64,000 nt of DNA. Source: Podarcis liolepis (taxonomy: Eukaryota). Of the stretch, positions 1 through 64,000 are shown in pieces (positions within the stretch are counted from its first letter, which is position 1; every line of letters starts with the position of its first letter). Both the position numbers and the translations under genes were made by a program. The stretch lies in the NCBI GenBank assembly GCA_965112155.1, contig OZ218105.1. The stretch is one strand, 5' to 3'. The notes under the pieces are model-generated. The model was not told the origin of the DNA. It saw nothing but the letters and a program-made list of their open reading frames with translations, and did not search any database.

Positions 1-368
1 CACAGAATAGGGCCCATAATACAGAATGCATAGCTCCTTGGAGATGCATGCCTGTTTCCTTGTACATCCCCCCCATTTATATAAACAAATGAGGTAGCAG
101 CTAACACATACTCTGTTCCCAGGTGTCCCCCCCTCCCCCAATTTTGGGTTTCTATCTGTGTTGAGCTTTTCGTTTAACTACAGTATATTTTTATTTCTAT
201 ATATTGGGAGAAAAAAATGATCTTGATTATTAGGACATAAATAATGGGTTGTGTCCAGCCAGGTTGTCCCATTTGCACAGAGGTTTCTGCCTGTGCAACA
301 AAACCTCTCCCTCTCCTTCCCAAATCTGCTTTAGTTGATTTATATACTAAAACACCTGTTTAGTGATA

Positions 369-614
369 CAGTCATACCTTGGGATGAATACGCTTCAGCT
401 TAAATATTTTTGGGTTGCGCTCTGCGGCGACCCGGATGTAACAGAGCACGTTACGTCCGGGTTTCGCTGCTCGCACATGCGCAGACGCTCAAAATGATGT
501 CACGTGCATGCGTGGAAGCGGCGAATCGTGATCCACGCAGATGCGTCTTACGTTCGCTTCAGGATGCAAACGGGGCTCCGGAACGGATCCCATTCGCATC
601 CAGAGGTACCACTG
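369..614. mobile_element. Tc1/mariner-type MITE, family A
   Basis: TA|CAGTCATACCT ... GAGGTACCACTG|TA inverted termini, TA duplication; related to 6898 and 19513. Confidence 0.85.
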
Positions 615-1189
615 TACGTGGAAACTCACCTGTGGTTTAGCTCTGTGTGGATGAGATAGAGTGTGCCCAAGCAAAGTGTCTGCAAACAATAGCTTTGCTT
701 TTAAAGAATGAAGAATTCTGAGTCCTGTGAACCAGGTATACAGTTCCTGGCTTGCAGCAAACTGTATTCAGTTTCAAAACAAGTTAACTTCAACTCATGG
801 GTTATGAAACTGGCTTCATAAACTAATAGAGTTTGTTGTAAGCCAGGATTCCTGGTTTGTAGGAGGCAGCAAGCCAACCTTAATTTGTAAGTGAAACTAC
901 TTTCTGCAGAACTGCTCCTGGCTGTGCATGGAGGGTGAGATATGCAGGCTCAGTAATTTGTTTGGGCTTGCTTCAGCCTGCAGCTCATCTAGATAGCACT
1001 AAACCATCGTTTACATGCTAATGCTGATATTAAAATATTAACTGCCACATTTAATGCTAATATTTTAATGCTATAATGCTGTCATTCCTTCTTAATCATA
1101 AATATGGAGATTTTTGTATGTAATACGTTTAATGGCAGGGGCCGGGCAGCCGTCCGTCATGCATCTTGACTGTGGTCTTATTTTTTCAG

Positions 1190-1322
1190 GTTTATGCAAA
1201 TGGAATTAGGAATATTGACTTACACTTTATAATACGGAAGCTTGCAGCGCCTGTTATCTCAGTTCTGTTGCTTTCTCTTTGTGTACCTTACATCATAGCT
1301 TCTGGTATTGTACCTTTACTAG
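1190..1322 (+). CDS. MARCHF6: MARCHF6 (MARCH6/TEB4, ER-membrane RING-CH E3 ubiquitin ligase), antepenultimate coding exon
   Basis: ttttttcag acceptor and G|gtaagt donor; encodes VYANGIRNIDLHFIIRKLAAPVISVLLLSLCVPYIIASGIVPLL, recognised as MARCHF6 C-terminal TM region; splice phase fits next exon. Confidence 0.96.
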
Positions 1323-1789
1323 GTAAGTGCAGATGGGCATACAGATTTCATTGTGTGGGTCCCAGCTTAAAATACGAATCGGGGAAAATCTTTTGTTAGA
1401 ATGTCAAGTGAGTGTTCTTGTCAAGCATGTCCATTAGGTAGCTGTACTTCATTTACCACATTTTGTATCTTGCCCAAAGGTTCAAGAAGTATTTCGTTTG
1501 CTAGCTTCAGTGAAAACCATTATGTTACATCATTTGGAGAGTTACATAGTTTTGTCCCACACATAGATCCTGAAGCTGTTTATCAGCTGGTAGGCTTTAG
1601 CTGAAATTTAGAGATTACCAGCTTTTGTTTTCAAAGAAATGTACTTCTAGGTCATTAAAAATGAAATAGAAATATGTGTTAAATTTGAAGGTGGTGGCTA
1701 AAATAGCACCCTAAAAAGAATCATTTCAGGTAAACAGAAATAGCCTATTAAATATGTGAATATTTATACAGAAGAAACTGTACAAAATA

Positions 1790-2144
1790 CAGTGGTACCT
1801 CGCAACACGAATGCCTCGCAAGACAAAAAACTCGCTAGACGAAAGGTTTTTTTGTTTTTTGAGCTGCTTCGCAAGATGATTTTCCCTATGGGCTTGCTTC
1901 GCAAGACGGAAACGTCTTGCAAGTTTGTTTCCTTTTTCTTAACACCGTTAATACAGTTGCGACTTGACTTCGAGGAGCAACTCATAGAACGCGGTGTGGT
2001 AGCCTTTTTTGAGGTTTTTAAAGACTTTGGTGATTTTTGAAGCTTTTCCAAAACTTTCCTGACACCGTGCTTCGCAAGACGAAAAAAATTGCAAGACGAC
2101 AAAACTCGCGGAACGAATTAATTTCGTCTTGCGAGGCACCACTG
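1790..2144. mobile_element. Tc1/mariner-type MITE, family B (internal CGCAAGACGAAA repeats)
   Basis: TA|CAGTGGTACCTCGCAA ... TTGCGAGGCACCACTG|TA; related to 16879. Confidence 0.9.
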
Positions 2145-2517
2145 TACATAAACAACATTCGGATGGGGAGTAGGGCTACCACCACAAAATAGCTAGTATT
2201 TTAGAGTCCAGGGACAATGCAATATTGGGCAGCCCTACTCAGAAGAAAGACCTAATGAGTGGGATTCACCAAACCAGCATCGTTGGTGGGAGCTCTGCAC
2301 AAGGGCTTCCGCTTGTTAACTGGGCTCCTTTCCCCCTCACCCAGTGCATTTCTGAAATTGGCTTGGGGTGGTGGTGTCAGGAGAACCCCTGAACCACACA
2401 TGGGGGGAGGAGACGGGAGATTGTTCCAGCTGGCAAGCTGAAATGCTTGTGCAGATGGAAGAATAGGAAGAGTGTGATGTTGAATTCCACCCATTGTCAT
2501 TTGTCACCTTGGAAGTA

Positions 2518-2622
2518 CTGTATTTTTCCATCTATAAGATGCCCCCATGTATAAGACGACCCCCAATTTTAAACTTAAAAAAATTGGGGGGGAAACAGAG
2601 TCTTATACACCAAAAAATACGG
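2518..2622. mobile_element. Short pogo/Tc2-like MITE
   Basis: TA|CTGTATTTTT ... AAAAATACGG|TA termini, internal TATAAGAC motifs. Confidence 0.65.
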
Positions 2623-2646
2623 TATATCTAGGACATAATGAGCTTA

Positions 2647-2969
2647 AAGGTAAAGGGACCCCTGGCCATTAGGTCCAGTCATGGCTGACTCTGGGGTTGC
2701 GGCGCTCATCTCGCTTTATTGGCCGAGGGAGTCGGTGTACAGCTTCCGGGTCATGTGGCCAGCATGACTAAGCCAATTCTGGTGAACCAGAGCAGCGCAT
2801 GGAAACACCTTTTACCTTCCCACCAGAGCGGTACCTATTTATCTACTTGCACTTTGAGTGGGACTGAACAACGGGAGCTCACCCCATTGCAGGGATTCGA
2901 ACCGCCGACCTTCTGATTGGCAAGTCCTAGGCTCTGTGGTTTAACCCACAGCACCACCCGCATCCCATG
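2647..2969 (-). mobile_element. Sauria SINE
   Basis: tRNA-like head with B box (GGTTCGAATCC on minus), TTTACC tail, 13-bp TSD CATAATGAGCTTA (2634-2646 / 2970-2982). Confidence 0.92.
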
Positions 2970-3729
2970 CATAATGAGCTTACAATCACTCAAATAAAAA
3001 CATGGCTGCAGCATTCAAGATTGAATTATTGATTCAGAATTATTTGTATTACGAATTCTCCATTTCAGAGCTATTCAGGTTAATCATACAACTAAATTAC
3101 AAATACTAGTTGGAAGACTTTACAGTGTTTACAGTGTGGCTGTAGTCAGTGGCTTCTCCTTGTAGATAAGCAATGTGCCCTTCCCCAGAAAACACTGCAT
3201 TACTTATTTTGTTCTGTAGGTGGCAGTAGCTTGCTAGAGGGTAGTGGAGAATGGCTTATTGAGCAACAACAAATGTGTTCATGTTCTGAGCTTCCATTAT
3301 AAAATATGGTTGTCCCTACCGAGGGAGAATACGTGGGGTGTGTGACACGGTAATAAACCAAACATGCAACTGGATATTAAACAGGCCATAACTTTATTAG
3401 CTCCAGCTTCTATGAATTCGGCTTTGCAAAGACAGAAGTGTTCTGATACTCTGGAAGCCTATTTGCTGACAAAAATCTGAATACCAGTAAGCAGAAGAGG
3501 TTTCAGGAAAAATTCTTCTCTTTTCACATAAGCCAGCAGCCACTGAGCACCCATAGCAAAGAGACAAGCCTTGCGGCATAATGCAGTATCACTTGGTGAG
3601 ATGAAAGGCAAGAATCAAGAGGTTGATATTGGTAGAGTTTTGCTTGTTGGTTGCTCCAGTTCCAATATTTGAAATGTAAAGCCTTTATTTTAACCTTTTG
3701 CTCATTTGCTCTTGTTAACTTTTTTGCAG

Positions 3730-3865
3730 GTGTCACTCCTGAAATGCAAAACCTAGTGCAACGTCGAATTTATCCTTTTCTGCTCATGGTGGTGGTTTTG
3801 ATGGGGATCTTATCTTTCCAGGTCCGTCAGTTCAAGCGCCTTTACGAACACATTAAAAATGACAA
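3730..3865 (+). CDS. MARCHF6: MARCHF6 penultimate coding exon
   Basis: tttttgcag acceptor, AA|gtgagt donor; encodes (G)VTPEMQNLVQRRIYPFLLMVVVLMGILSFQVRQFKRLYEHIKND(K). Confidence 0.97.
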
Positions 3866-4415
3866 GTGAGTACCTACATTAGTAAAGTTCATCAGTTCTG
3901 GGGCCGTAATACTAGTATGCTAAAGTTTTAGGAAGCTAGAAGTGATGGATAGATTTTGGAGCATTATGAAAGTGTTATTTTAAACCTTTTCTGAAGCATC
4001 TGGGATGAACAGTGAGGTGACAGACTACTGGATCAGATTTACTGAGTCTAAATAGATAATGTCACTGCCGCTGGAAACACTGAAAGCTTTTCTTCAAAAC
4101 CAGAAATTCTGTGAAGCGATTCGTGTTGGTATGCCATGGCCTGCCCATTTGGAATTTGCAAAGGGGATAAAGCAGGTGTTCAAAATAAAAATATTCGTAA
4201 CTTTCTGTACTTTGAATGTCCATTCCTTTTATATAAGAAGCTTTAAAAATGTATTCTATATACTTGCTATTGGGATCTTAATGACTGCAAGCAAATTTTC
4301 CATCAGCAAAGTATTTTAAATAAAATACTTCCCCATTTACTCTGCCCACTATTTTTTTTGAACGGCATGTGATGACCAAACATAATGGTGTGTTTGCTTG
4401 TTTTTTAAATCATAG

Positions 4416-4506
4416 GTACCTTGTTGGGCAGCGACTTGTGAATTACGAAAGGAAAACTGGAAAACAAGGGACACCAGCCCCACCCCCTCAGTCTTCACAA
4501 GAATAG
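4416..4506 (+). CDS. MARCHF6: MARCHF6 last coding exon (to stop codon)
   Basis: catag acceptor; (K)YLVGQRLVNYERKTGKQGTPAPPPQSSQE-TAG matches the MARCHF6 C-terminus. Confidence 0.97.
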
Positions 4507-6730
4507 AAACGCTCACATGGAATTACTTGATCTTCCCTTGCCTTTGTGTCCTTTTTCATTGACTGGTCTTCATTCTTTGGGTGTCTTTCCCAACAATCCT
4601 CTCAACTGGGTTTTTATCTTTTAATTTTGGCTTACTTTTTTCATGGCGTTCAGAAAGCAGTCAAGGCTGTGCACCTTTTACCTGCAACTTCTGAAGTTAT
4701 CAGTGCTGAGATCTGTAAATGTGTAAATAGCAATACCCTAATACCCTGAATTAAAAATGAATGTTCATTGTACATCTTTAAAAGAATATTAATTTATTAA
4801 ATCTAGTTGCCACTTTGTTTTGGACTGCTGTTCTGTTGACATATGTGCCACAAAGCAATACTGCAAGAGGCAAGACACTTTTTTTAAAAAAAAAAGAAAA
4901 CAGTTGCATTTTTATGGTGGCTCTGGCCATTTCCCAAATGTAATTTTTGCAAAGCTGGGGGCTCATCAATATAAAAACAAAATGACCATTACAGTCAGCA
5001 GTGAAGTGGCTGTGGCAAGAACACATAAGCTTCATTTTTTTTATCATTTTATATAACATCAAAGCTGATGTAAATTTTCTATTGCCTGATTATCTTTTTC
5101 CATGTGTAAGTTTATAAGATTGTACAGTAACTGGTAAATCAAGATGAATTTTTCTCCTTCAAGCAGTTTTGGCATTGCTTGTTTGGCTGGAAGGCATTAA
5201 TTCCTTGGCACTGAAAGACAGAATTTTAATGAATTTCTAAGCACTTAAATCAAAGTTCATTAGAGCTAAGTGGCAGGAATACTTAAATCTGCTAATTGAG
5301 AGGTTTGTGGAAGAATGCATTTCCAATGCATAAGCCAATATTTCCTTTTTACATCTTTGAAGCTATACAGTTTAAATGCTTACAAGGATTTATTTACTCT
5401 AGAGAATAGTGCAGAAGGTTATCTGACACGTTTATTCAAGAGCACAGAGAACTTAAAGGCTGGAACATGTTACGAAAGACCCTCCTTTTTTCTTGAGTGG
5501 CCTGAAACCTCCTTACAACCAAAGTTGCAATTTGTACTATGGAATTTATACCATATCATATTAAAAATGAACATCTGTAATTCTAGAAATGGTTAGCATT
5601 AATTTTGCATGGCAGTAATGCTAGAGGTTTTGGGGGGAAATTTGTAGATTCTATGGGAGAAAACCTTTATAGTATTAACAACAGCAGAAAGAGAACCAAA
5701 AATAAAATAAAGAGCTGATCTTTACAATGATAGCGCTAAGGAAGAGGCCCCCCAAATCAAGTTCACCAATTCTCATATTTTTATACGTGTACTTATTTTC
5801 TGCAGGTAGATATGCATTTTTAATGTAAATAGTTCTGAGACAGACAAATGGAACTATGCCGAAGCTTTAAGTACAGTTCAGTTGTGTGCTTAAAACACAC
5901 AACATCCTATTCAAAAACAGTGAGAAATTGATTTAGGTTTATTGTATTGAGAAACATTAATGCTATGCAGTTGTGTGGCCACTCAGGACTGTGTCCTTGA
6001 ACATCATGTATATTTAATTATGTGTATTGAATAGATTACCAAGGAATTTGTCTACTGTCTTCAGGATATGTCTTTGTGCTTGAAAGAAAAAGCAGAAATA
6101 TGTCAAGAGCTGTTCTGGTTCCATGTTTGGGGGGCAGAGGCGGTGGTTAAGATTTCTGACAATCCACGCTCATGCCCAGTAGAATTGTGTAATAGAAGTG
6201 GAACTGGACTATCCAACTGGACTATCTAACAAGAGGTCCATCTTTGGTATTTTGCAGCATTACCTCATTTTAGACATTCTGGGCTATAAAATGTGTTGAT
6301 ACACTTGAGGTTTATTTCTAAATAAATATTTCACAAAATTCCAAATAAAAAGAGCATAGTAATGAGAGATGGCCAAAAACACTTCTAATTCACTGTACAA
6401 AGATCTTAATATTGAGTCTTTTGTGCCTGATCCTCTGGGACATGCAAATATTACACATTTCAATATTTATAATGGTGTACTTTTCTGTACAGGAGCATAT
6501 TTTACCCCCAAATACTACATTTTCTGGTAATACATGTGTTTGGTTGCACAATTATCTGTCATTGATGGTCTTTGTTTTTAATATCCAAGCAGTCTTACCA
6601 CTGGGATATTGCCAGCGATGCTGTGCTTTTTCCTGTAGCATTTTGCAGAAATGCAGTATCTTGTAATTTTTGTTTTTATCCCGGACAACCTGATCTGCAA
6701 AGATTATTAAAGTTTATTAAGAAAAAGCCT
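4507..6730 (+). other. MARCHF6: MARCHF6 3'UTR (about 2.2 kb), probable distal poly(A) signal ATTAAA at 6706-6711
   Basis: AT-rich stretch with no recognisable TE after the stop; ATTAAA followed by a GT-rich tract (ctgtgtgtgttctgt, about 6766-6780); end point inferred. Confidence 0.6.
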
Positions 6731-6897
6731 TGACACTTGCTATCTTATTGCAGCACAAAGCAGGGCTGTGTGTGTTCTGTTCTAAAGGGAGTGGAGCGGG
6801 TAGAACCAAAGGCTGGAAACTGGATTCTGTTTACTTGTATCAATTACACAAATTAAGTGCACTTACTCCAAGTTTACTTATTGTTCTTCTATTAGTA

Positions 6898-7099
6898 CAG
6901 TCATACCTCAGGTTCAATGTGCTTCAGGTTGAGAGCTTTCGGGTTGTAACGGAGTGCGTTACTTCCGGGTTTCGCTGCTCACGCATGCGTGGAAGCGGCA
7001 AAACGCGACCCGCGCACGCGCACCATCACGTCTTACATTCTATTCAGGATGCGAACGGGGCTCCTGAATGGATCCCGTTTGCATCCTGAGGTGCCACTG
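6898..7099. mobile_element. Tc1/mariner-type MITE, family A
   Basis: TA|CAGTCATACCTCAGG ... CCTGAGGTGCCACTG|TA. Confidence 0.85.
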
Positions 7100-7949
7100 T
7101 AATGGGAAAGGAAGTATGTGGGGTGCTTCATACTTGCGATCCATATCTCACCACCCATTTCCTATATGTTTCGCTGTTGCCTCCAAGGACTAGAAACGTA
7201 CTTTAAAATGAAAAAGAAGAAAAGCCCAAGTTTGCAAGCCCAAGAATACTTGCCAAAGGAAGGCGATATTTGTAGGGTTTTTTTATATAACCATAAACAG
7301 TGGCATGGGACTGACATCTTATCAATAAATCAAAATATAAGGTAATACTGTAGGAACAAAACAGTGTTCAAATTAAGCTGTTCAGCTATATATATATTCC
7401 AAGTGCTGGTAGGATGGTAACTTTCTGTGGTGCCACGAGAACATTATTACTCAGTACCTGGTGCATGGAGTGTCTGAGCGAGTTTCCAGTCTTCAAGGCT
7501 GTAGAGATTAGTTTTGAGACACAGTGCATAGTTTTGTGACACACACTGCATTCTGACTGAATCCAGGTCTCTTCTGTGCAAGTAGCCGTCCCCATTAGTT
7601 TCAGTGGAGACACCTGCCTATGTATCCCTTTCTCTGCTTGGAGTTTCTCCATTCTTTGAAGCAAGAGATCCTTGTGAATGGATGAGTTTTGTGAGCACCT
7701 CAGAGAATTCCATACCTAAAAGCGACAGCTGAAAGGCAAACCTAGGATTTACGAGGTGCGGAAATTTATGTGCCCTGTCATAGGCTTGCTCCAGTAATCT
7801 CTCCTTAGCCACCCAACTCTGGCACCGTTTTGGATCTTTAAAAATGTGCATCTCGTTACAAGTCTCTGCTGTGAACACCATTAATGTGAAGCTTACACAC
7901 ATCAAAGTGCAATGTTCAGGTCCAGTAATAATTGGAATAATGATTATTC

Positions 7950-8021
7950 TGCAATGCAGGAGGTTGAACTAGAATAGATGCTCCTCAGAGTCCCTTCCAA
8001 CTCCATAGGTTTTCTATGATC
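7950..8021 (+). mobile_element. CR1 LINE 3' tail fragment
   Basis: ggttgaactag ... gtcccttccaactc ... ttctatga, typical CR1 terminus. Confidence 0.6.
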
Positions 8022-8289
8022 CTAAAATATATTTACTTTTTAAAGAAAAAACTGGCCCTTCTTAAAGATCAAAGCAGTATTGAAAATGTGAACAATTGCT
8101 TGAATCTCTGTCTTGCTTCCAAAGAATGGGGAGAGCGCTGATTGATGCTTTTGAAATAGCCATAATGCACCCCATTTTTTTAAAAAAAGCCATATACTGT
8201 ATACGAGAATATATAATATAGTACATTATCTATAAATATATAAAATATGCTATACTTAATATATATGTATTTATATTATGTGTTATTTA

Positions 8290-8870
8290 GACTCCGCCTT
8301 TTTTCTCTGACAAGACTCGAGGCGGCTTCTATGAACACAATCCCCCAAAACAGGACCCACCTAGGTAGTTGGGCGACCTAAACGCACCTTCCCTTCCTAC
8401 TGCGCCTGCGTCCCCGACGTCCCTGCCCACAGAACGTCGAATCAACACAGAGACTGCAGTTCCGGCCCGAAGCTCGAAGGCCTTTTCTATCCCAGCTCCC
8501 ACAGCGAAGCACCTGAGGGGTTTCCACCATAGAGTTTCCCCCCCTTCTCCCCCGCTCCTTTCGCGTCCTCACGGAACGCGTCTTTTCAAGTGTCGCTCTA
8601 GGCGTTCCGCCGAACATCCACCCCCCCCGACACGCGCTTCTCTATGGTTCTCGCGGTTGCTACGAGACGGCGAGGCGCGAGCGCGCTGCCATAGCAACTC
8701 AACGGCGGCGGCGGCGGGCCGCCTCGTCCCTTTCGAGAAAGAGCGCGAGGGAGGGCGAGGGGTTTAAAAGCCCCGGCGAGGTAAATGGCCTCCGCTTCTG
8801 CCGCTTCTCCTCGAGTCGCCGGGGGCTGTTTCAACCTCGGAGGGGGGGGAGCATTCGCGAGGCAAAAAAC
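8290..8870 (+). promoter_or_regulatory. ROPN1L: CpG island, ROPN1L promoter with two RFX X-boxes (8656-8668, 8685-8698) and NRF1-like TGCGCCTGCG (8401-8410)
   Basis: High CpG density against a CpG-poor background; GTTGCTACGAGAC and GCTGCCATAGCAAC resemble the X-box consensus GTTGCCATGGCAAC; candidate donor GAG|gtaaat at 8780/8781. Confidence 0.75.
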
Positions 8871-8954
8871 TGCATATATATATCCATTTGTGATAAGTCA
8901 TTGTGGTATTAATCCTGCCGTCTCTTTCCCAAACTCTGAGGGCACAGTTTGTTG

Positions 8955-9120
8955 NNNNNNNNNNNNNNNNNNNNNNNNNNNNNNNNNNNNNNNNNNNNNN
9001 NNNNNNNNNNNNNNNNNNNNNNNNNNNNNNNNNNNNNNNNNNNNNNNNNNNNNNNNNNNNNNNNNNNNNNNNNNNNNNNNNNNNNNNNNNNNNNNNNNNN
9101 NNNNNNNNNNNNNNNNNNNN
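8955..9120. other. Assembly gap (166 N)
   Basis: Run of n characters. Confidence 1.
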
Positions 9121-9375
9121 GGGGCAGCGACCCTCCTCCAAATCAAATAAATCAACAGAAATCCTTAACTAACTGAGGTTCTGCGCACCCCCAACATAAA
9201 TCCTGGCTACGCCTGTGTGTAGAATCTCTTGCACAGCCAGGATTAATCCACAGCCCTCCCCGCCCCATCGCGTACAGTGCACAGTTGTACACGGGTGAGC
9301 TTTTACCACTTTTTTGTTGTTGAAAGCAGTATATGTTAGATGCAGAGAACAGTCCGTAACCTACACACATACATA

Positions 9376-9734
9376 AAGGTAAAGGTAAAGGGACCCCTGG
9401 CCATTAGGTCCAGTCATGGCCGACTCTGGTGTTGCGGCGCTCATCTCGCTTTATTGGCCAAGCGATCCGGTGTACAGCTTCTGGGTCATGTGGCCAGCAT
9501 GACTAAGCCGCTTCTGGCGAACCAGAGCGGCGCACGGAAACACTGTTCACCTTCCCGCCGGAGCAGTACCTATGTATCTACTTGTACTTTGACGTGCTTT
9601 CGAACTGCTAGGTTGGCAGGAGCAGGGACTGAGCAATGGGAGCTCACCCCGTCGCAGGGATTCGAACCACCCACCTTCTGATCGGCAAGCCCTAGGCTCA
9701 GTGGTTTAACCCACAACGCCACCCATGTCCCATG
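9376..9734 (-). mobile_element. Sauria SINE
   Basis: Full-length copy; 13-bp TSD ACACACATACATA (9363-9375 / 9735-9747). Confidence 0.92.
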
Positions 9735-9876
9735 ACACACATACATACGCATTTTAAAAAGCCTGCTGGATGTGTGAACATACCCCCCCCCCCCCATGTA
9801 CAGGGACATTTTCTGGATCAGCCGTCTGCTTTAGGCTCCTGTAGTTGACACTCACTGGTACCCCATAGCCACAATG

Positions 9877-9878
<2 letters not shown>

Positions 9879-9933
<55 letters not shown>
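9879..9933. repeat. (TC)n(AC)n compound microsatellite
   Basis: Direct reading. Confidence 0.95.
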
Positions 9934-9934
<1 letters not shown>

Positions 9935-10480
9935 TTCAATTCAGACTTCCAGTATGTTTGCTTGAAAACAATTCCCAGTGAATTCAATAGTATTCATTCC
10001 TAAGAGATGATGGCAACAAGCCTAACACCTCATTGAACTCAGTGGGATTTACTTCCAAGTAGGTAGGCATGTGATTGAGTTTTATATGTAGGATCGCAGC
10101 CTAAGACAAGCATCTACTTGATTAGCTATGCTTCTTGACCTTTGGTGACTTTTGGTCTCTTTTTGTCTTAGTATTGATGCTTTAGTATACAAATTTTGCG
10201 CTGAGAACAAATCTGAAGGAAATGTTCTAGAAAGGGAAATTGTTACATATGTGTGGGGAATTTTGACCAGGGAGGGAGGATTGACAAACAGTGATGATGA
10301 TGCTACCATGTTCAAGAAGATCAGGCGGTGGGGCAAAGCCAGTACATGCCTTTTGAGTTATCCAGGTAAATCTTTGTTATCCAAAGTAAGACAGCTTGAA
10401 ATAGCTTCATAGAATTGTAGAGTTGGAAGTGGTCTTGAGGGTCATCTGTTTAGGAATAATGTTCTTTTTAGTTCTCTTAG

Positions 10481-10639
<159 letters not shown>

Positions 10640-11029
10640 TGAGTAGAAAACTGAAACTAATGGCCCTGATCCAGAAGTCTTCACATAACAATCACTATTG
10701 GATAGCATCTCTGTGGGAGTGGCGAACTGGCAGAAACCTGCTCAGTTTAGCAGGTTATGAGCCAATTTGGCAGGTTTGGCTCATGAATGTTACTGTCTCG
10801 CTTAGACAAAATGATAATAAAAACAGTGAGTTGAAAAAAGACGGTTCCTGAGGATGGAGAAATGGCAGTCCACTCAAAGTCCTAACCAAATTGGCAGTCT
10901 TGAGCATTTTGGCCTAAACAACATTAATGCATTGGTGTGCAATGGCAGCTGAACAGCCTCTAAGAATGAGAAAATAAATGTTTCCCAATGGGTAGCAGAA
11001 TTGTGGCAGAGAGAGATACTTAGTTATTT

Positions 11030-11030
<1 letters not shown>

Positions 11031-11073
<43 letters not shown>

Positions 11074-12155
11074 AATTTTATTTATACCCCACCCTCCCCA
11101 GCCAAGACCGGGCTCAGGGTGGCTAACAACCAATAATAAAAACAAGTTGATTAAAATACAATTTAAAAAACAAGATTAAAATACAACATTAAAACATTAA
11201 GATGCAGCCTCTTCACAGGAGGAGAAAGGAAAAAGAAAGAGGGGAAGGGGATCAAACTGATTCTAAGCCAAAGTCCAAGCGGAACAACTCTGTCTTACAG
11301 GCCCTGCGGAAAGAAATCAGATCCTCCAGGGCCCTGGTCTCATGAGACTGAGCGTTCCACCAGGCCGGAGCCAGTGTTGAAAAGGCCGTGGGCTCTGGTT
11401 GAGGCTAATCTAACTTCCTTAGGGCCCGGGACCTCTAGGGTGTTGCTATTTATGGACCTTAAGGTCCTCCGTGGGGCATACCAGGAGAGGTGGTCCCGTA
11501 GGTACGAGGGTCCTAGGCCGTGAAGGGCTTTAAAGGTCAAAACCAGCACCTTAAATCTGACCCTGTACTCCACCGGGAGCCAGTGCAGCTGGAAAAGCAC
11601 TGGGTCAATATGCTCCCATGGCAGAGACCCCGTGAGGAGCCTTGCTGCAGCATTCTGCACCCGCTGGCGTTTCTGGGACAGCTTCAAGGGCAGCCCCGCG
11701 TAGAGCGAATTACAGTAGTCAAGCCTGGAGGTGACCGTCACATAGATCACTGTGGCCAGGTCAGGGCGGGAAAGGTAAGGGGCCAACTGCTTGATGCGGC
11801 GAAGGTGGAAAAATGTCGCCTTGGCTGTTGCTGTGACTTGCGCCTCCATGGAAAGGGAGGCGTCAAGGATTACACCCAAACTCTTAACGGAAGGCAATGG
11901 CACTAATTGGGCCCCCGCAAGAGAAGGGAGTTGGTCCCTCATCCCCATGCTATCCCGACCAAGCCAGAGGACCTTTGTCTTCGAAGGATTTAGTTTCAAT
12001 CGGCTCCAACGAAACCATCCAGCCACAGTTTCCAGGCATCTGGTCATTGTGTCCGGGGCCAAGTTGGTATGGCCATCCATCAGCAGATAGAGCTGAGTGT
12101 CATCAGTATATTGGTGACAACCCAGCCCAAAGCTCTGGACAATCTGGGCAAGGGG
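11031..12155 (-). mobile_element. L2-clade LINE, 5'-truncated, in the intron after ROPN1L coding exon 1
   Basis: Minus-strand RT C-terminus CHQYTDDTQLY ... LKLNPSKT ... SRLDYCNSLYAGLP ... VQNAAARLL ... LHWLPVEYRVRFK; 3'UTR then (TAG)n tail at 11031-11073. Confidence 0.92.
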
Positions 12156-12388
12156 TTAGTAGTTTTCTACCTGCAGGGCCTCATCCCATGGGATTTAAAA
12201 TCCATGTTTCCCTGCGTTATGGGAGGAAAAGTCTCCCTACTCCCTCCCACCCTAACAGGAAATGGCTTTTTCTCCCTGAAAGGGCCTACTGGACACCACT
12301 ATACACATTTGACCTTTAAATTCATGTACTGATTTTGAATATTTATTTATTTGACATGAACCATATTTTTGCATTTGTGCTATCATAG

Positions 12389-12512
12389 GTATTTCTATGC
12401 TTTGTCAAATGGAGAACCTCTTCCTGTGAAGGACCGTCTTGAAAGGCCAGTAGCCACACAGAAAAATGACACTGGTCTGACTCCAGGACTCCTTAAAATT
12501 TTGCATAAACAG
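12389..12512 (+). CDS. ROPN1L: ROPN1L coding exon 2
   Basis: catag acceptor, CAG|gtaaaa donor; YFYALSNGEPLPVKDRLERPVATQKNDTGLTPGLLKILHKQ. Confidence 0.96.
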
Positions 12513-12605
12513 GTAAAAGTCTTTGCAGAATGTTCTTTTGGAAGTAACTTAACTTTTCATGCTGTTTTCTTATGGTTTATTTATGATGTACATGTGTTTT
12601 TAAAG

Positions 12606-12767
12606 CTCTCTGAAAAGGAAACTGTGGAAATATCGGACCTTCAGAGAAAGTGGAAAAACTTGTGCTTGCCAATGGAACAGCTCCGCAACCTTCTTCGACT
12701 GGGCAATTTTGCAGAAGGAGTGGAATGGATGAAGTTCTTTGCCCTTGCATGTAGCGCTCTTGGTGGG
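12606..12767 (+). CDS. ROPN1L: ROPN1L coding exon 3
   Basis: tttttaaag acceptor, GGG|gtatgt donor; LSEKETVEISDLQRKWKNLCLP...WMKFFALACSALGG. Confidence 0.94.
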
Positions 12768-13589
12768 GTATGTAGGCCTGTCAAACATAATGTGTACCTC
12801 TTTGCGGTGTTTAGAATTTTGAAAGATCAAGATTCCTATATTTATATTCTCTCTCTGGATTTTGAAACATGCCTTGGCTCACAGTTTTTCAACTTTTAAA
12901 TTTTGTATTGTAAATCTGCTTTTCAAAATTTGGAAACGGTTTCACATTCATCATTCATTACAGAGGTGACATGTTTCTTCCTTAACAGTATCATTTATTT
13001 GGTTCCTAATATTCACCAAGAGCAAATTATCTGAAATTTTCAGTTTGAGTAGAAGTTAAGAGACCAGGTCATAGCAGAAATTAGGAGTAATATGCACCTG
13101 AATTGCAGATTCATTCCATGGTGCCATCAATTATGCCTGTTTAGTTGCACTGGATGGCATTCTTTTTTTTAATGTTATACTGAGTTTCTTTTTTGGCTTA
13201 TAAACAGATTACCTATCACCTTTTAGGATTATACTAGTAAACTGAGGAGTGCTTCAGATTTCATGAATGCATTAATCAGAAAACATGTAGAAAAAAGCAT
13301 GTGAATCCTAGTAGATTGTTACAGCCTGGTGATTGCACATGCTTCTGTGCAGTTTCCCTCACATCTCTGTGCAATTAGCCATGACTTCCTGGCAGATGCA
13401 ATAAATTAGAAACATGTAGCATCACCACATATGATAATTTCTACACAATTTCCATACTTTTTGCTAATATATTATTGGTGTTTGATCTGGCTCTTGCAGT
13501 GGCTATGCACAGATCACTCTGTACTTTCATCACTTCACTTTATTGTAGCGCATGACTGCTAATGTATGCTTGCCTTTTATCTTTTTCAG

Positions 13590-13765
13590 TCCTTACTCAG
13601 TTCTATGAAACATGCCTGTGAAATTCTTACAAAGGATCCAGAAGGTGGAGCAGCCCGCATTCCATATGACACTTTTGCATTTATCTATAGCTACTTGGCT
13701 AGCTTAGATGAGGAGATAACGGAGGAATCTACTGAGAAATTCCTCAAGGCTCTTAAAGAACAAGT
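13590..13765 (+). CDS. ROPN1L: ROPN1L coding exon 4
   Basis: ctttttcag acceptor, GT|gtaagt donor; SLLSSMKHACEILTKDPEGGAARIPYDTFAFIYSYLASLD...LKEQ. Confidence 0.96.
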
Positions 13766-14454
13766 GTAAGTATTAATTGGATGTCTGAATGTAATACAAT
13801 CCAGATTTGGCTTGGAACTGCATTTTAGTTAAGCAGGCTCTTTTTATTTGTTCTTCTGAAGCTATGGTTTTCACGATCAGATTAACATATTATTTTTTCA
13901 CCAGTTTTGAAGGAGAATTGCTCTTTGAAGTTTCCCCTGTAGCTGCTTCTTGCAGCTTCTTACAATGTAGTTTGTACAGTTGAGTTGAGAATTTGGTTAC
14001 CGAAAGAAAAAATAAAACAGCAATAAAAAGTTTAAAAAATATTAATAATATTTGCCTGTTTTAAATTGAGAATTAAATTAGAGTGGAAAATATTAATCTG
14101 CACTGAGGCTTATGCTAACCATGGTTACCTTTAATCCTAGCTTGCAAACCAGTTTCAAATTCTGTTTAAAGTCAGCTAGGGTTAGGCTTGCTGCAAACGT
14201 AATTCTACTCAATACTTTAGGCTGAAAAATGAAGGGATAATGAGATTAATGTGGCAGTCGAGAGGAGAAAACGTGCCTTTGTCCTGATCTTTTAACCATG
14301 GTTAAGAGATTGGGAAACTGGCTGTAGTCAGATCTAACAGTAAGCAGTGGTTCAGTGTAATGAAAATGTGCCTAGCCTCCCCCATGCTTGTGTAGGTTCC
14401 CTGCACCCCATCCACTCCTCCAGCATGGCGATAATTAGGACACTGGAAGCTTAG

Positions 14455-14555
14455 GTTCATAGAAAGCTGGGTCCTACTGGGCCATCTAGTATTGTCTATA
14501 CTGATTGGCTTTGGCTCTCAAACACTTCAGGCAGGGAGTCTTTTCCTACTTGGGT
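14455..14555 (-). mobile_element. Degenerate fragment of the tRNA-derived SINE family seen at 22803
   Basis: gggccatctagtattgtctatactgattggc ... tcaggcagggagtcttttcc is the reverse complement of that SINE body. Confidence 0.5.
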
Positions 14556-15315
14556 ATGCTTCCCTTTTAGATTAACCATAGCGTAGCATGTGGTCCAAAC
14601 TCTTGTGTGGTCAATTTTAACTATGGTTAGTGAAAACAAGCCAGCTTCACAAACTATGGCTTGAAGTTGGCTCATTTCCCCTAGCTGTAGTTCAGATTAA
14701 CCAGTTTGTCTGGATTTGGATGATATGGCAAGCCGCACACAGTTAATCTAAAATAGTGGAAGTTTCTAAACTCATGTCAGAGAAAATTGAGTCCATGTGT
14801 CAGCCCAGGGGCAGGCCGTTACATTTGCAATGGGTCAAGATGTTAGACTATTACATCTATGCAGTATTGTGGTATCTAGCATATAATTATGGGGATGGCC
14901 ATGCTTAGAGAAATATATTCAAACTACTTTTCACCTCCAAATACACACTTTCTTTTAGTAAAGGCTGGATATGATATGACCTTAACAGTTCACTACATTA
15001 TAACCCACCTTATTAATAGGGTAATATTAATATATTATTTTGGCTGTTATATTATAATGCTGGTATCCTAGCTTATGGATGATGTACATGATTTAAACAA
15101 GAAGGTAGATTTGAGGATCTAGCTTGTGGAATAGAAATATCCCTATACACATCTCTGAAAATATTACCGTGAGTTCCTCTTATTTTATGCAAATGTTTTC
15201 ATGTTAGAATTGCATCCAAATGGGATGAGAGGAAGTACCACAGAATGAATGTAAACTGAAATTAAGTTTCTTTGGGCATTAATAATGAAAAGTAATACCT
15301 TTTCTTGTAATTTAG

Positions 15316-15373
15316 GTCACGCAAGGAGGATATGGTTGGAGTTGCAGATTTCCGTCCGCTAAAGAAACCTTAA
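15316..15373 (+). CDS. ROPN1L: ROPN1L last coding exon (spliced CDS 651 nt, 216 aa)
   Basis: aatttag acceptor, phase matches exon 4; (V)SRKEDMVGVADFRPLKKP-TAA resembles the RKNGMIGLSDF tail of mammalian ROPN1L. Confidence 0.85.
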
Positions 15374-15488
15374 ATCAGGACTTAAGAGAATGTGGAATAA
15401 CATAACATTATCTGACATAAAGTACAGATTTTTAAAGTTAATAATATGCTACCTGTAGTAGTGTCCTTTATGTTCATGAAATTGTGAA

Positions 15489-15687
15489 GGAGTCTCAAAG
15501 CGGCTAACATTCTCCTTTCCCTTCCTCCCCCACAACAAACACTCTGTGAGGTGAGTGGGGCTCAGAGACTTCAGAGAAGTGTGACTAGCCCAAGGTCACC
15601 CAGCAGCTGCATGTGGAGGAGCGGGGAAGCGAACCCGGCTCACCAGATTACGAGTCTATTGCTCTTAACCACTACACTACACTGGCT
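15489..15687 (-). mobile_element. tRNA-derived CORE-type SINE
   Basis: Minus strand has A box TAGTGTAGTGG, B box GGTTCGCTTCC and core-like GGGTGACCTTGGGCTAGTCAC. Confidence 0.8.
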
Positions 15688-16878
15688 GTCTTCAGATGTC
15701 TTCTAAACGTCATGTTTATTCCTTTGACATCACCAGCTCAATATATATTCAACTTTGAACTTGCACAAGGTTGTCTTGAGTCAGCTGATTCAGACCTTCA
15801 CTCTCATAAAGAAATGGATTAATTGCTTTAGAGTGCAGGTGATTTAATTTAGGGGAAATAAGATGACATGTTTCCTGTTTTTGTAGGATCAGCAAGTTAG
15901 TAATTAGTAATCTTGAAAAGATGCTGACTTGGTTAACGATCATGTCTGCAAAATACATAAGCCTTGTTTTCCTCCCAAGTATTTCAACATGCTAGCTAGC
16001 CCCAATCCAGTATCGTTAGCATGATGCCCTTCATGTTCTATTGAAGCAGGTCTAGGTAGGAAGAGGAGAGTATTTGTTTTACAAAAGAGGGACATGTTTG
16101 TGTCTCCCACTCCTTATGAAAGAGGAAACGTGTAGTAAGATCCTATGTGGCACCCCTGGAAACAGTAGCATCCAAAGAGACATAAAAAAGACATTCATAG
16201 AATGGTGGAGCAGGAGTAGCAGAGCCGATTCCCCCCCCCCCCCCAAACTGCTATTATGTTAGTAAAAGAGGATGGGTGCTCTGTGAACAAGCCCCTAAGG
16301 GCCTCTGGCCTCATGTACTCTCCCACCCTTCTTCACAACTTCCAGGATCATTATAGGATTTGTGTGCAAGTGCAAGCCAGTTTGCTGGTTTTCTCAAATT
16401 GCAAACTCTAGTTTGCTACAGGTAGACGTGTGTGAATGTTGTCAATTTTGGTTTTTCATTTTTCAAATCTTAATCAGTTCTCCACATTTTTGCTCAGTCC
16501 CTCCTGCGGTTGCCCATCCAGCTACCCTCTCCCTCTACTGCCACAAGGCTATCTGGCAGACTGCTTCATCAAATTTAAGAAACTACCATCTGTCTTGGAA
16601 GGAAGAAGTGGCTCTCAAATGTTCCTGCAAATATACTTGAGTTAATACATGCAAGTTTTATGTTTTGAGTCCCGCAAGAATTTACATTCTTCCAAGCTAC
16701 TCAGAACTCACCTGAATGTAGTAGTAGTAGTTGTTGTTTGGTAATATGAACATTCTTAACTCTGCAGGGCTGCCGCCATCTTTTAATAATCCTGTATCTG
16801 TAAAATAATTTCCAGATGCGACTTTGGACCTTTCTGACCATCATCTGAAAACACGAAAACCAAAGATGTTCTTATATA

Positions 16879-17131
16879 CAGTGGTGCCTCGCAAGACGAA
16901 AATAATTCGTTCCGCGAGTCTTTTCGTCTTGCGATGTTTTTCGTCTTGCGAAGCACGGTCCGTTGCAACTGCGCCTCTTCAAGCGGCTTTAAGAAAAAAG
17001 CGCAAGACGTTTTCGACTTGCGAAGCAAGCCCATAGGGAAATTCATCTAGCGAAGCAACGCAAAACCGAAAAACCCTTTCGTCTAGCGAGTTTTTCGTCT
17101 TGCGAGGCATTCGTCTTGCGGGGCACCACTG
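16879..17131. mobile_element. Tc1/mariner-type MITE, family B
   Basis: TA|CAGTGGTGCCTCGCAAGACGAA ... TTCGTCTTGCGGGGCACCACTG|TA. Confidence 0.9.
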
Positions 17132-17133
17132 TA

Positions 17134-17351
17134 CAGTGGTTCCTCGGGTTACATACGCTTCAGGTTACAGACTCCGCTAACCCAGAAATAGTGCTTCAGG
17201 TTAAGAACTTTGCTTCAGGATGAGAACAGAAATTGTGCTCCAGCGGCACGGCAGCAGCAGGAGGCCCCATTAGCTAAAGTGGTGCTTCAGGTTAAGCATA
17301 GTTTCAGGTTAAGAACGGACCTCTGGAACGAATTCAGTACTTAACCCGAGG

Positions 17352-17355
<4 letters not shown>
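17134..17355. mobile_element. Tc1/mariner-type MITE, family C; right end replaced by microsatellite
   Basis: CAGTGGTTCCTCGGGTTA ... TAACCCGAGGTACC; near-identical to 35472 and 50468. Confidence 0.88.

Positions 17356-17419
<64 letters not shown>
17355..17419. repeat. (CT)n(GT)n compound microsatellite
   Basis: Direct reading. Confidence 0.95.
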
Positions 17420-17420
<1 letters not shown>

Positions 17421-18914
17421 ATGCTGGGTGAAAAATAGCATTGGCTAAGATCAGCATAGGGCCACAGTTTATACTGCCATTACATCAGGGTAAGTGTTCA
17501 CAGGTTGGACTTGTAGCACAATGCTACAACTTCTTAGCAATGGAACCAGGCCTGAAAGCAGTTTCTTCTCATCATAGGTGACTAGATAACTGCATAATTG
17601 CAATGTCCACTGGCTGTAATTCAGCCCAGAGCAGCCAAATCCCAATAATTGTAATGCGACTTAAAACATGCAAACATAGGCTTCCACCTTTTTGCTAGCT
17701 TTACACAGTCTTTAATCAAAGGGTGTCATCATGCACAAAGCAATATGTGGAGTGGGGGAAAGGGTGGAGTAATTCAAGATAGGAGGGAGGGGATGATTAT
17801 GCCTCAGCAAGAGTACCAAATCATTTCATATGTTTTGTGATTTTCAAATATCACACAGTACAGCTGTAACAATTTTCTTCAGACCTTAGTTGACTTTTGC
17901 TGCCAAATCTGCAAAGCGATCACTCATTGTCTGTCAGCTGGGATCTTGACCTCTGTTTCTTTGTTTCTGCAAGGACACATCATAAATTGCAATATTTGTG
18001 TTAGGTCACAGATGTAACATGGTTTTTTGGACATTCATGTGGTAGGGAGGAATAAGCCCATGAAGCATGCAAATGATCAAAACAAACGAGTGTTCCAAAC
18101 CAGAGAGTCATGAAGAACATAAGATTTATTTAGACCAAGGCAATTTAGGCTACAATCCTAATTCCACTTACCTGGAGAGGAAGGCCCATTGATTTGATAG
18201 AACTTAGACATGGTTAAATTTTTGCTGTTATACTATGACCCAACCATGTTTTAAAACATCAAGAAACTAATTAATTTTGAGTTCAGCCAATTATCTATTT
18301 TGAAATTCTTTTTTTCTTTTTTTAACAAGTCTGCTTACTAACCAATTCCTATGACTCGGGGATGGGAAACGATCCGGCCAGGTTAGATCCTTATCTCCCC
18401 AACCATGTGAAGTTTGACAAGTTATGGGGAGTTTTGCAACATTTGAAATTGGTGCAGGGTCTCAAGGTTTTGGTAGATGCACAACATATAATTTAGGGCT
18501 TCATAAAAGCTGCACCTACTGAAACTCCTACACAACAGCAGTAGAGGAGACAAATTCTCCTTTGCATACCTTAATGCAGGGGGTAGTGAACCTTTAAAAA
18601 GCCAGGTGGGCCAGATTGTTGTTTATCCCCACCCCTGTGGGCCAACTGATAGGTGGGCCCACCTGTCAGTCACAAGTCAGCTGGATGTCAGGCTCTTGGC
18701 AAAGCATCTAGCATAGAGCTGCCAAAGCCTCTTTCTGCAGGAATCAGCAGTGTGATTGACTTCCCCATTGATTCAGCTGCATCTCTACTTGTCTGGCATC
18801 ACATATGACATCATGATGGCAGACTTGGCCTGTGGGTCAGAGGTAGGAATGGACAGGTATGCCAGCTTGGGTTTATCCTTACCTCATTTTTCCAGTCTTC
18901 AGTTCTCCACATTT

Positions 18915-19480
18915 TGTGATGGCTTGGGATTCAGATTCAGATGCTGAACCTGAGGAATCCCAGCCTGCACAGGTTCCCCTGCCTCCAGAACCAGCTGAGC
19001 CGGGGCTGGGGCATGAGCCTGAAGGGTCCTCACCTGTGCTGGATGCTCAGGTGCAGGCACCAGCTGAGTCTGCTCTGGCTCCTGAGGTGGTGGAGGACCC
19101 ATTGCCTGCAGGTGCTCCATTCTCAGCCCCATCAGAGGAAACTGGGGTTGCCTCTGGGTCCAGTAACCCTCCAGCCTCTCCTGAGCTGCAGAGGCTCAGG
19201 GCAGAGAGGCGGAGGGAACTAAGTTCCCGCAGGAGGAGTGCTCGCCTCCAGGCCGGGAGAGGCGAGTCACCTGAGGACCGGGGCCACCCTATGCCTCAGG
19301 GCATATAAAAGCCAGCCAGCCCCAGTCCCAAGTTGTGGGAGCAACGTTGGTGGTTCTCAGTCCCTGCCTGAACCTTGCCCAGCCCCCAGCTTCGACTTTT
19401 ACGAACTGCCTTCATATTGTTTCATCGACCACGGGCTGGACTTAGACCTTGCCTCTTGATTAACCCCCGGGACCAGCACA
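18915..19480 (+). mobile_element. Solo LTR (566 bp), probably Ty3/Gypsy type
   Basis: TGT...ACA termini, perfect 5-bp TSD CATTT (18910-18914 / 19481-19485), TATAAAA at 19304-19310; interrupts an older repeat. Confidence 0.85.
18919..19308 (+). CDS. Putative 129-aa LTR (U3)-encoded acidic/Pro-rich protein with C-terminal RRRSARL motif
   Basis: Uninterrupted ORF from ATG 4 nt inside the LTR to TAA overlapping the TATA box; expression unproven. Confidence 0.45.
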   Translation: MAWDSDSDAEPEESQPAQVPLPPEPAEPGLGHEPEGSSPVLDAQVQAPAESALAPEVVEDPLPAGAPFSAPSEETGVASGSSNPPASPELQRLRAERRRELSSRRRSARLQAGRGESPEDRGHPMPQGI

Positions 19481-19512
19481 CATTTCTTCATCTGTTTGTG
19501 ATTATATCTATA

Positions 19513-19696
19513 CAGTGGTACCTCCGGTTGTGGATGGGATCCGTTATGGAGCTCCGGTCGGATCCCAAGGTTTCTGCAACTGGAGGGACCACTTCTGCAC
19601 ATGCGCACATGGCAAAACCTGGAAAAATACGGGTTTGCCGCGTTCGCATCCTGAAGGATACGCAACCGGAGGTGTGCGTATCTAGAGCTACCACTG
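19513..19696. mobile_element. Tc1/mariner-type MITE, family A
   Basis: TA|CAGTGGTACCTC ... GAGCTACCACTG|TA. Confidence 0.87.
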
Positions 19697-21138
19697 TATC
19701 TCTCTCTCTAAATGTATTGCCAGTAAAATATTTTGAATTTCTCCTAATATACACATTTCTGTATGCAATTTCCCCATATGTTTGAATGCTATTTTTATGC
19801 ATACACGCGCAGTTTACCTTAGTATATGCATTTTTGCACACATTACTTGGCAGGAAAACTACATTGCAAAATTTGGAGAAGTGAGAATTTCAAAGGATGA
19901 TCGTGTTCCAATTAACGTATATTCACCTTTAATGCAAAGCGAATCCATATTTGCCCTCCTGAATCTCTAATGCCTAAGGAGGATGGGGAACTTGTAGCAC
20001 TTTTGACATTAGACTGCAATTCCCATCATGCCTGACCGCTGGCCGGGCTGACTGAGGCTGCTAAGAGTTGGAGGTCATTAGCATCTGAAGGACTATAGGT
20101 TTCTCCTCCCTGCTATAAAAAAAGTGAAGGTGAATGGATGCCCCAATGATGATAAACCTCTTGGAAATGGGCATTTTTTCTCGGGGGTCGCTGTACCAGC
20201 AGCAATGCTTAGTAGGTACAGCCTCACTTCTATTTGCTCTGGATGGATAATTTTGTGAAGTGATACCATTTTTTGCTCCTGGCGAAACAATGTCCTAGTT
20301 TAATCCATTCCTGAGTTTCATGCAATAACAGAGTGAAAACTAGTTCATATAGTCTCAAAAGGTTTCAGATAAATTAATCAGCAGCCACCATAACTCAATC
20401 AAGGTAGTTGCTATTTTCTTAGCAGGTAGCAAAGTCTTGAGATACCTGTGGCTTCCCCTGTAGACCCGCGAGACAGAATAAGCTAGACGTTCTGCTGGCA
20501 GGATGAGGTACTGCAGGTGACTCCAGAATATTTGCAACTTCACATCACTACAATTTTCCAGCACAGCCAGGATAACAAATTATCAGCTTGTCAAAAATGT
20601 AAGAAGCTATGGTGTTAGGTCAGTAGCATTTTCTGTGTGGCTACTGGGATTTGAAGAGGACCCTTCACAGGAAGAGTCTTTACAGAGTAGCCAAATAGCT
20701 AAGGTACACCAATGCAGGCTTGCCCACTCCCTGATTTCTTTAGACATTAAAAATCAAAAGCATACAAAGATATCCTGAAAAGTCAAATATTAATGTTTTC
20801 TTTCAGACTTCTGAGGCAGATAACATTATCTTCGCTAAGCAAGTGTGCATGCATAATTTTCATGCATAATTTTATGAAAAAATGCATTTTGTTATATTGA
20901 ATTCAACTAAAAAACAAAACAAGTGAGAGTCAGAAAGTGCATTTAAAAAAAAAATAAACACTGCTATCTGATTTACATTTATTTAGTTTAAACTGCACTT
21001 AGCTACCAGCACTCATACACACCCGTAGGGATAAATAAGTGTTTGTCAAGGCCAGGGAATCCGGAGGTGAAAAAAGAAAGACAATGCTCAGAATACCTTA
21101 TATAGTTTCCTAGTTTTCACTCTCAGTGTTAATGTTTA

Positions 21139-21500
21139 AAGGTAAAGGTACCCCTGCCTTTATGGGCCAGTTGTGTCCGACTCTAGGGTTGTGTGCCCAT
21201 CTCACTTAAGAGGCCGGGGGCCAGCACTGTCCGTAGACACTTCCGGGTCACGTGGCCAGCGTGACGAAGCTGCTCTGGCGAGCCAGCATCAGCGCAGCAC
21301 ACGGAAATGTCGTTTACCTTCCCGCTATAAAGCGGTACCTATTTATCTACTTGCACTTAGGGGTGCTTTCGAACTGCTAGGTGGGCAGGAGCTGGGACCG
21401 AAAGACGGGAGCTCACCCCGCCGCGGGGATTCGAACCGCCGACCATGCGATCGGCAAGCCCTAGGTGCTGAGGTTTTACCCACAGCGCCACCCGCATCCC
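21139..21500 (-). mobile_element. Sauria SINE, second subfamily
   Basis: 12-bp TSD TGTTAATGTTTA (21127-21138 / 21501-21512); closely matches 40500 copy; CpGs retained. Confidence 0.92.
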
Positions 21501-22189
21501 TGTTAATGTTTAGGTGACTATTAAAAGCAGTCCTGCTCACACTTGAAGGCTGCTATCCTATACATACTTACCTGGAAGTAAGTCTGATTGAACATAGTGT
21601 TACAAAGGTTGCATGCCATGTCCAATCTCTGCTGAGATTCGAGGCATCTTACCCAGGGTCATGTTTCTGTAGGCAATCAAGATGTGGTGGAGACTGTCGT
21701 GACTTTATGATACAGTTTATTTTTCATATATTTACACCAGAAGCTTTCAATGGAGGGAGTGCAGCAGTTATAGCATTCACATCTCAATAGGGGCTTGTTC
21801 ACCCAGTAGTACAGCACTAGATACTCAAGGCTTCTCAAATGCCATCTTCGTGGCTTTGTCCCAGCCTGACAAGATGGATCTGATCTTCAGCTCCCGCATG
21901 GAGTTCTGCCTCCTTCCTCCTCCTTCCCAGAAAACCCTTTGCAAAACAACTCCTCCCCTTCTGTCTGCTCCCCCCACCCCCATTCTCACTATTCCCAGCC
22001 TACTTTTAAAAGGTGACAATTTTTCCTGCAGCCTATATCATTGCTCAGCGTAACTTTGGCAACCTCTATTGGCAAAGACCCAATGATTTATCTGTGATGG
22101 ACCATCCACACGTCATCCGAGGTGAGGCTCTGGCCTGGAAAGGAAGCTTAATCTGTATTTTGTCCCAGTGGCCTGGGATCTTGACTGTG

Positions 22190-23195
22190 GTTTTCTTCTG
22201 GAGTGCCTTGCCAGGAAGGGGCTAGGGAGCACAATGTTGCAGTGGTTCTTGTGTCATCAGAATGCTAATGATATCCAACTCTGTCTTTCTTGTCAATTAG
22301 ATTTTAGGGAGGCAGTGGAGGTCCTGAACTGTTGTCTGTCAGTGATTGACTAGATGTGAACTAACAAGATAAAACGTAATCCAGATAAGACAGAAGTGCT
22401 TTAGGTCAGTAGGAAAGCTGATCTCGGATTAGGTGTACAATCTGTTCTGGACAGGGTTGCTCTCCCCTTGAAGGATCCAGTTCACATCTTGGGAATGGGC
22501 CTAGGTCTAGTCTTGTTAATGGATGATCCATTGACCACTGTAGCCAGGAGTATATTTGCTCAGCTTCTGCTAATGCACCAGCGGCCCACTTTTGCTGGAG
22601 ATGTCAGATCTGGCTACTACTGGGCAAACTGGATTAGTACCACACAGTACCTTTGAAAAGTATTCATAAACTTCAAGTACTTTGAAATACTCCAATTAGA
22701 ATGGCAATGAGGGCTAGCTTCTCAGAGTACAATATTTCAATATTATACTCCCAATATTGGCTTCTGGGCTTAATTCAAAATGATGGTCACAATCAGCACA
22801 AAGGAAGGATGGCAACTCAGTGGTAGAGCATCTGTGTTGCATACAGAAGGTCCCAAGCTCAATTTCCCAGCATCTCCAGGTGTCCTGAAGCACATTTCCA
22901 GCTGGGAGTGTCCTGTCTGAAACTTTGGAAAGTCATGGCCATTTAGTGTGGGCAATACAGAGCTACATGGGCCATTGTTCTGAGTCAGTGTAAGGCAGCT
23001 TCCTGTGTTCCTAACCTTTGAATCCCTAAACGAGTTGCAAACAGGATTTTCAAAAGACCTAATTCTCCCACATGATTCTGCCTACCCATTTAGATATTTG
23101 ACAGTGGCCTTGCTTCACATCCCTCTGCCAACAGAGACACGGTTGGTAGGTATATGGGGCAGGGTCTTCTTGGCTTTAGCATTAAGACTTGGGGG
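22190..23195 (+). mobile_element. Old degenerate L2 fragment interrupted by a SINE
   Basis: Relic RT motifs CHQNANDIQL (from YADDTQL) and NPDKTEV; L2-like 3' region at 23030-23190; boundaries approximate. Confidence 0.6.
22803..23012 (+). mobile_element. tRNA-derived SINE with CR1-like tail
   Basis: ctcagtggtagagcatctg...gcatacagaaggtccc tRNA-like head; tail taaggcagcttcctgtgttccta. Confidence 0.75.
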
Positions 23196-23956
23196 TGGGG
23201 GGAGTTAGTGAACCAGGTCTGGTTTTAATTGATAGAAAAGCAGTACTAATTATAGAATGATCTAACTAGAAAGCAGGTAAAAATAATCCACTCTAGCTCC
23301 TAAATTAAGCAAGAACACACTATGTTGAGTTAAAGTATACCCAACCAATATATTTGTACTTGTTAGATTAATCTGTTAAGGATAATTAGCTCAATCATGT
23401 CAAATTCCCAACGTTTAACCGTTTTTTAGTCCCATCTATAAGTGAGAACAATCTGTTTGTTGTTTATACATATATGTGTGTGTGTGAGTGTGTGTGTGTG
23501 TACGTATATGTATGCATAGTGTTGACCCTTCTGCCGGAAAAGTAATTAAGTATTATACTTGTTTCAGGATTAATTCCTCATGAGGCTGTTTCTGTTCTTG
23601 TTTAATTTTATTACGGTAGCCAATATGAAACATATGAAGGACGTCTCGCTATTTCAACATAATGTTTTCAGTCTTGTAATTTCCCAGATGGGGATGTAGC
23701 AGATGTAGGTGAAGGCAGTTGGCGGATGGACAGACTGGACTACGTCTGGAAATGGTACACCCACACCTGACAGGGGATTTGTTTCCTCAAAGCAGTGATC
23801 TGCATAAGGACTCCTGCTGGCAGCCATCCAGGTGTAGATAAGTTTCCAAATGCTGAAGAGGCAGAGAACCTGCTGTAAAAATGACACAGTTCAGCAGGAC
23901 ATTCTGCACAATTCCCAGTTAAATCAATAGGAACTCCATGAGAATATTGTACATTT

Positions 23957-24468
23957 TGTTGGCATCCATCTATCTTGAGACAATGTAGTGTGCCTCTACG
24001 AGTGAAGTCAAACCGCTACATTAGCATCACCAAACTGACCTCCCCAGGGTGCAAGCCTGAGCAGTGTGTATGGAGGTCATGGGCTGCCCAGACAATAAGA
24101 CCCTCTTCCCAGAATACGTTTGGCGCCAGCTTGGCTGCAGGAGTTATCAGAAGGAGGCGTACGAGGCACCATCCAACCGGCATAGGAACTCCACTCTGGA
24201 TTTGTGTAGGGTTTATTCCTTAGCCTTTTCTTCTCCTGAAGATATGCCGCAAGACAGTAGAGGTTTAGGATGAGTTTTCCTTCTCCTAGACGTGCTACCT
24301 TCCCAGGTGGGTGAGTCCCATCTGCGCCTTACTTCCCTCTACAGCCCATGCAGAAACCATCTTCTTGACCGTTGGATCCACTATTGGTCTCATATGCTCA
24401 ATCCACCGGAGCCTGTCTTTGTATGCAGGGGAAGACCCTAACACACTGAGGGTTTAAGACCCATCAGC
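23957..24468 (-). mobile_element. Probable non-autonomous (internally deleted) RTE-clade LINE derivative
   Basis: Minus strand has an RTE 5'UTR-like block (gtctaggagaaggaaaactc...aaacctctactgtcttgcggc) joined to an RTE-like 3' end (cattgtctcaagatagatggatgccaaca); assignment from recall. Confidence 0.5.
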
Positions 24469-25596
24469 TGCAAAAATCAAAGGCTCACCTCAAAATCAGT
24501 GTATCTTACTTCCAGGTTATTATGTGATTAGTCCCATCTAGTCCCATTAGTCCCATTTTATGTTATTGTTTAGATATTTTACTTGTCCTCTCTAGAAAAT
24601 ATGAAAACTACACAAAGTATACATATTTTGTATACTTTAAATATATATATATATTTCTGGTTTAGGGGTTTCTGTGACTGTGAATTGGCAGTACAGCAAC
24701 AAAATCTGTTCCAGGAACAAAATGGGTTTCACAACCTCTGGAACTTCAGGGATTCCGTTCAGGTATGGTTGAGGTGTGCCTGGGTTAGCTGCCTGTATCA
24801 TGGATATAACAGAATGTGTGGTATACCGTACCCTAATTTAATTAAATCAATATTTGCAAAGCACATTTTACCTCTCCAATCATATTTGTAAAATAACATT
24901 TTAAAGACAAAACCATGTAAGTGTGCAGTTATCAAATCAGCTTTCATGCCCAGTAGTTTGCATTCTAACTTTGATGGAAATAAGGTTGGGTTTTTGAAAA
25001 TTGCCTTTGCTACACCTGTTGTTGACAGTATCCCCTTGTCCCGCCATTAACTATTCAGGCCAATTTTACAAAGCAAAAACAGTTTGTAGAAGCAGCTGGA
25101 TATTCATGAAATAAACATATTTTGCAGTAATTATTTTAATTAATGTTAAACTTTGTCTTACTACTGAGTCTTTTGGTGTTATCCGACACCCCTTGAAGTT
25201 CCGTGGTGGAGTGCATCCAAGACTGCCTCTCTAGGGCACAGTCTCACCATATTGTCTTGGAATGAGACAAAGGTTTTCTTATGCTCTAGGGTTCATTTTT
25301 AAAACACTCTCCTGCTTGCAGAAATAATGAACTCAGACAGCTCCATCTGCATTGGATATATTATCAGTAAAATTCTGTCTCATTATAAAATTGGGCAAGA
25401 GCATAACTGGTGCAACATCCCAGAGGCAGAGATTCTCAATAACTCGCGCTGTCTCCATTCTAGGTCTGGGTCCTTGGCCAGCTAAGGGGGAAAGGAGAAT
25501 ATTTCCTTCAATAAATGTTCCACCTTATTATGTTCTTATTGCTGGTCCTGCTTCTGCTCTTTCCATTGTTGTGGGCTTGGAGCACTTGGAGGACAT

Positions 25597-25661
25597 ATAC
25601 CATACCATACCATACCATACCATACCATACCATACCATACCATACCATACCATACCATACC
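25597..25661. repeat. (ATACC)13 pentanucleotide microsatellite
   Basis: Direct reading. Confidence 0.95.
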
Positions 25662-25704
25662 TATAAAGGTCCTTGGGATGTTGATTACAATATAGAATCT
25701 ATAT

Positions 25705-26033
25705 TGAGTCTATACCTGAAGGAACATCTCCACCACCATCATCCAGCCCAGACACTGAGGTCCAGCTCTGAGGGCCTTCTGGAGGTTCCCTCACTGTGAG
25801 AAGTGAAGCTACAGAGACCTAGGCAGAGGGCCTTCTCGGTAGTGGCACCTGCCCTGTGGAATGCCCTCCCATCAGATGTCAAGGAAATAAACAACTATCT
25901 GACTTTTAGAAGACATCTGAAGGTAGCCCTATTTAGGGAAGTTTTTAATGTTTGATGTCACTTTTTATTATTAATATTCTGTTAGGAGCTGCCCAGAGTG
26001 GCTGGGAAAACCCAGTCAGATGGGTGATGTATA

Positions 26034-26078
<45 letters not shown>
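25705..26078 (+). mobile_element. L2 LINE 3' end with (AAT)n tail
   Basis: YLKEHL...TLRSS...RAFSVVAPALWNALP C-terminal ORF2 motif, 3'UTR, (AAT)n at 26034-26078; same family as 60228. Confidence 0.85.
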
Positions 26079-26079
<1 letters not shown>

Positions 26080-28729
26080 GTTATTATTATTATTATTATT
26101 AATAATATAATAATAAAGAGTTGCATTATTAACACTGCCCGGCACCTTACATTTTATATTACATTGGAAAGGGGGGCTTTCTCAGTTGCCACTTGCAATT
26201 CTGGTTCCTCTTCTCACTGCTCCACTTTGAAATATGGTTCATAGCCTTAAAGCCTTTTTTCTGTATTATTTCCTGCCTGTTTTGCATTTTCTGGATATTT
26301 TATACTATTTTTAGATGGTAGAGGGAGGATATGTTTATTGGGTAAGAGGGACTAGGCCTCGCAATTATGAGTGTAGTGGTCTGTAGGAGATGGCAGTAAA
26401 AGGTTAGGCTCTTCCAGGGGAGCAAAGGTTAAGAATGTAAGAGAATTTCCCTTTCCAATTCTTCTCCCAACCTATCGTGACTTCCCTCCTAGCCTACTGT
26501 TGAATGCCTGGTCACTAAATGGACCTTGGCCAACCAGGGCTTGATCTTGAATTAGGATGCTGATGGAGACACTTGGATCAAGTAGGAGCAGTTCACTTTG
26601 TGTGCCTGCTCACTTGCTGAGAACTTTGGAGGGGGCACTGTTCTGTATCCTACCATTAGGTTGGTGGGTATGTGAGACTAGACTTTCTCCATGGTGACTT
26701 TGGAACTGCATTCCTTAGGAAACACATTTGATTTATTCATTCTCTCCCTCGTGGCAGATGTTAAGCCTTTTATGAGAACTGAGCCTGTTGCTACTGACCT
26801 CTTGGCGTTGTGCATTTTCAGTCTTTTAAAAAACTGCTGGTAGCAGTATATTAAAATGCAACATATATTCATTTGCAATGATTTGTATTTTACTATGCAA
26901 TCTGTGTTTTAATTTTTGTTAGGCGCTTCAGGACCTTTGCCTAAAAAGTATAGAAACCATGACATGACATAATATGTAAAAATGTGGGGGGAAGACAGTG
27001 ACCATTCACCTCTTGCGCTCAGTTTCTCATTTTCCAAACATTTAACAGCTCTCATTTCCTATGAGACATAAATTATTTGAATTCTTGACTAGGCTCATTT
27101 ATGGTTACATTTAGCACACCTGCTGATCATGGCAGTTGCTAATTATTATCACTATGTAATTTTTGTTGCTAAGTGGCTCTTAGGTTTTTCCAAGACTTTC
27201 TCTACCTTGGCTTTTCTGCCCACCAGTCAGAGTTATCACTTCTTTTTTTAAAAAAAGGAAAAACTGCTCCTGCTCCTATGGTTTTAACTACAAGCCCCTA
27301 TACAAAAATTCACCAAACAACTGAGTTTTTTCAGGTATCCTTCTACTTATCTCCATTCCATACCTTTTAAAGCTTTACTTACATGTGAACATTTTAAGGA
27401 AAGAAGCATTATCTAATCCCTGCGGCTTACATCGAAAGAGCTCCTAGTAGTGTGGGAGGAAGAGGTTTACCATTTCCTGCTGATTCTCCCCACCACCCTT
27501 CAGTTACAGCCTGTGTCATGCTGTTCAGGAGGGTATACCAACCCAGGGAACAGATTTCAGCAGACGTAAAGAGTTGAAGCAGGAAAGGGAGCAGCAAAAG
27601 CTCTTTGCATGAGCAGAATTCCTCTTGCTGTTCTTCGGATAGTAGTGTGTGCTGGGCTGTTGTTAAAGCATGTGAGCGAAAAAATGCCAGTCCTCCCTAC
27701 CAGTTAAAATAATGCTGTTGGACTAATCCAGAAAAGGGTTTTCTAAAATGCCTGGATGTTTTTCCCCCTGCAATCAACTGGCAATGCTTCATCTGCTAAG
27801 GCTTAGCCTAACTATGTTCATTGTTCTTGGAGTTTTTGATTAAAGATACACCTGCGACTACAACCCTGAGAGTAAGCCCCAATGACTTAAATGGGACTCA
27901 CTTCTAAGTAGACACATATAGGATTATTCGGTGTGTCAATGAAGATTCACCCAAATGCTCTTCGTATATATTTTATACTAGCAACCTCATACCTATCGTT
28001 GCTTGGGCACTCGATAAGAAACCACAAAATCAGTGAAGTTTTGAAATAAGTGGTTAAAATCAATTCAGATTTGGAAGATTCACTTGGCCATCTTAATTCA
28101 AGATGAAAGCACAGAGGCTCTCTTAAAGCGGCAAAGCAACCTTTGAACCAGCTTCTCTCTTCCTTTAAAGGCGGAGGGAGCTTGGTGGAAATGGTGCTTA
28201 AAGGCAGTCTCTGTGCTGTGCTTCCATTGGAAGCATGGAGACTGACTTACAGTGGCAAAGCATCCTTTGAAGCAACTTCTTTCCTTGCCTCCACCCCAAG
28301 GGAAGAGGCTATTTCAAACAGCACCTTGCTCTGCTTCTCCTTTAAGCAGGTAGGCAGTAGCATTGGCGCCACCCCATTACCTGCTGAAAGGAGAAGACAA
28401 ATGACTTTAATCTCTGCTCATCAGCTGAAAAGTGGAGATTAGATCCTGCTGCCTGGCAGCAAGATCCTGTTCCCTGCAGGGAACACTGCCAACTCATGAT
28501 TAAACCCTGTCCTCCTGCCAATCAGCTGACAGCAGTGACACCAGCTGGTGGGTGGGTAGGCGTGGGGCTTTTTGGGGGGGGTGGAATAGCCTGGTGGACC
28601 AAAGTGGAACCCCTGGTTGGTCAAGTTGGCCCGTGGGCCAAAGATTCGCCACCCCTGCAGTTAGAATTTATATGATCCCGTTTTAAAATAGCCACATTAG
28701 TTACCTGTTTGTTTCTAGGACCTATTTGA

Positions 28730-28990
28730 GGTGCGCACATTAGTGTCTAAAAGTCCTGAATGACAGGTTCCAAACATGTGAAAGACTGTCTCCATCTTGA
28801 CCAATACTCTTGGGTGTTAAGATATGCACAGGGGGTTCTATTGGCAGTTCTGAGACACCCTCAGAAGTGTGGGGAATGGCGGTCCAGAAGAGGGCTTTAT
28901 CTGTGGAACTCCCTCTCCACAGAGGCGCTTCACTGTACGGCTTTCACTATATGCTGAAGACGGACTTATTTACCCTGGACTTTGACATCC
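28730..28990 (+). mobile_element. Old L2 ORF2 C-terminal fragment
   Basis: Relic KVLN..G..KDCL..LR...LWNSL..E pattern. Confidence 0.5.
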
Positions 28991-31900
28991 AAGGTACATT
29001 GCTTTGTGGGACCCCCCTCTTTTGCTGAATGAACAGCATCTGAAAGTGATCACTATGTAATAATCCACAAATAGTGCAAATCTCTCTGTTGCAGTTTGTG
29101 TAAGAAGTGTGTGATTGTTGTGAACAGCTGAGCTGTGCCACAGTACAATACCCAAGGCCCAGAGTTCAAACAACACTCCCACAACAATATTTAATATCAA
29201 TGCTGTTGTAACTTTACTGAACCCAAGGGAACATACTGTTTTATATATACAATAAAAAATTAGATTGTTACTCTGAAAGCACAGTTCACTTCTTTTAAGT
29301 AATGTTCAGTGCATGGTACAAAATATATGCATTATAAATTATAAATAGCAAATATAAACAAAGGAAGAAAGAAGTAGGCATTTTGCAGGCACGTTATACC
29401 TTTTAAGACTATTAGCAACAGCTAAAATAAACTGCTTGCTGTTCATGAAATTTCTGCTGGATCCTGCTTCTTGTCTGCCAATAATATTAATGTCAAAACA
29501 TCCAAGCATTCTTATAAAATACAGTCTTTTAAATGTTTGATCATCAAGAATGTTTGCAGAGCTTGTTATTAAATGGGATATTTGATGATAGGGATATTAT
29601 TTGTCTGTAAGAGATCATGTAGGCATGAGTAATATTGGGTTCATTTAACTATTACAGTATATTAGTGTCTTCCTTGACTGCATTTACGGAGTTCCAAGCA
29701 CCCTCCCATTTAATTACCAGTCAAGGCCAGTTCTATTTAGGTGGAGAGAGAGAACCAGAAGAGCAGCTTTCAGACTAATAATAGCAGATCAGTATTTTGC
29801 CACATTTATATTCACCGCTGCTTGCTCATTTCAGAAGCTCCAGAAACCATGGAACACTATCATGCTATACTTTCTATAGACACAGGAGATGGAAAGTCCT
29901 GCTTAAGGGAACCATGTAGTCTGACAAGCCATACTGAAGAGATGTTATTATCTTTGCTATTCTACAGAGGATGGAATGAATCCAAAACTAAGTGAATGGC
30001 AGAAGTAGTAACTTACATCTGTTCTGTGCACCCCAACGTATTAGCTACCTTACAAGGGAAACAACTATTATATATATTCCATGGTCCTCCGTGACTGCTC
30101 ACCCTAAAGCTTTTACTAGTGGCATAAATAGATAGCTCTAGTTACAAATGTTGTTGACTTTCAAAAGTACTGTTGTGTTTGTGTTTTTTAATTCACCGGG
30201 TGCACACCTCAATCAATAGTACAGAAGGGAGTGAGGCCAACTGGCAATGGGTTGTGTCAGAGATGAAGTGGAATTTCATAATGCCAGTGGATAATTTAAG
30301 AGGTGTAGTAATTAGTTGCACACGGAGTTCCCTGTACAGGGAATTGATACATCTAAAGTCTAAGAGGGCAGAACTGAGGCTAAGGATCCCCTACTGGTGG
30401 AGCCATTGCACAAAGCACATTGCTCTTTGCCTTCTTTCAAGTTTTATTGGAAATCAATACATATTGCGAATCCCATCCATTTTAATGAAATCTGTATGGG
30501 AGAAGTTCCTGGTGAATTGTGCCCATATCATTAAGGATAATGAAAAAAGCTATCTAAGCTTCACTGAATGCAGGAGTAATTAGACTTCCAAATTTATTTA
30601 ATGATGCTTGGCATCACACTGCAAGAAGAACACGTGCATCTTGGAACATGGAAATCCCTTCAGTGAAAGAACTGATGCTGCCTGAGGCTTTGTTGTTCCT
30701 TCATCATCTATACTTCAAACTTAGGAGTGCAGATAAAACACCATGAGAATGACAAAACATAACAAATATATTTCTTTAGAATGTAAACATGCTTCCAAAA
30801 TACTCACCTGCTAACTGCTTTTTTTTTGCACACCCTGACTATAATGCTAAAACAAATTTCCATTGATGGCAGATCTTAATATAAACTAGTTAATCTCAAC
30901 ACTTAAACCTGAAGCATATGAATCACAATAAAGACAGCACCTCTGAGCACATGCAGAGTGATTTTCACCTCGGAGTAACCAGCCACGTGACCCATATCTG
31001 GGATTAGTGAAGGATTTTCAGGTTAAATGTTTTGAATTCTACGTCAAGATTCAGCTCAAGCACATTCCGCACTACAAATTAAGCATATCTGAAAGGCTAC
31101 TTGGATCTAGTGGTGGCACCAGGGAGAAAACTCTTTTCTTCTCCTGCCACAATCTGCCAACACCACTATCAAATGCTCATATCTAGATCAACCAGTGTGT
31201 ATGGTCCTAAAGAAAAATGGAAAGCACAACATGGGAAGTTCTCTTTTACCAGGTCTCACTCCATGTCACAAAAAGTAGGACGTAGGGTATGCTTTCAAAA
31301 TAACTTTTGAGATTGATTATATTGTTGCAAGACACACTGTTACAATGAAAACAATAATTAAAGCAAACAGGGTATCTGGATACAACATTTCACTGTCAAA
31401 TGAGGAGAAGCTGGCAAGTGTTTACTGTATAAGGCAACACACATTTGCTGCTTTTCTTTTAGATTATTTTCCCTCTTCCTTGGCTTTACCTTGCTGTATT
31501 TTTTGCTATACTGTATTTACCGTATTTTACCTTTTATTCTTCACCAATTTATCCCTTGCTCCCTCTCCAATTAATTTCCCTTGATAGCTTTGTTAGAGCA
31601 CACATAAATGACAGATTCAAACTAGTTTAAAATTGGTTTACTGTTACAGCTTCTTCCAAAGAACCATGGGAACTGTGGTTGAGTGCAACACTGGGATTCC
31701 TTTGATACAGAACAATCCTGTGGTGTTTACTTAGTTTCCATTGTGTTTAATGGGGTTAGGGATAGCCGACATGATGCTTTCCCATGTTTTGGGACTACAA
31801 CTCCCATCATCCCTGACCAATGACCATGTTGGCAGGGGCTGATGGGAGCTGTAATCCAACAGCAGTATAGAGCACACCACGTTGCTTAACACCTTGTTTC

Positions 31901-32599
31901 CAGGCAAGGCAAGCTTGAGGATAATAAGTATAAATTGACCATGCCACGAAAGTACTGATCACACCAATAAATGATGGGTCATATTTGGTAGTAGCTCTGG
32001 CAAGTTGCTTGCAGGGAAGGAATTGTTACTTGCCCTGAACAAGTTGTGCAAATAATTATTTGCAAGGATGATCTAAACCTACCCTGGAAATCCATTTATG
32101 TATATGTCTTCCTTACAGCTTTTTAATATGGTTATGAAAATACTAAAATTCCTGAATTTTAAATATGTGCTCCCTTTCCCTTCACTCACAAGCAGCAGCA
32201 GGGAAAACAAGCAGGATTGAATCTATGTCAATTTGCAGAAAAACTTGCAAGAAAAAAAGGTCCATTGGCAACAGACAAGCATCCAATAGAGAGTTCTAAA
32301 TATAGATCACTCAAAGACAAGATGAATGGAACAGATCACAGGCATTTAAAACTATAATCCTATTAAATAGCTATGCTTGAAACTGCTACCTTGCAACCCT
32401 ACAAAGGTCTTTACTCTGACGTATTTATTACACTGCTCCCTTTGAGAAAGGTCACCCTACTTCTGTGATTGTTGTTGTTCTTGGTACTGTATTACTTTAA
32501 AAAAAAGCAGGTTCCGTGTGATTACTTTTCAAACGCATCTTTCACTCTTAAAATATACCACTAAAACATGTATAAAATGTACTTGTGTCTCTTCATACA

Positions 32600-35260
32600 A
32601 TGGATTTGTACTTTTCCCGCAGCGATGTTAACTCAAAGCTCCGTCCCGCAAAAGTTACGGGTTCCCGAATAGTTGTATTCAGCAACTGTAACAACTCCAT
32701 TTATGTTTTAATTTACTATTCCCTACCCCGATTTTTCACAACCGCCGCCCAGAAAGTAAGGGGACATCTGACGACGAGCCCGAGGAAACTCGGAGGTGAG
32801 GTCGTGTAAAACATTAGCGAAGCCATACATGTCTGCAAAACTACTGAACTAAGAAAAGGAGAAGCAGCCCGGCAGGAGATAAAGTTGAAGGTGCTCAGGA
32901 ATTCAAATTACTCACCTGTCAATAGCAATTTTCTTCGCTGGTGCATAAAACCCCAACATGGACAGCTGCATGTAAATCGCTTTGCAAATGTGTCCCTGAT
33001 GTCAACATGCTAAGCTGGAGCCTCAATCTTCTGGTGATCGGATTAAGAGTCACTGCCAGGAGTTTTCTAAACGTGTCGGTCGCTCTGTCTCTTCCCGCAG
33101 TCTTCCCCGGACCATATTTGGAACAAGATCTATCGCCGGAAATATTGCTTATTGTTGTGGTTTTTCTCCAGCACCAGCCCCCCTCCCTCGTTTTCGCGAC
33201 AAGGGCTTACGAAAGAGTGGCTGGCCTTCTGAAAAGCAGCCGGCGGCGCGGAGAAATTTTGCTTTAGCTCATCCGACCGTTACAATAAAATTTCAGGAAA
33301 TCGGATGGTCCCCGAGGGGAGGCTCACAGTTCAGCTGCTCCCAGTTTTGCCGCGTGTGCGAACAAACTTCGGTTTCGCTTTCTGGCGGGGAAAAAAGCAC
33401 CCTCCTGGTTGCAAAAGTCACCCTTTTGGTAAAAGCGAGGAGCTTTGGAAACCTTTTCGGAGTATTGTGCTCGGTTGAAACAGGATAGCGTGAGAAGTGC
33501 TGCTTTTGGTTTCTTGCTGGAGATCAGCGAGCGCCTTGCCCAGAAAAGCAAGAGGAAAAGAAAGTTTGTTGCATTCTCGTTCGCCTCGGCGTTTTGCAGC
33601 CCCTCTTGGAAAGGAACGAGCCTGGGTTTTCCCGCTTTGCAACAGCGTCAGGAGCGACCGCTCGTGTTTCCCCAAAACTTTCCACCGCCGTGTCACCCAC
33701 GCGCATCAGGAAGCTGCGGCGGGAAAGGAGGTGGGGTGAGACGCTGCTCAGTCCCCCTTGGCAAGAAATGCCTTGTCATCCCAACGGCTAGGATAGCCTG
33801 GAGTCGCCAATGCCTGGTTTTTCTTTTTAACCTGACAAAAATGCGGGAAGAAACCCCCAGCTCTTTGCGCTTGGCTCAGTAGAAGTCGAGGTAGGGCAAA
33901 AGGATGAGTGCAGTAGTCTTTTTTTGCATCTGAAGTGTGAGCAGGGTCTCTTGAGCTAAGAGGGCGGGGGAGTGTGATCCTCAGTGGATCCCTTCTTGAT
34001 CTTGTCGCTCTGGTGCGAGTTAAGTAGATTTGGGACCGAGAGACCTACTTTCTTGTGTGCATCTGAAGAGGGGCTGTGTTGCATGTCAGGGCACTGCAGG
34101 CCCCTTTCTTTCCCAAAAATACTTGCACTGGGTTTTGTTTTTTAGTAAAAAGAAAAAAAGAAAGAAAGTGGCGTCCCTGTACAGAGGGAGCTCCACTGAG
34201 TGTGAGGATGTTGTCCTTGGGGCCAAGGTTTGTTCTCTAGAGAGCCCAGCATTTGTGGCTTGTTCTCAGTATGCTCTTGCTCTCACTGTGAAAAGATATC
34301 TATCCATATTCTGCAAAGAGTCATAAAAAGATTTGGATGCTAGAGAGCTCAACTTTGCTCCACGCTGCGCACACACGCATCCCCTTTATTTTGGAAAAGG
34401 GAGGTGGCATTTCCCTCTCAAGACAGGGGTGCCTGTTGCAGCTCTTTATGTCGCAGGTCCCAAGCCCCTCTTCTTCCCTCCCTGGTCATCCCGCCGGGCC
34501 TTGCACGTCTGAACACGGATGCATGCGTGCAGGAGACCTGGCGGCGCTTCAGGGGCGACCTTTTGCTCCCGAAGGTAAAAGCTCCCGAGAGAAATAAAGT
34601 CCAAACACCTCCCTCCGTGAAGGGAGGCGACGATGGTGCTCCTGTCTGGAGACGGCAAAGCCGCCGGGGAGGGCCGGAGTCCCGCCGCGCCAAAGCACCT
34701 GCCCGTGCCGCCCTCGGAGCCTGCCGGGCCGGGAGCCGCGGCTCCTGAGGGGAGCGTCGCCGTCGGCTCCAGCCCAGCTGCCGGGGCGGAGAGGTCGCGA
34801 AGGGGCAGCGAAGGCGATGGCGGCGGCGGCGCTGAGGGAGGAAGCGACGAGGACGACGCTGGCGGCGACTACGAGGAGTACGAGGACTTCTCGGACCTCC
34901 CGGACACGCGCAGCATCGCTTCCGACGACTCCTTCTACCCGCCGCGGGCGGACGGCGACAGCGACGACGGCGACGACTGGTCTCTGGGAGAGTCGGACTC
35001 GTCGACGGGAAGCCCCGAGGCGCTCAGCCTCTTCCGAGCTTGCTGCACCAACAACGCCGTGGCCTTGAGAGCGATCATCCGGCAGGGGCCCGAGGAGAAG
35101 GAGGCCAAGGAGACCGACCGCAACAAGAGGGTGAGCGCCGGGGTGCAGGGGTTGGGGGAAGCGCCTCACGCGACGCGCGCCCGGAGCGCGAGGAAAAAAG
35201 GCGGGAAAGTAGGCCTTAAAGCGCTCCCTCAGCTCTCGCGTCAAACGCCTCAGTTCACCT
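32600..35260 (+). promoter_or_regulatory. ANKRD33B: Extended CpG-rich region: ANKRD33B promoter and first exon
   Basis: CpG-dense about 32600-33900 and 34350-35260; GC box GGGCGGGG near 33962. Confidence 0.7.
34633..35130 (+). CDS. ANKRD33B: ANKRD33B coding exon 1 (166 codons)
   Basis: MVLLSG start; DYEEYEDFSDLPDTRSIASDDSFYP and LFRACCTNN...ETDRNKR recognised from ANKRD33B; AGG|gtgagc donor. Confidence 0.95.
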
Positions 35261-35377
35261 CAGGCAGCCCACTTGTCCCTGTGTCCTCCTCCTCTTCTTC
35301 TTCTATTATTATTATTATTATTAGCCTGCTGCCCTTGCTCGCATTCACTCCGGTGCAAATCAAGCTCTGCTTCTGGG

Positions 35378-35799
35378 CAGGCCCAGACAGAGGGGGGCCA
35401 TATGGGCCACTTGGTCCGGGCCTCTGATTCCAAAAGGGGCCTCCGTCAGCATATTCACAATTATTTATATACAGTGGTACCTCAGGTTACATACGCTTCA
35501 GGTTACAGACTCTGCTAACCCAGAAATAATGCTTCAGGTTAAGAACTTTGCTTCAGGATGAGAACAGAAATCGTGCTCCAGCAGCGCAGCGGCAGCAGGA
35601 GGCCCCATTAGCTAAAGTGGTGCTTCAGGTTAAGAACAGTTTCAGGTTAAGAACGGACGTCCGGAAATATTTAAGTACTTAACCTGAGGTACCACTGTAC
35701 TTACTTATTTATAAGACTTCAGATATCCCCAGGGTAAAAAAAGGGGGGGGGCACATTATCTACCTGGCCCGGGCCTCTGCCTGGCTCTGCAAGGCCCTG
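35378..35799. mobile_element. hAT-type non-autonomous element containing a nested MITE
   Basis: Perfect 8-bp TSD CTTCTGGG (35370-35377 / 35800-35807); imperfect CAGG(C/G)CC...CAGAG inverted termini. Confidence 0.8.
35472..35697. mobile_element. Tc1/mariner-type MITE, family C, nested in hAT element
   Basis: TA|CAGTGGTACCTCAGGTTA ... TAACCTGAGGTACCACTG|TA, perfect 18-bp TIR. Confidence 0.92.
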
Positions 35800-36789
35800 C
35801 TTCTGGGCCCCTATCTTGTAGCCAACCCATGATTCAAAATCAAACTGTAGTTTAGGCAGGCCTGCCTTTGGCCTTTTATAATGTACCCCAGTCACAGAGG
35901 TGCAGATCACAAGTAAAAGCCGCAACTGGCAAGGCCTAGCCTTCCTTTGTCCTCTTAGCTGCCTGAGTCCCAAGTCCCAAGGCTCTCTCCCAAGGACAGC
36001 CCATTTCTTTCAGCTGCCTCGTCTCCTCAGTGGCTATTTCCTTTCCCTCCCTCAATATAGCTTACTCAAGTGTGAGCAAGGTCAAGATTTTGCTGTAAAT
36101 CGCTCTGATGTTTTTTCTCCCCTTAAAAAATACAAAGCAGTATGGAAAGGAAGTGAAGAATAACATTTTTTTTCACTGTCCTGTTTCTCTTTTCTCCCAG
36201 TTTACTCATTCTCTGCACCCGTTTTTCAACCTTTAGTCTCTCTGTCCCTTATATTCTCTGAACACTAGGACCTCTTCCCAATCCTTAGCTCCTCTATGAG
36301 GCTGTAATCCCAGACAAATGGACAGCTTTCCCTTACTTGCAAAGCTACTGTAGACTATTTATTTCCCTGAGCAAGTTCTGTCTATGCCATTCCACCAGCT
36401 CAGCCAGTCCCTTTCAGAAGTTTTACCACCACACGGGCAATACAGTATAGATGGGGTAAGTAGAAAACACCATGAGGTGATCTTTTTAAAAATCTTAAAC
36501 AGTTTCACGGATTCAGTATACATTGCTTTACTTTTTACATGTTATGATTATCATGAAAAGGCTTTTGTGGACAGCTTCCACTGAGGCTGTAATAATGTCT
36601 AGTATCAGTCCCTGATTTGTACATGCTCACCCCAAAGGCCATCAATAAAGGGTGTTACACCTATATCATATTTTGCCAAATTTTGTCAAATACCTTGCAC
36701 TTTTTTGTAACTTTATTTACCCACTCCCCTGCCTTTGATGTTTGACATTCTGTATGGACAGCTCCTGGTGCTGGGGCTTGAAATGCAGT

Positions 36790-37172
36790 GGGATACCAGG
36801 ATCTGCAGGATCTGATTTCTTTCTGCAGGGCCTGTAAGACAGAGTTGTTCCGCCTGGCCTGTGGCTTGGAATCAACTTGATCCCCTCCCCCCTTTCCTTT
36901 TTCCTTTCTCTTTTCTCTTTCTGTGATGGAACTCCTATTTGGGGACTTCCTTGGCTTTTTTCTGGCCCACGTAGGACCAGTCTGGATAATTGGCCTTGGT
37001 GAAGACTTGACATTTTCATCCCCCAAAAAGTTTTTGATTTGAGTTCCTACTGAAATGAGGCTGCATTTTTAATGTTTTAATGTCGTATTTGAATCTTGTT
37101 TTTAAGTTGTATTTCAATCAATTATTTTTATACCTGGTGTCAGCCGCCCTGAGCCCGGTCTTGGCTGGGGAG
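36790..37172 (+). mobile_element. L2 3' end fragment, same family as 11031-12155
   Basis: ggatctgatttctttc..cagggcctgtaagacagagttgttccgc and ccctgagcccggtcttggctgggga match the reverse complement of the ROPN1L-intron copy. Confidence 0.85.
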
Positions 37173-40100
37173 CCACTTTTAGACAGACGTATCATCATCT
37201 CAGTTCTTTTCAGGTGGAAAATAGTTGGGCCTAATCTCCCACTTCCTTTTTACCCTACTATGACACGTCCCACTTCCTTCAAAACTATCTCACTTTTTCC
37301 TCCCGCTTTGAAACAACTGTCAAAAACATCCCATATCCTATTTTCTTTTGCTTTGAAAATATCCCTCTTTCTTCAGAAACGTTGTTCTTCTCTTTCTTTT
37401 CCCCACTTTGGGCACTGCATGTGTTTCTATGCAGATACTATCTTCCACTGCTGGTGATGCTGTTCGGATGATGAAGTAGCAAGTAAAACAGAAGTAAAGG
37501 GGATAATTTCCAGTAATCTCCACATGTTAAACATAATATGTAGATTGGCCCTTACAATGTAGGAGATGCTTTAATAATTGAAACAACTGATATTTATCAC
37601 ATAAATGGATTCCCTGATTTGATAAAGTTTGGCCTGAATACACCTGCTGTTTTACATTAACAGCTAGCTAAGAAGTGCAGTTTATCTTATGTGCCATCAG
37701 TAATGAAATGTTTCTCAAATATTTCCCACATAAAATTGATAAGGTACCATTATCCTCTAATCTGTAGTGGCTTTAGTACACAAAAAAATTAATAGGCAAA
37801 CTGGGCCACAGTAGATTAAGATACCATGCTTCACACCTAGTTGAACAGGTAAAGGTGTATGTATGTGTGCATGTGCAACAGAGATTTCACACCTTTTAGA
37901 CTAGTCTTTAATCCTCCACCCTGGATGATGAGTATGCTATAGAGGGATGTGTTCATGGGTATATAATACATGTTATAGTATCCCTGTCTATTCTTTTCCT
38001 ATACACTCATCAAGGATTATGTTGACAAAGGGAGGGAATGCAATTACAAAAGTCCCCAGCCAACACCAGTCCTTACAATCATTTATTAAAAGACTTTCCA
38101 CACAAACCTTAACTGCCAAGGAAATTTTTGTTCTACTGTATTGGTATCTGTACATGTCCTCAGATACTCACTCCATCTCCACCCGCAGCCTATGCTTTAA
38201 ATAACTTCAGGTGTTGTGCTCTATTCATGCAGAAGTCCTATCAGAGATTCCTGACAGCACTTTCTAAGTGTTCCTATAATATGTATTCTTGTAGTAGAAG
38301 CCAGTGGAGCTGCACTGCTCTCCCACCTTCCCAATCCCACATATCTATGCCTCATATCAAGAGGGGGGGAGGCAAGGCAATGGTTTGATGGGGTCCGGGG
38401 CCAGGGGCAGATCTAATCCAATATTCCTGTGCTGTACTCGCACCAAGCTCCTGCTACCTTGCTCCTCTCTCTCTTGGTAAGTGATAGGAACACACATCAT
38501 TGGAAAGATAGGACTGCAGGCTTTGTTACAGGTATGAGTACAAATTTTAATATATGAACTATTGCAGGGCTTCTCAAACTTTTTGTCCCCAGAGCCCAGC
38601 TGAGACAGCTAAAAATTACTGAGGCCCACCAGTCACAAAAGGATGGTGCAGGGACAGTCAGTCCCAAGATGAGGCAGAGTTTGACATACTCGGCTTGCAT
38701 TTAAGGACATAATTTTCTACTGATATCTAATTCGTCTTTAGAAATTTCTAAGTTCTTTGCTACAGCGTTTTCCTAGTGGCAAGGAGTATCATAGCTCAGG
38801 CTTCCACAACTTAAACACAGACATTTGCTGTGGAGGTATTGTGACTCAGCCTTCCCATTCCTGGCAGAATTTACTAGAAGCTCTAAGGATAAAATATTTT
38901 CTTTTATATTTTTCCCTTCCTGCACTGATATGTCCCTCAACCATTTTTACCCATCTCCTATAATATATTCTCCCATTCTCCTTTCACACTCAGGTTGTAC
39001 TCTATTCCATTCTCCCCACAACCAGCCAGTTTCTTTCAGCCTTCCTCCCTGGTACTTTAAATTCACATCTTCCTTCTATAAGAGTTTTCCTTTCTTATCC
39101 TCCTTTTCCATTCTCTGTTTAATAAAGATGATTATATTAACCCTTTATCTCATTTTTTTCACCTCCTCTGGCCCTTTCCTCTCAGAAGAAGGAGACCTTC
39201 TTTTCCCCTGAACAAATCTGTTTCTTGGTCACCTTTACTCTGGTCAAGGAGTCACTAGTGCCGGTACTGGTCCAGCCAAAAGACTGGCAAGACTAGGGAG
39301 CGGGGAAGGCAGGCAAGGAGGCCATGAGCAGGCTGTGATAAAGAGGCCCACCTCAAAGTCACCCAAGGCCCTTTTGAGAGACACAGAACTATGACATATG
39401 TATATCATTAACATGGATGTTTTATTGTTTTGTTTCAAATGCTGTAAACTACTTGTTTTGGAAAAGGCAGTATAAAAATCTTGAAAATATACAAGTCCCT
39501 AAATATTATGGGTACAGTCCAGCCAGAGATTTCTGTGTCATTGATTTCATTGTGAGAATCAACTGTGTGCTTAACTGTCTTATCATTGAAATTAGTTGCA
39601 CCCAAAATTGCTTACACTAGAATGGGATGTGTCCTATATGTGCATTCATGCATTTTGTGGGTACAGATGCAAGTTCATGCATAGAGGTAAGCATATACTT
39701 ACGTGTATATTCTATTACTAATCTAAAATAACAATGTCAGAAGGCTATTAAGATGACTGGGTAAATTTAATAATTCATAAATAATTTAAATTTAAAAACT
39801 CTAATATTGCATCAACATTTTTAATACAAGAGAAAATTAGTGCTGAAATATAGTTTTGCTTTTATACTCAGTACTTGTTTATAGTTTTTCCCTGATACTG
39901 GGGTCATTCATTTGAGCCTTTAATTTTTCCCATAGTAAATGGGAATAATTCACTTTTTGAAGGGTGATGGTGTATGTTCTGTATTAAAACACACAGAGTT
40001 GTTGCTAGGCTTCTTTTTTTTTTAACATGAATGCTGAATTGTGAAGTTGCTTCAGCAGCCGGGTGCTAAACATAAGCCTATGAAGCAATACACCAGAGAG

Positions 40101-40499
40101 GAGCACAGAAATATCAGAATCTCATAGGTATACATTATTTTGCTCACTAACCAAGCAAACAAGAACCTATTGCAACCCATTATAAGCACACATCAAACAA
40201 CAAACTTGTCATAGAAATGAGAGTTCATTCCAGCTATTGAACAAAACTATTGATGAAACTGGGTAGGATTTTCAAAAGGAATTAAATCTTTTGGAGAGCT
40301 TCAAAAATAAAGACCCTGGAATAAGCAGAGAAAAGCTCTGTTGCATGCAACAGTGATCTCTTTTTTTTGTATGTTCCATCTGTACTGTTTAAGGTACTCC
40401 ACATTGAATTATATAATCAAGACTATGTCTCATCTGCAATTCTATACTTGGGGAAATAGTCCTCGGCTACTAAAACATGATCTAAAATAAGTAGGATTT

Positions 40500-40862
40500 A
40501 AAGGTAACGGTACCCCTGCCCGTGCGGGCCAGTCGTGTCCGACTCTAGGGTTGTGCGCCCATCTCACTTAAGAGGCCGAGGGCCAGCACTGTCCGGAGAC
40601 ACTTCCGGGTCACGTTGCCAGTGTGACAAAGCTGCTCTGGCGAGCCAGCACCAGCGCAGCACACGGAAACGCCGTTTACCTTCCCGCTATAAAGCAGTAC
40701 CTATTTATCTACTTGCACTTAAGAGTGCTTTCGAACTGCTAGGTGGGCAGGAGCTGGGACTGAAAGATGGGAGCTCACCCTGCCGCGGGGATTCGAACCG
40801 CCGACCATGCGATCGGCAAGCCCTAGGTGCTGAGGTTTTACCCACAGCGCCACCCGCATCCC
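40500..40862 (-). mobile_element. Sauria SINE, second subfamily
   Basis: Near-identical to 21139-21500. Confidence 0.92.
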
Positions 40863-43800
40863 TTTAATTGCTGGTAAATTGGTAAATTGATTATAGCACT
40901 CATACTAAAAAACCCCACACACATTCTGAATAGAGTGTAAATAGAGACTGTTTTCTTAAGGATTTAGTTAAATTGACCAACATGCCCCTTTTGGGATTTA
41001 TTTATTTTTTAATTCATGTGTGCAAAGTCCAATAATATTGAAGAAGTGTTCAGTATCACAATAGACCAAGGATTGAAGTGCCTCGTAAAAATACACCCTA
41101 GAGGGCTAATTTACACAGTGATGTACATTACATAGCCTACTGTTATACTTACCCTACTTCTCTGAGCAGTGAGAGAGGTTTCTTGGGTGTGGCATTTACC
41201 TAGGCTTGGTTTCCTTTGTATAGTAGTCATTTGAGCCTTTTGGCCTTTAATGATATTTGAATTTATTTGCAAAAATATAAGTTTAACACAGCTGGAGACA
41301 AATAGCTGAAACATTACAGCACCAAAATCTGTTGCCCTATATCAGATCTCCAGAGAGTCAGCCGATACCCCAAAATGTTTATGTAACTGACAGAAACCCA
41401 AGGCAGCACTCCCTCCCTTTCTCTGTCACTCTACAATTCAAAAATAGCAAATTAAGTAAGTAGGGAAAATATGCCTTTCTATCCCAGTTAGAAATTTTTG
41501 GGAAGCAACCAGCTAGCAATCTCCCTAGCAAAATATGTACCTGAAAACCTGTCACCAAATACTGGGAATTTTCAGCATCTTCAAAGCCTTCTCTTATCTA
41601 GACCTCAGATTTTACAACCCCATCATCTAGTATGCCCAATACTAGTGGTGATTAAACTCCCCTTGGCTTGATTTCTCTCATTGGGTTCAGCAAAGCAAAC
41701 TATTACTCCCAAAATGGAAATTAGCTTGTTCTTCCCTGAGCCCAATTCTGAAATTCAGATCCCATCATGTTTCTGTGATGCAATCAGTGAAAGCCTCACT
41801 TTATCCTGAGAGATCCTGCCCTGCCACACCTTAACTTCCCACTAGCCCAATTATGGTGAAGAAGCCATTCTGTGGAGCCTCCCTCCTTTCCTTGGACCTT
41901 GAACTCTGCAGAAAGAGTGTATCAGGTAATTTCCAGGGAACTCCACTGTCGGTATGTTACAGAAACACCCTTTAAATCTATGTTTACTGGGATACCTGGC
42001 ACCTGACTGCTGTTGCAGTTACATAGGCACCAGATAAGATGATAGGTTCACAGTGATACCTCCTTACTGTTGCTGAGAAGAGAAGTAATGCTGGAACAGA
42101 GTTCAGGGGCTCACAGGGGATTGGGGGATTAATGGGGTATTAAAGTCCCTACCAAGCTCTGTTGGTCCAAATTTTGGAATTGGGCTTGTGAAAAAAACAA
42201 GCTATTCTCCAGTTTGGGGGATAATACCTTAATTTGCCAGGCCAAGTTCTGAACTGCATGAAGATTTATATGCAAAGGTTTAGATGATTAAACAAACAAC
42301 TTTGCTTAGAAAAAGAATGCATTTACACAAGGATGTTCATCTCCCAATAAGTGCAAATTTAAATGAATGAAATCTGAAATGGCTCTCAGAGATCAAATAC
42401 CACAGACAGAATTTTCCCATTACCCCAAGGACCTTTCAAATGGTGGCAGGACACACTGTACAGTGGTAATCATCAAGTGTTGATAATTCATTGATAAAAC
42501 ATCAATATGTGTTTCCCCCCTAGTCTAAAATTTTACATAATCAATCATTTATACCATCCCAGGAGTAGAGATATGTCATAAAGTACCCAAATGTGGACAG
42601 GAACTAGACTAGTTTTTTCCAATTGTGTTGTCTCCCAAGCAAGAAGTCAGAATTATATTCTACAGTTGGATTATCTAGGCTCATAATAGTTTATTCTGAG
42701 GTTCTCTCCACTTCACCTAGAGCTTTTTATCTGCATTACCCTTGGGAAATTTTGCTGTCTTGTTTCACATGTCACACTTTTTTTGACTGGCATGAACTTG
42801 CTCCAGCAGAACACATTGTTTAAAAAATAGCTAGCTCTTGTGCACACTGTCATAGCTGACCTATTTTTGTAGAATATAATGGAAACAACTGTGTACAGTA
42901 ATTTAATTCAGGAATCCCTCCCCCCGAAAACATATTCAATATGTGACACACTGTTAATGTAGACTTTGCATTTAAATTGGCATTCTCTTTTAAAGACCAA
43001 ACAGTTAAGAGATTTTTGCAACGTTCACTCCACGTCATAATAAAGAATAATTAAGAACCATATGAAGATTAGAGCGGCACATTTTATGTTGTCACATCTG
43101 GGTGCAAATTAGTAATTATATCAATTGTTAAAACCACAATGTGGAAAGATTCATTTTTTCCAAGTTATTTTGTTTTTTCTCATGCGAAACACTTCAAAAC
43201 TACTCTGTGAAAATCAGACTTATTCAGTTTTCTTTGCAAATTTCCACCATTTCTAAGTTATTTGAAGTTCAGATGCATTTTGTGGGGAAGAGCCAAAATG
43301 TATTCAATCATATTATGTGCTGCAGATGAACCTTCATTGTGGCATGCTAGAATTTTTGTTTATGTACCATACAATGCCTCCTGTTTAATTATACCCGTGA
43401 CTGAAGTCTCTGAGGTCTCCATGTGAATGAAAAGCTGAAAGCCGTGTATGATGATAGGTATCTTTAGGGATGTAGGATTTATGTGAGTAAAGTTGTATTT
43501 AAATAAGTAGGAGTTCTGACTGCATTTGTATTGCAGAATTCGGCTTCTAAAATTTTGGCTTGCTGCAGGATTGCAATAAACACCTTGTGAAGCAATTAGA
43601 TTGCACATCATTTTTTTAAGTGATTGGTGGAGGACACTGAAATTAGTGTTTAAAAGAGTAAAATAAAATCGTGTTTAAAAGAAATGTATGAAAATAAATC
43701 CTGACAGAATCCTCAGCAATATAAAATGCATAGTTTAGTACTTAATAGCCTGGTCCTCTACATCTGCTATCAGTGTTTTTTGCCACTGGAAATTAAGCAG

Positions 43801-45300
43801 CATCCTATGCTTAGTTCATAGTAGTATCATTTGTACTTAAGAGAAAAATACAAGAATTTGTAAACATTTCCACTTTGTGTAATTGTGTCAGTCGTGCTGT
43901 TATAGCAAGAGTAGTCAGTGTTGGGTCCCCATAATATTACTTAGATAAATAAAACAAGCACAGGGTATTAGGTCCACTATGTACATAGGTTCTAATATGT
44001 CTTTCCATGCAAAATTCTAGCAATTTCCTTCTTAGTGTAGGAGTAGCCAAAGAATGGCAGCTTCCAGGCAAAAAATGTCATGTCAAAACAGTCTTTGCTT
44101 TGCTGCTTCCCCCGCTAAATGCTGGAATCAAGAAAACATGGGATGAATAATTGGCAGAATCACTGTCTGTGGGAATTGAAGGCTTGGCAGTACAGTAATG
44201 AGAAACTGCAGCAGCACATTCACTACCTAGGGATTGCTGAGGGAGGGAGAACTGTGATGGAGGACTGGGACGGCTATGAGCAGAGGAAAGGAGCTATGGG
44301 TAGTGGCTATGCAAAGGGAGATACAGTGGCAGAAGCTGTGGGGGTGTGCAAATGGTTGAGGTAGATGCTGTAGCAACAGAGCCTGTGGTTTTCACCTTAA
44401 TAATACTTTAGCCTTAGAAGAACCTTTGCCTGTTATTGTTGGGTTAGTCATAACACTCAGAATTAACATATCCATATATGTGAGCTTTGGGATCACCTGC
44501 CAAAATTATTATTTAAGTCTTGGGCAATATATTTTGCACCATAAGGAACAGTCCTGTTTTATGTTTAAAATATCATTCCCAAAGTCCAATGGACTGCTTT
44601 TCCTTACAGTAGCTCCCGACAGTTCAGTAAACATATTTTTGTGTACATCTGACACAGATGTATCTCAGATGTATCATTGAAAAGATATTGATATGGGAGT
44701 TAAAAATCATGCGATTAAAAAACAATTAATGACTTATTTTTACTATTCTCACTGCCCACGTACACAATGGACAAATACCCAAGAGGAAGAAAATTGTGTT
44801 TTCTTTTTTTTTAAAGAAAACCAATATGAACAGATTCATCCATCCCTGTGTACAAGAGTCCAAAGGAACTCTTCCACCAGAACCTCATTTATTTAGACAC
44901 TGCCAGTGTACCCTTCTTGTTACTCTTATGAGAGTGAACAGTTATCCCTGGGTGGAGTTGCTTATCATTTCAGCCTCTTACAGGCATACCTCTTGTAGGC
45001 TTACTGAATTTTTTTCTGCAAGAAGGTTAAACTGGATTCCTTTCAGCTCTCTAGGTGACTATTCCAGAATTGGCCGTCCAAGAAGCAAGGTAACCTCCTT
45101 TGTGTGGGAAAAATAGGTGGTGTTATGGGTCCTACAAGCCCAAAGAGACTTACAGGGCCTTTTTCTTTTCCTCTGGTCATAAGTTTTTCTGCCCTGGGTT
45201 TCTCTCAATGAGTTGTAATAATTAGTTGAGTTGTTTAGTAGATGTCTGGTAGGTGCTGCTGTTCTCACACAGACATTCTCCACCTGCAGCTCTCTACACT

Positions 45301-45506
45301 CAGAGCTTTCCAAACTGTGTGTCACGACACGATAGTGTGTAGGCCGCAGTGTGTAAGTGTGTCGCATGAATGCTCCCCACGGTCCTCCTGGGGCTGGAAA
45401 GGGATTAGTTTAACCTCCGGTTTGCTTGTAAAATTGGATTACTGTGCCATGAAATGATGCATGTCTGAAAAGTGTTCCACCAACATGAAAAGTTTAGAAA
45501 GCTCTG
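45301..45506. mobile_element. hAT-type MITE
   Basis: TIR CAGAGCTTTCCAAACT / AGTTTAGAAAGCTCTG (15 of 16 match); TSD unclear. Confidence 0.75.
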
Positions 45507-45828
45507 CTCTATGGTCTACTGTTTTAAGCTTGCATAGAGTCAAATGACCTGTTCAAAAATATGATACAGTGTTGCCCTCAAGAAGGGTGATTATGTTACT
45601 TAGAAAGAGTGTTTTAGGTGCAAATGTTGCCCACCTCCCTCAGTAAGGCTAATAGGGAAGGCTAAGCTAGAACCATCTCCCTAAGAAACTAGCTTTCAGC
45701 TGATAATATTTTAATGTGGGAGAGCATTCAAATACAGATTCCCACCCCTACCTGCAAAATGAAGTAGTAAATCCGAGTAGGGCTATACTACACATTTCTA
45801 AACTTACCATCCAGCTTTTCATCTAAAA

Positions 45829-45964
45829 TAGTGTTTCCCAAACTTGGGTCTCCTGCTGATTTTCGATTATGACTCCCATCATCCCTAGATAGCAAGACCA
45901 GTGGTTAGGGATGATGAGAATTGTAGTCCGAAAACAGCTGGAGACCCAAGTTTGGGAAACACTG
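45829..45964. mobile_element. Palindromic hAT-type MITE (136 bp)
   Basis: Arms AGTGTTTCCCAAACTTGGGTCTCC / GGAGACCCAAGTTTGGGAAACACT; 8-bp TSD ATCTAAAA / ATGTAAAA. Confidence 0.85.
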
Positions 45965-47176
45965 ATGTAAAAGATGCAAAGTTCATGTAACTTTCAGAAC
46001 AGCCACATTCCTTAAATTGAATGGAGAGTTCACAGAGATAGAGAACCTTTTGCACATTTATGCATGTTGTTCCATTACTGAGCTACAATTCTGGCCTTGC
46101 CTATTCAGTGATTGGCATTATTTTACATAAACATTTCAGTAAATTTTGCTTAAACCATATCTTAAAGTAGGAGCTCTGTCCATTAGTAATATCATTCACA
46201 GGAGAATAATCAGAACAATGTAAGATAATATAGTAATTTGGAAATTTGTACCTATTTAAGAAATACATACAGCAAATTACCAAGATCTGAAACTAAGCAT
46301 GCAGTTCTATAGCAAAATTGTGATGTTGCATGTGTATTTTATGATTTGAAAAAGCAGTGTTAAGAGATGCAAAAACATTTCAATATTTACATTTTTTTTG
46401 TAACCCTTAACAGTTTTATATTGTATTTTGGAGTGTTTTATTTTGACTGCTATTGAGATGACAATACTACCATTATGCAAAAAAGGATTGGATAAGTATG
46501 GTGTTTTCAAAAAGAATGTTTATATAAATAGAACTAAATATAGAGATTTGTGAAGAAATTATAATTTGTTTCTGTACCACTGGCAAATAAACAGACCACA
46601 GGCAATAATTCAGGGCTAGTGATGAACTTAAATTGAGAAATAAGAAGACAAAAATTCTCAGTTTAAACTGTACAAAATTAATTGCAGCAATTCTTATACA
46701 CAACACTGGGTTTAATAACTACTTCTGTACACTAACTTCTCCAGTGTTATCAGCTTTGGCAATGCCCACCAACCGCTGTAGGCTGGGGGAGCTCTTGGAT
46801 ATATTCCCCATCGAAAAAGTGGCAACTATCCGCTGGGTGAGGTGCATACTTGTATATATCTTTTAAGCTTTGTTTACTAAATATAAATCAAATAAACATG
46901 AAAAATCATATCTCCATTGATTTTAGGGCAATGGATTGTAACCGCTGTGTAAGTGAGGAGACGCTTGTATATGTGTTCTTAGAAGTAAGCCCCGCCCTAA
47001 GTAAATTAAAAAATGTTACACATTAATACCTGATTTTGAATACTGGAATTCAATTTTATTTATAAATTAACATAAATCAGTGTCTTTGGATGAACTGTAA
47101 TCTTGCTGGCATGATCAATTTTGCTGATTAGCTACAAAGTGGATGAAATAAAGTTGTAATTTAGGCAGCCCATATT

Positions 47177-47252
47177 GTTGTTGTTTAGTCGTTTAGTCGT
47201 GTCCGACTCTTTGTGACCCCATGGACCAGAGCACGCCAGGCACTCCTGTCTT
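47177..47252 (-). mobile_element. BovB (RTE) LINE extreme 3' end, 76 bp
   Basis: Minus strand GTCCATGGGGTCACAAAGAGTCGGACACGACTAAACGACTAAAC(AAC)n; 11-bp TSD CAGCCCATATT (47166-47176 / 47253-47263). Confidence 0.88.
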
Positions 47253-47396
47253 CAGCCCATATTAGAAAAAATATTATTCCTTTTCGTGTTCATATTAGAA
47301 ACACTGATGACTTTCATGAAAGCATTAAAGTGTTTTCTGGAAAATACATGAAACAAAGTGAGTGCATTCAAATTAACTCTGAAAACTGATTTTAAA

Positions 47397-48735
47397 AGGA
47401 TTCAAGAGGACTGTCATGCACACTTTGCCTTCTCCATCAAAGTAGTTCTTGAAGAGATGGGTTAGTTTAGAGTCTTGGTAAGGGACCATCTTATTGGTCC
47501 CATAAGTTTGATGCTCCCACAGAGCTTCAATACAGGTCCTCAGCATCATTAGGGTCTGATTAATATTCCATGCTTCCCGTAGTCTGTTCCCTTCCGCTTT
47601 GGTTCTGTTTGTTTTCCCACTCCCTGCTAAGTTAACCAAATATAACTGGCTCAAGGTTATCAGCTCTCTGTCCTGTAGAACATTATCCCCACTGGCATCA
47701 AGTGGCCCCTGCGGGCCAGTTTGATCAGGAACACACTATGGGAACGGCTGGATTCATGATTGAGTTGAGTGTTTGCAATGTGCCTCTTCTTTTGCCCTCT
47801 CCAGAAGACTTCAAAAGCTTCCTCCGTGGATTTGACTCCAACCTCCATGCATCCTGCAATGTACATGTTAAGGTTCTGATCCTTGTGGAAAATTTGGAAC
47901 TGGGAAAGTTTTGGTTTGATGGGGTCGAAGGGGCCTTCATCCAAAAAGTCATAGATGTAGTTGTTATAGATCTCAATGTTGGAGACAAACACACTGTAAA
48001 CATTATTTTCATCAACTTCTTCTACTTTGCAGTTGTCTTGGACATTGATCATATCAGTTATTTCAGGGTCAATTTGCCACCAGTTGCTAGATGGAGTTTT
48101 TGGAGTCTGAAAAGCTTCTAGTTTCTGACGTTCAAGTAAAGCATCAACATCACACTGCACCTCAATCCTATTCTTATCTTCCAGCTTGAACACATATTGT
48201 TTGGCCTGCAGAGATCCTATGCTGTTGAAGATCATGTCTAAGCAGCAAGGAAGCAGGCCACCGCCACCAGGAGAACCAGTCATGGTGTGGGTTTTCCCAC
48301 TTCCAGTGACACCGTATGTAAAAGGGAGACCATTTCCCCCATGAATCAGATCATCCGCTAGAGGTTTAGCAACGTCAAACACATGTCTCTGAGACCCGCC
48401 AACATTAAAAACCTCTTTGAATGAATATTGAACCTCCTTATACATACTCCCCATTGCGGAAAATTCGGTATCCATCTGGTGGGTGAACCTTGACTGTTGT
48501 AGTATTGATCACTTTTATGCAGCATTCTTGGTCTGGCACACTGACTGGGCGCAGCCTGCAGTATACCCCAATAAGGTCCTTCAGACTTCCTGTATCCATT
48601 TTTCTGCCTAGGCTTCCTTGAGGTTTTGGTTTTTGCGGCCTCCTTCATCCCGCCGAGGCCGCCCCACTCGTCTTTCCTTGCTGTCCTCTTGGTGAAGGTT
48701 CGATTTGAACGTTCCCTCCCTACTCTGGCTTTCCT
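47397..48735 (-). pseudogene. KIF23: Processed pseudogene of KIF23 (MKLP1, kinesin-6): 5'UTR plus most of the motor domain, 3'-truncated
   Basis: Intronless; ATG at 48648; [73 protein letters not shown]; at least three frameshifts (about 48595, 48445, 47710); switch II DLAGSE changed to NLAGSG; 5' boundary approximate. Confidence 0.95.
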
Positions 48736-50467
48736 GAGATCGTATAAGTCTTTCAGATCATGTGTGTGATTCAAGACGAGTTGTTTTTAAAGTGGTTGAT
48801 ACACAACAATATAGCAGCCTGAGTCAAGATGCTTATACTGTCAGAGTGAAAGAAGTGCAAGAAAGGATATTCCCACCTTGAGTTGTGAGCTGGCTTTAGT
48901 ATGAAGATCCTGGCCTGTATCAAGCCCAGGTTCCTCATTACATCTTAACTGGGGAGCTAATGTCAAGTCAACAAACCAGGAAAATGAAACAAGATCATAT
49001 TCGGATTTATGAAACTTCAAACAGTCATCCAAACCAGGCTGCCGCGTTGTTGTTTTTTTTAATTTTACCCTCATGTGTGCTGGTAACACCTCCCCTCCCT
49101 CAATCAGTGGGTCTGCACAGGTGTAACTAAAGCTTGATTTTGGACTGTGTTCTCTCTGCGAAAATCTCATACTTAATCCTCTGTAATCTAAATCTTTGCT
49201 AAAAATAGATTTTGGAGGAATAGAGTAGTGGTTGCTTCTACATGCAGATGACAGGAAATGGCATTATCTGCTAAGATGGCTGATATGGTGATTAGTTTTA
49301 GCATTAGCATAAGTTTAAAGGATTCCTTCCAAAATTTGTATGAGAATATACAGTTTGGCAGAAACTCTTGGCCTACAAAAATAAGTCGCGTTTCTTAGGG
49401 AAAGTGACATCACATACAACAAAATTTATGTGCAAGGACATGTTCACTTTTGCTTCTCACAGGTATGTTAAAAATGCCTATCTTAACAGAAAGCGTCTGC
49501 TGAAGGTGAAGCGGAATGTTTTTTGGCCAGGTGCAACTAGGTGGCTTATACTCCTTTAACCGATCTCAGCAGATTCAAGGCCAGCAGGAAAAGCTGTCAT
49601 GGAAACTTCACTTGCAGCCGTAGGCTATTTGCCTTTTTTTTTTTTGCATTATTTATCATTTTATTTGTATGCTGCCCTTCCATAGTTAAAACCATGCACA
49701 AGGCGGTTTACAACATGAACAAAATTGCATAATTACAAACATAACAAAAGTTGTCATAAAAATAAATAAAACATCAAAATGATTTCCACATAAGATCTAG
49801 GATAAAGATACAAAAAATAATTTAAATAACTGCAACAATGCCCTCCTTCCAACCAAACCCTCTAAACAGTACCCCACTTTAATGGATTTTAGAAGCAAAT
49901 ACAAAGCCTTAAGAAAGCTAAATTGTGTGATATAGTATTTAGTGACCTGGCTGCTCTTTAGTGATGTGGATTTTCTGGGGGAAAAAATGAACTGGAACAT
50001 TTTCTCAGGGGAAAGCCTCATATTAGACTGATTTGCCTATGGAAATTTCTATCAGATTTTTTTTTTTTTTTGCAGTGGAAAATGTTGTGATGTCCTAGGG
50101 AATGATCTAATTTACCATGTTTATTTAGTAAATTAAACTAAGGAAGTACCCCATATTAATTTATTGTTCCAATACAGCTCAAATGTAAGGACAGTGACCT
50201 GGATTCAGTTAACCTATTGTGCTAGCAGAAACCAGCACAAAGGCTTCTGCTAGTGCAATGGGCCTTTCCTCCCATGTGCCCCTGCACTTCCTTCAAATCT
50301 GCTCTGCTTCTTTGAAATATCTTTTTAAAAATGTAAATTTGGAAGTGAGGATTCTGTATCCTGAAGCAGGCTTCCAAACATGGATTCTATCTCTGCACTG
50401 AGAATTACATATGTAGGGAGAGCATTGGGTGTGCACTGCATGACAGTTACACACTCACAGGCAAATA

Positions 50468-50709
50468 CAGTGGTACCTCGGGTTAAGTACTTAATTCGTT
50501 CCGGAGGTCCGTTCTTAACCTGAAACTGTTCTTAACCTGAAGCACCACTTTAGCTAATGGGGCCTCCCGCTGCCGCCACGCCGCCGGAGCACGATTTCTG
50601 TTCTCATCCTGAAACAAAGTTCTTAACCCAAGGTACTATTTCTGGGTTAGCAGAGTCTGTAACCTGAAGCGTCTGTAACCTGAAGCGTATGTAACCCGAG
50701 GTACCACTG
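50468..50709. mobile_element. Tc1/mariner-type MITE, family C, opposite orientation, with a 16-bp internal tandem duplication
   Basis: TA|CAGTGGTACCTCGGGTTA ... TAACCCGAGGTACCACTG|TA; (TCTGTAACCTGAAGCG)x2. Confidence 0.92.
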
Positions 50710-50772
50710 TAGTCCACGATGGCTATACTTTGCATGACAGAAATAGGCAATATACTTTGAAATACTTGTAGC

Positions 50773-50915
50773 TGGAAAGCACAAGAGGGGAGAGTGTTCT
50801 TATGCTCAGGTCCCGCTTTCAGGCTTCCCATGTGCATCTGCTTGACCACTGTGAGACTAGCATGCGGGACTATATTGCCCACTGACCTAATCCGGCAGGG
50901 CTATTCTTACATTCA
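50773..50915 (+). mobile_element. Degenerate CR1-type 3' fragment
   Basis: gcatctgcttgaccactgtgaga...gggacta...ctgacctaatcc..cagggct.ttctta terminus. Confidence 0.6.
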
Positions 50916-51452
50916 TATTAATTTCTCAGCAAAGAGAAACCATAGTGCTTAGCTAAGCTACCATAAATTACTGTCATAAATAGTACCTAATGTGCACGGT
51001 GGATTAAGTGTCCCCTATCAATTAAATGCATATAGTTGCATTCCTGAGAGTTACAGTAATCAGCAAATATATTCTTAGTGCTTAGTGCAAGTAGAAGTAG
51101 TTGGGTAGAACCGTTTCAGGGATGAAACAAAAATGTTACAGAACTTCCATTATACTATAGCTCTTCCCTTCTGGGACCTATTTCTGCCTCCTGCCTTTGC
51201 TTACATGAGATAAGTGGAACAGAGCAGTGGATTATCCAATACCTTCTAAATGCATCTGAGGGAAGGAAGATAATTGTTTAGGAGGTAACAGCATCACAGC
51301 AAGATATTATTGCTCCACATTTCAGGCATAATCGATGGGGAATGGTATTTTGTGCAGCTCCCATTTATTTTAGAAGTCTTTGTGCAAGACAATTTCCCCA
51401 TGATTGTGCCCTTCATCTCATTTAGCAATTTGCTTCGGCCTATGAGTTCACA

Positions 51453-51803
51453 GTGGGACGCGGGTGGCACTGTGGGTTAAACCACTGAGCCTCTTGGGCT
51501 TGCTAATCAGAAGGTCGGCAGTTTGAATCCTTCAACAGGGTGAGCTCCTGTTGCTCGGTCCCTGCTCCTGCCAACCTAGCAGTTTGAAAGCACACCAGTA
51601 CAAGTAGATAAATAGGTACTGCTGCAGTGGGAAGGTAAACGGCGTTTCCGTGCACTTCTCTGGTTCGTCAGAAGCGGCTTAGTCATGTTGGCCACATGAC
51701 CTGGAAGCTGTACGCCGGCTCCCTTGGCCAGTAAAGTGAGATGAGTGCCGCAACCCCAGAGTTATCTGTGGCTGGACCTAAAGATCAGGGGTCCCTTTAC
51801 CTT
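51453..51803 (+). mobile_element. Sauria SINE
   Basis: GGGACGCGGGTGGC head, CTTTACCTT tail, 12-bp TSD TATGAGTTCACA (51441-51452 / 51804-51815). Confidence 0.92.
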
Positions 51804-52592
51804 TATGAGTTCACAAGTAACCTCTGTATTTTAGCCTCAGCTCTCTGAGGCTACACCTATTTTTACAGGGCTCTTCTGAGGACTATTATCAAAAGATAGG
51901 ACATGTAGTGCTAGTACTATATAATCATTGTCATAATAATCACTAGCCCTCAAGTAATCAGCAAAAATTGTCTAGTCATAAGGAAATGCTGCAAACTACC
52001 CCCAGAATCAAACACATAGTTCAACCAGCTTTGGCGGAATTGCAGTCTCTCATCCCCACATTTCTATTGCAGCCCTGACTTTGTGAATATCTAAATGTAG
52101 AGGCTCTTTAGTTATGTGACTTTCTCTCTTCCTTAGGAAGCCCAAACACAGAATTATTCAGAAAAAGTGTAGAAAGGCCGTGGCGGGGGGGGGGGGGGGA
52201 GACACACGGGACCAGTTACACTTTCATGAGCTAGACACTTATAGATCTGCCTCCTAGCACTGCTTTATCCTGTCCTTGATTGGGTGCTTTGTTTTCTGCA
52301 CATTTTGTTGCATTGCTTTATTGAATAGTTTCCACAGTTATTTTATTAATTTAATCTTATGCACTTATATATTTGTTAGCTGCTTCCATGGAGTAGGAAA
52401 TCTACATTTTAAATGTTAGAAGTAAATTAGAAATAATAATAATCAATGCATTCTGATTTGTTCACTTGGTTCCACTGCTGTTTAGTTTACATTAATGCCC
52501 TCATGTAAAATAATAAAATGTGAAATAAGATTTGGAGTTCAAAGTGCTTGAGCTTGCTTCCCTTTAACCACCACCTTATTTTTTATTTATAG

Positions 52593-52722
52593 ACTGGTCT
52601 TATTGTTGCCTGTTACCAAGGGTTTGTGGATATTGTAATAGCCTTAGCACAATGCCCTCACATTGATGTAAACTGGCAGGACAATGAAGGAAACACAGCT
52701 CTAATTACAGCGGCCCAGGCAG
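52593..52722 (+). CDS. ANKRD33B: ANKRD33B coding exon 2 (ankyrin repeats)
   Basis: tttatag acceptor, G|gtaagg donor; [43 protein letters not shown]. Confidence 0.97.
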
Positions 52723-53054
52723 GTAAGGAGGTTTGGTCCTCATTTCATTTTTTTTGTCCAACAGTTCATGATTGTAAATGCTTATTTATTGTGATTGCAT
52801 TGAGCAAACAAATGCCAGGTTTCCCCCCCAACATGAGTCTTTAGGCTAGCCCAGCAAGTATTGCTGCTCTGTCCTCTTCTGTACATTTCAGAAAAGCTTG
52901 TCCCTTTTAATGCAGCTCAGCACTATAATTAGTGACACTATTATTAATTTAATGCACACCAGGCTCTGCTTACTAGATTAAATCTTCTGGAAGTGATTAA
53001 TACTTTTCATGGGGAGAAGATGATGTACTCTCTATTACTTCTATTACTGTATAC

Positions 53055-53386
53055 CAGGGGTCTGCAACCTTTAAGACAAAAAGAGCCACTCGGACCAGTT
53101 TCCAAAGGAAAAAAAAACTGGGAGCCGCAAAACCATTGCGACATTTAAAACAAATATATCTCCGGAGCCGCGACCTGACAGTGGGCGGGAAGGTGACGTC
53201 GGGACGGTGCGTGACTAACGCACGCACCGCCCCCATGCGACGTCACAGCCAGTACAGCGCCTGCCACAGTGGGGAGTGTCGGGGCGCACAATGCGCCTCC
53301 TCCCCTTGCTAGTATCCGCCCTGGAGCCGCAGCAAAGGTGTAAAAGAGCCACATGCGGCTCCGGAGCCGCGGGTTGCAGACCCCTG
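53055..53386. mobile_element. Young hAT (Charlie-like) MITE
   Basis: Perfect 15-bp TIR CAGGGGTCTGCAACC, perfect 8-bp TSD CTGTATAC, CpG-rich interior. Confidence 0.93.
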
Positions 53387-56300
53387 CTGTATACCATTAA
53401 AGCTACCATATTAGTGAAAAAAGTGTCCACTTTTATTTCTGACCAAGTAGTAATAATATTACAAATGGGAGCTACAACAAAGTGTTGCAGTGTATCCATC
53501 CTCCTAATACTCTTGTTAAGGAAGTTATTCCATTAAAGAAGGGTATTCAACTTTGTTTTTTATTTCTCTTTTCTTGGTTTTCTATTTTTCTTTTCTAACC
53601 CCAAGCAGTTCTCTGAACCCTGATCATACTTTTTCCATTGCTGTGCTGACAAAAAAAGAATTTAAAATTGGCATTCAGACAAATATACAGAAGAGTCTAA
53701 GGCAACTGTGCTGCTGCAGCCTTAGAAAAAGAAGTAATGAGAGCATAGCAACACTTGGGCTGCAGATAAGCCTATCAGTGAAAACGTTTGATGAGCACAA
53801 AAGGGTGCCTAGCACAGCTTCCCTGCTCTGAACCCTCTCTCTCTTCAGCCCCCCAAGATCATGTTATGTCCTGCATACAAAAGCTTTCCTATTCAATTCA
53901 GCGAAAGAGTGCAACAAATATTAGGTTGAGCACAGATGCTTTAAAATATTACTTTGTAATAAAAACCAGGAATGTAATCATGTTCAGTTCATCATATTGT
54001 GCAATATAGAATTGGCAAAAGAATGAAGCATGAAGTTTTGAAATGATAAATTCTGGGAAAATTCATTTTAGTTATATTATTTAAGAGGTGCTTAGAATTA
54101 TAAACTAAATATAGTTTGTGCTAAAATTATTAAATTAATGACAACAGATTCTAATTATTGACAACCTATAGACAGTGTAATGAAAAATGTGTTATGTTGA
54201 ATTTAATGAATATTTGGTGAAATGCAAGCATGGCAGTTACTTCCCTCTTGGGAATCACTGAATGCTGTTGTAAAAAAATATTAGAGCTGATACAGAATAA
54301 TGATTCATAATTATTTTCTGGAATCCCATTACCAGAACATGTGTGTTTTAACTAAGCTGTATTCATTTTAAAAAATGAAATGAAAAACTCTTACCTTATC
54401 TGATAATTGTTTTGTTTCATTTTAAATGCACTGTGTGGCTATAATTTTTTACTACAAAAGTATTTGTGTGTTTTCACAGCTGCCTTTATAGAAAACCAAT
54501 GCCTGATACGGCTTTTTAACAAGAGTTGGGTGGTCTCAGATATTGTATAACCTGCTTTGGGCTGTGTCCACCCAGGATATATATCTGTCCTGTTAACGGA
54601 TTAGATTTAAGGCTGCTCTTTTCTGACCTTTATATTTAATTATAATGAGCTCAGTATTAATTCAGAGTGTTGACATTGGCTTGATACTGTCTGCCAGTAT
54701 CTGATACTGCTCCCTAAAGAAAATGAGGCTAAGTAGACCACAGGATATATAAGAAGTTTCCTATAATTGTATGGAGTTATTTTCCTCTTTTCTAAAGCTG
54801 AATGACATTGGCCTTGATCACATATTACTGAGTAAGCTGGGGCTAGGTCTGCATGCATGATCCAGTCCACCAAGCCTTCCAGAGTCACCTGCCAGCCCCC
54901 AATCCAATTTACTAGGATTGTTCCTTGGGGGGGACGGGGACCCACCCACCAAATCACGGAGAGTCAAGCAAAGACTGTGGTAGTGTGGTAATCCTTCCTA
55001 AGTGGCTAGCCAGCCCCCAATTCAATTAACCACCAGTAAATTTGGGGCAAAACTAAACAAACAAACAAATCAAAGCCCCTCAACCAGACAGAGTTCCATC
55101 CCACCCTGTGGTAACAGCCCTAACTCCTGTGTGGATCCAGAAATGGCTACATATTACACACGGTCCTCCACAGCCATTGTCCCTGAACGTGCTCCAAGCA
55201 TGACTGGTGAGAGGGAGGATGTTCATGGACTTGCTAAGACATGTCGGTGCCACCTTGGAGCAAGGTTGGGGTTTTTTTTGTTTTTTTAAGGACTTCCTGC
55301 CTTTTCAGGGTTGCTGCTGGGGAAGGTTGGTGCTGCTTCTTGCCAGGCGTGGCTGCCTCTGGTTTGCAGAAGAACAAAAGCAGAAAGGATGCTTTTTGTC
55401 TGCTTAATATTTGGGGTGAAGTGATTGTTGTGGCTAATCAGTGGTGAGAGGATCTGGAAAGGGAGCCCCGAGAGAAAAGGCAGTGAGAGTGTGTGTAAAA
55501 GACAGGAAATAGAGAGACAGGCAAAGAGTGGAGAGAAAGAGAAGTGGAGATGGGTGTGTGTTACAGATGTTTCTCTGTAAGGGAAGGGAAGTCTGCAAAG
55601 AAGGGACTGCCATGCCCACTTTAAAAATGTGGCCTCTGACAGCTTTCCATTCAGGTAAGATTGCCCTTAGCTGAAAAAAGCTTTCCCATCCCTGCAGTAA
55701 GCCACAGTTGAGAGTTCTCACCATCTTTGTTGTTTGGTTCTAGAAACAAACTATGATCCCTAGCTTAACTGGCGATCATGGTTTGTTTTGTTTAAATTAG
55801 CAATGACCAGGAAGCCAAGAACATCCCTTGACTTCATATTGTGGTTCGCTTCTCCCATGTGGGAAAGTGGGGAAAATTGGCGCATTCACAGTAAACTTTT
55901 CTTTCAGTCATGATCTTGTTGCCCTGCAGAGTTTACTACTGGCAGAATTGGAGCTATGTTTTCACAATTGCCAAAGTCCTATTATTAATTAATAGACATA
56001 TATTTGAAACAGCCTTATAAAGAATTTATGCATTTGAATTAAAGTTGCATTTATTTATAGATTTTAAGAGCTGATTCTTTTTCAACATACCACTTTAAAA
56101 TTTGAGGGTGGCCTGTCGTTTCTTCTATTCCATTTCCATGTCACATTGATTGCTTCCCCCCTCTACCAGAATCCTAACATTGCTATTTTCTGTGGACTTC
56201 ATTCTGTATCTCTGGTCTTAATACCACTGTTAAACTGTCTTGAAAACAGCACACAGTTACACATCCCTAGCACACATAATTTCAGGCTTACTGTTACCAC

Positions 56301-57179
56301 CTTAAATTATAACTTAATAAAGAAGAAGCTCCTGAGCAGGCACCTAGAACTCATTTGAATCCAATATTGATGAAAGGAACACTTCAGCTGAGTCCACGTC
56401 CAGATCTGGCCTCCTACTTTTTCCTCTGTTAACCATCTACAGTTGCATGGGAGAGCCATCCCTCTATCCTATAGTTAATGTGCTCTTGCCCTTTTTCCAG
56501 ATAGTTACATTTGTTGGCAGCTTTCAGGAGTCTGCAACTGCTCCCACAACTGAAAGAGCACTAAGCAGTTGTAAGTTTAAGCTTTTTCATGGAGTATTAA
56601 CATTCTGAATTAATTGTGCATTGTATGGGCAATCTTTTCCCCTAGCCCAGATAGCTTATGTTAAAAGAGTTCATAAAAGTAGAAATTCTTATTAGCATCT
56701 TGCATTTCTCCTGCTGCTTCAACTGTGAAGCATATATAAAGATTATGTTTTCTATAAGAGCTTTTAAATGGAGTTAACTGATTGCCATTAACTTGAATTA
56801 GCAACTGCACCTGAAACTACAAGTCTGAATAGTGCAACCATTTGTGTCTGAATTCAGACTAAAGAACAAATCTTTTTTTTAAAAAGGTTACCAGGGCTGT
56901 ATTCAAAGTAGTGTTAAGCAGGTTGTTTTGTCAGTGCAAGGATTTATCCTTGTGCAACAGAAGAAAAACCTCTTCCTCTGGGCCCCCAAATTTGTTCTGG
57001 GTGTTTCCCCAACCCTCTGGAACAGCTTTGGGTATGGCATGGGGTATGCATGAGGGGTGGAGAAAAGGAGGGAAATCCCATTGCACCAACTCTAATCCTA
57101 TTTATAGCACAGCTGTTTAGCTCAATACTACCCAAAGTGAAATATTGAGCTGGAGGACTAAGACTGCATATGAATGACA

Positions 57180-57274
57180 ACCATATGTCAGGAGTGCTCT
57201 GATGGTGTTTCCTGCTTGGCAGGGGGTTGGACTCGATGGCCTTTGTGGTCTCTTCCAACTCTATGATTCTATGA
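57180..57274 (+). mobile_element. CR1 LINE 3' end
   Basis: gggttggactcgatggcc...cttccaactctatgattctatga; flanking direct repeat TATGAATGACA (57169-57179 / 57270-57280). Confidence 0.85.
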
Positions 57275-59517
57275 ATGACATTTTATTTTAGAATTAGTGA
57301 GAGTCTGAGCACTTCCTTTTTCTTTGTAGTCCACACACAATCTAGATCTAATGCATATTTTTGCTCCTGAAAAGTGCATTTTGAAAAATTGGTTGGTTCA
57401 TTCCAAAATAAAAATTCATTGCAGATTGATTCTGCATTTCCCCACAGTGTGTCCATTTGAAAACAGATGAAGGTGGTTCCAGCAATGGGGGAGTGTATCC
57501 ACACCTCCCCTTCTTCATTCACCCAGGGCATATGCAGGGAGGAAAAGGCATTGATAACCTAATCAATGGAGGTTTTTCAAATGGTTATCCGATAACCACA
57601 CCCACCTATCCTTCTGGATGGCAGGATTTAGAGTCAATCAAGATTGAAAGCAGCATGCTGAGGACGACCACGAACAATTCCAGAGTAACAAAAAGTATGC
57701 TTTGGTACTACAAAGGGATTGGTGTGTACACAGCCTGAGCCTTATGTCCTTAGTGCACATGTATGAATTGCACCGCGGTGGCCAAAACGGTGGCCTTCAG
57801 ATGTTGGACTGCGGCTTCCATAATCCCTGGCCAATGGCCATGTTGGATGGGACTGGTGTGAGCCGGGAGCCCAAAAACATCTGGAGGGCACAGTGATGTA
57901 AACCCCCAAATTCTAATGTTGAAGCATGTACTATGAAAATACTGCTACTAACTTTTACTCAGTTTTACTCAAAAATAGTGAGGCCTTTTCTGTTAGTTAG
58001 AGATTCTATTTCTAACAATTCTGTAAGGGCTGCCACCCATTTTGCAGGTGGCAAAGTAAGGCTGAGAGTCTGCTGAAGCATGATTTTTAAGATTATTTGG
58101 CATGATTTTTCTTTTATTACCATGAAGAAATTAGCACAGGTCTCAGTTCAGGTAAACAGAAGCTTAAGCAGTTAGAGGCACATTCAGAATGTCATCAATA
58201 CTGGGCACCTCAGTAATGAAATAGTTTTAATTCAGTTGTGAACAATTATTATCAGAAGCCCTTTACCTGAGAAATAGGAGGGAAAGGATACATTGAAAGG
58301 AAAATCTAGATTCATTTTATAGAAATGAAGTTATTTTCCACGGATTGCAGTAGGACTTTGCACTTAATGCAGCCCTTTGAAAGGATATTATTTGTAAGGA
58401 TCAGGTGCCTGGTTTCTGCAGAAGCATTTTGGCTGCTTTTCCATTTCTAGTGACTCATTGGTGCTCAGAGAGCACCAGTGATATAAATTAGTAATGATGG
58501 AAAAGCAGTTTCCAAAGTGGTTGTTTGAATCTGCTCTACGGGGTTTTGTGGAGTTGGGCATGCCTATTTCTTGATTTCTGTACTTTAAATTACCTAGAAA
58601 GTCTAGGAGTGTTCTGAAGTTATGTAGGCCTAAGAGTGTTTGGGGTTGGGTGATCAGACAACAGTAAGGATCTCCAGCAGAGCCCATTGCTGATCAATTC
58701 AAAGGGACATGAGCACATGATAAGGACGGGAAAATATCAGAAGTTCAAATCAGAAACGTCCCTAAGAACAAGGCAAGTAGAGACACTCCAAATGAATGCC
58801 TGACATTTTCACTTCTTTCATAATTTTGCATTATTGTACCCTGTCGCTATCTAGGTAGAAGGACTCTAAAAAAGGGCTCCAGTTAGGAAAGAGGCAACCA
58901 AAGAGCACAGCTGTCCATAAAATACCTGAGTGTAATTAAAGCTGCTTAAATAGATAAACATGCAGCTCTCCTCCTTCTAGAATATGTAGATTTGTTTGGG
59001 TGCCATGAAGCCACCGATCATTAAAACTGTACCAGATGTTCTGCTATGGATTTTGTTTAATTGCTTGTATGAAACTTCTTCATAAACATTCTTGGATAAA
59101 TTTAACTGACTGACATGTATTGCAGAATATTTAACTGGACTGCAAAATAAGACGAGGGAACTTTTTTTATACAGCTTACAGTAATTAAGTTGTTGTTGTT
59201 GCAGCTGGCTGACAGACTACATTATTACACAAACCATCAACCCATCATACAACAAATGACAAGTGGGGGAAAATGTTCTGAATGAGCAATAATGGCACTA
59301 GATGTTTGTCTTGTTCTGTCAGTCCAATTACAAGGGCTTGATGGTTTAATTGGTCTTCAGACTGTTAGCTCCCTAGCGTCTATAATTTTAGCCTGTGATA
59401 GATTTTTACCACTCTACATATTTCAGTGATACTGGCAAAGCAGGCAGACCTTCTGCTGGAGATTATGCCTGATATGGTCTGCTAAAAGCATTTCTAAGAA
59501 TATATATACTGTGTCTA

Positions 59518-59525
59518 TTTATTTA

Positions 59526-59559
<34 letters not shown>
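59518..59559. repeat. (TTTA)n(CTTA)n microsatellite
   Basis: Direct reading. Confidence 0.9.
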
Positions 59560-60227
59560 CAGTCATTTTAGTTCATAATCTGTCCTGTTGCTAGTTCAGG
59601 ATAGTAGAAGCTTAATGACCAGGGTTTTACAGCAGAGTTGGGAAACTGAACCCTCCTATGGCTGGCAAGGCAACAACAGATCTTTAAACGATTATTTCCG
59701 CTTACCATAGACTCTCACAAATTACCATTAATGTAATCATATTTATAACTCTCAAGCATTCTGTGTAGGCCTGCCACTGGTAATTATTTGGAAATTGCCT
59801 GTGATGGCAATGAGTGGCTAGGAGGAAACTGGATTCATTATCCAGTGTTTCAATTAGCTTCCTATAGCTTTCCAGGCATAACTCAAAGGTACTGCTTTAA
59901 TCTATTTGGCACTAAATTGTATGAACACTACGTCCTAGAACCCACCTTCTGCCATGATTAGCTTAAATTATCCTTCTGAGCAGGGATAGGGAATATGGAT
60001 AATAGACCAAGTCAACTTTCCATTAAATTTTGGTTTATATACTGCAAACAAAATTTTGTATAGCTTTCATTTCTAAGGAAAAGAAGTAACTGATCTGTAT
60101 GTGTATTTGCCAACCATTGAGAGAGACATATTGAGGGAGCACCAGTGACTGTGTGGGAAGGAGAGGTTGAAACCCATTTTGTTAACTTCCTTATCTTAGG
60201 ATTGAACCAAGCCATAGCATTTTATAG

Positions 60228-60454
60228 TTCTCGGTAGTGGCACCTGCCCTGTGGAATACCCTCCCATCAGATGTCAAGGCAATAAGCAACTATTTTACTT
60301 TTAAAAGACATCTGAAGGCAACCTTGTTTAGGGAAGTTTTTAATGTTTAATGCTGTATTGTGTTTTTAATATTCAGTTGGGAGCCGCCCAGAGTGGCCGG
60401 GGAAACCCAGCCAGATGGGCGAGGTATAAATAATAAATTTGATGATGATGATGA
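60228..60454 (+). mobile_element. L2 3' end with (GAT)n tail
   Basis: Aligns by eye with 25833-26040. Confidence 0.85.
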
Positions 60455-60600
60455 TAGCTTAGTGGTTATTTGACTCTGAGGAGTGTGTATGATCTGTCCT
60501 GAAGCTTCAGTATATGAGAGTTAAAATAAAACAAGTAGAATTCACAGTGGTTTGAAAATAATACACTTTTGTATTGATATTTTTTATTCTTTTTTTGTAG

Positions 60601-60741
60601 GACATATTACTATTACACAGTATTTATTAAACTATTATCCTGGCCTTGATATTGAGAAAAGGAATGTCTTTGGATTTACTGCACTCATGAAGTCTGCAAT
60701 GCAAGGCCGAAGTGAATGCATCAGAGCTTTAATGTTGGCAG
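60601..60741 (+). CDS. ANKRD33B: ANKRD33B coding exon 3 (ankyrin repeats); gene continues beyond window
   Basis: ttttttgtag acceptor, G|gtatag donor; (G)[46 protein letters not shown]. Confidence 0.96.
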
Positions 60742-61107
60742 GTATAGAAAAATCCTCTGCTTCATTATCCTCATTCCCTTGAACTACTGTAAAGACTACT
60801 TCTAAATGAAGGACTGCAGTTCTTGATATTTACTCTCTTGGCAGCCCTGCCTACTCTAATTACAGACTGGACAAAGAAAGAGAGTGGGAGAGAGAAATTC
60901 AAAACCACTGTTGCTTATTGTTGTTTTCCACCACTGAATTTTCTACAAATGGATCTCATTAAGGAAACTAAATTCATTAATTTATTTATAAACATGAATA
61001 TTCTACCATATTTTGCAAAACCAGTACCAAACACAATCTAGGGCAGCTGAAATTTCCTTTCAGTGCCTACAGGGTTTACATACTCAGTTTAAATGGAAGG
61101 CATAACC

Positions 61108-61272
61108 CAGTGGCATAGCGTGGGTTGTCAGCACCCGGGGCAAGGCAAGTAATTTGCGCCCCCTAACCCATGGATTTGCACCCCCTAACCCGTGGATTTG
61201 CGCCCCCTAACCCTAACCCCCAGATGTTGCGCCCGGTGCGGCCCCCCCTGCACCCCCCACGCTACGCCACTG
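61108..61272. mobile_element. hAT-type MITE with internal CCCTAA-containing tandem repeats
   Basis: 17-bp TIR CAGTGGC(A/G)TAGCGTGGG, perfect 8-bp TSD GCATAACC (61100-61107 / 61273-61280). Confidence 0.9.
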
Positions 61273-63352
61273 GCATAACCCAGTGAACTTGTACTAACCC
61301 CTTGCAAAAATAAGTTTGTATAGTGCAGAACTTTCATAAAACACAATAGGAAAAGCAGACAAAGCAGCTGAATTAAAAGCAGAGAGTAACAATTGGAATA
61401 CTAAAATTATATTAAAAGCACCCTGAAATAGAAAAAAAGAAAAGTCTCCAGCAATCAGCTGAAGCTTAAAAGAGAAGAGTCCTGGCATGTCTCTACAGAG
61501 AAGGCATTTCACAGTTGTGGTTCCACCACTAAAAAGACTGTCTTGAGTGCCCATCTTCTGAAGTTACATAAGGATGGAGCAGAGCCTCTGAAGTTGACTT
61601 TAACTGGCAGCAGGCTTGCTTGCTTATTTTTTAAAATTTCTATATCACTCTTCCAACTGGGGGCTGAGGGGGGGCATACAACATAATTAAGACAGTGTTA
61701 CTAAATATCTGCAATAACAATAGAAAACTAAAAACACACCTCTTGAAAATTTACAAATTTTATTCACAGGGTTATTTCAGTAGTTCATGGAGACCAGAGT
61801 GTTTTTTGTGTATTTCAGGTTATCAGGAAACGGGTTAATAGCAAAGTGATGTGGAGATGGGCTATTACTTCTGCTCATTTTAGGGAAGCTATCAGGATGG
61901 CAGGTACTGGCCAGACATTATATTTAGAAATAATTCATGGATTAAGGACTGCTCAGCAATTGCAAGAAATAATGGAGCTTGTAGAGTGCTAAAGAGGATG
62001 AAACATGGATTTATTGCCAAAAGGCTCAGGAGAAACAGAGCTAAGCTATTGCAGCCTTATTTTGAGAGAGTATCCCTAAGCCAGGGCAAACCATAGTGAT
62101 TACTCATTGCTTTTAGCAAATATTACAGAACAGGAATTCACACGAGATACAAATATGTTCTTCTGTTCAAATACCTGAAGGCTCCCATTTGTTAAATATG
62201 GTTTAACATATGGTAAAATGGTAAGATACACAATTTCAACCCATCTAAAGGCAATTGCACAAATATTCTCAGCTGTAAATTTCTCCTATGCTAGTTAGGT
62301 TGCTGTGGACTCCCGCAGTTGTTTGAAATATTTTTAAAACTTGAGCCTAAGCCCACTTTTGTTGGGAGTCAGCCCCATTCATTCAATAAGATTTACTTCT
62401 GAGTAGGCTATTACGTGACCAATTTACTCATACTGAAATGAGTCGAAAAATGAAGCTATGAAACATCTACGTCAATATTGCCGTTTTAAAAAAGAAGGGC
62501 CCAAAAGTTCCTATAAACTTGGAGTTTTTCTGATGTTTTTGCTGGAAACCTCAGCTCAGATACTTCAAGCATATTTCATTTGCAGATAATATTGCAATAT
62601 GTGTAGCTGTATTAATTTAATGGAATATTAATATTCCAAACTGACTGGGATGTCCAGGTTACTTATTCTGAAAAAAACCCCGTTTGTAATATTAGATTTC
62701 TCTCTGGAAAATCAGGTCTAAGTGGAGATGGACACGTTTCTTACAAGCTGATTTTCAGACTCAATGTAATTCAGAATGATTGATAGAATGCCATGACACT
62801 TGGAAGGAGGACTTGAATATTCATGTGTGACCCAGGTAGCAAAGTACCTAACCTCATTTATGTTCGTGTGGGATTAGTTTTAAAGAAGTCACTGCAATAC
62901 TTCAGTAGTGTTTAAAGCAAATCTTGTGTCCCAAATAGATTTCCTGAGAAAGAACATACAGCAAAAATTTGACAAGCTATTAGAGAAGACTTATTTGTGG
63001 TTACTGTGCAGATAATCTTCAGTATTTTCTATCTACAGCTTTACTGGTAGAATTTCCCCATTTAGGCAGAGAGGATGCTGGAGTCAAGAGCTGAGAATAC
63101 CATATTCCGTTCATTTCTTTTCTTAGTCCTACGACAACAATAACACAGAAAACATTATCTGAGCTCTGTATTTTTTCTACTATTCATTCCATTAGTATTA
63201 TTTATTACTTGATTAAATCTTTGTGTTCCGTGGGATAAATGTTCATATTTATCTTCAGAGTCTCTTTCAGTGATGGTACCAGCACACACTCCAAGGTATT
63301 CTCCAGTCACCCATCTGTGCGATTGGAGAGAGATCAAACAGGAAAGACAAGT

Positions 63353-63622
63353 TGCTTACCAGTAAATTGTGTTATTTGATTGGTCATCTGTGCAGTCACA
63401 GCTCATGTAGTTTCTTCACTGCTGGTGCCGTCAGTTCGTTGAAATCATCAGGGCAAGGCTGAAGGAACAGAACAGGAGGCAACTGCCTCACCTGTTTCAG
63501 GCCAACCCTTCTCCCTGAAAGGAGGGGACAGAAATACTAACCCCCTGACTAACATATTATAAACTCCTGAAAATGTTTTACACTCAAGTGTGACTGCACA
63601 GATGGCCACCATTACAGGTAAA
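63353..63622. mobile_element. Short element with inverted ends, DIRS-like remnant
   Basis: TGGTCATCTGTGCAGTCACA (63381-63400) inverted at 63589-63608 (19 of 20 match); outer TTACCAGTAA / TTACAGGTAA; class from recall. Confidence 0.5.
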
Positions 63623-64000
63623 CAGCCTAATTTTGGTGCACTTGATCCTGAAATACAATCTTAAGAACAGCTGGGAATGTACACACATGGAGTAGCAAAA
63701 CTTCAATGCCTAGAGCAGGAAAAGCAGTCAACTACTTTGAGTTTCCCTGAGATAAAACAGCAGAAAATTACATGAGGAGGAATACATAATGCCATTTTTG
63801 TTGTTAAATAAATGTAAAACAAAAACACAGCCAACATTTTTTATTTATCAGAATATAGTATTGCCAGTATAAGAGTAGAGATAAGTAGGGGTCAGTGAAC
63901 CACATCTTCCTATCACCTTTCCTCCTTTTCCTGTCTGGCATTGGATGGTTTCAGATAGATATACCTTTCACTGACTCTTATTCTGGTCAGATGTAATCTC

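Follow-up and report, generated by a model that had tools for sequence, protein, structure and literature searches.

The U3 of a lizard chromovirus LTR probably encodes an integrase tail that ends in an HMGN-like RRSARL motif, a candidate anchor for the nucleosome acidic patch

The window analysed in this study is a stretch of 64,000 nucleotides from Podarcis liolepis (assembly GCA_965112155.1, contig OZ218105.1), and all of the features described in it lie on the plus strand. At its centre of interest is a solo LTR of 566 bp (18915-19480) with the ends TGTGATGG...CCAGCACA, which form a terminal inverted repeat (7/8), and with the target-site duplication CATTT on its left (18910-18914) and right (19481-19485). 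These boundaries had been given in a preliminary description that was made from the sequence alone, which was also correct in reporting a frame that runs from an ATG at 18919 through 129 codons (18919-19308) to a TAA (19306-19308) inside a TATAAAA box (19304-19310). By chance, and at this locus only, an in-frame ATG in the flank (18859-18918) lengthens the frame of the window copy to 149 codons. Residues 1-16 (18919-18966) form a conserved acidic block, residues 17-81 (18967-19161) an acidic, Pro/Ala-rich linker that is predicted to be disordered, residues 88-101 (19180-19221) the conserved block PELQRLRAERRREL, which is predicted to be helical, and residues 105-110 (19231-19248) the HMGN-like motif RRSARL, a predicted arginine anchor. 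The stretch that is free of Lys and Arg is real but comprises the first 91 residues rather than about 85, and the motif, which had been placed at 19228-19248, properly starts at 19231, since position 19228 adds one Arg. The U3, whose boundary is predicted via a self-priming site, would extend over 18915-19334; the R/U5 part (19335-19480) differs freely in length among the copies. In the window's subfamily the TATAAAA box contains the stop codon, and in other subfamilies the box reads GATAAAA. Neither AATAAA, as noted earlier, nor ATTAAA is found in the window LTR; the hexamers of both versions of the box are weak polyadenylation variants.

The LTR is a member of the older '129-aa' subfamily of a large family. 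Its first 15 nt occur at least 3,343 times in the genome, compared with 14 occurrences of a reversed control, and a DNA search with the LTR yielded 2,988 candidates, 40 of which were scored and 30 retrieved, mostly solo LTRs with 5-bp duplications. When the polypurine tract and the LTR start were searched for as one sequence, 372 matches were obtained (2 in the control), a few of which were redundant or due to chance. Four full-length relatives of 5,628-5,663 bp have LTR pairs that differ at 0-1 positions, which indicates that the family was recently active. As expected of Ty3/Gypsy elements, these relatives have LTRs with target-site duplications, a gag with a Ty3 capsid and a CCHC knuckle, and a pol in which the Pfam order is protease, RT, RNase H, integrase, Tf2-type SH3 and chromodomain; the window copy is linked to them by its sequence. 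In a 1270-aa frame, PF24626 is found at 1000-1060 and the chromodomain (PF00385) at 1084-1132, at the integrase's C-terminal end after the GPY/F-SH3 module, as is typical of a chromovirus. The cage residues Y-W-Y of the chromodomain are intact, and a search with the chromodomain pattern WEGYGPE returned no match. The nearest protein matches of Pol were lizard, snake, frog and fish elements, and a UniRef Pol labelled Podarcis muralis was 98% identical, tail included, which supports the earlier suggestion of a squamate family. Full-length elements had been named as the means of finding the superfamily, and it is from their gag, protease to integrase domains and chromodomain that Ty3/Gypsy was identified.

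A tRNA primer site is lacking after the 5' LTR. In each of the four full-length elements, the sequence found there is perfectly complementary to 10 nt of the LTR that lie exactly 31 nt downstream of the TATA-like box (approximately 0.004 expected). A self-primer is the RNA's own 5' end, and transcription is predicted to start at 19335, 27 nt 3' of the stop codon and 31 nt 3' of the box; the predicted RNA 5' end and self-primer (19335-19344) has one mismatch in the window copy. Self-priming without a tRNA-type primer site has been described for Tf1/sushi elements in the available text of PMC6317226. Moreover, Sushi-ichi and Amn, which belong to the V-clade of Tf1/sushi, share with the lizard family the Ty3 capsid, CCHC, the PR-RT-RH-IN order, SH3, the chromodomain and the 5-bp duplication, and the lizard end TGTnAnG is close to the published Sushi end motif TGTYANR (PMC3601003). 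Judged by domain order and self-priming, the family is a Tf1/sushi-type Ty3/Gypsy chromovirus. It differs from the known members in that the lizard Pol runs 108-142 residues into the U3 and ends in a helix under selection and RRSARL. With a start at 19335, the frame would lie wholly in the U3, RNA would include it solely as the genomic transcript's 3' copy, and the promoter of a solo LTR would not transcribe it, in agreement with the earlier caveat that the frame lies upstream of its own TATA box. Every solo LTR carries the coding cassette, as had been proposed.

The relation of this frame to Pol was clear in the young elements, in which Pol reads ...GRGDGV|MAWDS... across the polypurine tract and continues for 108-116 residues in the 3' LTR; two full-length frames that bear Pol, of 1270 and 1558 aa, are open into the 3' LTR. 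Among 30 loci from the polypurine-tract search, 22 had the exact junction. The chromodomain and the ATG were 150 nt apart and in frame in 18 of these 22 young junctions, and 16 of the 22 were open over all 504 upstream codons available. The four without this spacing vary in how many G residues one run contains. The run before the polypurine tract is longer in these four (L034, L036, L037 and L039) and would yield an integrase without the tail, which would reflect either slippage or a natural switch. In a second set, 12 of 19 junctions were in frame, including three of the ten copies of older subfamilies; the seven that were out of frame had six different spacings, as expected of decay. These seven include the two decayed full-length members of the window's own subfamily that were recovered, each disrupted by a different lesion, and we infer that this older subfamily was built with the same fusion. 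Because the Pol frame continues into the 3' LTR, the U3 encodes an integrase tail that follows the chromodomain, and we consider it very probable that this is what the frame represents in the family. U3 accessory genes such as MMTV sag or those of the nef type have their own start and their own transcript and are separate from Pol. The preliminary description had drawn a comparison with them and had asked whether the frame is a separate ORF or the tail of pol; the junctions reject the former, since the frame is in phase with Pol and the predicted start of transcription lies downstream of it. The ATG itself is located in the terminal att repeat. Its expected conservation was found within the family, where it is kept in all five subfamilies, but not in related elements, which have V-R (L238, L220) or, in snake proteins, V-V/V-I at this position.

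In a single copy, a frame of this length is plausible by chance. Dinucleotide shuffles produced an ATG-initiated ORF of at least 129 aa in 174 of 2000 cases and an equally long stop-free frame in 654 of 2000, whereas RRSARL appeared in 0 of 2000. The earlier warning that GC-rich DNA opens frames by chance therefore holds for one copy but not for the family, for which chance is rejected by frame retention and pN/pS. Among 70 copies that were taken in genome order and selected by their first 15 nt only, 62 had the helix landmark, and 55 of the 62 kept the frame up to it; the stretch between the ATG and the helix was open in 50 of the 70, and an open frame together with an exact RRSARL was present in 26. 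None of 24 young copies had a change in this motif. The tails are 108, 114-116, 119, 125, 129 or 140-142 residues long depending on the subfamily, with the linker changing by whole codons. Measured against the window copy, 13 of the 18 distinct U3 lengths are offset by a whole number of codons, whereas past the stop this applies to 6 of 25. Net pairwise pN/pS was obtained from 59 of 92 copies in five subfamilies, with frameshifted and rare-length copies left out. The ratio was 0.13 for the helix (CI 0.01-0.32; such intervals bootstrap codons only, and subfamily pairs share ancestry), 0.25 for residues 1-16 (0.28 for residues 4-16), 0.30 for the C-block at residues 82-113 and 0.60 for the linker. 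The linker value ranged from 0.60 to 0.81 across runs, one of which comprised 34 copies and lacked two young subfamilies. In a run without these two subfamilies, Pol from RT to the chromodomain had a pN/pS of 0.07 and the chromodomain of 0.20. The two other sense frames gave 1.1-5.9 over the same blocks. Between subfamilies, purifying selection acts on the tail at both of its ends, and frame preservation, the bias towards whole-codon length changes, the pN/pS of this frame and the conservation of the motif all agree with the earlier proposal that the frame is a coding sequence. Within the window's subfamily, pN equals pS (0.063/0.065), which points to decay after insertion. In the six codons of RRSARL, net pN was 0.004 and net pS was 0.07, compared with 0.27-0.47 elsewhere; this low synonymous divergence makes a DNA or RNA element at these codons possible.

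Tails of a similar design were also found in other elements. Another chromovirus family of the same genome, which is older, decayed and unrelated to the first (approximately 300 candidates; L217, L219, L220 and L222-L251, e.g., G000:C2:124822849-124823649), has a Glu/Trp-rich acidic stretch after the chromodomain that continues into the U3 with the same register; L239 is in frame, and L222-L225 are out of frame. Its LTR frame starts with VMNEPAP and closes with another basic block, SPRSRRMGGLQDRKQ...RKFSCFW, without RRSARL. In public proteins of Rhineura, Crotalus, Vipera, Naja, Salvator and Anolis, the chromodomain is likewise followed by a GDxVM-type junction and then by an acidic tail, which has a basic end wherever the protein is complete. 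All of these proteins are gene models, in which the LTR boundary is predicted from the GDxVM-type junction. Two of the public proteins end in the motif, the Anolis protein P0170 in RRSARIAAK and P0107 in RRSARLAAAH. In both, the motif follows an acidic linker that is itself preceded by the chromodomain and the GDxVM junction, and their tails cannot otherwise be aligned with that of the lacertid family (best E 0.1-0.5). RRSAR[LI] was thus present in 2 of 119 non-lacertid matches with a single chromodomain, compared with 0.007 expected from composition, although the search profiles contained the motif. As one search also had 8,457 matches, P0107 alone could be a product of chance selection. The matches from fish, frogs and fungi mostly have short or non-acidic tails. 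The amphisbaenian tail of P0053 ends in KRGRP, which suggests that chromatin-binding ends differ among lineages; we take KRGRP to be an AT-hook-like core.

We propose, with a probability of roughly 0.55, that the terminal helix and RRSARL act as an HMGN-like arginine anchor that would tether the integrase to the H2A/H2B acidic patch of the nucleosome. According to the accessible text of a cryo-EM study, HMGN2, HMGN5 and Dsup all bind the acidic patch through their RRSAR core (PMC12487698), and in yeast Dot5 the same was shown by mutation (PMC13347269, likewise from the available text). The likeness that the preliminary description had seen is borne out at 19231-19248, as the lizard tail shares with these proteins an RRSAR core with its anchor Arg in a disordered protein. 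It differs from HMGN in that RRSARL is followed by QA or KA (RRSARLQA in the window) and not by SA, and in that it sits on the integrase of a retroelement; no Pfam family matched the tail. AlphaFold2 models of the chromodomain with the tail had a mean pLDDT of 48 (eight sequences), and the helix (158-171) alone reached approximately 70. For HMGN2, AlphaFold 3 is reported to fail (PMC12487698). A retroelement protein that tethers integration to the acidic patch by an Arg anchor has a precedent in foamy virus Gag and, by inference, in MLV p12, as far as the available part of PMC11054761 describes them. These anchors are Gag-derived, whereas the putative lizard anchor would be the integrase itself and is encoded by the LTR. 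In the proposed sequence of events, the mature integrase would keep its tail, the acidic disordered linker would serve as a spacer, and the helix and RRSARL would grip the acidic patch and so tether the integration complex. The chromodomain and the anchor may then read one nucleosome together. When only a solo LTR remains, it would still contain the tail-coding sequence but would be silent and decay neutrally, and the window copy is probably such an ordinary silent solo LTR.

An integrase that extends into the 3' LTR has already been described in plants, in CRM group A (PMC3059260) and in the beet element Bingo (PMC3605345), as stated in the available text of both papers. In CRM, the part that is encoded by the LTR comprises a helix with an Arg-rich motif and a poorly conserved tether, for which chromatin binding was proposed (PMC11302176, available text). 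The lizard family resembles CRM group A in that its integrase continues into the LTR. In other respects the two differ. In the available account of CRM group A there is no chromodomain, the motif is TRARAR/K, it was modelled on CENH3 and the elements are centromeric (PMC11302176). The lizard family keeps its chromodomain, so that there is no CR motif in place of one, and its motif is RRSARL. Its young 3' ends are spread along contigs C1-C5 and may or may not favour centromeres.

The proposed anchor has to be weighed above all against another role of the basic end, namely a nuclear localisation signal or generic DNA/RNA binding, with RRSARL being incidental. An acidic linker followed by basic last 35 residues recurs without RRSARL in P0053, P0134, P0169 and the second lacertid family, and the available text of PMC7459421 describes a bipartite nuclear localisation signal at the end of the Ty1 integrase. 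The basic ends of the snake, amphisbaenian and second lacertid tails, which lack the motif, weaken the case for an anchor and favour a generic basic function, and the presence of RRSAR[LI] in no more than 2 of the 119 non-lacertid matches also counts against an anchor. However, a localisation signal would allow R and K to be exchanged, whereas the motif is nearly invariant in the protein, and exact RRSAR[LI] recurs in tails that are otherwise unalignable. We therefore regard an incidental motif as possible but on balance unlikely, and the two roles are not mutually exclusive. It is improbable that the conservation stems from promoter or RNA signals in the U3 and that the protein tail is a tolerated read-through without a function. 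The low synonymous divergence of the RRSARL codons, the linker ratio of 0.60-0.81 and the ease with which GC-rich LTRs open frames are consistent with such signals, but the helix and the N-block have many synonymous and few replacement changes in the tail frame only, and the whole-codon differences prevail in the U3 and not downstream of the stop. For the helix, this explanation is largely refuted.

A separate accessory protein could also be translated from the LTR ATG, on an RNA that is spliced, starts internally or arises by host read-through of solo LTRs. The ATG has a good context, with G at -3 and +4, and, as described above, it is kept in five subfamilies and the residues that follow it are under selection; in neither full-length copy of the window's subfamily is it in phase with Pol, and several public gene models (P0002, P0016-P0020 and the RefSeq-type P0049) start at this codon. 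We nonetheless consider this origin of the protein highly improbable. The young copies fuse the frame to Pol, the ATG belongs to the att end, the predicted start of transcription follows the stop, and the point at which the frame is fused to gag varies among the gene models, in the manner of prediction artefacts. In two stranded RNA libraries of low depth and possibly from a related species, the internal region was thinly covered, almost exclusively in one orientation, and no splice joint was found in 192 and 173 reads, so that a spliced RNA found no support at this depth. In four shallow runs, whose species label may differ from the species of the window, the unique flanks of the window LTR had no reads on the left in three and on the right in all four. 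The anchor on the integrase tail remains the reading that we prefer.

Reading of an integrase into the LTR is therefore known, but an HMGN-like, LTR-encoded end on a chromodomain-keeping vertebrate chromovirus was not found in the literature that was searched, which comprised neither repeat databases nor subscription papers, and appears to be new. Among the matches listed for RRSARL and the acidic patch, none concerned retroelements by title. The available text of the HMGN structure paper predicts that there are undiscovered HMGN-like binders (PMC12487698). Access to chromatin by vertebrate Ty3/Gypsy elements has been little studied. A tail that does bind the acidic patch would be an integrase-borne version of the Gag strategy of foamy virus and MLV and a parallel to the plant CR motif in which the chromodomain is kept. 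The U3 of this family is under promoter and protein constraint simultaneously. More tentatively, the U3 of squamate and some other Tf1/sushi chromoviruses may be an exchangeable module for targeting the integrase, composed of a chromodomain, an acidic tether and a short chromatin-binding end, in which some lineages independently gained an HMGN-type anchor and hence a two-reader integrase. As the module is part of the LTR and its ATG has a good context, thousands of solo LTRs might then seed lizard genomes with a nucleosome-binding exon that host transcripts could occasionally recruit.

The tail also explains a recurring annotation artefact, i.e., lizard gene models that start with MAWDSDS within LTRs. 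In addition to those listed above, P0168 starts at the LTR ATG; these models join the tail to gag, a receptor gene or unknown exons, and most of them resemble prediction artefacts. Two isoforms are annotated for P0049, whose downstream part has one strong match in the genome, with an internal stop. Several observations were made on the structure and distribution of the copies. One young subfamily (L065 and L067) has a single gag-pol frame of 1558 codons, while another (L064 and L066) has two overlapping frames. The first 100 LTR starts of C1 lie within 15.9 Mb (G000:C1:0.4-15.9 Mb), which corresponds to 6.3 per Mb compared with a genome mean of 2.1; the starts crowded there are mostly old solo LTRs, with the young full-length copies being distributed along the contig. 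Tandem full-length elements with a spacing of approximately 5.0 kb and apparently shared LTRs are present at G000:C2:104475369-104485397 and C3:125381432-125386504. In L031 (G000:C20:12256000-12263000), a decayed full-length copy of the window's subfamily, an LTR of another subfamily is inserted antisense in the integrase region. Apparent LTR pairs on C16 and C4 proved to be duplicated solo LTRs that share their flanks, and solo LTRs were multiplied by tandem or segmental duplication at G000:C4:103.98-104.63 Mb and C16:29.17-29.19 Mb. The translation of the latter region contains what are presumably immunoglobulin-light-chain-like variable segments. Finally, a plus-strand GT..AG splice joint at 13765-15316 of the window, approximately 3.6 kb 5' of the LTR, was seen in three of the four RNA runs.
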